From Bordetella parapertussis (GTDB lineage: Bacteria > Pseudomonadota > Gammaproteobacteria > Burkholderiales > SG8-39), in assembly GCA_945885335.1 (NCBI GenBank), contig CAMCYY010000002.1:1-41081 (forward strand): a stretch of DNA of 41,081 bases, in the 5' to 3' direction. The position numbers and the translations under genes were made by a program. Below are positions 1 to 41,081 of the stretch, piece by piece. A model generated the notes under the pieces. That model was not told where the DNA came from, did not search any database, and saw only the letters and a program-made list of their open reading frames with translations. Numbering within the stretch: position 1 is the first letter of the stretch; every line of letters starts with the position of its first letter.

Positions 1-79
1 AGGCGGCCGACTAGCCGAAGGCCAGCGGGGGGATTTCAACAAAGAACAAATCCCCCCCGGCCCCCCTTTGACAAGGGGG
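1..79. repeat. Palindromic ~95-bp repeat element, copy A (left end cut by window edge)
   Basis: Near-identical to 693..774 (aggcggccgactagccgaaggccagcggggggatttcaacaaaga[a/c]caaatcccccccggcccccctttgacaaggggg). Confidence 0.9.
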
Positions 80-3000
80 TAAACCAGGCCCGCCCCCGCT
101 TCAAGCCCCAGGGCGTGAAGTTCAGCCCCGCACAACTCAATGCCCTGCCCGGCCTTACCGTGCACGACCTGATGCTCTTGCCCATTGAGCGCGTTCGCAC
201 ACTTATGGACTCGCTGCACCTGCCGGCACCCATGGACGAAGCCACCGACCTCCTGCTCACCGAAGTCCGCGCCCGTCTCAAATACCTGTGCGACGTCGGC
301 CTCGCCTATCTAACGCTGGACCGCCAGTCGCGCACGCTCTCCGGGGGCGAGGTGCAGCGCATCAACCTCACGACGGCACTGGGCACTTCACTGGTGAACA
401 CCCTGTTCGTGCTGGATGAGCCCTCCATCGGCCTGCATCCGCGCGACATGGGCCGCGTCATCGGCGTCATGCATCGGCTGCGCGATGCCGGCAACTCATT
501 GGTGGTGGTCGAACACGACCCGCAGATCATGTTCGAAGCCGACCGCATCCTCGACATGGGCCCCGGCCCCGGCGAGCGCGGCGGCGAAATGGTGTTCTAC
601 GGCACGCCCGACGAACTGCGCGCAGCAAAGACGCTGACCGGCGACTACCTGTCCGGGCGCAAGAAGGCCGGCCTGCCTGCCCCCCTTGTCAAAGGCGGCC
701 GACTAGCCGAAGGCCAGCGGGGGGATTTCAACAAAGACCAAATCCCCCCCGGCCCCCCTTTGACAAGGGGGGGGCAACTCGAGCTGCTCGGCGCCACCGC
801 AAATAACCTGAAGAACATCGACCTCCGGATTCCGCTCGGCAAGCTGGTATGCCTCACGGGTGTTTCCGGTTCGGGGAAATCCACAATCGTGCAGGACGTG
901 CTGTACGCGGCACTGCAAAAGGCCAAGGGCAAGCCCACCGAAACACCGGGCGCGCACCGCGAGTTGCGCGGCCACGAGCTGGTGGGCGATGTGGTGATGG
1001 TCGATCAGACGCCGATCGGCCGCACCACGCGCTCCAACCCCGCCAGCTACGTCGGCGCATGGGATGCGATCCGCAACCTGTTCGCCCGCTCGCCCGTGGC
1101 GAAGGAACGCCAGTACACGCCGGGCACCTTCAGCTTCAACTCCGGCAACGGCCGCTGCCCCACCTGCGGCGGCAATGGCTTCGAGCACATCGAGATGCAG
1201 TTCCTGTCTGATGTGTATCTCAGATGCCCCGACTGCGACGGCAAACGCTTCCGCGCCGAAGTGCTGGAAGTGAAACTGCGCGGCCTGTCGATTGCCGACG
1301 TGCTGGATATGACCGTCTCCGAAGCACTGAACTTCTTCTCGCTGCCTGGCGAGGAGGAGGTCGCGCGCGTGCTGAAGCCGCTGGCCGATGTGGGCCTCGA
1401 ATATCTCAAGGTGGGCCAGCCGGTCCCGACGCTGTCCGGGGGTGAGGCTCAGCGATTGAAACTCGCAGGGCATCTGGCTGAGACGGCGTCTCACCCCCTT
1501 GCCAAAGGGGGCCGACGTGGCGGTTCTAACCCCCTTGTCAAAGGGGGCGGACGCGACGCAGTCGCGCCGGGGGTTTTATCAGGCGCAGCAGAAATCCCCC
1601 CCGGCCCCCCTTTGACAAGGGGGGGGAGAGGCAAATTGTTTTTGTTCGATGAGCCTACGACTGGTTTGCATTTCGACGACGTGGCCAAGCTGCTGCGCGC
1701 CTTTGGGCAACTGCTGGATCGCGGCAACTCGCTGGTGGTGATCGAACACAACCTCGACGTCATCGCCGCCTCAGACTGGATCATTGACCTCGGCCCGGAA
1801 GGCGGCGATGGCGGTGGCGAGATCGTGGCCCAGGGTACGCCAGACGACATTCGTTTCGCCAAGGACTCGCACACTGGGCGCGCGCTGCGTGAGTACGACA
1901 CTGCCCTTTCGGAAGCCGTGAAGTCCGGAAAGTCGATGATCACAATCCCGTTGGAAACACCCTCCAATCAACGCGCTTTCTACGAAAATATTAGTATTCA
2001 CAACGCCCGTGAACACAACCTCAAGAACATCAGCGTCGAAATCCCGCGCCAGAAATTCACCGTCATCACCGGCGTATCGGGCTCGGGCAAATCAACACTG
2101 GCCTTTGACATCCTGTTCAATGAAGGCCAGCGCCGTTACCTTGAATCGCTGAACGCCTACGCCCGGCAGTTCGTGCAGTCCGGCGCGCGGCCCGACGTGG
2201 ATGCCATCTTCGGCATCCCGCCCACGGTGGCGATCGAGCAGCGCACCAGCCGCGGCGGTGGCAAGTCCACGGTGGCCACGCTGACCGAGGTGTATCACTT
2301 CCTGCGTCTGCTTTACGTGAAGCTCGGCACGCAGTACTGCCCCGACTGCAATGTGCCCATCGAGCCGCAGAGCTTTGATGCCATCGCGGCGCGCATCCTC
2401 AAGGATTACCGCGGCCAACGGATCGGCCTGCTGGCGCCGCTGGTGATCAACCGCAAGGGCTTCTATACCGACCTCGCGAAGTGGGCCAAGGGCAAGGGCT
2501 ATGACTTCCTCCGGGTAGATGGCGAATTCCTGCCCACCACGAAATGGCCGCGCCTCGACCGCTTCAAGGAACACAGCATCGAGCTGCCGGTGCTGGACAT
2601 CACCGTCACGCCGCAGAATGAAAAGGCCCTGCGCGCGGCGCTAGAGACGGCCCTCGAACACGGCAAGGGTGTGCTGCATGTGCTGGGCGGTGTGGACAAG
2701 CTGGCGCATGAATTCGCGCTGCAAGGCGCCGCCGGCAAAACCGACCGCGTCGAACTCGACCTGCCGGTGCAGGTGTTCTCGACCAAGCGCGCCTGCCCCT
2801 CCTGCGCCAAGAGCTTTGCCGAACTCGACCCGCGTCTCTTCTCGTTCAACTCCAAGCACGGCTGGTGCCCCGGCTGTTTCGGCACCGGCTTGAAGCTCAC
2901 TGGCTTTGACTGGGACGAGGAGCGCGAAAAGACCGGCGACCAGGAACATGTGCTCGACTCCTGGCTGGAATGGCTGGAGATCAAGGAGCCCTGCCCGAGC

Positions 3001-4824
3001 TGCAACGGCCTCAGGCTGAACCGTGAAGCACTGGCGGTGCGCTGGAAGGATCGCTCCATTGCCTCGCTCACGGCGCTGGCCATTGAGAAGGTGGAAAAGA
3101 TTTTCAGCGGCATGGATCTGGAAGGCCGCGAAGCAGCGATTGCGCGCGACAGCGTGGCCGAACTCAAGTCGCGCCTCGGCTTCCTTGAGCAGGTGGGCCT
3201 CGGCTACCTGTCGCTGGACCGTTCCGCGCCCACACTGTCGGGCGGCGAGGCGCAGCGCATCCGGCTCGCGGCGCAACTGGGCTCGAACCTGCGTGGCGTG
3301 TGCTACATCCTGGATGAACCGACGATTGGCCTGCATCCGCGCGACAACACCGTCCTGCTCGACACGCTGGAGGCGCTGGAGAAAAAGGGCAACACGCTGG
3401 TGGTGGTGGAACACGACGAGGACACCATCCGCCGCGCCGCACACGTGATTGACCTCGGCCCCGGCGCGGGCAAGGTGGGCGGCTACGTGATCGGCAGCGG
3501 CACCGCCGCCGAACTCATGGCGAACCCGGAGTCCATCACCGGCCGCTTCCTGAAAACCCCGCTGCTGCATCCGCTGCATCCGCCGCGCCCCGTCACGATG
3601 AAAGGCAGCGACAAAACGCCGGCCATCACCATCGAAGGCGCGAACCTGCACAACCTGCACGATGTCACCGTGCGCGTGCCACTGGGCCGACTCACCGTTT
3701 TCACCGGTGTATCGGGTTCGGGCAAATCGACGATCGCGCGCGACGTGTTGCACGCGAACCTGGCGCGCCTGGTAGTCGCCGCGCGTGACCGCAAGAGCGA
3801 ACCGCCGATCACCGGCTGCACAGCCGTCACTGGCTGGGAGCCCGTGGGTCGCGTGCTGGAAGTGGACCAGACGCCGATCGGCAAGACGCCGCGCTCCTGC
3901 CCCGCCACCTACGTGGGCTTCTACGACGCCATCCGCAAGCTCTACGCCGAAGCAAACGAATCGCGCATGCGCGGCTGGACCGCGAGCCGGTTTTCGTTCA
4001 ACACCAAGGGCGGGCGCTGCGAGGAATGCGAAGGCCAGGGCATCAAGAAAATCGAGATGTCCTTCCTGCCCGACGTGCGCGTGCTGTGCGACGCCTGCCG
4101 CGGCGCACGCTTCAACCCGGAAACCCTGTCGGTGCTGTGGAAAGGCAAATCCATCGGCGACGTGCTGGCCATGAGCGTAGACGAAGCCGTCGAATTCTTC
4201 TCCGCCCACACCGCCATCCACCACGCCCTCCGATTGCTGCAGGACGTCGGCCTCGGCTACCTCACCCTGGGCCAGCAAAGCCCAACGTTATCCGGCGGCG
4301 AAGCCCAGCGCATCAAACTCGTCACCGAACTCTCCAAGGTCCGCAGCTTGGACATCCCTCCCCCGCGCACAGACAATCCTCCCCCGCAAGCGGGGGAGGC
4401 CGACTCGCGCAGCGAGCGGGTGGGGGCAAAACTCACCAAAAAACAACAAGCCCAAGCCGCCGCACTAACCCGCGCCCTAGCCCAACCCGCCTCCCGCCAA
4501 TACTCCAAAATCGGCCACAACACCCTCTACGTCCTGGACGAACCCACCGTCGGCCTCCACATGGCCGACGTCGAAAAACTCATCCGCGTCCTGCACCGCC
4601 TGGTCGATGCCGGCAACACCGTGGTCGTCATCGAACACAACCTCGACGTCATGGCCGACGCCGACTGGATCATCGACATGGGGCCGGAGGGTGGGGACGC
4701 GGGTGGAAGCGTGGCGGCGGAGGGGTCGCCGACGCAACTGATCGCGGCACCGAAGCAATCGCATACGAGTCGGGTGCTGGCTGAGTTTCTGCAGGAACGA
4801 AGCGTAAGCGCTCCTCCGGTTTAA
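1..4824 (+). CDS. uvrA: UvrA-family excinuclease ABC subunit A, covalent tandem of two UvrA modules (5' end upstream of window)
   Basis: Frame 1 is open from nt 1; the ORF track calls 115..4824. Module 1 (partial): [11 protein letters not shown] / [12 protein letters not shown], then [30 protein letters not shown] complete second module starts near nt 1980 ([37 protein letters not shown]) with CxxC zinc modules, [11 protein letters not shown] / [12 protein letters not shown], a second [20 protein letters not shown] and LDEPTVGLH. Colinear with E. coli UvrA. Confidence 0.88.
680..774. repeat. Palindromic ~95-bp repeat element, copy B, in frame inside uvrA
   Basis: Terminal inverted repeats CCCCCTTGTCAAAGG ... 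CCTTTGACAAGGGGG. Internal inverted repeat GGGGGGATTT...AAATCCCCCC. Translated as [31 protein letters not shown]. Confidence 0.9.
1494..1626. repeat. Composite repeat, copy C: solo terminal hairpin (1494..1511) plus a full element (1530..1626), in frame inside uvrA
   Basis: CCCCCTTGCCAAAGGGGG, then CCCCCTTGTCAAAGGGGG ... AAATCCCCCCCGGCCCCCCTTTGACAAGGGGGGGG. Same termini as copy B with a different core. Translated as [46 protein letters not shown]. Confidence 0.85.
4345..4518. repeat. Diverged repeat-derived in-frame insertion in uvrA module 2 (contains hairpin 4378..4399)
   Basis: About 58 codons lie between signature [15 protein letters not shown] and Walker B LYVLDEP; E. coli UvrA has about 5 residues there. 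Contains the perfect palindrome CCTCCCCCGC-AA-GCGGGGGAGG and the core ggccgactcgc, shared with copies A/B (ggccgactagc). Confidence 0.55.
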
Positions 4825-4846
4825 AGTCGAAGAGGATGGTATCGCC

Positions 4847-5182
4847 ATGTCAAAGTTGCGCGGTGGACATTCGAGTTCCGGGAATCAGATGCGTGCCATC
4901 CACCCGGGTGAAGTGCTTCGGGAGGAATTCCTGCTGCCCATGGGCCTCACCGCCAATGCGCTGGCGATTGCCCTGCAGGTGCCTGCACCCCGCATCAACG
5001 ATGTGGCGCGTGAGAAGCGCGGAATTTCTGCCGACACCGCCTTGCGACTGGCGCGCTATTTCGGCACCAGCGCCGAATTCTGGATGGGACTGCAGGCGAA
5101 TTACGACCTCAAGACCAGCGCCCAGGACCTGAAGGCTGTACTCAAGCGCATCCATCCGCGCAAGGACTTGCAAACCGCATAA
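4847..5182 (+). CDS. higA: HigA-family antitoxin (XRE HTH), no adjacent toxin
   Basis: IHPGEVLREEFLLPMGLTANALAIALQVPAPRINDVAREKRGISADTALRLARYFGTSAEFWMGLQANYDL is the classic HigA/VapI signature. The true start may be the internal Met at 4889. Confidence 0.85.
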   Translation: MSKLRGGHSSSGNQMRAIHPGEVLREEFLLPMGLTANALAIALQVPAPRINDVAREKRGISADTALRLARYFGTSAEFWMGLQANYDLKTSAQDLKAVLKRIHPRKDLQTA

Positions 5183-5223
5183 AAGCATGTCTCGTGCGTT
5201 TGGGGCAAGCCGGTCAATCGCAC

Positions 5224-6147
5224 TCAGGCTTCAGTCTTCCCACCCAATATCCTGTCCGCCTTCTTCTCGTACTCGTAATACCCGAGAATCTCGTACATCT
5301 CTTCGCGCGTCTGCATCACATCAATGACATTCTTCACGCTCCCATCCCGCAATATCGCCTGATACACCTTCAGCGCCGCGGCAGCCATGGCCCGGGCGGC
5401 GGACATGGAAAATATCGCAGCCGATACGCCTGCGCCGCGCAGTTCGTCGAGTGTGAATGCCGGGGTCTTCGAGAATTCGGCCAGGCTTGCGACCACCGAG
5501 TGCGGCCGGTCCAGGGCGTCCACAAACGCGCGGTACTGGGCGAGGTCGCTGCAGGCTTCGGGCAATATCATGTCGGCGCCGGCTTCCCTGTAGGCACAGG
5601 CGCGATCGATCGCCGCCGAAAGACCCTCAAGCGCCAGCGCGTCCGTACGCGCGCAGATGAAGAACGACGGATCGGTTCGCGCATCGACGGCGGCCATGAT
5701 GCGGGCAACCATTTCCGCCTTCGGCACGACGGCCTTGCCGGGCTGGTGGCCGCAGCGCTTCAATGGCACCTGGTCTTCGATGTGCATCGCGGCGGCGCCG
5801 TCCTTGATGAGGCCTTTCACCAGCCGCGAGATGTTGAGCTCGCTGCCAAATCCGGTTTCCGCATCGACCATGACCGGCAGCGGGCACACGTCCGTGATGC
5901 GACGAACGGCGGTCAGCAGATCGTTCAGCGTGGTAATGCCGAGATCGGGGTGGCCAAGGCCGTAGGGACCGACGCCGGCGAGCTTGAGCGCCTTATGACC
6001 GGCATGCTGGGCCATCAACGCGCAATAAGGCGTGACTGCGCCAACGATGGCAAGCGGGGAGGTCGTTGCCAGCGCCTGCCGAAAACGCTGCCCCGCCGTG
6101 ATGGCGCTCTGTGACGTGACCGGTGTGGCCAGGGTGCCGCTATTCAT
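5224..6147 (-). CDS. Isocitrate lyase/PEP mutase superfamily enzyme (2-methylisocitrate lyase PrpB-like)
   Basis: PVMVDAETGFG and IEDQVPLKRCGHQPGKAVV (KRCGH loop) motifs. Start set at the ATG at 6147, preceded by GGAGGA. Confidence 0.8.
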   Translation of the reverse strand: MNSGTLATPVTSQSAITAGQRFRQALATTSPLAIVGAVTPYCALMAQHAGHKALKLAGVGPYGLGHPDLGITTLNDLLTAVRRITDVCPLPVMVDAETGFGSELNISRLVKGLIKDGAAAMHIEDQVPLKRCGHQPGKAVVPKAEMVARIMAAVDARTDPSFFICARTDALALEGLSAAIDRACAYREAGADMILPEACSDLAQYRAFVDALDRPHSVVASLAEFSKTPAFTLDELRGAGVSAAIFSMSAARAMAAAALKVYQAILRDGSVKNVIDVMQTREEMYEILGYYEYEKKADRILGGKTEA

Positions 6148-6236
6148 GATGTTCCTCCGTTGGCGCGCCTGAGGGCCAGAGTCGAATGACAAGTGAGCCC
6201 ATAGTCAGGGTTCCAGACCAGGCAGGCGTACTTCCG

Positions 6237-6557
6237 TCAACCACCCACTCGAACAAGCTGCCCCGGGCTGAGGCCCTGGAGCGCTTCAAGAACCTCAGGC
6301 ACGAGCGGTCGCAGCGTCTCGATACGGTTATTGACCGCCACAAGAATGATCACGGCAATGGGCAGGGTGGCAGGATTCTGCTGGAACCCCAGGTTCTGGT
6401 CCCCTTTCAGGAAAACCTGGAACTCCTGACTCGCCGTACGTAGCAGGACGCCATTTTTCAACCCCGACCAGCCGCGCTGCTGGACTGTCTGCGCTTCGTG
6501 CCCGGTGAATTCCAGCGCCAGCTTCCTCGGCAGGGATTCGTCAAGCAGGATGCGCAT
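6237..6557 (-). CDS. DUF5615-type (PIN-like) putative toxin
   Basis: MRILLDESLPRKLALEF...GWSGLKNGVLL pattern is typical of DUF5615 partners of DUF433. Overlaps the upstream DUF433 gene by 17 nt. Confidence 0.7.
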   Translation of the reverse strand: MRILLDESLPRKLALEFTGHEAQTVQQRGWSGLKNGVLLRTASQEFQVFLKGDQNLGFQQNPATLPIAVIILVAVNNRIETLRPLVPEVLEALQGLSPGQLVRVGG

Positions 6558-6795
6558 CCGGGGCAATCGCTTCGCGTGCGAGCTCCAGTGCGGCAACGGC
6601 CTGCTCACGGCTTACCGATGGAAACGCATCAAGGAAAATGTCGAGGCTGTCACCGGCTTCGAGATAGTCAAAGAGAATTTTGGCGGGAACGCGCGTACCG
6701 ACAAAAACCGGGGTTCCCCCCAGTATCTCGGGATCGCGGTGCACGATCAGCTTTGTGCCGGACATGGCCACCTCCTTCATGCGTTGCAGCATCAT
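6541..6795 (-). CDS. DUF433-family putative antitoxin
   Basis: RDPEILGGTPVFVGTRVPAKILFDYLEAGDSLDIFLDAFPSVSREQAVAAL matches the DUF433 consensus (GG-P-x-GTR-P). Start uncertain among Met codons at 6765-6795. Confidence 0.75.
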   Translation of the reverse strand: MMLQRMKEVAMSGTKLIVHRDPEILGGTPVFVGTRVPAKILFDYLEAGDSLDIFLDAFPSVSREQAVAALELAREAIAPDAHPA

Positions 6796-6811
6796 ACCGT
6801 GGCCGGCCCGA

Positions 6812-7213
6812 CTACGCCGCCCTGACCTCTTTCAACAAATCCGGATGCCGGTCCAGCACCTTGAGCAGCTTCACCAGCGCCAGCGGCGGCTTGGTCTTGC
6901 CGTTTTCGTAGCGCGAAAACGCATTAACCCCGCCACCGAAGATCTCGGCCGCCTGGCGCTGATCCAGCCCGAGCTTCTTACGCACGCCGGCAATGAATTC
7001 CGGATCGACGCTGACCGCATTCACCTGCTTGTTGAACGCCAGCATGGCGGCGCTGGTGCGCGTCGATTCGGCTGCATCGAGTACCGTTTCACCGCAGGCC
7101 GGACAACGCTCGCCCGTTACCGCCCGGATAACCGTCGCTTCGCCTTTATAGGTGTACGGCATGTTGCGGGTGCCGCGTACCAGCTTTGCCTTGCCGCAGG
7201 ATGGACATTTCAT
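6812..7213 (-). CDS. mqsA: MqsA antitoxin (N-terminal zinc-binding domain plus XRE HTH)
   Basis: MKCPSCG...CPACGE zinc ligands. RKKLGLDQRQAAEIFGGGVNAFSRYENGKTKP is nearly identical to E. coli MqsA. The ATG at 7213 lies 2 nt after the mqsR stop. Confidence 0.92.
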   Translation of the reverse strand: MKCPSCGKAKLVRGTRNMPYTYKGEATVIRAVTGERCPACGETVLDAAESTRTSAAMLAFNKQVNAVSVDPEFIAGVRKKLGLDQRQAAEIFGGGVNAFSRYENGKTKPPLALVKLLKVLDRHPDLLKEVRAA

Positions 7214-7215
7214 GT

Positions 7216-7512
7216 TCACAACTCCTTGAACGACACGATGAGCACATCATCGATGACCGTCAGTTTCAGATAGACCTTTCCGGCTTTGGTGACGGGGCGG
7301 TACACGTCCTGCCAGACCCGGTGATCGCCATGCGTTGTCATGCTCTTGTAGAAATCGGATGGCTTCAACGTCATCACGACATCGACGATTCCCTCAAAAT
7401 CAAACTCCATGGCGGCACCGCCGGTCAGCGCTGACCAGGTCGAGCGCACCCTGCCCGCTTCTATCAGAGCCTTGACGACGGGCAGCTTGCAGTGGGGCGT
7501 GCTTTTTTCCAC
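7216..7512 (-). CDS. mqsR: MqsR toxin (mRNA interferase)
   Basis: MEKSTPHCKL...SDFYKSMTTHGDHRVWQDVYRP...KVYLKLTVIDDVLIVSFKEL is colinear with E. coli MqsR. GTG start. Toxin precedes antitoxin, as in mqsRA. Confidence 0.92.
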   Translation of the reverse strand: MEKSTPHCKLPVVKALIEAGRVRSTWSALTGGAAMEFDFEGIVDVVMTLKPSDFYKSMTTHGDHRVWQDVYRPVTKAGKVYLKLTVIDDVLIVSFKEL

Positions 7513-7522
7513 CGGAGCATAT

Positions 7523-7537
7523 TAACCAAATAGGTTA
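7523..7537. promoter_or_regulatory. MqsA-type operator palindrome TAACC-N5-GGTTA upstream of mqsR (extra half-site TAGGTTAA at 7549..7556)
   Basis: TAACCAAATAGGTTA lies 11 nt upstream of the mqsR GTG. It has the same outer half-sites and 5-bp spacing as the E. coli PmqsRA palindrome TAACCTTTTAGGTTA. Confidence 0.65.
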
Positions 7538-7557
7538 TTTTTGGCAACTAGGTTAAT

Positions 7558-7703
7558 CAAGGCAGAATTAAGTATCCGGCATGACGGGCAACAGTCCCAG
7601 GCATTACCGGGGATTGGCTTCCGGATTGGCGAACCCTCACGAAACCCAGGCGCTCAAGCGCCTTGATGATTGCCGCCCCCGAAACGCGGGGCAGTTTAGG
7701 CAT
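7558..7703 (-). CDS. hicA: HicA-like toxin, short (48 aa) and probably degenerate
   Basis: Not in the ORF track (<60 aa). MPKLPRVSGAAIIKALERLGFVRVRQSGSQSPVMPGTVARHAGYLILP*. The ATG overlaps the hicB stop. The conserved GSH reads GSQ and the C-terminal ~15 aa are missing. Confidence 0.55.
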
Positions 7704-7902
7704 GCGCCGGGAGGCTGAACATGGTGACTACAGGATGGCCCAGGTCGGCAAGGGGAAATTCGGACAGGTAGAGGGCCGTTGCTTCCTTCAGGTTGGCAAC
7801 CGCTTCTTCAACCGTTTCACCCTGGGTGGTGGTCCCCGTTTCCGGATTGAGTGCGATGTGGCCGCCTTCTTCGGCAGGCGTGAGAACGGCGGTCAGTTCC
7901 AT
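7696..7902 (-). CDS. hicB: HicB-family antitoxin (UPF0150 fold)
   Basis: LTPAEEGGHIALNPETGTTTQGETVEEAVANLKEATALYLSE is the typical HicB N-terminal domain. It sits upstream of, and overlaps, the hicA-like ORF. Confidence 0.8.
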   Translation of the reverse strand: MELTAVLTPAEEGGHIALNPETGTTTQGETVEEAVANLKEATALYLSEFPLADLGHPVVTMFSLPAHA

Positions 7903-8027
7903 GATGAAAACCCCTCAAAAAACGCATTGCCCGCATTGTTGCGCATTCCGGATCTTGATGCCCCGGCCACGCATCCGCATCAATGACCAGTAACGGACCA
8001 CGGCTCCTCCGTGGACAACCAACAGCT

Positions 8028-8555
8028 TCAACTGATTTTCAGCTCGGGAAAACTCACACTTCGCTTCCCCCGCAGGCTCAGCTCATCATAAGCGGCCCAC
8101 TTTTCAGGATCCATCAGCGCCTCGTAGATCTCCTCGATCTCGCCCAAAACCTTCGCCGCCAGGGGATCACCGGGATTCTTGTCAGGGCCATATTTCTCCG
8201 CGAGACGGAGGCAAACCTCGGATATGCGGAGCGTGCTCGCATCGGCAGGCACCCCTATGATGTCGTAGATCATCCTCTCAGCCTCGCCGTGTTCGCGGCT
8301 TTCCAGGGCCTGCCGGATCGCGCTGGCCAGTTCTGCCCCGGAAGCCTGGTCGAAGGTGTTGTCCCCGACCCACTTGGCTTCGCGCATGACGGCCTCATCG
8401 GCCACCTTCAGGCGTTCCTGCTGGCGCTTCCTGGCGCGCGACAGGGCGATGCGGTACTTCACGAATCCCTTGATCACGACACCCAGCAGGACTGCAACGA
8501 TCCCGGATATAAGCGAATAAATGGGGCCAGGCTTCTTTAATGCATACCACCTCAA
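8028..8555 (-). CDS. Membrane-anchored J-domain protein (DjlA-like topology) with GPD in place of HPD
   Basis: N-terminal TM helix (PIYSLISGIVAVLLGVVIKGFV). C-terminal J domain YDIIGVPADASTLRISEVCLRLAEKYGPDKNPGD...IEEIYEALMDPEKWAAYDE aligns with DnaJ residues 5-68. The TTG start overlaps the upstream stop (TTGA). Confidence 0.8.
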   Translation of the reverse strand: MRWYALKKPGPIYSLISGIVAVLLGVVIKGFVKYRIALSRARKRQQERLKVADEAVMREAKWVGDNTFDQASGAELASAIRQALESREHGEAERMIYDIIGVPADASTLRISEVCLRLAEKYGPDKNPGDPLAAKVLGEIEEIYEALMDPEKWAAYDELSLRGKRSVSFPELKIS

Positions 8556-8881
8556 GCCGCAACCTTCACCTTCGCCCCTACCGCCCGCTGTAGCTCCTGA
8601 CGAGTACCCCCGCTCGCAAAGAACGCCCGCACGATCAGATCCAGGGACACTGACGGATCGCCCGTCTCCAGCTTGGCTACCCGCGACTGGCTGGACCCCA
8701 TGCGCTGAGCGAGATCGATCTGCGACAGGCCGCGCTTCTGGCGCGACTGCCTGACGGCATCGACCAGCGACAGTTTCAGATCCACCAGCAGGGTCTCTTC
8801 ATCACTCAGGCCGAGAAACTCATCGGCGCTGCCGGTTTTCCAGCCAGCGGCTTGCAGTCTTTTCAGTTTTGCGGTGCTCAT
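8552..8881 (-). CDS. XRE-family HTH antitoxin (partner of the gp49/HigB-like toxin)
   Basis: GLSQIDLAQRMGSSQSRVAKLETGDPSVSLDLIVRAF is an HTH_3 motif. The ATG at 8881 is preceded by GGAG, 17 nt after the toxin stop. Confidence 0.85.
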   Translation of the reverse strand: MSTAKLKRLQAAGWKTGSADEFLGLSDEETLLVDLKLSLVDAVRQSRQKRGLSQIDLAQRMGSSQSRVAKLETGDPSVSLDLIVRAFFASGGTRQELQRAVGAKVKVAA

Positions 8882-8900
8882 CAGCGTGCTCCGGTGATAT

Positions 8901-9263
8901 TCATATCGATGCATACAGCTTCAGCCGAGCCTTGCAGGTCCTGATCACGACCGTCGGCGTCTGCGACGTTGTCTTGGAAAAAACTTCGAGAATCACAATC
9001 GCATCGGCATCAAGGTGATACACGATGCGCCATATCCGGTTCTCGTCCCGCACTCTCAATTCATGACAGGCTTTGCCGATGGAGGGCATGGGGCGGGAGT
9101 GTGGCAGCGGGATGGTTTCGCCCCGCTGCAGGCGCCGCAACAGCACGCCGGCCTCGATCCTGGCCGCAGCCGAAAAAGGCGGCGTCCGGACTTCGCCATG
9201 CAGCCAAGCCAGAGGTTTGTCATTCACGGATACAAGGATATGTCGGATTTGACATATACACAA
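8901..9263 (-). CDS. Gp49-like (DUF891) RelE/HigB-superfamily toxin
   Basis: KPLAWLHGEVRTPPFS...MPSIGKACHELRVRDENRIWRIVYHLDADAIVILEVFSKTTSQTP matches the phage Gp49-like toxin consensus. Start uncertain (TTG 9263 or GTG 9227). Confidence 0.82.
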   Translation of the reverse strand: MCICQIRHILVSVNDKPLAWLHGEVRTPPFSAAARIEAGVLLRRLQRGETIPLPHSRPMPSIGKACHELRVRDENRIWRIVYHLDADAIVILEVFSKTTSQTPTVVIRTCKARLKLYASI

Positions 9264-9369
9264 GGCGGGCTATTGGAGAAGAAATTGAGATATGGATCAT
9301 GGTTTCGGAGCAGATGCAGGCATCCGCGCTTCGGTTCTAACGGTTTTCCGGCTTTCTGCACATCGCTTG

Positions 9370-10520
<1,151 letters not shown>

Positions 10521-10654
10521 CACGGTTGCTCCCCCGCTACGCTGCGCTTCTCTTATGCCGGATCGCCGCTGAGCCGGCCCACCGGCCCCATCCTGCACAT
10601 CGGGCGAGCGGTGAAGGTGATGTAGCCGATTGCGCCAAAAGGAGATGCGAGCCG

Positions 10655-11377
10655 CTAGTACCGCGTCGTCAACAACACCAGCCAGTCCGGCATCACATCC
10701 AGCAATGCCCCTTCAAGCTGCTTGTCGAGACCGCTGAGGACAAACAGGCCGATCGCGACGAGCATCACGCCCATGACCGGCATGGCAATGCGACTCATGC
10801 GCGCCAGCCGCTGGCGCCGCGCGGCGATGGCCTGCCGCGAGCCGTAGGCGAGTGCCAGCATGGGCAGCGTGGCGCCGATGCCAAAAAACAGCATGATGGC
10901 CGCAGCCCGCGGCAGGCCGCCCTGCGCCGCGAGCGCGACGGCGGAAGCCAGGGTGGGCCCCGAGCAGGGACTCCAGATCGCGCCCAGCAACGCGCCGGTG
11001 GCAAACTGCCCGCCCAGTCCACCCCCGCCGCTCGGCGACACGCGATCAATTAAGGCGTGCAGCGGCTCCATCCAGCGGCTGCCAGCTGCGGCGAGGCGGT
11101 TTTTCAGGGGGCTGCACAAAATGATGACGCCCATGAGCAGCATCAGCACCGCCCCGGCCCGGCGCACCGAATCGGCATCGATATTGAGGCTGGCGCCGGC
11201 GCCATAGACCAGCAATCCGAACACGGTAAAGCCGGCCACCATGCCGCCGACCAGCGCCAGCGGTCCCAGGCGATGCTGCTGCAATGCCCCGAACAGCACG
11301 ATGGGCAGCACCGGCAGCACGCAAGGGTTCACCACGGTCAGGGCGCCGGCAAGCAGACTGAGAAGAAGGGCGCTCAA
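10655..11377 (-). CDS. ccdA: CcdA/DsbD-family transmembrane thiol-disulfide electron transporter
   Basis: Polytopic membrane protein with two conserved Cys motifs (VVNPCVLPVLP and IWSPCSGPTL). TTG start. Confidence 0.88.
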   Translation of the reverse strand: MSALLLSLLAGALTVVNPCVLPVLPIVLFGALQQHRLGPLALVGGMVAGFTVFGLLVYGAGASLNIDADSVRRAGAVLMLLMGVIILCSPLKNRLAAAGSRWMEPLHALIDRVSPSGGGGLGGQFATGALLGAIWSPCSGPTLASAVALAAQGGLPRAAAIMLFFGIGATLPMLALAYGSRQAIAARRQRLARMSRIAMPVMGVMLVAIGLFVLSGLDKQLEGALLDVMPDWLVLLTTRY

Positions 11378-11406
11378 GGTTCAACGCTCACGAAATGGAT
11401 AACTCA

Positions 11407-11441
11407 CAAAAAAACAGGCGCACGGAAATCCGTGCGCCTGT
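11407..11441 (-). terminator. Rho-independent terminator between the Trx-like ORF and ccdA
   Basis: Minus strand: ACAGGCGCACGG-ATTT-CCGTGCGCCTGT (12-bp perfect stem) followed by TTTTTTT. Confidence 0.8.
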
Positions 11442-11466
11442 CCGAGACGATAGCGATGGCGCCGGA

Positions 11467-11874
11467 TCACAGCCCCTTGTCGAGCAGGGCCTGGATCTCC
11501 TTGCCGTCGGTCACCCCGTAGACGCGGCCGACCTCCTTGTTGCCGCGGAACATGATGAGCGTGCTGCGATCATTCGCGCCAAAGCGCTTCATGACATCCT
11601 TCTGCGTATCGTAATCGACGCGGAACTGCGTGATTGCACCGTACTTGGCCTGCTTAGCAAGAGAGTCGACGACCGCCGACTGCGCGCGGCAGGTGGTTCA
11701 CCATCGGGCATAGACGTCGATCAGGACGGGTTTGCCCGCAGCCTGCGCCGTCTGAAATGCCTTTTCATCCCAGGGCTGCGGCGCGGCAAACACAAGCGCC
11801 GCCGGCAAGGCAAGCGCGGCGGCTGCGAAGAAGGTGGCAAACCGGGATACAAAACTACGGCGTGGCATGTTCAT
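11467..11874 (-). CDS. Periplasmic thioredoxin-like protein with in-frame TGA at the first Cys of CxxC (candidate selenoprotein; alternatively a pseudogene)
   Basis: ATG at 11874 with RBS AGGAAG. Twin-arginine-like signal MNMPRRSFVSRF...ALVFA. ...KPVLIDVYARW-TGA(11700..11698)-TTCRAQ... then a Trx-fold C-terminus (STLIMFRGNKEVGRVYG). The frame is otherwise open to the TGA stop at 11467. Absent from the ORF track because both halves are short. Confidence 0.6.
11664..11681 (-). promoter_or_regulatory. SECIS-like hairpin downstream of the in-frame UGA
   Basis: mRNA 5'-A GUCGGC GGUC GUCGAC U-3': 6-7 bp stem (one G.U pair) with a GGUC tetraloop, starting 16 nt after the UGA. The loop sequence is the same as the apical loop of the E. 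coli fdhF SECIS. Confidence 0.45.
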
Positions 11875-12098
11875 GTGATCTTCCTTTCAGGAGGGGGTGG
11901 TTCAGTCTATGACAGGCCCGTGGCCGAAACAATCACCCGATCATGAAAGAAAAAAATAAACCAGGCAGGGAATAAACCGGCCCGGCATCACACGCCGGGC
12001 CGAGCAGGGCGGCGCTTCGCCCTGGAAGAGTTGTCGCGCGAAAATGCTACATTGGCCCCCTGAATAACGCATTCACCCCGCAAGGATCCACCCACCGC

Positions 12099-12452
12099 AT
12101 GAACACCACCTCCGACCTGAAACAACGCATCCTGGACCTGCTGCAGGCCAATGAAGAAGTGTCTTTCGCGCAGCTCGCGGGCATTCCCGGCTTTGCCGGC
12201 GACCGGGACCTGGTCGCTCCGGAGTTGGCCAACCTCGTGCTCTGGCGCGGCCTGTCGCCCGAGGCGATGGATGTGCTGGAGGAACTGGAAGACGACGAGG
12301 TCATCCGCTTTGCAAGAACGGATGCGAAACGTTACGCCGAGGACGGCTTCACGCCGACGCTGCCGGTGGCACTGAGGGTCTCAAAGTACCGGACGCCGTC
12401 CTGGCTGCCGGTGCTGGTGAGTTTGTGGAATTTGCCAGAAACAAAGAACTGA
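12099..12452 (+). CDS. Hypothetical acidic protein (117 aa), no recognisable domain
   Basis: Intact ORF with coding-like composition, divergent from the Trx-like gene. No motif recognised. Confidence 0.5.
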   Translation: MNTTSDLKQRILDLLQANEEVSFAQLAGIPGFAGDRDLVAPELANLVLWRGLSPEAMDVLEELEDDEVIRFARTDAKRYAEDGFTPTLPVALRVSKYRTPSWLPVLVSLWNLPETKN

Positions 12453-12488
12453 TAAGCCCCTCATCCACGAGCCCACCCGAATCAATCT

Positions 12489-12506
12489 GTAGCACTATTG
12501 TGCTAC
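12489..12506. promoter_or_regulatory. Perfect inverted repeat GTAGCAC-TATT-GTGCTAC overlapping a TACAAT -10-like hexamer; likely RHH antitoxin operator
   Basis: Located 37 nt upstream of the parD-like ATG. TACAAT is at 12504..12509. Confidence 0.55.
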
Positions 12507-12542
12507 AATCGACCCAGCTTCTACACATCTTCGGGGTCGATC

Positions 12543-12827
12543 ATGTCCACAACCACCATCCGGTTGCCGCAGGAAATCAAGGATCGGGTCGCGCGGGCAG
12601 CAGAGCGCGCCGGCACTACGGCTCACGGCTTTATCCTCGCCGCCATCACTGAAAAGACGGCGCAGGAGGAGCACCGGGCGGAGTTCCAAGACCAGGCCGA
12701 GCAGCGATACACGGAAATTGTCGCTTCGGGAAAGACCGTTCCGTGGAAGGACATGCGTCGCTATCTTGAGAGCCGCGTCGCTGGCCGGAAACCGGCCCGC
12801 CCCAAGCCCCACAACTCCGCGCGCTGA
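12543..12827 (+). CDS. parD: Ribbon-helix-helix (CopG/ParD-like) antitoxin
   Basis: TIRLPQEIKDRVARAAERAGTTAHGFILAAI is a canonical RHH N-terminus. It sits immediately upstream of a ParE-family toxin. Confidence 0.8.
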   Translation: MSTTTIRLPQEIKDRVARAAERAGTTAHGFILAAITEKTAQEEHRAEFQDQAEQRYTEIVASGKTVPWKDMRRYLESRVAGRKPARPKPHNSAR

Positions 12828-12829
12828 GC

Positions 12830-13132
12830 ATGTCCCGCATTGAGCTCGCGCCCGGGATCGGCGGGGATTTCGAGCGCATCCTCGACCATCTGCTGCAGCA
12901 CGAGGTTGAGAACGCCGCCCCCCGCATCGGCGACATCATCAAGGCCATTGACGTTCTGGAGCACAACCCGCTGATCGGCCGACCTGTCCGGGGAGATCTT
13001 AGGGAACTGGTAATCGGGCGGCGGACGCGCGGCTACGTCGCGCTTTACCGATATGTGGCGGAACTGGACACAGTGTTCGTACTGGCCATCCGCGGACAAA
13101 AAGAAGCAGGCTATTCCGAAGGGCAGTCATGA
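12830..13132 (+). CDS. parE: ParE/RelE-superfamily toxin
   Basis: AAPRIGDIIKAIDVLEHNPLIGRP...RELVIGRRTRGYVALYRYVAELDTVFVLAIRGQKE matches the ParE consensus. Confidence 0.82.
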   Translation: MSRIELAPGIGGDFERILDHLLQHEVENAAPRIGDIIKAIDVLEHNPLIGRPVRGDLRELVIGRRTRGYVALYRYVAELDTVFVLAIRGQKEAGYSEGQS

Positions 13133-13923
13133 AACTCTATTCCTGGAACGTCAACGGCATTCGCGCCGTACTAAAAAAAGGCACCTTTCAATCCTTCATG
13201 GCCGAGCACAAGCCCGACGTGCTCTGCCTGCAGGAGACCAAGGCCGAGCGCGAGCAGGTGGAGATCGACCTGCCGGGCTATCACGAGTACTGGAACTCGG
13301 CGATCAAGAAGGGCTACTCGGGCACGGCGATTTTCTCGCGGCAGGAACCGATCAAGGTCACCAATGGCTACCCGGTGAGTTTTTCGAAGAAGTACACTTT
13401 TGCCGATGAGCTGGAGCGCGACAGCGCGGGCGAAGGCCGCGTGATCACCGCGGAGTTCGAGAAGTTTTACGTGGTGACGGTGTACACGCCGAACGCCAAG
13501 GAAGACCTCTCCCGCCTGCCGCTCAGGCACAAGCACTGGGACCCGGCGTTCCTCGCATACTGCAAGTTGCTGGAGAAAAAGAAGCCGGTGATTTTCTGCG
13601 GCGATCTGAACGTGGCGCACACCGAGCTCGACCTGGCGAACCCCAGGCCCAACCGCGGCAAGAAGGGCTTCACCGACGAGGAGCGCGAGGGCTTCCAGAA
13701 TTTTGTCGATGCCGGCTTCATCGACACCCTGCGAATGTTCAAGCAGGGCAACGGCCATTACAGCTGGTGGAGCCACTTCGCGAAATCGCGCGACCGCAAC
13801 ATCGGATGGAGAATCGATTACTTCCTCGTCTCCGAAGCGTTGCGCAAATCCGTGAAGGAAGCCGCCATCCACGCCGACGTGATGGGCAGCGACCATTGCC
13901 CGGTGAGCATCACGATCGCCTGA
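13129..13923 (+). CDS. xthA: Exodeoxyribonuclease III (AP endonuclease, ExoIII/APE1 family)
   Basis: MKLYSWNVNGIRA...PDVLCLQETK...YWWSHF...RIDYFLVS...GSDHCPV catalytic motifs. Confidence 0.93.
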   Translation: MKLYSWNVNGIRAVLKKGTFQSFMAEHKPDVLCLQETKAEREQVEIDLPGYHEYWNSAIKKGYSGTAIFSRQEPIKVTNGYPVSFSKKYTFADELERDSAGEGRVITAEFEKFYVVTVYTPNAKEDLSRLPLRHKHWDPAFLAYCKLLEKKKPVIFCGDLNVAHTELDLANPRPNRGKKGFTDEEREGFQNFVDAGFIDTLRMFKQGNGHYSWWSHFAKSRDRNIGWRIDYFLVSEALRKSVKEAAIHADVMGSDHCPVSITIA

Positions 13924-14103
13924 ATCGACTCTCATCGCACGGCGCGCCAGCCGGCCTCGAACAGGGACTCCTGATGCCCGGGCCGAATAGGGAGTAGCCT
14001 ACGGTTTGTCGCGTCAGGGGCGAAGATCTCCGGTGCGGCAGGCAGGCAACAAGCGGGCGTTCCGGAAGTCGCCGGTAGCCCATCCAAAAAAAAGGAGAGG
14101 ATC

Positions 14104-15108
14104 ATGCGGCAAGCGAAACACTGGGCCCAAAAACGCTGGACCCGGGCAACCCTGTCTTGTGCGGCACTCGCCGCCTTCATGACTGCAGGCACGACCCTGG
14201 CGCAGGCGCCCTATCCGTCAAGGCCCGTCACCATGGTGATGCCGCTCGCCCCCGGCGGCCCGGTCGAGACCGAGATGCAGCTCTACCTGCCGCGATTGCG
14301 CGAGCAGTTCCACCAGACCTTCATCCTCGACTACAAGGCGGGCGCCGCGGGCACGATCGCCGGCGCCTATGCCGCGAAGGCACCGGCGGACGGCTATACA
14401 TTGCTGATCATCAACAGCGCATTCACGGCATTCCCGGCGATGTACAAGAACCTTGCCTTCGAGTTCCCGAAGGACTTCGCGCCGATCACGCTGATGACCA
14501 AGCGGCCGCTGCTGCTGCTCGGGCCGGTGAGCCTGCCGTACAACAACTTTACGGAATACCTTGCCTACGCCAGGGCCAATCCCGGGAAGATCAACATCGG
14601 CACCACCGGCGCGGGCAGCGGCGGGCACCTTGCGGGCGTGTGGCTGCACCAGGCCACGAAGACCAGCGCCACCTTCGTTCACTACAAGGGCACCGGACCG
14701 CTGCTTCCCGACCTGATGACCGGGCGCATCGATGTGTCAGGCGTGGCGCTGCCGCCGGGACTGCCGCTGTTGAGGTCGGGCAAGCTGAAGGCCATCGCCA
14801 TGATGACCGACCGGCGCAGCCCCTTGCTGCCCGACCTGGCGACGATTTCCGAATCGGGCGTGCCGGGATTCGATTATTCCTCCTACACCGGCTTCCTCGC
14901 GCCAGCCGCCACACCGGCACCCATCCTGAACCGTCTGCATGAGGGCTTCACGAAGGTGCTTGCGGTGCCGGAGCTCAAGGCACGGCTGGAGGCCGACGGC
15001 AACCTCATCATCGGCAACACTCAGGCGCAGTTCCGGCAGATGCTGGTGAACGAGACGGCGAACTGGAGCAAGCTGGTTCAGGAAAACGGCATCAAGTCCG
15101 AAGAGTAA
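14104..15108 (+). CDS. Bug-family (TctC-like) tripartite tricarboxylate transporter periplasmic receptor
   Basis: Signal peptide then AYPSRPVTMVMPLAPGGPVE, YKAGAAGTIAG, GTTGAGSGGHL, which are typical Bug/TctC motifs. Confidence 0.88.
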   Translation: MRQAKHWAQKRWTRATLSCAALAAFMTAGTTLAQAPYPSRPVTMVMPLAPGGPVETEMQLYLPRLREQFHQTFILDYKAGAAGTIAGAYAAKAPADGYTLLIINSAFTAFPAMYKNLAFEFPKDFAPITLMTKRPLLLLGPVSLPYNNFTEYLAYARANPGKINIGTTGAGSGGHLAGVWLHQATKTSATFVHYKGTGPLLPDLMTGRIDVSGVALPPGLPLLRSGKLKAIAMMTDRRSPLLPDLATISESGVPGFDYSSYTGFLAPAATPAPILNRLHEGFTKVLAVPELKARLEADGNLIIGNTQAQFRQMLVNETANWSKLVQENGIKSEE

Positions 15109-15138
15109 GCGCAGGCCCAGGGCACACCGGGGAGCGCG

Positions 15139-15161
15139 GACCGCGATCGGATATCGCGGTC
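15139..15161. terminator. Hairpin between convergent genes (bug / mscS)
   Basis: GACCGCGAT-CGGAT-ATCGCGGTC, 9-bp perfect stem. Weak U-tract. Confidence 0.45.
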
Positions 15162-15175
15162 TGTTCCCGGCCTGC

Positions 15176-15997
15176 CTAGCCACTCACCAGCCGCATCTCC
15201 GGAACCGGCGCCGGATACACCACACCTCCAGCCCGGAAACGCTCGACGATGGCGCGGTTGATCTCGGCGCCCGCCGGGCCGTAGTCCTCCACCTTCACCC
15301 AGGGCCTGATGGCGATGCTGATGGCAGCATCGGCCAGCTTGTTCACGCCGATCACCGGCGCGGGCTCCGCCAACGCGCGCGGATTGGCCTTGACCACTTC
15401 CTCGGCCACGGCCAGCGCCTGCTCCAGATCGTCGGCGCGGCTGATCCCCACGGTGAGGTCGAGCTGCCTGATGTGGCCGTAGTTGTGCAGGATTTCACCG
15501 ACGATCTTGCGGTTGGGCACGATGACAAGCGAGGTGTCGGCATGGCTCAGCGTGGTGGTGAACAGATCAACGGTCTCGACCCGGCCCTCGACCCCCACCA
15601 TGGAAACATACTCGCCCACCCGGAACGGCCGGGTGAAGATGATGGTGAGCCCCGCTGCGAGGTTGCCCAGCACGCCCTGCATGGCCAGCGCAATCCCCGC
15701 GCCCGCCACACCCACGCCGGCAATCAGCGGCAGGAGGTCAATGCCCAGGTTCTGCAGCGCCATGACGAAGAACAAGGCCAGCACGAACAGGCGTAACACG
15801 CGCACCAGCAGCAGCCGCACCGGCGGCTCGAGATTGAATTTTCCGAGTTGCTGATCGAACACCTTGCCCACCCAGCGCCCGGCATAGACGCCTGCAATCA
15901 GGATGAGAATCGCGACAACCGCCTTCGGCCCGAACTTGATCGCGAGATCGATGAATGTGCTTTGCGCCTGCTCCAGCAACGCGAACTGTTTGTCCAT
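15176..15997 (-). CDS. mscS: Small-conductance mechanosensitive channel (MscS family)
   Basis: Three N-terminal TM helices; pore helix GVGVAGAGIALAMQGVLGNLAAGLTIIFTRPFRVGEYV and the beta-domain are typical of MscS. Confidence 0.9.
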   Translation of the reverse strand: MDKQFALLEQAQSTFIDLAIKFGPKAVVAILILIAGVYAGRWVGKVFDQQLGKFNLEPPVRLLLVRVLRLFVLALFFVMALQNLGIDLLPLIAGVGVAGAGIALAMQGVLGNLAAGLTIIFTRPFRVGEYVSMVGVEGRVETVDLFTTTLSHADTSLVIVPNRKIVGEILHNYGHIRQLDLTVGISRADDLEQALAVAEEVVKANPRALAEPAPVIGVNKLADAAISIAIRPWVKVEDYGPAGAEINRAIVERFRAGGVVYPAPVPEMRLVSG

Positions 15998-16078
15998 GCG
16001 CCCTCCCCAGGATTTTTGGTCGATGTTTGGTTATGGTGTACATCATGCCGCAAAACCACTTGCTGCAAAAACGTGCAT

Positions 16079-16113
16079 CAAAAAAACGGGGGCCGAAGCC
16101 CCCTGCTTTTTTT
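16079..16113. terminator. Bidirectional rho-independent terminator downstream of the capA-like gene
   Basis: AAAAAAA-CGGGGGC-CGAA-GCCCCCTG-CTTTTTTT. Confidence 0.8.
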
Positions 16114-16130
16114 GCATCCGATATTGGCGC

Positions 16131-17522
16131 CTAAAACCGGATCACGCCGACATCGCCTTCGCGGATGATCTCGGTGCCATAGGGTTTGGAAAGCCGCTGC
16201 AGGGTTTCAATCATCTGGCGCGCGAGGTCCGGCGCGGCGAGCAGCGGACGGCCGCGCGAGGTGCGGCGCTTGCCGTGGCCCAAGTCGATGGGATAGAGCT
16301 CGATCGACGACAGTTTGCCGCCCTTGAACTGGCACACCGGCACCACGCTGCGCCAGAAGTCGGGGTTCGCCGGAAAGCCCTTGGTGCCCTTGCCGGTACG
16401 CGCGTCGTTGTAGTCGGCGGGCGTGGCGCTGTTGTCGAGGCCATAGTGGCGATAGGAATCGGCCGGCCAGCGCGGCACGGTTTCGTTCTGGAACAGGAAT
16501 TCACCCAGCGAGTAGAAAATCGGCCGACCCTTGTAGATCTCGATGCCGCGCACCTCATGCGCGCCATGGCTGAAGAACACATCCACGCCGGCATCGATGC
16601 AGGCATGGGCAAATTCGACCATGAAGTCGGCCGGCACTTCACGCACGCCCGCCGGGCCCACCGAGCGCTTGTCGCCGGGCACGGGGTACGGACCTTCGTG
16701 TCCGTGCAGGCTGTACACCACCCAGTCAGCTTGGCGCCGCGCATCGCGCACCCATCGCAGGATGTCTTCCATGTCCGGCTTGAAAGCTTGAGTCTTCGAG
16801 CCGAATGCGTCGCCCTGCACAAACTTGACGCTGGGAAACTCCTCTCCGTTGATCAGCTTCGTAGAGGGCTGGAAATACATTTCGTTGGCAGCGGCCGTGC
16901 CGCGATGGCCGCCGCGCTTCTGCGCCTCGGCCACGCGCTCGAAGCCAAGGCCGGCATTGAGGCGCTGAAATTCAGTAAAGGCGCGCTCATCGATGGTGTG
17001 CACGGTCTCATAGCGCAGGAAGCTCACACCGGGGCGGCCGTGGAAATCGTGGCGTTGCTCGCCGGCACGCGCCCACTCCGGAAACGATGAGGCCGAGGCC
17101 AGCAGTGCAACGCGGCCGCGTGCCGTGTCCATGTAGCCGGCGGCGCGCGCCTCGGAAAGATTGCGCCCGGTGCCGGCATGCACGACGCCGGCCTCGTCCA
17201 GCTTCGCCTGTGACTCGAGCATGCCGGCGGGGCCGAAGTCGAACACATGGTTGCTGGCCGTGGCCACCATGTCAAAGCCCATCCACTTCAGTTCGCGTGC
17301 GGTGTCCGGGTGCGAGGCGCCGTACGAACCTTCGGCGAGCAGGTGCGGAATGTCCAGGCTGTGGATCGGCATCTCGAGGTTGCAGATCGAAGCGTCCGCA
17401 CCGCGCAGCACTTCAGCGAGGCCGAGGAAACGCGCTTCGCGATAGATCGAGAGGGGATGGGACACCATGGCGTCGCCCGCGGTGGCGATACGGATATTGC
17501 CCTCTTCAGACTCGTACAGCAT
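16131..17522 (-). CDS. CapA-family (PGA_cap) metallophosphatase-like protein
   Basis: IRIATAGDAM..., NLE.P, ATASNH, HGHEG...SHGAH motifs of the CapA/calcineurin-like fold. ATG at 17522 preceded by AAGGAGAG; longer N-terminal extension rejected. Confidence 0.8.
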   Translation of the reverse strand: MLYESEEGNIRIATAGDAMVSHPLSIYREARFLGLAEVLRGADASICNLEMPIHSLDIPHLLAEGSYGASHPDTARELKWMGFDMVATASNHVFDFGPAGMLESQAKLDEAGVVHAGTGRNLSEARAAGYMDTARGRVALLASASSFPEWARAGEQRHDFHGRPGVSFLRYETVHTIDERAFTEFQRLNAGLGFERVAEAQKRGGHRGTAAANEMYFQPSTKLINGEEFPSVKFVQGDAFGSKTQAFKPDMEDILRWVRDARRQADWVVYSLHGHEGPYPVPGDKRSVGPAGVREVPADFMVEFAHACIDAGVDVFFSHGAHEVRGIEIYKGRPIFYSLGEFLFQNETVPRWPADSYRHYGLDNSATPADYNDARTGKGTKGFPANPDFWRSVVPVCQFKGGKLSSIELYPIDLGHGKRRTSRGRPLLAAPDLARQMIETLQRLSKPYGTEIIREGDVGVIRF

Positions 17523-17643
17523 TGCGCTCTCCTTTTGGAAACTCTGGCCCGGCGGCCCTGCAGAAACTGCGGGCGGGCGGGCGGGCTGGATGCCCGCGAT
17601 TCGTACTAACCGGCCGCCACGTTGGCGCAGGCGCCGGTGCAAG

Positions 17644-18969
17644 TCAAGCCGGCGGTGCCGGATCGGGTGGATGGCGCGGCCGAGTGTCGAAGTTTCCGCT
17701 CCGCGTCTTCCATCCACCGACGCCCATCACCAGCGCGCTGAGCATGAACACGCCCCACAGGCCGGCGGCGGCGGCGACAAGGCCGAACAAGGGCGGCGCG
17801 GTAACACGCATGAGGTTGTTCGCGGTCTGGCGCAGCGCCACCGTTTCGCCGGAACGGCCTTCCGGCGCCCGGCTGAATAAAACGATGAGGGTGAGTGGCT
17901 GACCACCGCCCATGCCTATACCGAAAATGAAGGCAACCATGCCCAGCAATACCGGTTGTTCGAACAGGGGGATAAGCGCGAAGCTCAACGCGCCCATGAA
18001 CAACGAGATGGTGAGCAGCCGGCCTTCGCCCATGCGGGCAATGAGCTGGGGAATGAAAAGACGCACCGAAAATGCCGCGACAAAATAACTGGCAATGATC
18101 ATGCCGATGGTGGTGGCCGATATGCCCAGCCCATAGACATAAACGGGCAGGTACAGCGAGAAGAGATCGGTAGCCGTCTGCAGCAGACAGCTCACGAGAA
18201 TGACGCCCGCAGACTTGCGATCCGAGAGCCGCTCGCGCAGAGAGCTCTTTGCACCTGCGTTGGCACCGCCCTTGCCTCTCGCGCTGGCGGCCGGCAGTGC
18301 GCGGCCCCACGCCATCAGCAGCCCCAGCGCCACCAGCGACAGGCCTGCGGAGCAGAGGCTGGCGATCTGCTGGCCGGCATGGTCAATGGCAAAGCCCGCG
18401 ATCAGCGGCCCCAGCACATTCGCGGCGGAGCCGGCCATGCTGATGTTGGCGAAGTTGCGCGCGCGGGTTTCGGGCGTGCTGAGCAGGCCGGCCAGATTGA
18501 GGATCAGCACGCTGGAGAACGCAAACGACAGTCCGCTGAGCAGGCTGGCTGCGTACAGCGCAATCATGTTCGGGTATGCCCAGGGCAGCACCATGCCGAC
18601 AGTGCCGGCCACCAGCCCCCCCATCAACAGCCCGCGTGATCCGATTCGATCGGCCCAGCGTCCAATGGGCCAGGCCAGAAGCAGCGGAAATGCAAACTGT
18701 GCCGCATACAGGATGCCCACCTCGGCAGGCTGCGCGCCCAGGTCGAGGGCGAACAGCGAGAGTTGCATGCGCGCGGAGGTGACCGCGCTGAACGCGAACA
18801 CGCCGGTTGCGAGCGTGAGGACGATGGCGTTCAAGGCGGGAGCCGGGAAATTAGGTGCGAGACAGTCAGATGCATGACCGGAGTGTAATCGACTGCAAAC
18901 TGAACGACGGCGCCCCGGACCGCGGGGGCGCACATTTTTGCGCCCGCCACAGGCTGTGAATCGGCACAC
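17644..18969 (-). CDS. MFS transporter
   Basis: About 12 predicted TM helices and the GRWADRIGSRG loop 2-3 motif. The start (GTG 18969) is uncertain. Confidence 0.8.
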   Translation of the reverse strand: MCRFTACGGRKNVRPRGPGRRRSVCSRLHSGHASDCLAPNFPAPALNAIVLTLATGVFAFSAVTSARMQLSLFALDLGAQPAEVGILYAAQFAFPLLLAWPIGRWADRIGSRGLLMGGLVAGTVGMVLPWAYPNMIALYAASLLSGLSFAFSSVLILNLAGLLSTPETRARNFANISMAGSAANVLGPLIAGFAIDHAGQQIASLCSAGLSLVALGLLMAWGRALPAASARGKGGANAGAKSSLRERLSDRKSAGVILVSCLLQTATDLFSLYLPVYVYGLGISATTIGMIIASYFVAAFSVRLFIPQLIARMGEGRLLTISLFMGALSFALIPLFEQPVLLGMVAFIFGIGMGGGQPLTLIVLFSRAPEGRSGETVALRQTANNLMRVTAPPLFGLVAAAAGLWGVFMLSALVMGVGGWKTRSGNFDTRPRHPPDPAPPA

Positions 18970-19047
18970 AGAATTTTGATGCGTGATTACATTTTATTCA
19001 TTGATGTTTCTATGTATTAGTACTTTTCTCGAATTCGATAATAATCT

Positions 19048-20064
19048 TCAGGCGCCGCGCACCATGGCCAGCACCTCGGATGGATTCAGGGTACGCGCCT
19101 TGTCCTGGATGGCCGGCAGGTATTGCGACTGGATGTTGCGCCCTTCCTGCACCACCGAGGCATACACGTCCTTCAGCGTCTGTGCGTTCAGCGTGCGACC
19201 GCCGGCATAGTAGCGTTTGGCGACATGGCCCAGTGCATAGGTGCTCGCGAAGCTCATGCCCGAACTCACTGCCTGCTTTGCCAGTCCGCGCCCCATGCCG
19301 CCGGCGAGCTGGCCGAACAGCCCGCCCAACAGCTTGCGTCCGGCCTGCTCCAGGAACTGCGAGGTGAGACCGACACCGGCGGTGGCCAGAAAATCTTTCA
19401 CATGGGTACGGTCGAGCTCGTAGCCGTGCTGCTTGCCGATGCGGTACACCAGCTTCATCTGCAGCGGAATGATAGCCATGGTGGACAGTGATTCGGGCAG
19501 CAGTTCCAGCGCGCCGTTGAGAATGGCGGCATTGAGAATCATGCGATCGAGTTCGGCATCGTTGACCGGATTGGACGCAGGCACCGCTGCCGGCGCCGCC
19601 GCGACAGCCGCGGCAGTTGCAGCCAGCGGCACGTCGGCCATTTCATCGGCGGCACGCAGGAACTGCCCCGCACTCGAAGCCTCAAGGCCCAGCGTGCTGC
19701 GAACGCCTTCGAGGAAGCGCTGCTCTGCTTCGGACTGCCTGCCGTCGGCATCGCAGACGCACACGGCCATCTCGTAGGCCAGTTGCCTTGCCTCGACCGA
19801 AGCGAGGTCACCCGCCACCGAAGCCAGCGACACGCGCTTCATCAGCACGTCCTGGTACAGCGAGGGCAGGTTGACACCTTCATCACCAGCCAGGCCCATG
19901 GCAATACGCTTGATTTCGGCGCGCTCACGATCATGCTTGTCACCATCCACGAAGGCAGCAAGCAGGCTGACGGTCACGATGGCTTTGACTTCGACTGGCG
20001 TCATGGTGCAGGAACCCTGTGTCATTGGAGATGCGTCAGACTGCATTTTTTGCCGCAGGTTCAT
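19048..20064 (-). CDS. TerB-like N-terminal domain protein with a conserved C-terminal domain of unknown function
   Basis: VSLLAAFVDGDKHDRERAEIKRI and MAVCVCDADGRQSEAEQRFLEGV are paired TerB-type acidic helices. The C-terminal family was not identified. Start uncertain (20004-20064). Confidence 0.6.
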   Translation of the reverse strand: MNLRQKMQSDASPMTQGSCTMTPVEVKAIVTVSLLAAFVDGDKHDRERAEIKRIAMGLAGDEGVNLPSLYQDVLMKRVSLASVAGDLASVEARQLAYEMAVCVCDADGRQSEAEQRFLEGVRSTLGLEASSAGQFLRAADEMADVPLAATAAAVAAAPAAVPASNPVNDAELDRMILNAAILNGALELLPESLSTMAIIPLQMKLVYRIGKQHGYELDRTHVKDFLATAGVGLTSQFLEQAGRKLLGGLFGQLAGGMGRGLAKQAVSSGMSFASTYALGHVAKRYYAGGRTLNAQTLKDVYASVVQEGRNIQSQYLPAIQDKARTLNPSEVLAMVRGA

Positions 20065-20176
20065 TTTCGGGGCTGCACGCGCAGCCGCCCGAGGGGATTG
20101 CCAAGTTCAATGATCCGGACACTGCCGGGCAATCCGATCCGCTCCTGTTGCACGCCTGCCGCTATTGCCAGCCCGT

Positions 20177-22318
20177 CTACTGGAAGATCCCGCGCAGGAA
20201 ATCGATGATGCCCTTCACCGGATCCGGCAGCGGCGGCTCGGCCTTGTGCGAGGTGCGTGCCACATTGAATTCGGCATCCGCATCGATAAGGCGGTTCTGC
20301 AGCGCCCGCTGGAACACCTCACCCACCATGGGCAGCGCGCTGCGTGCCCCCTGTCCCCAGGACCCCATGGTCACGCGGTTGTCATTGAACCCGACTCGGG
20401 CGCCGGCCACCAGCTGCGGATGCATGAGAATGAACCAGCCGTCGGTGTTTTCCTGGGTGGTGCCGGTCTTGCCGGCGACATCGGCCTCGATGCCGTAGCG
20501 GGAGCGGATCGCGGCGCCGGTGCCCATGACCACCGTGCCGCGCATGGCATTCACCAGCGCCAGCACATGCTCGCGTGGCATGGCTGCCTCGGGTTCGATG
20601 ATTGAGGCGAAGGATTCCAGCACCACGCCATTGCGATTTTCGATGCGTGTCACGAGCAGGGGCTCGATGTAATGCCCCTCATTGGCGATGGCACCGTAGG
20701 CTGCGACCATTTCGCGCAGCGTGACCGGGCTGGTGCCCAGCGCCAGCGACAGCACCGGATCGAGCTTGCTGGCGCGTACGCCAAGGGCGCGCGCAAGACG
20801 CGCCACGTTCGCGGGCCCCACCTTCTCCATCAATTGTGCGGTGATCGTGTTCTTTGAATAGGCCAGCCCCTCGTACAACGTCATGGGCAGGCCGGAAGGC
20901 GCCGTGTCGTCGCTCGGCGTCCACACGTCACCGCTGGGCAACGTGATGGCCACAGCCTGGTCGATGAGCGTGGTCTCAGGCCCCAGGCCCTGCATGAAAG
21001 CGGCACCGTAGACAAACGGCTTGAACGTGGAACCAGGCTGGCGACGCGCCTGGCTGACATGATCGAACTGCTCGGTGGCGAAGTCGCGGCTGCCCACCCA
21101 GGCCTTGATGGCGCCGTTGCGCGGATCGAGAGCCAGGAAGCCCGCCTGCAAAGGCGGCTTTTCCTCGCCACGCTTCTGGCCAGGCTTGCCGCGCGCGTCG
21201 GCCAGCTTCTGCAGCTCGGCGAGTTGTCTGGTCACCGCCTCATTGGCCCATTTCTGCAGCCGGGAGTCGATGCTGGTGCGCACCACCAGACCATCGGCAT
21301 GGATATTGAAGTCACGCTCGTCGGCCCAGGCGGCAAGCCAGGTGCGCAACTGCTGGGCCACATGCGGTATGGGGCCGGAGGAGTCGGCACGCCTGTCGAA
21401 ATCCAGACCCAGCGGACGTTTGGACAGCGCTGCGAGCGCGTCGAACTGGGCGGCATCGAGGCCATTTTTCGAGACGGCCGCTTCAATGCCTTTGGGACTG
21501 CCTGCGCCTTTGCTCCCGGTTCTGTCTTTTGCGGCCGGCCTACCGACGGATTTTGCCGCCGGGAGCTTGCCGGACTTTGCCATCTGCGCCAGCACCAGGT
21601 TGCGCCGCTGCAGCGCGCGCTCCGGATGACGTACCGGGTTATAGACATTGGTGCCCTTCAACATGCCGATGAGCGTGGCCGCCTCGAGCACATCCAGTTG
21701 CATGGCGGTCTTGTCGAAATAGGTGCGCGCGGCCATTTCGATGCCGAAGGCGTTGTACAAAAAGGGCACGGTGTTGAGGTAGGTCTCCAGGATTTCGCGC
21801 TTGGAGTACACCGACTCGATCTTGATCGCAGTGATCGCCTCCTTGAGCTTGCGCGTGATGCTGAGAGCGCGGCCGATGTCCTCGGGATAGAGGTTGCGCG
21901 CCAGCTGCTGTGTCAGCGTGGAGCCACCCTGTGTGTCACCGGCGAACGTGCGCAGCATCGCCCCGGCGGTGCGGTAGAAATCAATGCCGCCATGTTCATA
22001 GAAGCGGCGGTCTTCGGTGGCGATGAGGGCATCGATGACGCTGGGCGCAATTTCATCCAGCGTGACCCACTGGCGGTTGATGCGGCCGTACTCGGCCAGC
22101 ACCACGCCGTCGGCGGACATCAAAACCGAAGGCGTTTCGGCCTTCACCTTGCGCAGGTCGCCGATGCTGGGGGTGAGGGGCACCAGCACCAGCACGTAGA
22201 GCAGAAAAAGCCCGGGCAGCAGCAGCGCGGCGCGCACCGGATGGCGGCGTACCGCGGCCGCGAGCTGGTGGCGCTTTTCCGAAAAATGCGCGAGGGCGCG
22301 CTGGATTTTTGATGACAT
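20177..22318 (-). CDS. Class A penicillin-binding protein (GT51 transglycosylase plus transpeptidase)
   Basis: EDRRFYEHGGID, GGSTLTQQLARN, RKLKE (GT51); STFKP, YSKN, KTGTT (transpeptidase). Confidence 0.92.
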   Translation of the reverse strand: MSSKIQRALAHFSEKRHQLAAAVRRHPVRAALLLPGLFLLYVLVLVPLTPSIGDLRKVKAETPSVLMSADGVVLAEYGRINRQWVTLDEIAPSVIDALIATEDRRFYEHGGIDFYRTAGAMLRTFAGDTQGGSTLTQQLARNLYPEDIGRALSITRKLKEAITAIKIESVYSKREILETYLNTVPFLYNAFGIEMAARTYFDKTAMQLDVLEAATLIGMLKGTNVYNPVRHPERALQRRNLVLAQMAKSGKLPAAKSVGRPAAKDRTGSKGAGSPKGIEAAVSKNGLDAAQFDALAALSKRPLGLDFDRRADSSGPIPHVAQQLRTWLAAWADERDFNIHADGLVVRTSIDSRLQKWANEAVTRQLAELQKLADARGKPGQKRGEEKPPLQAGFLALDPRNGAIKAWVGSRDFATEQFDHVSQARRQPGSTFKPFVYGAAFMQGLGPETTLIDQAVAITLPSGDVWTPSDDTAPSGLPMTLYEGLAYSKNTITAQLMEKVGPANVARLARALGVRASKLDPVLSLALGTSPVTLREMVAAYGAIANEGHYIEPLLVTRIENRNGVVLESFASIIEPEAAMPREHVLALVNAMRGTVVMGTGAAIRSRYGIEADVAGKTGTTQENTDGWFILMHPQLVAGARVGFNDNRVTMGSWGQGARSALPMVGEVFQRALQNRLIDADAEFNVARTSHKAEPPLPDPVKGIIDFLRGIFQ

Positions 22319-22490
22319 GCGTCAGATAGACCATGGTGTCCGGGAGTGGTTCACGCACACCCCACGCAACGAAATGCCGCCCACCGGCGGGCGAAAGACC
22401 CGCATGCTACGCCAATCCCGGCCCGTCTCCGCTGCCGCAGCCGGCAACGGCGGGAATAATCCCGCTGTTGCCTGCCGCCCGGCTTGCTGC

Positions 22491-22910
22491 CTAGCGACCC
22501 GCCGCCTCCGATATTTCAATGACGGTGCGCTGCAGCAGCTCGATGCGCACATTGTCCGGGCCCTGCACGAAGGCGATGCGCACGCCGGGGCGGATCGTGA
22601 CGGGTTCCTTGATGATGACGGCGCCGCGGCGTTTGAGTTCGAGGGCGGCGGCATCCACATCATTCACGCGCAGCCCGATGTGGTCGAGGCCGATGTAGGA
22701 CTCGGCCGGGGCGGTCGGCATCACGGCGTCTTGCGCGATTTCCGCAATGAAGATCGTGAGTCCGTTCAGGTCGAGGTCCACGCGCGGGACGCCGTTCGAC
22801 TGGACGAATTCGACGCGCTTCGCGTCGAACATTTTTTCGTAAAACGCGATCGTGCCTTCCGGGTCGCGCGTGCGCAGATGGATGTGGTCGTAGCTGTAGA
22901 CGGGCTGCAT
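22491..22910 (-). CDS. VOC-family (glyoxalase/bleomycin resistance/dioxygenase) protein
   Basis: YDHIHLRTRDPEGTIAFYEKMF...LDHIGLRVNDVDAAALELKRRG are paired beta-alpha-beta-beta-beta modules. Confidence 0.8.
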   Translation of the reverse strand: MQPVYSYDHIHLRTRDPEGTIAFYEKMFDAKRVEFVQSNGVPRVDLDLNGLTIFIAEIAQDAVMPTAPAESYIGLDHIGLRVNDVDAAALELKRRGAVIIKEPVTIRPGVRIAFVQGPDNVRIELLQRTVIEISEAAGR

Positions 22911-22974
22911 GCGGCGCTCCTCGTGGATTTGGGCCATTTTTTGCCAGACCCTTTCCCCGGATCCTTTGCCGACA

Positions 22975-23100
22975 GACTGCCATGGATCGCCCCTGGCCGC
23001 CAGCCAGGCCGGCGCCATCGCCTATCTCACCAAACCGGTCGAACGCGAGGCGCTGTTTGCGACGCTGCGCAAATGGCTGCCGAATTTCAGGAAGAACTGA
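22975..23100 (+). pseudogene. Relic 3' end of a response-regulator receiver domain
   Basis: ...SPLAASQAGAIAYLTKPVEREALFATLRKWLPNFRKN* resembles the alpha4-beta5-alpha5 end of a receiver domain (CLAAGMDDYLTKP...L..L). No upstream receiver sequence exists in any frame. Confidence 0.4.
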
Positions 23101-23102
23101 GG

Positions 23103-23837
23103 CTAGACCGGCGTGTGCTTTTTCAGAAACGCCCTCACCCGCGGCCGTGCCGCCTCCAGCGCGGGGCCTGACTTCCACTCGGCAATGAACTCCACATCGG
23201 GCAGGCGCTTCGCCATGTCCTCGGACAGCGCATAGGGGTGTGCATCGTCGTTGCCCGCCATCACCATGACGGGCGTGTTGCACCTGTCCATGAAGTCGGG
23301 ACCCACGCTGTAGATGTAGCCTGCGGCATACATGTTGCGGTAGAAGGCGTCGAGCACGTCCTCGTTGAGTTCCGGGTGGTTCTTCAGCGCCGCGGCCCAT
23401 TCGTTGAAGCGCGCCGAGCGGCCCGGTGCCAGCGGTCCCATGCGGCCGTTGGGCTGTGCCGCAACGGCGCAGGCCACGCGCTCGGGCGCCACCTTCAGGA
23501 GACCCATGATGAAGGGGCCGCCGATGCACTGGCCATAGAGATGGCATTTGTCGATCTTCAGGTGATCGAGCAACGCGATGTGGTCAGCGGCGAAGGTATC
23601 CCAGTTGTCTGCCGCCGTGATGGGCGCATGCGAGCGGCCTTCGGGCGCGTTGCGCTGGTCCATGACAATGACGCGGAAGTGATCGGCCCACTCGGTGGCC
23701 GGGTTGATCGGCGACTGCGGTTTGCTCCAGGCGGCGATATGCGACAGCAGCCCGCCCGGGGCGAAAGTAAGAATGGGGAAACCCCGGCCGTACTCCTCGT
23801 AGTAGATCGATGCACCCTTGTGCTCAAGCACTGGCAT
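23103..23837 (-). CDS. Alpha/beta-fold hydrolase with a Cys at the nucleophile elbow (GQCIGG)
   Basis: YGRGFPILTFAPGG..., VIVMDQRN, HLYGQCIGGPFIMG. Confidence 0.8.
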   Translation of the reverse strand: MPVLEHKGASIYYEEYGRGFPILTFAPGGLLSHIAAWSKPQSPINPATEWADHFRVIVMDQRNAPEGRSHAPITAADNWDTFAADHIALLDHLKIDKCHLYGQCIGGPFIMGLLKVAPERVACAVAAQPNGRMGPLAPGRSARFNEWAAALKNHPELNEDVLDAFYRNMYAAGYIYSVGPDFMDRCNTPVMVMAGNDDAHPYALSEDMAKRLPDVEFIAEWKSGPALEAARPRVRAFLKKHTPV

Positions 23838-23888
23838 GGAATCCTCCTTTGGTGTTGTCGTGAGCCACGCAAGCCGTAACCCGGCGAC

Positions 23889-24635
23889 TCAGGAAGTCAT
23901 CTGCGTGCCGCCATTGACGTGCATGGTCTGCCCGGTGATGAACTTGCCGCCGGGGCCGCACAGGAAACGCACCATGGCGGCGATTTCATCAGGCCCGCCG
24001 AGTCGTCCGAGCGGAATGCCGTTGGTCTGCGTCTTGTGGTCGGCGCGTCCCGCCGGGCGGCTGGTGGCAATGGGACCGGGCGATACGCAGTTCACGCGTA
24101 TGCCGTATTGCGCCACCTCTTTTGCCAGGGTGCGCGTCAGGCCGACGACGCCGTGCTTGGCGGCGGCAACATGCACGCGGTTGGCCGAACTGGACAGCGC
24201 CTTGGCGCCGCCGAAGGTGATGATGTCACCGCCGCCTGCCTTGATCAGGTGCGGCAGCGCCGCCTTGATGCAAAGAAAGGTGGAATCGAGCGTGATCGAC
24301 ATGACCCGACGCCACTCCTCGAAGTCCATGTCCAGAAAGGGCACCTCGTTGCGGTGGGCTGCATTGAGCACCAGGATGTCGAGGCGACCGAATTTATTGA
24401 TCACCCCATCAACCATGGCCTGCACTGCAGCAGGGTCTGCGACGTCGGCCATGAATACCTCGGCCTTGCCGCCGGCACCGCGGATTTCATTTGCAACCTG
24501 GTCGGCCTCGCTGCGCGAGGCGCGCGTGTTCACGCCTACTGCCGCACCATCGGCCGCGAGCGACAGCGCAATCGAGCGCCCGATATTCTTTGCCGCGCCG
24601 GTAATGAGCGCAACCTTGCCTGACAGTTCGTTCAT
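23889..24635 (-). CDS. Classical SDR-fold protein lacking the catalytic Ser and Tyr
   Basis: TGAAKNIGRSIA Rossmann motif and NAA motif are present. IITFGG...NRVHVAAAKHG aligns with FabG IINISS...ANYAAAKAG. Confidence 0.85.
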   Translation of the reverse strand: MNELSGKVALITGAAKNIGRSIALSLAADGAAVGVNTRASRSEADQVANEIRGAGGKAEVFMADVADPAAVQAMVDGVINKFGRLDILVLNAAHRNEVPFLDMDFEEWRRVMSITLDSTFLCIKAALPHLIKAGGGDIITFGGAKALSSSANRVHVAAAKHGVVGLTRTLAKEVAQYGIRVNCVSPGPIATSRPAGRADHKTQTNGIPLGRLGGPDEIAAMVRFLCGPGGKFITGQTMHVNGGTQMTS

Positions 24636-24729
24636 GGGGCTTTCCTCTTTTGTGGATTTAACACGCAGGCGACCTCTTGAAGGGTCGTAACCTGTACTTT
24701 GCCAGAATCAGGACAAATTCAGGATGCAA

Positions 24730-25620
24730 TCACCAATCCGCAGGCGGCTGGCCTGCGGCGACAGCGTCTTCGATTCTGGCCAGGCGCTCAGCGTAATCGG
24801 ATCGCTTCGGGTTGGGTATCCATTGCCGGCCGTTCGTGTTCGGCACGTAGTACAACTCGCTGACCAGGCTTTGCAGCGCGAACAATCTGAGCTCTTTTGC
24901 ACTGAAGTCGGGCAGCTTCGGATGGCCGTTCTTGCGCATCTTGTCCGGATAGGTCCGGGCGCCGGCCCATGCGGCGTCGAGCTTCGCCTTGCCGTCAGTG
25001 ACATTGCGCCGCCAATGCCAGACCTGCTCGGCATCCGGCGCCGGCAGCAACATGACGCCGAAGCCCTTGCTGAACACGGGACGCCCGTTCGCATCGAATT
25101 GCTTGAACTTCGAGCGGTCGTAGGCTACCGCAGCGTAGGTCGGATTCGCAATCAGGCTGCGCACGTCCTTCGCGGCCGGGTTGTTGCCCCAATAGACATC
25201 AGTCTTCCTGTCACTGTGGGTTGCACCGTTGCTCAGCGTCACGGTGGCCGTGGCGCTGACGTTGCCGCCCACAATTTTTCCGCCCGCGTCTTCAACCAGA
25301 TCGATCTGGCATGCGTTACCACTCCAGTTCGAGGTGGTGGTCTGGGTATCCTTGCGACCGTTTTCCGAATAGGACACCGTGACCGTGAGCGTGGCTGCGA
25401 CGGCGCGCTGCACGCAGGGGTTGAGGGTGATCTGGGCTCGCATCGTGCAGCCGGCGGGATCGGGCTTGATACGGCACTGGCTTTGCGGCGACAGGCCCCA
25501 GGTGAATGTTGCGGGAGCGACGGCGGCCGGCGTCGCCGGTGCCTTGGCGGCATTCTGTGCGTGCAGGGTGCCGGAGAAGGCAAGGACAACGACGGACAGC
25601 ATCAGGTGCAATTTGCGCAT
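24730..25620 (-). CDS. Secreted hypothetical protein (signal peptide, 4 Cys)
   Basis: MRKLHLMLSVVVLAFSGTLHA|QN signal peptide. No confident family; weak lysozyme/SLT-like pattern DRSKF...SKGFGVMLL. Confidence 0.6.
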   Translation of the reverse strand: MRKLHLMLSVVVLAFSGTLHAQNAAKAPATPAAVAPATFTWGLSPQSQCRIKPDPAGCTMRAQITLNPCVQRAVAATLTVTVSYSENGRKDTQTTTSNWSGNACQIDLVEDAGGKIVGGNVSATATVTLSNGATHSDRKTDVYWGNNPAAKDVRSLIANPTYAAVAYDRSKFKQFDANGRPVFSKGFGVMLLPAPDAEQVWHWRRNVTDGKAKLDAAWAGARTYPDKMRKNGHPKLPDFSAKELRLFALQSLVSELYYVPNTNGRQWIPNPKRSDYAERLARIEDAVAAGQPPADW

Positions 25621-25718
25621 GGGGTTTGCCATTTCCATTTCTTGTTGCGTGGAACTCATTTCATGCAACGGGAAAACGATGCGAGCCGATTCTACGGGGT
25701 TGCCGCGGCCGCAGACCG

Positions 25719-26564
25719 TCAGTTCTCGCGACAGGGGATGCCGTCGTACTGTGCCGCGAAGTGCAGCAGGTGCGTGGCGCAGGCGGCGGGGAACACCAGT
25801 TGCACCTTGTGAAAGCTCGAAGGCATGTGGATCATGCGCAGGTTCCTGATCTTCGAGATGAGGATGGCTTCCTGATCAGCCGTGGTGATGGGACCGTCAG
25901 TGGGATAGAGGCCCAGCACCGGCGCCTCGATTTTCGGCAGATAAGGTTCGGCGCTGATGCCGTGAAACAGGTCGGCCATGGCCTTCTGCACCTCGGGGCG
26001 GTTGCGCGCGAACTCCTCCTCGTACCAGGCGAGCAGGCCCGGATCAGCCGAGGGCGGAAAGCGCGTGGTGCGGTTCGTCGCAGCGACCCAGGCCTGCATG
26101 CCCATTTTCTGCTGCGCCTCTTCCTGAGAGGCATACCCCAGCGAGTACGTTTGCTTGGTGGAGGAGCCGATGAACACCGGACTGGAGACCAGCGTCAGCG
26201 TGCGCACCTTCGCCGGATGCGTCGCGGCGAGCACCATGCCGAGGATGCCGCCCATGGATTCGCCGGCGAAGTGCACTGAATCCACGCCAAGGTGATCGAT
26301 GATGGCGGCCACATCGGCAACGCAGTTGTCCATCGTAAACGCGGTCGCGAGATCAAAGTCCGCCGAAGACTGGCCGAGGCCGCGCATGTCCGGACGCACC
26401 ACCTTGTAGAAGCGCGCGAGGTAGGGCACCCAGCTATACCAGAACCGGCCCGAGCGGCCGAAACCGTGCTGCAGGATCAGGTAAGGCGCGTTGCGCCAGG
26501 GATCGGTGTAGTCATCCAGCGTGTAGTGCAGGTCGGGCTGGCCGGGGCGTTTCAGGAGTGGCAT
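25719..26564 (-). CDS. Alpha/beta-fold hydrolase (canonical GESMGG nucleophile elbow)
   Basis: LILQHGFGRSGRFW, HFAGESMGGILG. Confidence 0.85.
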   Translation of the reverse strand: MPLLKRPGQPDLHYTLDDYTDPWRNAPYLILQHGFGRSGRFWYSWVPYLARFYKVVRPDMRGLGQSSADFDLATAFTMDNCVADVAAIIDHLGVDSVHFAGESMGGILGMVLAATHPAKVRTLTLVSSPVFIGSSTKQTYSLGYASQEEAQQKMGMQAWVAATNRTTRFPPSADPGLLAWYEEEFARNRPEVQKAMADLFHGISAEPYLPKIEAPVLGLYPTDGPITTADQEAILISKIRNLRMIHMPSSFHKVQLVFPAACATHLLHFAAQYDGIPCREN

Positions 26565-26644
26565 TTTTATCTGATCACAATTAACGTGGGAATACGCTAT
26601 TTAATTGATAGGAATTCTTTATTTTGATCACAATAATGCAAAAC

Positions 26645-26672
26645 GGCCTGCCGGAATGCGTTCCGGCAGGCC
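26645..26672 (-). terminator. Terminator hairpin after the acyl-CoA dehydrogenase pair
   Basis: GGCCTGCCGGAA-(4 nt)-TTCCGGCAGGCC, 12-bp perfect stem, followed on the minus strand by GTTTTG. Confidence 0.65.
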
Positions 26673-26693
26673 GCGTGATCTACAACATTCCGG

Positions 26694-27821
26694 TCAGGCC
26701 GGCGTCAGTGCCAGCGCACTTTCCAGTCGCTTGCGATGCAGCGACGGTGAACCCAGCGTGTGGTACAGCGAGCGCGACATCTTGGTGTGCAGCGTGAGGC
26801 CGTACTCGCGCAGCACGCCAATGCCGGCATGCACCTCATGGGCCATGTCGGTTGCGGTCATGTAGCTCTCCGAAGCCACGGACTTCGCCACGTGCACGCT
26901 GGCGGCGGCATCCATGCCGGTGTCGAGCTTCCACAGCGCTTCGTAGGTGGTCCAGCGCGCCGAGTCGAGCGCATTGACGGCGTAGATGAGGTGGTCCTGC
27001 ACGCGCGGGAAGCGGCCAATCACGGTGTTGAACTGCTTGCGCTCACCGGCATAGGCCAGCGACATGTCGTACACGCGCTTGCAGCCGCCGACCTTGTAGG
27101 CGCACAGCACCGGCACGGCGGCCAGCATGGCACGGTCCAGCGGCGCTGCCGCCTGGCCTGCGCCGCCGATGACGGAAGCACCCGACACCTTCACCTTGTC
27201 GAGCACGATTTCGCCCATGCCGACCATGAAACCCTTGAGCGGACGGATGGCAACGCCCTTGGCCTTGACATCAACGTGGAACAGGCTGAGTCCCTGGTCG
27301 CCTTCGATGCCTGCAACCACCAGCAGGTCGGTGGCGTATTCAGCATCTTCAACGAACAGCTTGGTGCCGGAGAGCACAAAGTCAGCGCCCTCCTTTTTTG
27401 CCTTCATGTGCACGTTCTCGGGTGCCCAGCCATAGCGCGCTTCAGTCATGGCCAGCGCAAACACGCGCTTGCCTTCGGCAATTCCAGGCAGCAACGCTTT
27501 TTTCTGCGCTTCACTGCCGGCCTCGAGGAGAATGCGCGCGCTCAATACCGCCGAGGTGAATAGCGGGCCAGGCACCGGGCCCATGCCCAGTTCCTCGAAC
27601 AGCACCGCCACATCGGTCATCGAATTGCCGCTGCCGCCGTAGGCTTCCGGGATGGCCATGCCGGTCCAGCCCATTTCCGACATTTCCTTCCAGTGCTTGC
27701 CCATGATTTCAACTGGATTGCGATCGATCTTGAGCAGGATGTCGCGCGAGCAGGAGGTGCTGACGTAGTCCTTCGCCGCGTTCTGGATGAGTTGCTGCGT
27801 TTCGTTCAGTGAAAAGTCCAT
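26694..27821 (-). CDS. Acyl-CoA dehydrogenase family protein (apparently lacks a catalytic Glu)
   Basis: ACAD N, middle and C-terminal domain order. The C-terminal HAGIGVLREYGL...LYHTLGSPSLHR aligns with HGGxGxxxEYP...IYEGTxEIQR. Confidence 0.85.
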   Translation of the reverse strand: MDFSLNETQQLIQNAAKDYVSTSCSRDILLKIDRNPVEIMGKHWKEMSEMGWTGMAIPEAYGGSGNSMTDVAVLFEELGMGPVPGPLFTSAVLSARILLEAGSEAQKKALLPGIAEGKRVFALAMTEARYGWAPENVHMKAKKEGADFVLSGTKLFVEDAEYATDLLVVAGIEGDQGLSLFHVDVKAKGVAIRPLKGFMVGMGEIVLDKVKVSGASVIGGAGQAAAPLDRAMLAAVPVLCAYKVGGCKRVYDMSLAYAGERKQFNTVIGRFPRVQDHLIYAVNALDSARWTTYEALWKLDTGMDAAASVHVAKSVASESYMTATDMAHEVHAGIGVLREYGLTLHTKMSRSLYHTLGSPSLHRKRLESALALTPA

Positions 27822-27831
27822 TGTTATCCCC

Positions 27832-29061
27832 TTATTTCAGCTTGCCGGCTTGTTCGCGCTCGCGGCCGCCCGTACCCATGCGCCGCGCCATGATGACCTT
27901 CTGGATGTCGGTCGTGGCCCCAGGATGCAGCGAGGTGATGGCATCGCGCTGGAAGTATTCGATCGCCGCCTTCAGCGGTGCCCAGCGTTCGTCCGTGGTC
28001 AGCGCGTAGGGGCCGGCAATCCGCAGCATTCTTTCCGAGATGTCCAGGCTGGAGAGCTTGCGGCGCAGGCTGTACTGCGGGCCTTCGTAGGTGCGCTGCT
28101 TGTGCGCATGCGACAGCCAGTGGTTGCGGAGCGCCCACAGGCGCGTGATCTCGGCTTCGATGTAGAGCTCGGCGATCTGCGCGCGTGCATCCGGATCATC
28201 GGCGATGCGATGGCCGTCATGCGACTCCTTGCAGAACTCGATGAATTCGTAGATCACGCGGCGGTCGTTCAAGCGGCCGGTGCCGCCATGCTCGACCTCA
28301 AGGTGGGTGGTGGCCACCTTCCAGCCATTATTCTCACCGCCGACGAGATTCTCGGCAGGCACGCGCACGTTGTCGAAGAACACCGCGTTCTTGCAGCCGC
28401 CGCCGGCGCCACCCTCACCGCCCGTGGCCAGAACGTCCATGGGCTGCACGGTGATGCCCGGCAGGTTCATCGGAATCATGAACCAGGACAGGTTCTTGTG
28501 ACGTTCGCCCTTGGGATCGGTGACTAGAATGGTCCAGGAGTATTCGGCGCCATGCGCGCTGCCCACCCACATCTTCTGGCCGTTGACGACGTAGTGGTCG
28601 CCATCACGGATCGCCGTCGTCTTGATGCCTGCAAGGTCGGAACCTGCGCCCGGCTCGGAGAGCAGTTGCCAGGTGCGGATATCGCCGCGAAAAAACATCG
28701 GCAGGAAGCGCTTCTTGTGTTCTTCAGTGCCCCACACCAGGATGGTGGGCGCGCCCATGCGTGCGCCGGAGTCGTAATAGGGCGGCAGGGCCGAGCCGAC
28801 GCTTGCCAGCTCCTCGCTCAGCACCATGACATTGTCAGCGGACATGTCAGAGCCGCCATATTCCTTTGGGAAGTTCGGGTAGAGCCAGCCTTTCTTGCCC
28901 AGGCGGCGGCCAAACTCGCGGCGCAATTCATATTGCTCGCGCGGCTGGTCGACAGGGTCAGTGTGGTGCTCCATGCCGTCGGGCATGTTCTTCTCAAGGA
29001 ATGTGCGCACCTCGGCGCGGAATGCCTTCTGTTCTGCAGTTTCTTCGATTGCGAAATCCAT
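27832..29061 (-). CDS. Acyl-CoA dehydrogenase family protein
   Basis: WQLLSEPGAGSDLAG, GQKMWV, RDAITSLHPGATTDIQK. ACAD fold; 10 nt upstream of the second ACAD gene. Confidence 0.85.
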   Translation of the reverse strand: MDFAIEETAEQKAFRAEVRTFLEKNMPDGMEHHTDPVDQPREQYELRREFGRRLGKKGWLYPNFPKEYGGSDMSADNVMVLSEELASVGSALPPYYDSGARMGAPTILVWGTEEHKKRFLPMFFRGDIRTWQLLSEPGAGSDLAGIKTTAIRDGDHYVVNGQKMWVGSAHGAEYSWTILVTDPKGERHKNLSWFMIPMNLPGITVQPMDVLATGGEGGAGGGCKNAVFFDNVRVPAENLVGGENNGWKVATTHLEVEHGGTGRLNDRRVIYEFIEFCKESHDGHRIADDPDARAQIAELYIEAEITRLWALRNHWLSHAHKQRTYEGPQYSLRRKLSSLDISERMLRIAGPYALTTDERWAPLKAAIEYFQRDAITSLHPGATTDIQKVIMARRMGTGGREREQAGKLK

Positions 29062-29372
29062 GTAACGACTCCTCGTTTTCAGGTTTTGGGTTTATCTTGC
29101 CGGCGCCAGCTGCGGTGATCGTGAACTGCGATCGGCGCGCCGGAGGCCGTCTGCTGCAGCCCTTGCCTATATTCGCCACCGTCATGACGGATTGGCCTCT
29201 CCTCTACCCGGATTCTAACCGGCCTGACGCCCGACCATGAAATCACGATGAAGGCTAATATTCGGCACGGATCCGAAGCTGCCGCGCCGCCACCCCAAAT
29301 CAGTACACAGCCAAAAACAACACGGCGGTCGCAACAGGAACAGCCCCTGGACCACAATAAAGGAGATCATCC

Positions 29373-30083
29373 ATGCCGCAACTCGTATTCATCCACGGCC
29401 CAGGTGCCGGTGCCTGCGCCGACTGCTTTCAATACCAGCTCCAACATTTCCCCGGTAGCCTGGCCCCCACCCTGCCGGGGCACCTGGAAGGGTCGCCCTG
29501 CCCGGACGTGAAGGCCTACACCGAATGGGTGCGCGGTTGGCTGTGGGCGCAGGGCAAGAAGAAAGACCTGGTGCTGTCGGGCTTCACGCTCGGGGCATCC
29601 ATCGCGCTGCAGTACGCGCTCGACTACCCGGACGAGGTGAAGGGCATTTTCATCATGACCGTAGCAATGCGCCCCAAGACACGGCCGCCGGGCGCCTACG
29701 ATTTGCGCGTGAAGGCCGCGCAGGACCCCAAGGTGTACGAGGAATGGGTGGCCTTCCAGGACCATGCCATGAAATTCGTTGAACCAGGACTGAAGAAAAA
29801 GCTCATGGAACGCCACCTGCAGATCGGGCCGCTGTCACAGTTGCACGACCTGAAAACCATCGACGCCTTCGATGTGCGCGACCGCATTGCCACGCTGAAA
29901 CCGAAGCTGCTGCTGCTGCGCGGCATCGACGATCCGAACAATCCGCCGGAGTACGAGAAGGAAATCCACGAGGCGGTGCCAGGCTCGAAGTACGTGAAGC
30001 TCTCCGGTGCGGGCCATTTTCCGCCAACGGAAAAGCCGGTCGAGGTAAATGCGATGATCGAGGAGTTTGTCGCCGGGCTTTAG
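29373..30083 (+). CDS. Alpha/beta-fold hydrolase-like protein with Thr at the nucleophile position (GFTLGA)
   Basis: LVFIHGPGAG, LVLSGFTLGASIAL, SGAGHFPPTEKP. Confidence 0.75.
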   Translation: MPQLVFIHGPGAGACADCFQYQLQHFPGSLAPTLPGHLEGSPCPDVKAYTEWVRGWLWAQGKKKDLVLSGFTLGASIALQYALDYPDEVKGIFIMTVAMRPKTRPPGAYDLRVKAAQDPKVYEEWVAFQDHAMKFVEPGLKKKLMERHLQIGPLSQLHDLKTIDAFDVRDRIATLKPKLLLLRGIDDPNNPPEYEKEIHEAVPGSKYVKLSGAGHFPPTEKPVEVNAMIEEFVAGL

Positions 30084-30105
30084 AACAGACCGGGGAAACC
30101 CGGCC

Positions 30106-30137
30106 AAAAAAAAGCCCCTCCGGAGAGGGGCTTTTTC
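30106..30137. terminator. Bidirectional rho-independent terminator between the hydrolase (+) and the pilin (-)
   Basis: AAAAAAAA-GCCCCTC-CGGA-GAGGGGC-TTTTT. Confidence 0.85.
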
Positions 30138-30152
30138 ATGCAGCGACCGGGT

Positions 30153-30569
30153 TTAGCGGCAGGTGGCGGGCATGTACTTGCCCGGGGTGCCTGCGCAAGA
30201 CCAGGTGATGGTGCCGGTCGAGGTGTTCGCGGTCGGGGTCACGGTCAGCGTGACGGCCTGGCCGGTGGATGTGCTGGCGGTGCTGCCGGTCACAACGATC
30301 AGGCCTGCATCGCTGACGCTAGCCGTGGCGATCTTGCCGACGACGTTGATGGTGACGCCGACGCCCATGGACGCAGTTGCGGCCGGATCGGACTGCAGCT
30401 TCTCGGCAATCGCGGTGCGTGCGCTGGAGGCGGCGAGGATCAACTCGGACACTTTGGCGCGGACGGTGTAGTCCTGGTACGCAGGCAATGCAACCGCTGC
30501 CAGGATGCCGATGATCGCAACGACGATCATCAGTTCGATCAGCGTAAAGCCCTTCTGGATGGTTCTCAT
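30153..30569 (-). CDS. pilA: Type IV major pilin (PilA-like, type IVa)
   Basis: [34 protein letters not shown] prepilin leader and N-methyl-Phe site. C-terminal disulfide loop C...C ([16 protein letters not shown]). RBS GGGAG. Confidence 0.93.
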
Positions 30570-30623
30570 ATGAATTAACTCCCAGTAGATTATCGGTACC
30601 GGATGACACCAATATGGGAGTAG

Positions 30624-30640
30624 ATGCAAGAAACGAGCCT
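30624..30640 (-). promoter_or_regulatory. Sigma54 (-24/-12) promoter upstream of pilA
   Basis: Minus strand AGGCTC-GTTTC-TTGCA versus consensus TGGCAC-N5-TTGCA. About 55 nt upstream of the pilA ATG. Confidence 0.6.
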
Positions 30641-30864
30641 CGGATCCACTGGCCACGGATGTTTTTAATCGCGAATGATTACAGTAGCTTGGGCCGACAT
30701 GCGGCATGCATGGGACGAAGGGCGAACGGCAACATCGCGGATTAAAGGCATTAAGTGACGCGATTGTGATGTCCCGTGTGACGTTGGTGGCGAGGTCACC
30801 GGGCCGAATGGGCTTTTCGCGTACAGTAGCGGGCATCCACCGTAATTTCGCCAAAGGCTCCGTC

Positions 30865-31134
30865 ATGAACGCTCCCGTCGCCAATCCCGCAGCAGCTCCC
30901 TCCTCCAGCACCTCGCTGGACCAGTTGATTTACATCGAACTCCTCGGCCGCGCTTTCCTGCGCGTGGAAAACAATGCCGTGATCAAGCCGGACCCTGCTG
31001 CACTGGCCAAGCTCAGCATGGAACTGGCAGAAGTGTTCCGCAAAGCAGAAGTCGCGCGACTGGCCGATCTGGGGCCGAAAAACGTCGGCTATGAGGTGAA
31101 ACTCGACGACATCACGAACTGGGAAAAGAAGTAG
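30865..31134 (+). CDS. Hypothetical small protein (89 aa)
   Basis: Internal ATG of the track ORF 30706..31134. No recognisable domain. Confidence 0.4.
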
Positions 31135-31328
31135 TGCAAAAACAGGTATTTCCAGCAAAAGGGTGCGTTGCAACAAAAAGCGACGTGCCGGCCAAATCTG
31201 TATATACTCCGCGCCAAGGTTTGCGATACGCATCATCCGGTTAGCGTTCCAGCCTCTTCGCGGTTGCTCTGTTTTATCAGTCTGCTCCCCGAATTCCCTT
31301 AAGTAGTAATTCATCTGCCTGAACCGGT

Positions 31329-33065
31329 TTGGAAAGTCCTTCAATGGGTTTTCACAGGCCGATACCTCAGGAGATTGTCATTACTCAGTCGTCAAAGACC
31401 GAGGGCACTGTGCCCTCAAGCCCCGTTATTGCTGTTTCCAACGCAGTAATCCCGAACACCGTAGCCACCGCCGCCGGCTTTGCCAACCTCGGCCTGTCGG
31501 CAGAACTGCTGCGCGCCGTTGCCGAGCAGGGCTACACCGACCCGACCCCGATCCAGGCCCAGGCCATTCCCGTGGTGATGGCAGGCCGCGACCTGCTGGG
31601 CGCCGCGCAAACCGGCACCGGCAAGACCGCCGGCTTCACGCTGCCCCTGCTGTTCCGCCTCGGCGAAAAAGCCAGCAACGCACCGCGCCGCCCCGTGCGT
31701 GCGCTCATCCTGGTACCCACGCGCGAGTTGTGCGCGCAGGTGCAGGACAGCGTCAAGAACTACGGCCGCCACATGAAAATGACCTCGACCACCATTTACG
31801 GCGGCGTTGGTTTCCATCCCCAGGTACAGGCCCTGCGCCGCGGCGTGGACATCGTGGTCGCAACACCCGGCCGCCTGCTTGATCACGTGCAGCAGCGCAC
31901 CATTGATCTGCGCAATATCGAGATCCTGGTGCTGGACGAAGCCGACCGCATGCTCGACATGGGCTTCATCCATGACATCCGCCGCATCGTCGCGCTGCTG
32001 CCGAAAGAGCGCCAGACGCTGATGTTCTCGGCCACGTTCTCCGACGAAATCCGCCAGCTCTCCGCCGCCTTCCTGCGCGACCCGGCGCTGGTGGAAGTCG
32101 CGCGCCGCAATGCGCCGATCGAACTGGTCACGCAGATTGTGCATCCGGTGGACAAGGACAAGAAGCGCGCCCTGCTGGCGCATCTGGTCAAGACGCATAG
32201 CTGGCAGCAGGTGCTGGTGTTCTGCAAGACCAAGCATGGCGCGAACCGCCTCGCCGAGCAGCTCACCGACGACGGTATTGATTCTGACGCCATCCATGGC
32301 AACAAAAGCCAGCCGCAGCGCATGAAGGCACTGAAGCGCTTCAAGGACTGCCAGGTGCAGGTGCTGGTCGCCACCGACATCGCGGCGCGCGGCATCGACA
32401 TTGATGCCCTGCCGCATGTGGTGAACTACGACCTGCCGAACGTGGCGGAAGATTACGTGCATCGCATCGGCCGTACCGGCCGTGCCGGCGCATCCGGCGA
32501 TGCAGTGTCGCTGGTGTGCGGTGAAGACCGCTCGCTGCTCAGCGCAATCGAGCGCCTGATCGGCAAGCGCATCGACCAGCAGGTTGTCCCCGGTTTCGAA
32601 CCGACACAGAGCTTCCGCGCATCAGCCGAGAAAAAGCGCGGCGCGCCGTCACGTGGTGGTCAGCCTTCGCGTAACAATTCGTCCCGCGACAGCCAGCCGC
32701 GCAGCGGCCAGCCTGCACGTGGCGGACGGCCCGGTGGCCAGCCTCAGGCGGCTCGCCGCAGTGGACAGGGTGCCGGCAATGGTGGTGGATATGCAGGCCG
32801 TGGCAGCGACCGCAATGGCGGTGGTGGCGGTGGTGGCAACGGCGGCAGCCGCAGTGGTGAATGGAGCAACAGCCGCTCAGCGCCTGGTGCTGCCCGCAGG
32901 GGCGCGCCGGCTTCAGGCGGCAATGCCGCACCGTTGACCTCATGGGAAGCGGAACGCGAAGCGCAGCGCAAGCACTTCGGCCAGGAAGCGCAGAAAACCG
33001 ACGACCGCTCCGGCGGCAAGCGCGTCATGGATGCCGTGACCAGCCTGCTGCGCAAAGTGGCCTGA
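31329..33065 (+). CDS. rhlE: DEAD-box ATP-dependent RNA helicase (RhlE-like) with an RG/G-rich C-terminal tail
   Basis: Q-motif (GYTDPTPIQ), [36 protein letters not shown]. Start codon uncertain (31329-31400). Confidence 0.92.
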
Positions 33066-33151
33066 GCACCGGCAGCTTTCAGACCATTGTGATCAATATG
33101 GATTTAAAGTCGGCTTTTTAAAAGCACTTAAAAACAAATTGTAATCACTAT

Positions 33152-33188
33152 AAAAAGGCCGTTTCAGCCCTGCTGAAACGGCCTTTTT
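33152..33188 (+). terminator. Rho-independent terminator of rhlE
   Basis: GGCCGTTTCAG-CCCTG-CTGAAACGGCC (11-bp stem) followed by TTTTT. Confidence 0.85.
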
Positions 33189-33244
33189 GCTTGTTCGCGG
33201 CCTTTCGCCACAGCGCAAACATCCTCCTCCGGAATACCCCTGCT

Positions 33245-33273
33245 TTGACAATACTTGCTTAGGCAAGTAAATT
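33245..33273 (+). promoter_or_regulatory. Sigma70 promoter (TTGACA-17 bp-TAAATT) with an embedded MarR-type operator palindrome
   Basis: TACTTGC-TTAG-GCAAGTA (33252..33269), a perfect 7-bp inverted repeat, fills the spacer and overlaps the -10, upstream of marR. Confidence 0.65.
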
Positions 33274-33299
33274 GACTGGGCGTTGATCCAGCTTCCTGC

Positions 33300-33776
33300 A
33301 TGCCCCCCGATGGTACGTTCGATGGTGCACCCTTGACCGGCATTTACGATCCGAAAACCTTCCAGCCGCGCGAAGCCGCGGGGTTTTTCATTGCGCGTGC
33401 GCGAAAGACGTACATCCTGGCGCTGGAGCAGGAACTGGCACCCTACGACATCAGTTCCTCGCAGTGGGCGATCATCCTCAACCTCGCCGATGGCAATGCC
33501 AGCACCGCCGGCGATCTGTGCAAGCTGATGCGCTACGACCCGGGCGGCATGACGCGCCTGATCGACCGCCTGGAGAAAAAGGGGTTTCTGCGCCGCGTGC
33601 GCACGCCGGATGACCGGCGCAGCATCCAATTGGAACTCACGGCATCGGGCAAGGCACTGCGGCCTAAGATTATTCATGCCCAGGTGCGCGTGCTCAACCG
33701 CCTGCTGGAGGGTTTCACGCAAAAGGAAGTAAAACAGTTGCAGGACCTGCTCGGCCGGATGAGTGCCAATGGCTGA
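33300..33776 (+). CDS. MarR-family transcriptional repressor (EmrR-like)
   Basis: Winged-helix core SSSQWAIILNLADGNASTAGDLCKLMRYDPGGMTRLIDRLEKKGFLRRVRTPDDRRS. Confidence 0.9.
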   Translation: MPPDGTFDGAPLTGIYDPKTFQPREAAGFFIARARKTYILALEQELAPYDISSSQWAIILNLADGNASTAGDLCKLMRYDPGGMTRLIDRLEKKGFLRRVRTPDDRRSIQLELTASGKALRPKIIHAQVRVLNRLLEGFTQKEVKQLQDLLGRMSANG

Positions 33777-35283
33777 TAACGCCCTGCGGGCCTCCACCCT
33801 GCGCGCGCCTGGTCTACGTGCGCTTGCGGCGGCACTATCCGCTGCCTTCATGGCCGGCTGCATCAACTTCGAAGGCATCGAACCACAATCGAAGCGCAAT
33901 GACCCGGCATCACTCGCCGCGTCGCAATCACTGGCCGGCGCGCGATTGTCGCCGGCGGCATGGCCCGGCCGGGCCTGGTGGCGGGCACTGGGTGACCCAC
34001 AGCTCGACACGCTGATCGAAGAGGCACTCAAGGACAGCCCCTCGCTGCAAATCGCGCGCACCCGCGTGGAAATTATCGCCGCCACCGCCGCGATTGCCGA
34101 TTCGCGCCTGGGCATCACCAGCACCGTTGGCGCGAATGTCACACGCCAGCGCGCCTCGGCGCGCGGCGCCAGCTCATCCAACCTCGCCGGCCGCGAAATC
34201 ACCGTGCATCACCTGTCGTTCGACTTCAGCCATGAGCTGGACTTCTGGGACCGCAACCGCCACGCGCTGGACGCGGAGCTCGGCCGTCTGAAGGCGGCAG
34301 AGGCCGATGTGCATGCCGCGCGACTGGCGCTGTCTGCGACGGTGGCGCGCGTCTACGTGCAACTGGCACTGCAATTCGACCTGCTCGGCATCGAGAAGAC
34401 TTCGCTGGTGCAGCATGAAACCATGCTTTCGCTGGCGCGCGCGCGCCTGGCCAGCGGCCTCGACACGGCCATCGACGCCAAGCGCTCGGAAGCGGAAATC
34501 CCCGCGGCGCGCGCGCGCATCCTGCGCGTCGAGGAGGCCATTACGCTGACGCGCCACCAGCTTGCCGCGCTGCTGGGCAAAGGACCGGACCGCGGCCTGG
34601 CGATCCAGGCGCCGCGCCTGCAGAACCTGGCTGATGCCATGCTGCCCTCGGCCCTGCCCGCCGATCTGGTGGGGCGCCGCGCCGATGTCATCGCCAGCCG
34701 CTGGCGCGTGGAGGCTGCGCAACAGGACATCGACACGGCGAAGGCCGATTTCTATCCGAACATCAATCTTGCCGCCTACGTCGGCCTGCAAAGCCTGGGC
34801 CTGGCCACCCTGCTCAGCTCCGGCAGCCATCTGTACGGCTTCGGACCCGCGGTGCGCCTGCCGCTGTTTGGCAGCACGCGCCTCAAGGGCACGCTCGCCA
34901 TACGCGATGCCGACTACGACGCGAACGTGGAGCGCTACAACGCGCTGATCGTCGAAGCCCTGCGCGAAGTCGTGGGTGAAGTGACTGCACTGCGCTCCAT
35001 CGACGCGCAGCGCGGCGAGAACGAACTGGGGCTTGCCGCGGCGGATGAGGCCTATCGCATGACCCTGGCGCGCTACAGGAGCGGGCTGATCAACCGCCTT
35101 GCGCTGCTGGCCGCAGAAATGCAGTTGCTCGAATACCGCACGCAACTGGCAGCGCTGCGCGCGCGCCGCTTCGATGCATCCATCAAGCTGGTTCAGGCGC
35201 TGGGCGGCGGATTTGACGAAACAGATCTGGCGCAAGCGACGCCGGTGATACAAAAAAAGCAGCAAAAGGGAGAAGGGCAATGA
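33763..35283 (+). CDS. Outer-membrane efflux lipoprotein (NodT/OprM family)
   Basis: Lipobox AFMAGC. Duplicated OEP repeats; C-terminal LVQALGGG motif. Confidence 0.9.
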   Translation: MPMADNALRASTLRAPGLRALAAALSAAFMAGCINFEGIEPQSKRNDPASLAASQSLAGARLSPAAWPGRAWWRALGDPQLDTLIEEALKDSPSLQIARTRVEIIAATAAIADSRLGITSTVGANVTRQRASARGASSSNLAGREITVHHLSFDFSHELDFWDRNRHALDAELGRLKAAEADVHAARLALSATVARVYVQLALQFDLLGIEKTSLVQHETMLSLARARLASGLDTAIDAKRSEAEIPAARARILRVEEAITLTRHQLAALLGKGPDRGLAIQAPRLQNLADAMLPSALPADLVGRRADVIASRWRVEAAQQDIDTAKADFYPNINLAAYVGLQSLGLATLLSSGSHLYGFGPAVRLPLFGSTRLKGTLAIRDADYDANVERYNALIVEALREVVGEVTALRSIDAQRGENELGLAAADEAYRMTLARYRSGLINRLALLAAEMQLLEYRTQLAALRARRFDASIKLVQALGGGFDETDLAQATPVIQKKQQKGEGQ

Positions 35284-36545
35284 GCGCAGTAGAAGCAAAG
35301 CCCGCCGCATCGGACAAGACGGCATCGGCGGAAACGGGGCACGCAGGACAATTCGTCAATGGCCGGCGCAAGCGCCTGGTCGGCGGCGTGCTGCTCGTGT
35401 TCCTGCTGGCCGGCGCCGGCTATGGCGTATGGTGGCATTTCATCGGCCGCTACACCGAATTCACCGATGATGCCTATGTGGTCGGCCACATCGTACAGGT
35501 CACACCGCAGGTGGCCGGCAGCGTGACTGCCGTCACTGCCGAAGACACCGAGTTCGTGAAGGCCGGCCAGACCCTGGTCGAACTGGACAAGGCGGAATCC
35601 CGCGTGGCGCTGGACAGTGCCGAGGCCCAGCTGGCGCGCACCGTGCGCGAGGTGCGCAATCTGATGGCCTCGACCGCCGGGCTCGAAGCGGCCATCACGC
35701 AACGGCGCACGGAACTGGCCAAGGCGCGCGAGGACCTGGTGCGACGCGAACGCATCACCGAAAGCGGCGCGGTATCCGCGGAAGAAATCGGCCATGCCCG
35801 CGATGCGCTGGCCGGCGCGCAGGCAGCGCTCGTGACGACCGAACAGGCGCTCGCCGCCCATCGCACGCTGATCGACCGCACCAGTGTGGCCAGCCATCCA
35901 AACGTGCTGGCCGCCGCCGCGCGCGTACGCGAGGTCTATCTGTCCTATGCGCGCACCTCGCTGCCGGCGCCGGTGTCGGGCTATGTCGCCAAACGCAACG
36001 TGCAGGTCGGGCAGCGCGTGGCGCCGGGCGCCGCGCTGATGACGGTAGTGCCGCTGGAACAGGTGTGGGTGGATGCGAACTTCAAGGAAAGACAGCTCAC
36101 ATCGCTGCGCATCGGACAACCGGTGAAACTCAGGGCCGACCTGTACGGCAGCGACGTCGAGTATCACGGCAGGGTGGCCGGCTTCAGCGCCGGTACCGGC
36201 AGCGCCTTTGCCCTGCTGCCGCCGCAGAATGCCTCGGGCAACTGGATCAAGATCGTGCAGCGCGTGCCGGTGCGCATTGCGCTCGACCCCGCGGAACTTG
36301 CCGCACATCCGCTGCAACTCGGCCTGTCCATGCACGTCGAGGTCGACACCCACCAGCGCGACGGCGAGCGGCTGCCGAAGACCGGTCGCAAGCAGGACGG
36401 GACGGCGCCGGACTCCACGGGCTCAACGGCGGCATCGCCGATGGATACGCTGGCCGCACAGCGCGTCGCCGCCATCATTGCCGCTCATGGTGGCGTGGAT
36501 GGCACCGCAACTGCAACGCCGCCCGCGGAACAGGGCAAACGCTGA
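35280..36545 (+). CDS. emrA: HlyD/EmrA-family membrane fusion protein
   Basis: TM anchor, TDDAYVVGHIVQVTPQVAGSV, coiled coil, NWIKIVQRVPVRI. The ATGA overlap with the OMF stop suggests coupling. Confidence 0.9.
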   Translation: MSAVEAKPAASDKTASAETGHAGQFVNGRRKRLVGGVLLVFLLAGAGYGVWWHFIGRYTEFTDDAYVVGHIVQVTPQVAGSVTAVTAEDTEFVKAGQTLVELDKAESRVALDSAEAQLARTVREVRNLMASTAGLEAAITQRRTELAKAREDLVRRERITESGAVSAEEIGHARDALAGAQAALVTTEQALAAHRTLIDRTSVASHPNVLAAAARVREVYLSYARTSLPAPVSGYVAKRNVQVGQRVAPGAALMTVVPLEQVWVDANFKERQLTSLRIGQPVKLRADLYGSDVEYHGRVAGFSAGTGSAFALLPPQNASGNWIKIVQRVPVRIALDPAELAAHPLQLGLSMHVEVDTHQRDGERLPKTGRKQDGTAPDSTGSTAASPMDTLAAQRVAAIIAAHGGVDGTATATPPAEQGKR

Positions 36546-36592
36546 ATGTCGCTGTCCCGGAATGCGGTGATGGTCATGCAGAGTGACTGCGC

Positions 36593-38146
36593 GTGACGGC
36601 CACCACAACCACAGCGCCATCAGCGCCCTCCCCCGCCAGCCTGGTCATCGCCTCGCCCGCCTTCCTCACCTGGGTGCTGGCCCTGATCAACTTCATGCAG
36701 GTGCTGGACAACACCATCAGCAACGTGTCGCTGCCGTCGATTACCGGCGACCTGGGCGCCTCGACCAGCCAGGGCGCATGGATCGTAACCTCCTACACCG
36801 TGGCGCAGGCGATCACCGTGCCGCTGACCGGCTGGGTGGCGGCACGCTTCGGCCAGGTGCGCGTGATGCTGTGCGCGGTATTCCTGTTCGGCGTGACTTC
36901 GCTCATGAGCGGCTTCGCCTGGAGCCTGGAGAGCATGATTTTCTTCCGCGTCCTGCAGGGTGCCGCCGGCGGCTTCATGGTGCCGCTTTCGCAGTCACTG
37001 ATGCTGACGCACAACCCACCCGAGCGCCGCGGACAGGCACTGGCCCTGTGGTCCACCACCACCATAATGGGACCGGTGCTGGGACCGGTGCTGGGTGGCT
37101 TCATCACCGACAACATCGGCTGGTCCTGGATTTTCCTGGTGAACGTGCCGGTCAGCCTGTTCGCCGGCATCACGGTGTGGCGCATGCTTAGCGGCCACGA
37201 GAACAAGACGGTGCGCCTGCCGCTGGATTGGGTGGGGCTGATGCTGCTGGTGCTGTGGGTGGGCTCGCTGCAGATCGTGCTGGATACCGGCAACCATGCC
37301 GGCTGGTTTGATTCGAATCTCATCGTCAGCCTGAGCGTCGTCGCCGCCATCGGCTTTGTGCTGTTCCTGATCTGGGAGCTGACCGACAAGCATCCGGTGG
37401 TGGACCTGTCGGTATTCCGCAACCGCAATTTCGTCATCGCGGTAGTGGCCATGGCGCTGGCGGTGGCGAACCAGCGCGGACCCATGATCATCCTGCCGAT
37501 GTGGCTGCAGACGCATGTCGGATATACCGCGCAATGGGCCGGCTTCGTGCTCGCGCCCTCGGGCCTGATGGCCCTGCTGCTGGTGCCCTTCGTCGGTCGC
37601 AGCCTGCGCTACATCGAACCGCGCATCTTCTCGACCATGTGCTTCGGGCTGTTCGCGATCTCGTATTACTGGCGCGCCCACTTCACCGCAGATGCGGATT
37701 TCTGGACCTTCGCCATGCCGCAGTTCATCCAGGGCCTGGGGGTGGCGATGTTCTTCGCGCCGCTGATGACGGTGAGCATGAGCAACATTCCGCCGGAAAA
37801 ATTCGCCGCCGCCGCCGGCCTGCAGAGTTTCACGCGCACGCTGATCGGCAGCTTCGGCATCTCGGCCTACGTGAGCCTGTGGGAGCAACGCGGCGCAATA
37901 CACCGCTCGCAGCTGGCAGAACACATCAGCATTGCCTCGCCGCAGACTCAGGAGTATGTGCAGAAACTGGCCGAGGCCGGCATGGAACCGTCACGCATCA
38001 CCGCCAGTCTGGACCAGCTGCTCACGCGCCAGGCCTTCACCATGGCCACGAACGACATCTACTGGGTGGCCGTAGCCATTGCCGTGCTCCTCATGGCCTT
38101 CGTCTGGCTGTCGCGCCCGCCGTTCAATACCGGCGCGCGGCGCTAG
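36593..38146 (+). CDS. emrB: DHA2-family (14-TMS) MFS drug efflux pump (EmrB/QacA type)
   Basis: FMQVLDNTISNVSLPSITGDLGAS, LQGAAGGFMVPLSQSL, GPVLGPVLGGFI. GTG start. Confidence 0.9.
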   Translation: MTATTTTAPSAPSPASLVIASPAFLTWVLALINFMQVLDNTISNVSLPSITGDLGASTSQGAWIVTSYTVAQAITVPLTGWVAARFGQVRVMLCAVFLFGVTSLMSGFAWSLESMIFFRVLQGAAGGFMVPLSQSLMLTHNPPERRGQALALWSTTTIMGPVLGPVLGGFITDNIGWSWIFLVNVPVSLFAGITVWRMLSGHENKTVRLPLDWVGLMLLVLWVGSLQIVLDTGNHAGWFDSNLIVSLSVVAAIGFVLFLIWELTDKHPVVDLSVFRNRNFVIAVVAMALAVANQRGPMIILPMWLQTHVGYTAQWAGFVLAPSGLMALLLVPFVGRSLRYIEPRIFSTMCFGLFAISYYWRAHFTADADFWTFAMPQFIQGLGVAMFFAPLMTVSMSNIPPEKFAAAAGLQSFTRTLIGSFGISAYVSLWEQRGAIHRSQLAEHISIASPQTQEYVQKLAEAGMEPSRITASLDQLLTRQAFTMATNDIYWVAVAIAVLLMAFVWLSRPPFNTGARR

Positions 38147-38276
38147 GCTGCCCGCTATACGGTGCACCATCCGGTGCGCCGGCGAGGTAAGACGATGGGG
38201 CGAGCATAATAGGGTCGACGACCGCTGTGACCGCCGGGCGGTCCAACCTACCCTCCCCCAAACATTGTTCAAGGCC

Positions 38277-40916
38277 ATGCGCGAACCCACACCCCAGACG
38301 ATTTTCCTCAAGGACTACACGCCGCCCGCATTCCTGATCCCGCAGGTGGCCCTCGATATCCGTCTGATAGAGGACCATGCCATCGTAAGCGCCACGCTGG
38401 CGCTTGAACGCAACCCGGCCGCTGCTGATGCGGTTGCGCCCCTGGTGCTTGACGGCGAGGACCTGAAGCTGGAATCCATCGCCATCGACGGCCGCGAACT
38501 GGCGCCAGGCGAATACACGAACGACGGCAGGCAACTGACCCTCACGACAGTTCCGCAGCGCTTCACGCTGACCACGCGCGTGCGCATCGAACCGGGCAAG
38601 AACACCCAGTTGATGGGCCTGTTCGCCGCTGCAGCCGGCTGCTTCACGCAATGCGAAGCGCAGGGCTTCCGGCGCATCACCTGGTTCATCGACCGGCCGG
38701 ATGTAATGTCGCGCTATGTTGTGACCATTCATGCCGACCGCGAAAAATATCCGGTGCTGCTGTCCAACGGTAACCTGGTTGACTCGGGCACAGCCGAGGC
38801 GGGCACGCACTGGGCGCGCTGGGAAGATCCGTTCGCCAAGCCCTGCTATCTGTTCGCCATGGTGGCGGCAAAGCTCGACGTGCTGGAGGACGGCTACACC
38901 ACGCAGTCCGGCCGCGCAGTAAAGCTCGCGATCTACGTCGACCCGGGCAAGCTCGACCAGTGTGCATTCGCCATGGATTCACTCAAGCGCTCGATGAAAT
39001 GGGACGAGGATGTGTTCGGCCTGGAACTGGACCTCGACCAGTACATGATTGTCGCGGTGGGCGACTTCAACATGGGCGCCATGGAGAACAAGGGCCTCAA
39101 CATCTTCAACACAAAGTATGTGCTGGCGCGCGCCGACACCGCCACCGACACCGACTTCATGATGCTCGACCGCGTCGTGGCGCACGAGTACTTCCACAAC
39201 TGGACTGGCAACCGCGTCACCTGCCGCGACTGGTTCCAGCTGTCACTCAAGGAAGGGCTCACCGTGTTCCGCGACCAGGAATACGGCGCCGACATGTATT
39301 CACGGCCCGTGCAGCGCATCCAGGAAGTGCGCACGCTGCGCGCTGCGCAGTTTCCTGAGGACGCCGGCCCCATGGCCCATCCGGTGCGCCCGCAGGCCTA
39401 CATGGAAATCAGCAATTTCTACACCGCTACCGTGTACGACAAGGGCGCCGAGGTGGTGCGAATGATCCACACGCTGATTGGCGCGGAGAAATTCCGCAAG
39501 GGCATGGATCTCTATTTCCAGCGCCACGACGGGCAGGCGGTGACCTGTGACGATTTCGCGCAGGCCATGGCTGATGCTGCCGGCGCGGACCTGTCGCAGT
39601 TCCGGCGCTGGTATGACCAGGCTGGCACACCGGTCGTGGCGGTCAGCGACACCTGGGACGCTGCGACACAGCGCTACACACTGACGATTGCACAGTCCTG
39701 CCCGGCCACGCCGGGCCAGCCCGACAAGCTGCCCTTCCACATTCCATTTGCACTGGGGCTGATCGGTGAAGACGGCCGCGCACTGCCGCTGCGCCTGGAG
39801 AGCGAGAGTGCGGCTGTCACCGAGCGCGTGCTCGATGTGAAGCAGGCAGTGGAACATTTCACGTTCACCGGCATCCCTACAAAACCGGTGCCCTCGCTGC
39901 TACGCGGCTTTTCAGCACCGGTGATCCTGAAATATGCCTACGACGAAGCCGCGCTGGCCCGTCTGATGGCCGATGACAGCGATGACTTCAACCGCTGGGA
40001 AGCCGGGCAGCGCCTGGCCGGCGACCTGATCCTGCGCCGCGCCGCGGCCATGCGCTCGGGGATCGATATTGAAACACCACAGCTGTTCATCGACGCGCTC
40101 GGCAAGGTGCTGGCCAATGCCGGACGCGATCCGGCCTTTGCCGCCGAAGCGCTGTCGCTGCCATCGGAGACCTACCTCGCCGAGCAGATGGACGAGGTCG
40201 ATCCCGACTCCCTGCACGCCGCGCGCCTGGCGATCCGCCGCGACATTGCGCGCAGCCTGCGTGTCGCGTTGCTCGTCACCTGCGAAGCCGCCGCACCGCA
40301 GGGCCCCTACTCCCCGGATGCCGCATCAGCCGGCAAGCGCGCGTTGCGCAACCTCGCGCTCGGTTACCTGATGGAACTGGATGAAAGCAATATCCGCGCG
40401 CTGTGCGTGCAGCAGTTCGAGCGCGCCGACAACATGACCGACGCCATGGCGGCGCTCTCCTTCCTCGCCAATTGCGACTGCCCGGAACGCACCACGGCGC
40501 TGGATGCGTTCTACCGCCAGTGGAAGGATGAAGCGCTGGTCATGGACAAGTGGCTGGGGGTACAGGCGACATCACGGCTTGCCGGCACACTGGATGAGGT
40601 GAAGCGCCTCGCCGCGCACCCGGCTTTCGACATCCGAAATCCGAACAAGGTGTACGCGCTGATCCGTGGCTTTTGCGCAAATCATGTGCGCTTCCATGCC
40701 GCGGACGGCTCGGGCTATGCGTTTGCCGCCGACCGCATCATCGAAATCGACGCGCTGAACCACCAGGTCGCATCGCGCGTGGCGCGCAGCTTCGACCGCT
40801 GGAGGCGCTTTGATGCCGGACGCCGGCAGCATGCACGCGCGGCACTGGAGCACATCGCCGCAACCAGCGGGCTGTCGAAGGATGTTGCGGAAATCGTGAC
40901 ACGGGCACTTGGCTGA
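38277..40916 (+). CDS. pepN: Aminopeptidase N (M1 family)
   Basis: GAMENKGLNIF, HEYFHNWTGNRVT (HEXXH), LKEGLTVFRD. Start at ATG 38277 (MREPTPQTIFLKDY). Confidence 0.93.
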   Translation: MREPTPQTIFLKDYTPPAFLIPQVALDIRLIEDHAIVSATLALERNPAAADAVAPLVLDGEDLKLESIAIDGRELAPGEYTNDGRQLTLTTVPQRFTLTTRVRIEPGKNTQLMGLFAAAAGCFTQCEAQGFRRITWFIDRPDVMSRYVVTIHADREKYPVLLSNGNLVDSGTAEAGTHWARWEDPFAKPCYLFAMVAAKLDVLEDGYTTQSGRAVKLAIYVDPGKLDQCAFAMDSLKRSMKWDEDVFGLELDLDQYMIVAVGDFNMGAMENKGLNIFNTKYVLARADTATDTDFMMLDRVVAHEYFHNWTGNRVTCRDWFQLSLKEGLTVFRDQEYGADMYSRPVQRIQEVRTLRAAQFPEDAGPMAHPVRPQAYMEISNFYTATVYDKGAEVVRMIHTLIGAEKFRKGMDLYFQRHDGQAVTCDDFAQAMADAAGADLSQFRRWYDQAGTPVVAVSDTWDAATQRYTLTIAQSCPATPGQPDKLPFHIPFALGLIGEDGRALPLRLESESAAVTERVLDVKQAVEHFTFTGIPTKPVPSLLRGFSAPVILKYAYDEAALARLMADDSDDFNRWEAGQRLAGDLILRRAAAMRSGIDIETPQLFIDALGKVLANAGRDPAFAAEALSLPSETYLAEQMDEVDPDSLHAARLAIRRDIARSLRVALLVTCEAAAPQGPYSPDAASAGKRALRNLALGYLMELDESNIRALCVQQFERADNMTDAMAALSFLANCDCPERTTALDAFYRQWKDEALVMDKWLGVQATSRLAGTLDEVKRLAAHPAFDIRNPNKVYALIRGFCANHVRFHAADGSGYAFAADRIIEIDALNHQVASRVARSFDRWRRFDAGRRQHARAALEHIAATSGLSKDVAEIVTRALG

Positions 40917-41081
40917 CCACGGCGGCAGGCGAAGGCTGGCGATTGGCAATGTATTAAATTATTATCAAAACAGGAAAATTAACGATCATTTAAAAGTCAT
41001 AACAGATTTATTGTAATCAGCAATAAATCCAGTACCAGCACCTCGTCGCAGCCGATATCGTGCAGCAGGTGGTACTGCCCG

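Follow-up and report, generated by a model that had tools for sequence, protein, structure and literature searches.

In-frame copies of a dispersed palindromic repeat in a double-UvrA gene of a freshwater Burkholderiales lineage

Are the Pro/Gly-rich segments that lengthen a bacterial UvrA part of the ancestral protein, or are they copies of a DNA repeat that the gene has taken up? The question is posed by the window, the whole 41,081-nt stretch of contig analysed here, in which an earlier note had described a palindromic element at 680-774 and a composite one at 1494-1626, both within uvrA. The reading that we favour, with a probability of roughly 0.8, is that these stretches are ORF-less dispersed palindromic repeats that landed in flexible linkers, in frame, and are read through.

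Repeat copies in the window

The host belongs to a freshwater Burkholderiales lineage, whose double UvrA comprises about 2,000 residues with 4-5 insert sites per gene. The uvrA ORF of the window lacks its N-terminus because the contig begins within a repeat. P0001, a full-length UvrA 97% identical to the window ORF, matches the NCBIfam UvrA equivalog and the Pfam families UvrA_inter and UvrA_DNA-bind, and a close relative has an intact uvrA ORF of 2111 codons. In the ORF list, the inserts are all in frame within ORF 115..4824, which is open past the window start. With up to 3 mismatches and on both strands, the 18-mer CCCCCTTTGACAAGGGGG matches the window 8 times against 0.03 expected, with 8/8 matches in uvrA. 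A covariance model of the repeat arm, run over the whole window, found 7 arms at E<2e-5 and a sister arm at E=0.005, all within uvrA. By the same model, the remaining 36 kb of the window holds no credible arm; a weak match at 39697-39757 was inspected and rejected as an element. Motif counts and covariance model thus uphold both elements of the earlier note, together with its statement that copies are confined to uvrA and none is intergenic in the window. Its tally of two was too low: the window holds four insertion sites (SA, SB, SC and SF), all in uvrA, and the note had missed copy A (1-80) and a sister-family arm (4378-4427). The features are as follows.

1..4824, forward strand: double-UvrA ORF, N-terminus missing (ORF list)
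1..80, no strand assigned: copy A at site SA, truncated by the window start; V hairpin 11-25, G-box 28-36, C-box 48-58, T-R 62-79
680..774, no strand assigned: copy B at site SB; T-L 681-698, CCGAC, V hairpin 703-717, G-box 720-728, loop, C-box 740-750, T-R 754-774
1494..1626, no strand assigned: composite copy C at site SC; solo T-L hairpin 1494-1511 and an 18-nt spacer, then a full element 1530-1626 (T-L 1530-1547, V 1552-1566, G-box 1569-1577, C-box 1592-1602, T-R 1606-1626)
4378..4427, forward strand: sister-family left arm at site SF; T hairpin CCTCCCCCGCAAGCGGGGGAGG 4378-4399, CCGAC, V hairpin 4404-4416 (GCA loop), G-box CGGGTGGGGGC 4417-4427

Copy A is 99% identical to positions 693-771, and the uvrA frame reads it in another element frame than copy B. 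It lies at the contig end, and its 99% match to copy B could reflect an assembly chimera. At the same site, L127 and P0001 carry a different copy, also in frame. Copy B encodes 31 residues in the uvrA frame, and its DNA fold is predicted at -36.6 kcal/mol (z -6.9). The solo T-L hairpin and spacer of copy C together make 36 nt, or 12 codons. The sister arm, for which the covariance-model match spans 4378-4423, translates as 19 residues in the uvrA frame; a partial duplicate of the C-rich half of its hairpin lies at 4357-4366. As single strands the copies form very stable predicted folds (z -4.4 to -11.7 versus shuffles), and the RNA folds of the inserts are predicted at -62 to -85 kcal/mol. In the predicted protein, the inserts amount to 31-44 residues of Pro/Gly/Arg-rich coil. 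The opposite strand gives a similar peptide, as had been noticed before: antisense ORFs 645..938 and 1491..1967 encode PPLVKGG...PPLTRG-type peptides. No special lack of stop codons marks the element, which has 2.75 of 6 frames open against 3.25 of 6 for random segments of the same window.

Architecture and distribution of the repeat family

Each arm consists of a terminal hairpin, CCCCCTTGTCAAAGGGGG, followed by CCGAC, a second (V) hairpin and a G-box, GGGGGGATTT. A unit combines two such arms, each about 48 nt long, in inverted orientation with a short loop between them, and the ORF-less units measure 91-133 nt (about 245 nt in one MAG). The V hairpin is built of 3 bp, a bulged A, 6 bp and a GNA triloop; its sequence varies while pairing is kept. 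A perfect V stem of at least 5 bp is present in 82% of 84 distinct V segments, compared with 12% of shuffles. Pairing reaches 98.4% across 43 aligned arms, with no G-T pairs, and changes on both sides of the stem occupy 58 cells against 15.3 ± 3.1 in shuffles (0/500). The alignment indicates that V-hairpin structure is constrained, with covariation. In none of the 43 aligned arms does GTAG adjoin a T or V hairpin, and a CGTC tag is not constant: some V hairpins have GACG/CGTC (CCGACGCG...), others CCGACTGG, CCGACACG or CGGACAGG.

The motif is not peculiar to this gene; its occurring nowhere else in the genome is what the earlier note would have counted against insertion. The repeat DNA recurs at more than 100 metagenome places, mostly intergenic, and the same arms occur at 12 or more loci of one betaproteobacterial MAG; the metagenomes yielded 71 loci with about 110 hairpin clusters, and the hairpin-plus-G-box arm also occurs in several other phyla. 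In runs from the source lake, k-mer depth is 55-350 for the element and 5-13 for unique uvrA; depth and relatives together suggest that the host's own genome carries further copies. In-frame copies inside real genes were found, in the DNA sample, only in uvrA and in the tail of one DEAD-box helicase; the fraction of in-frame copies refers to that sample only, and its counts are indicative, the coding calls by GC3 being coarse enough to miss some known uvrA sites. Contigs often break at these repeats. No direct repeat equivalent to a target-site duplication borders either 24 short copies or the DUF559-bearing units described below; the flanks merely extend the inverted symmetry (GGTTTA...TAAACC).

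In Rfam, no family matches the uvrA inserts at gathering score or at E<=0.1, and a literature search on the hairpin sequence found no paper. By phmmer, a 32-residue insert had 1 match among 1.84 billion representatives, a query too short for significance. The 62-residue double-element peptide had 2 matches among 40 candidates from a 5.8-billion protein set, and since even P0001 was not returned, a word index suits a query of such low complexity poorly. The repeat family is new; in-frame palindromic insertion as such is already known.

Insertion sites, reading frame and rival explanations

Alignment to Geobacillus UvrA (2R6F) places copy B in the linker that joins NBD-I to NBD-II (2R6F 613-628) and copy C between the signature helix and Walker B LFLFDEP, where 2R6F has 5 residues; site SF lies between signature and Walker B of the last NBD. 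AlphaFold pLDDT is 45-58 at copy B, against 88-91 in its flanks, and 37-54 at copy C (model residues 461-504); over the inserts taken together it is below 50, with flanks at 86-95. In these models, the inserts occupy disordered loops between confidently folded elements, away from catalytic motifs, which agrees with the mapping on 2R6F and with the permissive linkers that had been proposed for them.

The uvrA core has a dN/dS of 0.049-0.057 versus L127 and L128 (about 4,150 sites, dS 0.22-0.34), which points to an intact gene under strong purifying selection; a value near 0.05 argues that uvrA is functional. In the inserts, dN/dS is 0.26-0.28, relaxed relative to the core. Across the three genomes, all sites are stop-free and multiples of three. 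At site SC, L128 has a single element only, so the extra 36 nt of copy C represents an in-frame indel.

We propose that copies landed in the double-UvrA gene of this lineage and that those which persisted would be the ones in flexible surface linkers, with the frame kept and no stop in frame. Given such position and frame, translation would run through them and yield disordered loops rich in Pro, Gly and Arg, with the remainder of UvrA kept under strong purifying selection; later, linker copies may change by multiple-of-three indels and by exchange with other copies. Both this filtering by selection and the way in which the elements spread are what we infer from these patterns.

A first alternative is that accumulation in uvrA goes beyond passive tolerance, with the element targeted to linkers or resident palindromes, or with inserts kept for uvrA expression or UvrA activity. 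The enrichment (4 sites in 4.8 kb versus 0 in 36 kb) indeed exceeds what permissiveness alone explains. At least one expanded linker occurs in 57 of the 118 orthologues, the same seven linkers carry sister-family hairpins in other orthologues (DNA checked in L225), and repair genes are often the sole REP-tagged CDS of a species (PMC3733652). In the closest pair, synonymous divergence is also lower in the inserts than in the core (0.128 versus 0.216, both from small numbers). Against this, the disordered loops lie off the catalytic motifs, the dN/dS of the inserts is relaxed, and a gene of such length, with its seven flexible linkers, gives insertions ample room to land neutrally. We consider targeting or an adaptive role unlikely on balance, though a serious contender.

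It is very improbable that the inserts are missing from the mature protein, whether as intron, intein or translational hop, or that uvrA is a decaying pseudogene. The very stable predicted mRNA hairpins could stall ribosomes; however, there is no Rfam intron match, the inserts are too short for inteins, and stop-free multiples of three, including the 36-nt indel, would be needless if the inserts were removed before translation. The dN/dS of 0.05 excludes a pseudogene. The earlier note had called the elements translated in frame: the frame is kept, as it held, and the gene is constrained, whereas translation itself, which it took as given, we infer from frame maintenance and purifying selection. 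Metatranscriptome runs contained just 5-7% of the words.

That a metagenome assembler wrongly threaded repeats into uvrA is more improbable still, even if the window begins inside a repeat, contigs break at such places and copy A equals copy B at 99%. Four independent assemblies, made from different samples by different pipelines, agree in the sites of the inserts and in their being in frame, and assemblies with in-frame inserts come from ENA (window, L127), JGI (L128, L129) and Logan contigs. In runs X3 and X4, Logan contigs cover 555-1517 across copy B, and the inserts diverge along with the gene.

The earlier note had called for an orthologue alignment. Linker medians are 13-30 residues in 118 orthologues against 38 (SB), 53 (SC) and 62 (SF) in the window; at site SF, orthologues have 22 residues. 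In a three-way DNA alignment with L127 and L128, copy B is absent from L128, a 91% orthologue. An empty site with clean, defined ends was not found: at site SB, L128 has an unrelated 54-nt linker. That the Pro/Gly-rich segments are ancestral UvrA linkers, palindromic by chance, is hardly credible: linker length at these positions does vary in all orthologues, but in those about 70% identical the linkers are 13-23 residues long and lack the motif, and the 48-nt arm recurs almost base for base in intergenic DNA of other genomes and also flanks DUF559 genes. Judged by these comparisons, the uvrA segments are insertions of a dispersed palindromic repeat.

The DUF559-bearing long form and comparison with known systems

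Longer versions, 450-500 nt in length, have an ORF for a Vsr-like DUF559 endonuclease enclosed by the two arms; 11 independent loci of this kind were found, in Betaproteobacteria and Clostridia, and DUF559 is the sole ORF type found between cognate arms. The ORF matches Pfam PF04480 with E values between 2e-29 and 6e-30, the match covering profile positions 3-109 of 109, and is closest to PDB 3HRL (E=1.4e-14). In several copies, the DUF559 stop codon lies in or abuts the right arm. We found no description of such a DUF559-cassette element class, and no paper tying DUF559, ycjD or boxC to dispersed palindromic repeats.

Spread by a cut-and-paste DDE transposase is improbable, given the lack of target duplications; instead, the DUF559 endonuclease of full-length relatives may be what the spread depends on. 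Tentatively, and at somewhat less than even odds, the uvrA inserts would be ORF-less members of a cross-phylum class of selfish elements, in which DUF559 would recognise the hairpins or a cruciform and thereby spread the cassette along with its abundant ORF-less derivatives, a putative role akin to the propagation of REPINs by RAYTs. If so, the 'PLPxGEGxGVRG'-type repeats of other UvrA linkers would be sister families, as perhaps would the palindromic repeat next to E. coli ycjD, a dispersed repeat that we take to be BoxC. E. coli strains negative for ycjD were tried as an empty site and were uninformative, with a TetR/RND island there instead.

In-frame palindromic repeats suggest that selfish DNA can lengthen protein loops with function spared; here, one gene of an essential pathway took up four to five inserts and remains, by its dN/dS, strongly constrained. 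For many palindromic repeats of bacteria no enzyme that moves them is known, and DUF559 packed between arms offers a testable candidate. The repeated packing also hints at what this widespread domain of unknown function may do, E. coli YcjD included. Such repeats break metagenome assemblies and yield spurious or extended ORFs, so recognising them helps annotation.

Among known systems, intragenic REPs stand closest. Di Nocera, De Gregorio and Rocco (2013) described GTAG- and CGTC-tagged REPs that are mostly extragenic and occasionally in frame in genes, with two REP inserts each in Thioalkalivibrio uvrA and both Opitutus terrae uvrA genes; the inserts encode 20-80 residues. They proposed neutrality in flexible linkers, speculated on mutator effects and stated explicitly that CGTC REPs have no known mobilising enzyme (PMC3733652). 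As there, our repeat is a dispersed palindrome wholly inside a known gene, in frame and absent from homologues. It differs in having no GTAG and no consistent CGTC, in its two-hairpin arm with a G-box, and in its association with DUF559 rather than a RAYT.

The earlier note had likened the element to Rickettsia palindromic elements (RPEs), repeats in frame in functional genes whose peptide is tolerated at the protein surface (PMC10969869, PMC3733652). That likeness, in-frame palindromes in functional genes, is sound, but intragenic REPs in uvrA and other repair genes are also a closest precedent (PMC3733652). RPEs as described are set apart by our repeat's free-living, GC-rich host, its different architecture, its mostly intergenic copies and the concentration of in-frame cases in one gene.

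The term 'MITE-like' fits in part. Like Correia, Nezha and ERIC, the repeat has terminal inverted repeats, a length of 90-250 nt (under the 300 bp of the term) and occasional in-frame fusions, and its uvrA-type copies resemble internally deleted derivatives of a longer ORF-bearing element. It departs from MITEs in showing no target-site duplication at more than 20 copies, and its partner is DUF559, not a DDE transposase.

REPIN/RAYT systems (REPtrons) share inverted hairpin pairs, arrays, the lack of target duplication and a small gene flanked by cognate repeats. The gene flanked by uvrA-type arms is a PD-(D/E)xK DUF559 gene, however, not an IS200-like Y1 transposase, and the 5' GTAG is absent. 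In a survey of PD-(D/E)xK enzymes, DUF559 falls into one group with Vsr and a homing endonuclease from a group I intron (PMC3424549), and in a cyanobacterial genome paper a gene containing DUF559 is counted among the EDxHD family of homing endonucleases (PMC9403480). The long-form ORF, being Pfam DUF559, resembles Vsr-like/EDxHD homing endonucleases (I-Bth0305I) and DUF559 proteins (PDB 3HRL, E. coli YcjD); unlike the former, it does not sit in an intron or intein, but is free-standing and framed by structured inverted arms.

Repeat copies in the window uvrA

One long ORF, 115..4824, takes up the first 4.8 kb of the window and encodes a double UvrA; its frame stays open up to the window start. 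In P0001, a full-length relative of 2111 aa with 97% identity, the NCBIfam UvrA equivalog is matched twice over, and the Pfam UvrA_DNA-bind and UvrA_inter domains are present. The 18-mer CCCCCTTTGACAAGGGGG occurs 8 times against 0.03 expected (up to 3 mismatches, both strands), and every occurrence lies in uvrA. Each repeat arm comprises four parts: a terminal (T) hairpin, CCCCCTT-GTCA-AAGGGGG; the spacer C(C/G)GAC; a second, variable (V) hairpin; and a G-box, GGGGGGATTT. The right arm has the inverse order, with AAATCCCCCC, an optional V' hairpin, which the window copies lack, and then T'. The earlier note had described the copies at 680-774 and 1494-1626, and both were recovered at these positions.

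Repeat copies in the window, all within uvrA
1-80: copy A, cut by the window start
680-774: copy B
1494-1626: composite copy C
4378-4427: site SF, an in-frame insert of one sister-family arm: T hairpin CCTCCCCCGCAAGCGGGGGAGG, then CCGAC, a GCA-looped V hairpin and the G-box CGGGTGGGGGC

At site SF, a partial second copy of the C-rich half of the T hairpin occupies 4357-4366. We also scanned the window with a covariance model of 43 arms. Its credible hits all fall within uvrA (seven arms at E<2e-5, and the sister-family one at E=0.005); none lies in the remaining 36 kb. The claim that the window's copies are confined to uvrA therefore stands, although those at 1-80 and 4378-4427 had been missed. 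Positions 1-79 of copy A are 99% identical to 693-771 of copy B, yet strongly different from the orthologous-site copy of a 97% relative (L127 2439-2545). This identity would reflect either recent conversion or re-insertion across 692 bp, or a chimeric contig end. The window is probably an entire metagenome contig, broken within the repeat; a second contig carrying uvrA's neighbouring gene likewise terminates inside uvrA.

The next gene after uvrA, at 4847-5182, is small and encodes an HTH (HigA-like) protein. Toxin-antitoxin content varies between near-identical strains (L126 2698-5607 versus L127 8672-9266), with MqsR/MqsA, DUF433/DUF5615 and Gp49/HTH cassettes in L126 and partly missing from L127.

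Insertion into permissive linkers

For the seven inter-domain linkers, the medians over 118 full-length orthologues range from 13 to 30 residues. In the window, linker length reaches 38 residues at the site of copy B, 53 at that of copy C and 62 at SF; the linkers of three orthologues with ~70% identity (P0012, P0014, P0057) are short and unrelated. In a three-way DNA alignment with L127 and a 91% relative, L128, copy B is absent from L128, which has an unrelated 54-nt linker instead. The copy C site holds a single element in L128, and the window and L127 are longer by 36 nt (12 codons), corresponding to an extra T hairpin and spacer, while at the copy A site all three differ. There is also a fifth site, S0, in P0001; the reading frame passes differently through the two element ends there and gives TPLSKGAD. 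The longer linkers, the absence of copy B from L128 and the presence of the same arms elsewhere bear out the proposal that the segments were added; judged from these alignments, they are insertions and not ancestral linkers. The feature is real, and its first interpretation was essentially right.

Such landing sites recur. At least one of the seven linkers is expanded by ≥15 residues in 57 of the 118 double-UvrA orthologues (P0003-P0120), and the extra peptides resemble other hairpin repeats in translation (PSPLMGEGQGGG, NPLSPLGERAGVRG, TPALRATPP...GAAEGGGVV). In P0101 (L225 201-6374), the sole orthologue checked as DNA, the expanded linkers carry sister-family modules of T hairpin and G-box, for example CCCTCTCCCCCTTGGGGGAGAGGG followed by CAGGGGTGAGGGGG.

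The placement of the inserts in permissive linkers and loops, as the earlier note had it, agrees with structure. The AlphaFold model covers the residues that 115-2010 encodes and was built on an alignment of 48 sequences; its mean pLDDT is 75.7. Copy B has a pLDDT of 45-58 and copy C one of 37-54, against 86-95 in flanking elements. By alignment with 2R6F, copy B falls in the linker between nucleotide-binding domains and copy C in a loop, 5 residues long in that structure, that joins the signature helix to the Walker B strand. The gene core has a dN/dS of 0.049-0.057 at dS 0.22-0.34, and insert regions give 0.26-0.28; the gene has therefore stayed functional with the inserts present. The element is not specially ORF-friendly, so its in-frame state probably reflects a selective filter. 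We infer that the inserts are translated as part of UvrA.

Spread and folding of the arms

The family is not confined to uvrA or to this host. Near base-for-base identical arms occur in intergenic elements of ~245 nt in a betaproteobacterial MAG and at 71 metagenome loci (~110 clusters), mostly adjoining gene ends; in the source lake runs, arm depth is 10-25 times that of unique uvrA. The sample contained one convincing in-frame case beyond uvrA, a single arm (L150 861-878) that contributes to the basic tail at the C-terminus of a DEAD-box-type helicase (Helicase_C). We inspected every exact 18-mer match with its flank in Oscillospiraceae, Geomonas, Elusimicrobia, CPR (candidate phyla radiation) bacteria, cyanobacteria and IMG/VR viral contigs. 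In most of them GGGGGATT comes after the T hairpin, usually with a variable V hairpin in between. The identical 18-nt terminal hairpin is also found in Bacteroidota (cross-phylum examples among L001-L125: L012 2230, L024 846, L029 4234, L045 2015, L003 5387). By sequence identity, the repeat family crosses phyla.

Folded as single strands, the units form a three- or four-way junction and a long terminal stem, at -37 to -57 kcal/mol as DNA and -62 to -91 kcal/mol as RNA (Z-scores -4.4 to -11.7). The V segments of 147 arms fall into 84 different sequences, 82% of which have a perfect stem of at least 5 bp, versus 12% of shuffles; in most, the stem is capped by a GNA triloop. In the V structure, 3 bp are followed by a bulged A, 6 bp and the triloop, and pairing reaches 98.4% over 43 gaplessly aligned arms. 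Changes on both sides of a pair fill 58 cells versus 15.3±3.1 in shuffles (0 of 500), and the score is 0.232 versus ≤0.019 for slid controls. None of the 688 paired cells of this alignment is a G-T wobble, and its triloops are GNA, closed by C-G. Because covariation comes without wobble pairs and with GNA triloops, the hairpins are probably constrained as DNA, likely in both strands, and not as RNA. No Rfam family matches the repeat.

DUF559 cassettes and known repeats

At three independent loci, a 130-aa ORF matching Pfam DUF559, an endonuclease domain (E ~1e-30), lies between a left and a right arm 447-477 nt apart. It starts 7-12 nt past the G-box and ends inside the right arm, its stop being the TGA of TTTGACAA in two of them. 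In all, there are 11 independent DUF559 loci, a count that leaves out the truncated remnant at L140.

DUF559 ORFs of ~120-134 aa between the same or variant inverted arms
L134 1472-1939 (= L135, L174)
L145 2210-2686
L199 134-580
L147 1627-1986
L201 1501-1893
L208 1501-1875
L219/L221/L223 701-1081
Remnant, L140 3185-3277: first 31 codons only, beside an intact left arm

The stop codon lies in the right arm or directly abuts it. In P0129 and P0135 the cassettes are embedded in arrays of short copies. Three more distant homologues (58-60% identity) have perfect inverted arms whose T hairpin is the variant CCCCCTGACAAGGGGG, and two Clostridia loci have another T hairpin with the T and V layout unchanged. 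Most close DUF559 homologues (P0123-P0242) are on contigs <3 kb, which fits short-read assemblies being interrupted by cassettes and their repeat arrays.

In the ycjD region of E. coli K-12 (L218 4041-4830), the stop TGA of this DUF559 gene lies within a T-like hairpin, CCCTCTCCCTGAAAGAGCGAGGGGG. Beyond it come a duplicated remnant of the 3' end of ycjD and then a palindromic repeat, probably BoxC. All 5426 E. coli genomes contain this repeat, with a median of 16 sites each; ycjD is a single-copy gene, found in 3378 of the 5426 (62% of complete genomes).

The co-location of DUF559 with the arms is solid, and the enzyme might mobilise the repeats. The closest solved structure to the ORF is 3HRL. 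In one survey (PMC3424549), DUF559 shares a group with Vsr and a homing endonuclease from a group I intron, and a DUF559-containing gene has been placed in the EDxHD homing endonuclease family (PMC9403480). We found no paper tying DUF559 or ycjD to dispersed repeats.

REPs lying wholly inside genes were described by Di Nocera et al. 2013 (PMC3733652), including repair genes: Thioalkalivibrio uvrA (two REP dimers), both Opitutus terrae uvrA and R. conorii uvrB. Such genes were often a species' only tagged CDS; neutrality in flexible linkers was discussed and mutator effects were speculated on (PMC3733652). In-frame RPE insertions have been reviewed (PMC10969869). The phenomenon is therefore known. 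By its tags, the uvrA repeat family falls outside the GTAG REPs and probably outside the CGTC REPs; no target duplication was seen at the repeat copies, and the repeat sequence is absent from the literature searched. The kind of insertion is thus already described, and the repeat family is new: its architecture is unusual, the constraint is on the DNA level, and DUF559 is its candidate partner enzyme.

Follow-up and report, generated by a model that had tools for sequence, protein, structure and literature searches.

A UGA codon at the catalytic position of a thioredoxin-like gene beside ccdA: a candidate exported selenoprotein of uncultured freshwater Burkholderiales

Does a UGA codon that occupies the position of the catalytic cysteine in a thioredoxin-like gene specify selenocysteine (Sec), or is it the trace of a nonsense mutation that has left a pseudogene behind? 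This question is raised by a locus in a 41,081-nucleotide stretch of a metagenome assembly (CAMCYY010000002.1; the whole stretch is referred to here as the window). On its minus strand, a frame running from 11874 to 11467 comprises 135 codons plus a stop and contains a sole internal TGA at 11700..11698. We call this gene trx(U). Its translation reads MNMPRRSFVSRFATFFAAAALALPAALVFAAPQPWDEKAFQTAQAAGKPVLIDVYARW up to the internal TGA and TTCRAQSAVVDSLAKQAKYGAITQFRVDYDTQKDVMKRFGANDRSTLIMFRGNKEVGRVYGVTDGKEIQALLDKGL from there to the terminal stop, and the sequence context around the internal TGA is ...LIDVYARW(TGA)TTCRAQ.... An earlier note, made from the DNA alone, had described the interrupted frame, a good ribosome-binding site ahead of it, and the fact that only an antisense ORF is called in this region. 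Translation of the frame and inspection of the locus bear out these three points, and the following features can be delineated:

11467..11874, minus strand: coding sequence of the candidate exported thioredoxin-like selenoprotein, 135 codons, proposed Sec59, own stop TGA at 11469..11467
11880..11886, minus strand: Shine-Dalgarno-like sequence AAGGAAG, placed 5 nt ahead of the start codon (ATG at 11874; read from the sequence)
11785..11874, minus strand: putative signal peptide of about 30 residues, MNMPRRSFVSRFATFFAAAALALPAALVFA/AP, with an RRxF motif (read from the sequence; the slash marks the presumed cleavage site)
11698..11700, minus strand: in-frame UGA, proposed Sec codon, where W-C-x-x-C has its nucleophilic Cys (column of 13 variants)
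11689..11691, minus strand: TGC codon for the resolving Cys of U-T-T-C (codon table)
11395..11946, plus strand: antisense ORF of 183 amino acids called opposite trx(U)

When Cys is substituted at the TGA, the deduced protein matches the Pfam Thioredoxin family (PF00085; E = 6.5e-14, 52.2 bits versus a cut-off of 23.5) and also Redoxin (33.5 bits versus a cut-off of 26.6). The mature protein aligns end-to-end with the solved structure deposited as PDB 5ZF2 (E = 6e-20, residues 3-97 of the mature protein); the WCPVC sequence of 5ZF2 falls on W-U-TTC of trx(U), with the CxxC-position motif where the active-site helix begins. The trx(U) product is thus a member of the thioredoxin-fold oxidoreductases. 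These matches also substantiate two further readings of the earlier note, namely that the TGA replaces the nucleophilic Cys of WCxxC and that the frame runs on cleanly through the C-terminus of the thioredoxin fold. Within NCBIfam, the equivalog models for canonical thioredoxins scored below their cut-offs (TIGR01068, 59.5 versus 96.8; TrxC, 39.1 versus 125; TrxA, 28.9 versus 138), as did those for DsbE, TlpA, and ResA (30.2 versus 359, 26 versus 230, and 18.2 versus 170, respectively), and no NCBIfam selenoprotein model claims trx(U), the best of them being seleno_TsoB with 29 bits versus a cut-off of 805. A blastn search of the locus against a plasmid collection yielded no match.

Since the window stems from a metagenome assembly, the TGA at 11698..11700 might be a sequencing or assembly error, a possibility that the earlier note had raised itself. 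Gene callers mis-call trx(U) as two ORFs of 58 and 41 amino acids on every contig examined (NCBI, JGI, ENA, Logan), the identical allele is present in one ENA and one Logan assembly, and an exact look-up of these fragments recovered near-identical variants on more than 40 contigs (JGI, ENA, Logan, and NCBI MAG sources). On these contigs, the 58-amino-acid fragment is always followed by the 41-amino-acid ORF and then, where the contig is long enough, by CcdA. Because the same codon recurs in independent assemblies produced by different assemblers from many samples, and in several variants, we exclude an error; its probability is negligible.

More distant relatives carry the TGA as well. Five diverged orthologues with 62-84% identity, from MAGs of freshwater Betaproteobacteria/Burkholderiales, all read W-TGA-x-T-C-[RK]-A-Q and are open to the same stop; the species-level scan covered one genome per species. 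A metagenome scan added one further TGA form (L029) with this same motif and returned mostly Cys forms, but it was partly biased since one of its two search patterns contained WC (TGY). A search with the N-terminal fragment, which is unbiased toward Cys versus TGA, was run in filter-only mode against 1.84 billion cluster representatives and retrieved five clusters, whose proteins are 52-61 residues long and stop precisely at the Trp. Four new lineages are among them, each with the TGA and, on contigs of sufficient length, an intact thioredoxin C-terminus after it. Taken together, the active-site column holds TGA in all 13 distinct variants of the clade, down to about 58% protein identity, and frame, internal TGA, and terminal stop are kept throughout. 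In the other homologues (up to 61% identity), this column is Cys, both in the 23 aligned homologues from protein databases and in the 52 distinct sequences of Cys-form loci. Among 5.8 billion protein clusters, no protein of full length, Cys forms included, exceeded 54% identity to trx(U). The earlier note had held that close orthologues with TGC or TGT throughout and no conserved hairpin would speak against a selenoprotein; the relatives were instead found to have both the TGA and the hairpin.

In a neighbour-joining tree, the TGA-containing forms are monophyletic (11 of 11 leaves under a common ancestor) and nested inside a large family of Cys-containing trx-ccdA pairs. This single clade amid Cys forms points to one putative switch from Cys to Sec in a Cys-containing ancestor that was afterwards retained. 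To judge from its sequences, the host clade is one of uncultured, Comamonadaceae-like freshwater Burkholderiales; the PBP1A protein of the host lineage shares about 66-67% identity with its counterparts in Polaromonas and Rhodoferax.

The main alternative offered in the earlier note was a one-base nonsense mutation, from TGC or TGT to TGA, in a gene for a Cys-containing thioredoxin whose downstream frame is now decaying. The split of the gene into ORFs of 58 and 41 amino acids by the gene callers is what a pseudogene would give, and the position of the locus amid mobile and toxin-antitoxin genes, with an IS110 element beside ccdA, would fit this explanation too. However, the TGA has been kept in 13 variants to about 58% identity and to dS values of up to about 1, and there is no Cys allele among the close relatives. 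Downstream of the TGA, the 76 codons of the diverged orthologues evolve with dN/dS ratios of 0.09-0.33 at dS values of 0.35-1.1, like the upstream part of the mature protein; this region contains no indels, no frameshift, and no extra stops, and it ends at the same terminal stop. The region downstream of the UGA is therefore under purifying selection and, on this comparative evidence, must be translated, which means that the UGA is read through. This selection analysis, together with a conserved hairpin that is specific to the TGA forms (see below), refutes the pseudogene, which we regard as very improbable.

Alternatively, the locus might encode two small proteins, an exported peptide of 58 residues that ends at the UGA and an independently initiated C-terminal fragment further downstream, and the 41-amino-acid ORF that the gene callers predict does begin at an internal Met (MKRF...). 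From the UGA to this first internal Met, however, the 36 codons (TTCRAQSAVVDSLAKQ...DTQKDV) are as conserved as the rest and include the resolving Cys; the UGA is followed by neither a start codon nor a ribosome-binding site, and both parts form one thioredoxin domain that aligns end-to-end on 5ZF2. Conservation of the downstream codons under purifying selection excludes this explanation along with the pseudogene, and we consider two separate proteins extremely improbable.

An element that could direct Sec insertion lies immediately downstream of the UGA:

11664..11681, minus strand: SECIS-like hairpin AGUCGGC-GGUC-GUCGACU, 7 bp, with the tetraloop GGUC at 11674..11671

This hairpin is present at 11681..11664, as the earlier note had reported; it begins 16 nt, and its loop 23 nt, after the UGA, and its stem is perfect and without a bulged U. 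The likeness to the GGUC loop of the Escherichia coli fdhF SECIS had been noted as well, with the reservation that the element sits about 5 nt further from the UGA and lacks the bulged U. This figure is exact, because the fdhF loop starts 18 nt and the window loop 23 nt after the UGA. The published bSECIS model comprises a loop of 3-9 nt with a G in its two leading positions, an upper stem of 4-16 bp, a UGA-to-loop distance of 16-37 nt, and a minimum free energy of -7.5 kcal/mol or lower (PMC13188914, Fig. 2). With an energy of -8.5 kcal/mol for the bare hairpin (-20 kcal/mol for the 63-nt region), the window hairpin falls within all four constraints of this model (PMC13188914).

The GGUC loop and the 23-nt spacing are retained in 12 of the 13 variants; in the thirteenth (L023), the hairpin is shifted by 4 nt and has a GUG loop. 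For most variants, the energy of the isolated upper hairpin lies only between -6.9 and -9.1 kcal/mol, and in L116 it is about -3.5 kcal/mol if no bulge is drawn. In the alignment of the 13 sequences, 87.9% of the cells are paired, versus 14-66% for slid controls, and neither the observed pairing nor the covariation score was reached by any of 500 column shuffles. Compensatory changes affect pair 30-39 (G-C in nine sequences, C-G in three), pair 28-41 (U-A in nine, G-C in two), and pair 31-38 (G-U in eight, A-U in five). These changes go along with amino acid replacements (S-A...V-D to A-T...V-A), so that conservation of the protein alone does not account for the pairing. As they are concentrated in one subclade (L024, L116, and L119), they may represent one or two evolutionary events only. 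The conservation of the hairpin with compensatory changes, which the earlier note had named as a check on its proposal, was thus found in this alignment. Among seven in-register sequences, the hairpin codons are invariant at five of five synonymous sites as compared with 28 of 62 elsewhere (p = 0.025). In the nine variants tabulated, there is also no variation, even at synonymous sites, in the TGC that encodes the resolving Cys or in the ACC and GCG codons next to it.

The Cys forms served as a control. A hairpin with an energy of -7.5 kcal/mol or lower in the permitted window was detected in just one of 52 distinct Cys-form homologues; 21 of the 52 had no qualifying hairpin, and the GGUC hairpin occurred in none of them. 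Rfam recognised no SECIS family in either a gathering-threshold scan of the window or an E-value scan of 11600..11760. The sole match was a chance hit to AsdA (E = 2.4).

With the TGA and the hairpin conserved, the downstream codons under purifying selection, and the hairpin specific to the TGA forms, we prefer a selenoprotein over a pseudogene with high confidence. On this comparative evidence, the internal UGA is very probably decoded as Sec, which makes trx(U) a strong candidate for an exported selenocysteine thioredoxin encoded beside CcdA.

Purifying selection demonstrates read-through and leaves the inserted residue unspecified, a distinction that gives some room to recoding without Sec: a near-cognate or suppressor tRNA (for Trp, Cys, or Arg) might read the UGA, possibly stimulated by the hairpin, in a lineage that lacks SelB. 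In line with such an explanation, neither selA, selB, or selD nor tRNA-Sec nor a second selenoprotein gene was found in the window and the related loci (about 0.55 Mb; 555 kb in all), and a tRNA scan that covered the window and 11 loci detected no tRNA-Sec. When the E. coli SelA, SelB, SelD, and FdhF proteins were used as tblastn queries against these 555 kb, a single match was obtained, located in L023. It proved to be an FdhF-like molybdopterin oxidoreductase of the Cys type that has no TGA at the Sec position, and we rejected it as a marker; being of the Cys type, it says nothing on the Sec trait. Against recoding without Sec stands the position of the UGA, which coincides with the catalytic nucleophile, a site at which no residue other than Cys or Sec would keep the chemistry intact; if Cys were the residue, a one-base change to UGC or UGU would be the simpler solution, and it is never seen in the clade. 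Moreover, the hairpin agrees with the bSECIS model of the SelB type and has its GGUC loop in common with fdhF, and 13 of 23 genes use TGA as an efficient stop. Should SelB-dependent decoding fail, an unusual Sec-independent recoding would be needed, because read-through itself is established; we judge this to be unlikely.

TGA is in fact the commonest true stop in the window, where it ends 13 of the 23 confident genes, trx(U) among them. This rules out a genome-wide reassignment of UGA, which we had considered as a further candidate. Since TGA is a normal stop in the window, the recoding must be local.

The N-terminus of the trx(U) product (MNMPRRSFVS...ALVFA/AP) resembles a signal peptide. 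The twin-arginine-like character ascribed to it in the earlier note is reflected in an RRxF motif, which can be read in the sequence and is kept in most Sec-form orthologues; one Sec-form lineage (P0187) and many Cys homologues are without the RR pair. The consensus of Tat signals is S/T-R-R-x-F-L-K. No match to the Pfam TAT_signal family was obtained even at E <= 5 among seven proteins scanned. The conserved RRxF motif is the sole basis for the label 'Tat-type', and the predicted export could proceed via either the Sec or the Tat route.

The genes and elements that surround trx(U) are the following:

10655..11377, minus strand: CcdA (DsbD_2 family), 240 amino acids, six-helix membrane thiol-disulfide electron transporter (Pfam and Cys motifs)
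11412..11443, minus strand: strong terminator-like hairpin of 14 pairs with a U-run, within the 89-nt gap between the trx(U) stop and the ccdA start
12099..12452, plus strand: divergently transcribed gene for a 117-amino-acid protein, syntenic with trx(U) in close strains only

That the next gene encodes CcdA, as proposed at the outset, was corroborated by matches to DsbD_2 (E = 1.9e-14, 54.5 bits versus a cut-off of 24.9) and DsbD_TM (E = 9e-9, 35.4 bits versus 27.1); the protein is intact and possesses both membrane Cys motifs, NPCVLP and SPCSGP. In nearly all members of the family that we fetched, be they Cys or Sec forms, ccdA is found 6-140 nt downstream of trx; two Sec-form lineages (L021 and L024) are without an adjacent ccdA. 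Because of this almost invariable arrangement, the trx-ccdA family is, as far as gene order can tell, a two-gene extracytoplasmic reductase module. The terminator-like hairpin between the two genes is also present in L003 and L020 and is absent in L022; it is a possible attenuator that might set the Trx:CcdA ratio. A third gene that might encode a substrate was not found on a family-wide scale, synteny beyond the pair being confined to the clade level, and no genes for cytochrome c maturation or sox functions were present nearby, with the exception of a CcmH/CycH-like TPR gene in L116. Eight of the Cys-form loci have a gene for an ECF sigma factor upstream. The trx(U) locus itself sits among mobile and toxin-antitoxin genes, and in this strain an IS110 element adjoins ccdA.

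From these data we propose the following scenario for the selenoprotein. The GGUC-loop hairpin 23 nt downstream of the UGA would act as a bSECIS element and recruit SelB together with Sec-tRNA(Sec), so that the UGA would be decoded as Sec rather than terminate translation. The signal peptide would carry the protein to the periplasm by the Sec or Tat route, and the exported product would be a thioredoxin-fold oxidoreductase of about 105 residues with Sec as the nucleophile in W-U-T-T-C. Its U-x-x-C centre would reduce disulfides or other oxidised groups in periplasmic target proteins, thereby becoming a selenenylsulfide, and CcdA would re-reduce this centre with electrons from cytoplasmic thioredoxin. 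We infer this electron path (from cytoplasmic thioredoxin to CcdA, to the exported U-x-x-C protein, and on to its targets) because CcdA proteins function in this manner in other systems. For the scenario in its entirety, namely that an aerobic-type, Comamonadaceae-like freshwater clade has a Sec-thioredoxin in its periplasm and recycles the selenenylsulfide of this protein through CcdA, we see evenly balanced chances.

Formate dehydrogenase is otherwise regarded as the main use of Sec in the host group, and we know of no CcdA/DsbD-type shuttle previously shown to service a selenoprotein. The literature was searched for selenoproteins linked to CcdA and for the use of Sec in Polaromonas, Rhodoferax, or Comamonadaceae, with no specific result. 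If the scenario holds true, trx(U) would provide the first instance of such a shuttle servicing a selenoprotein, and it would place a redox selenoprotein in this group. Selenium use would thereby be tied to an extracytoplasmic thiol-redox system (CcdA) in abundant uncultured Burkholderiales of lakes. A curated model would correct dozens of database records and mark these freshwater MAG lineages as users of Sec. What is currently understood about selenoproteins would not be altered by trx(U).

How does trx(U) relate to known systems? Early surveys of UxxC selenoproteins with a thioredoxin fold already comprised thioredoxin, glutaredoxin, Prx-like, DsbA-like, DsbG-like, and thiol-disulfide isomerase-like proteins (PMC1088965), and in a 2026 catalogue Trx (PF00085, UxxC) is listed as experimentally verified, along with several families of exported oxidoreductases (PMC13188914, Table 1). 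Predicted exported UxxC proteins in these collections include thiol:disulfide interchange proteins (PF13098), Redoxin (PF08534), thiol-disulfide isomerase-like/TlpA proteins (cd02966), and DsbA-like and DsbG-like proteins (PMC1088965, Table 3; PMC13188914, Table 1). The statement of the earlier note that UxxC redox selenoproteins with Cys homologues are known is consequently backed by both catalogues, and its view that a Tat-type, CcdA-linked representative would be unusual was overstated, since exported UxxC oxidoreductase selenoproteins have already been catalogued (PMC13188914; PMC1088965). By the domain-plus-motif criterion of the catalogue, the predicted trx(U) protein falls into the Trx/Redoxin UxxC group. 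Specific to it, when the catalogue entries are compared by description, are its trx-ccdA subfamily, the partnership with CcdA, the host group, and the lack of an NCBIfam selenoprotein model. With the catalogued exported UxxC families, it shares the thioredoxin fold, the UxxC/UGC redox centre, a predicted extracytoplasmic thiol-disulfide chemistry, the occurrence of Sec/Cys pairs, and a bSECIS-like element.

The Sec-containing thioredoxin of the Treponema denticola type resembles trx(U) in its PF00085 domain, in Sec taking the place of the N-terminal nucleophilic Cys, in a SECIS within the ORF after the UGA, and in widespread Cys homologues. Compared by description, trx(U) differs from it by a signal peptide, by CcdA as the likely partner instead of a cytoplasmic thioredoxin reductase, by the motif W-U-[TPSI]-T-C in place of the classical WCGPC type, and by its host, an aerobic-type freshwater member of the Burkholderiales. 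The fdhF SECIS of E. coli has the identical GGUC apical loop in a hairpin that likewise follows directly on the UGA and is part of the coding sequence. The loop of the predicted trx(U) element is, however, 23 rather than 18 nt away from the UGA, and its stem is without the bulged U; for the L116 orthologue, a fold that has a bulged U in its 5' arm can be drawn. With its fdhF-type GGUC loop and a spacing fixed at 23 nt, the hairpin offers a simple, testable element for the spacing rules of SelB outside the Enterobacteria.

Periplasmic reductases that depend on CcdA/DsbD proteins include ResA, CcmG/DsbE, TlpA, and SoxW with its partner SoxV. Like these, the trx(U) locus combines a membrane-bound CcdA-type electron shuttle with a dedicated extracytoplasmic thioredoxin-like acceptor; in contrast to them, the acceptor here would use Sec, and it is far below the cut-offs of the DsbE, TlpA, and ResA equivalogs. 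The direct family of trx(U) is represented by the Trxlp module of Edwardsiella piscicida (5ZF2/5ZPV; PMC6636751), with which it has in common W-C-x-x-C-[RK]-x-Q (with U for the first C in trx(U)), DxDTQK, and, as in nearly all members fetched, ccdA immediately downstream. In the literature, Trxlp is portrayed as a virulence effector that is translocated (PMC6636751), a role that nothing suggests for trx(U). Trxlp-type trx-ccdA pairs use Cys and are without the GGUC hairpin after the codon, whereas trx(U) would use Sec. The two would thus constitute a natural Cys/Sec pair, built on the same two-gene module with one clade switched, and could show what Sec buys a periplasmic reductase.

Between the thioredoxin-like gene trx(U), in which an in-frame TGA is the proposed Sec codon, and its downstream neighbor ccdA lies the first of two hairpins on the coding strand of trx(U):

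11412..11443 (-), GC-rich hairpin of 14 bp followed by a U-run, in the gap separating the stop of trx(U) from the start of ccdA
11977..12003 (-), second terminator-like hairpin of 12 pairs, upstream of trx(U) in the spacer that separates it from its divergent neighbor

The first hairpin looks like an intrinsic terminator placed inside an apparent two-gene trx(U)-ccdA operon; it is also present in a related strain (L003) and in L020, while the 29-nt trx(U)-ccdA gap of L022 is devoid of a terminator-like hairpin. No minus-strand gene has its end at the position of the second hairpin. A mechanical ORF list of the window gives as its longest entry at trx(U) an antisense reading frame. With the GC content of the window at 62.9%, this frame is most probably an artefact of high GC:

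11395..11946 (+), 183-aa ORF antisense to trx(U)

The surroundings of the gene pair vary among related strains, and a large ATPase gene is cut by the window start:

115..4824 (+), very large UvrA-like ABC ATPase (UvrA_DNA-bind, UvrA_inter, several P-loop regions), truncated
9453..10520 (+), IS110-family transposase (DEDD_Tnp_IS110 and Transposase_20), directly 3' of ccdA
12498..13132 (+), antitoxin and ParE-toxin pair, between the 117-aa gene divergent from trx(U) and xthA

The position 3' of ccdA is an insertion site that differs between strains: a Gp49/HTH toxin-antitoxin pair replaces the transposase in the related strains L003 and L011, and an ENA contig of the same strain as the window terminates within the IS110-family element. 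The antitoxin/ParE-toxin pair was found in L001 and L002, both representing the strain of the window, and is missing from L003 and L011; in these two, xthA is the next gene after the 117-aa gene.

Two Sec-form orthologues lack an adjoining ccdA. In L021 (1478..2000), trx(U) is followed by an IS91-like ORF, and in L024 (3810..5700) by unrelated predicted ORFs of 144 and 324 aa (both minus-strand) and a putative 440-aa membrane-protein ORF. In these two, the partner of trx(U) must lie elsewhere or be DsbD. In the Sec-form lineage of L114 and L115 (P0187) the signal peptide (MSSFLRCAQAAFVGF...) lacks twin arginines, which argues against Tat export being obligatory for the Sec-form clade.

Among the loci with Cys in place of the TGA, an ECF-type sigma-factor-like gene adjoins trx-ccdA in eight (L039, L040, L044, L046, L047, L081, L089, L093), upstream in seven and downstream in one. 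This arrangement hints that envelope stress might control the module in this Cys-form subgroup.

In the diverged Sec-form lineage L116/L117, CoxMLS-like molybdenum hydroxylase genes are found further upstream of the following gene:

L116 and L117, 4205..7116, TPR protein of 585 aa carrying a CcmH/CycH-like domain, next to trx(U)-ccdA on its upstream side

The counterpart of the truncated ATPase is about twice the size of canonical UvrA:

L011, 13322..19657, UvrA-like ABC ATPase of 2111 aa

The SECIS-like hairpin of the L116/L117 lineage can be drawn as CAG-U-CCAC GGUC GUGG-CUG; in this form it has a bulged U, as does that of E. coli fdhF.
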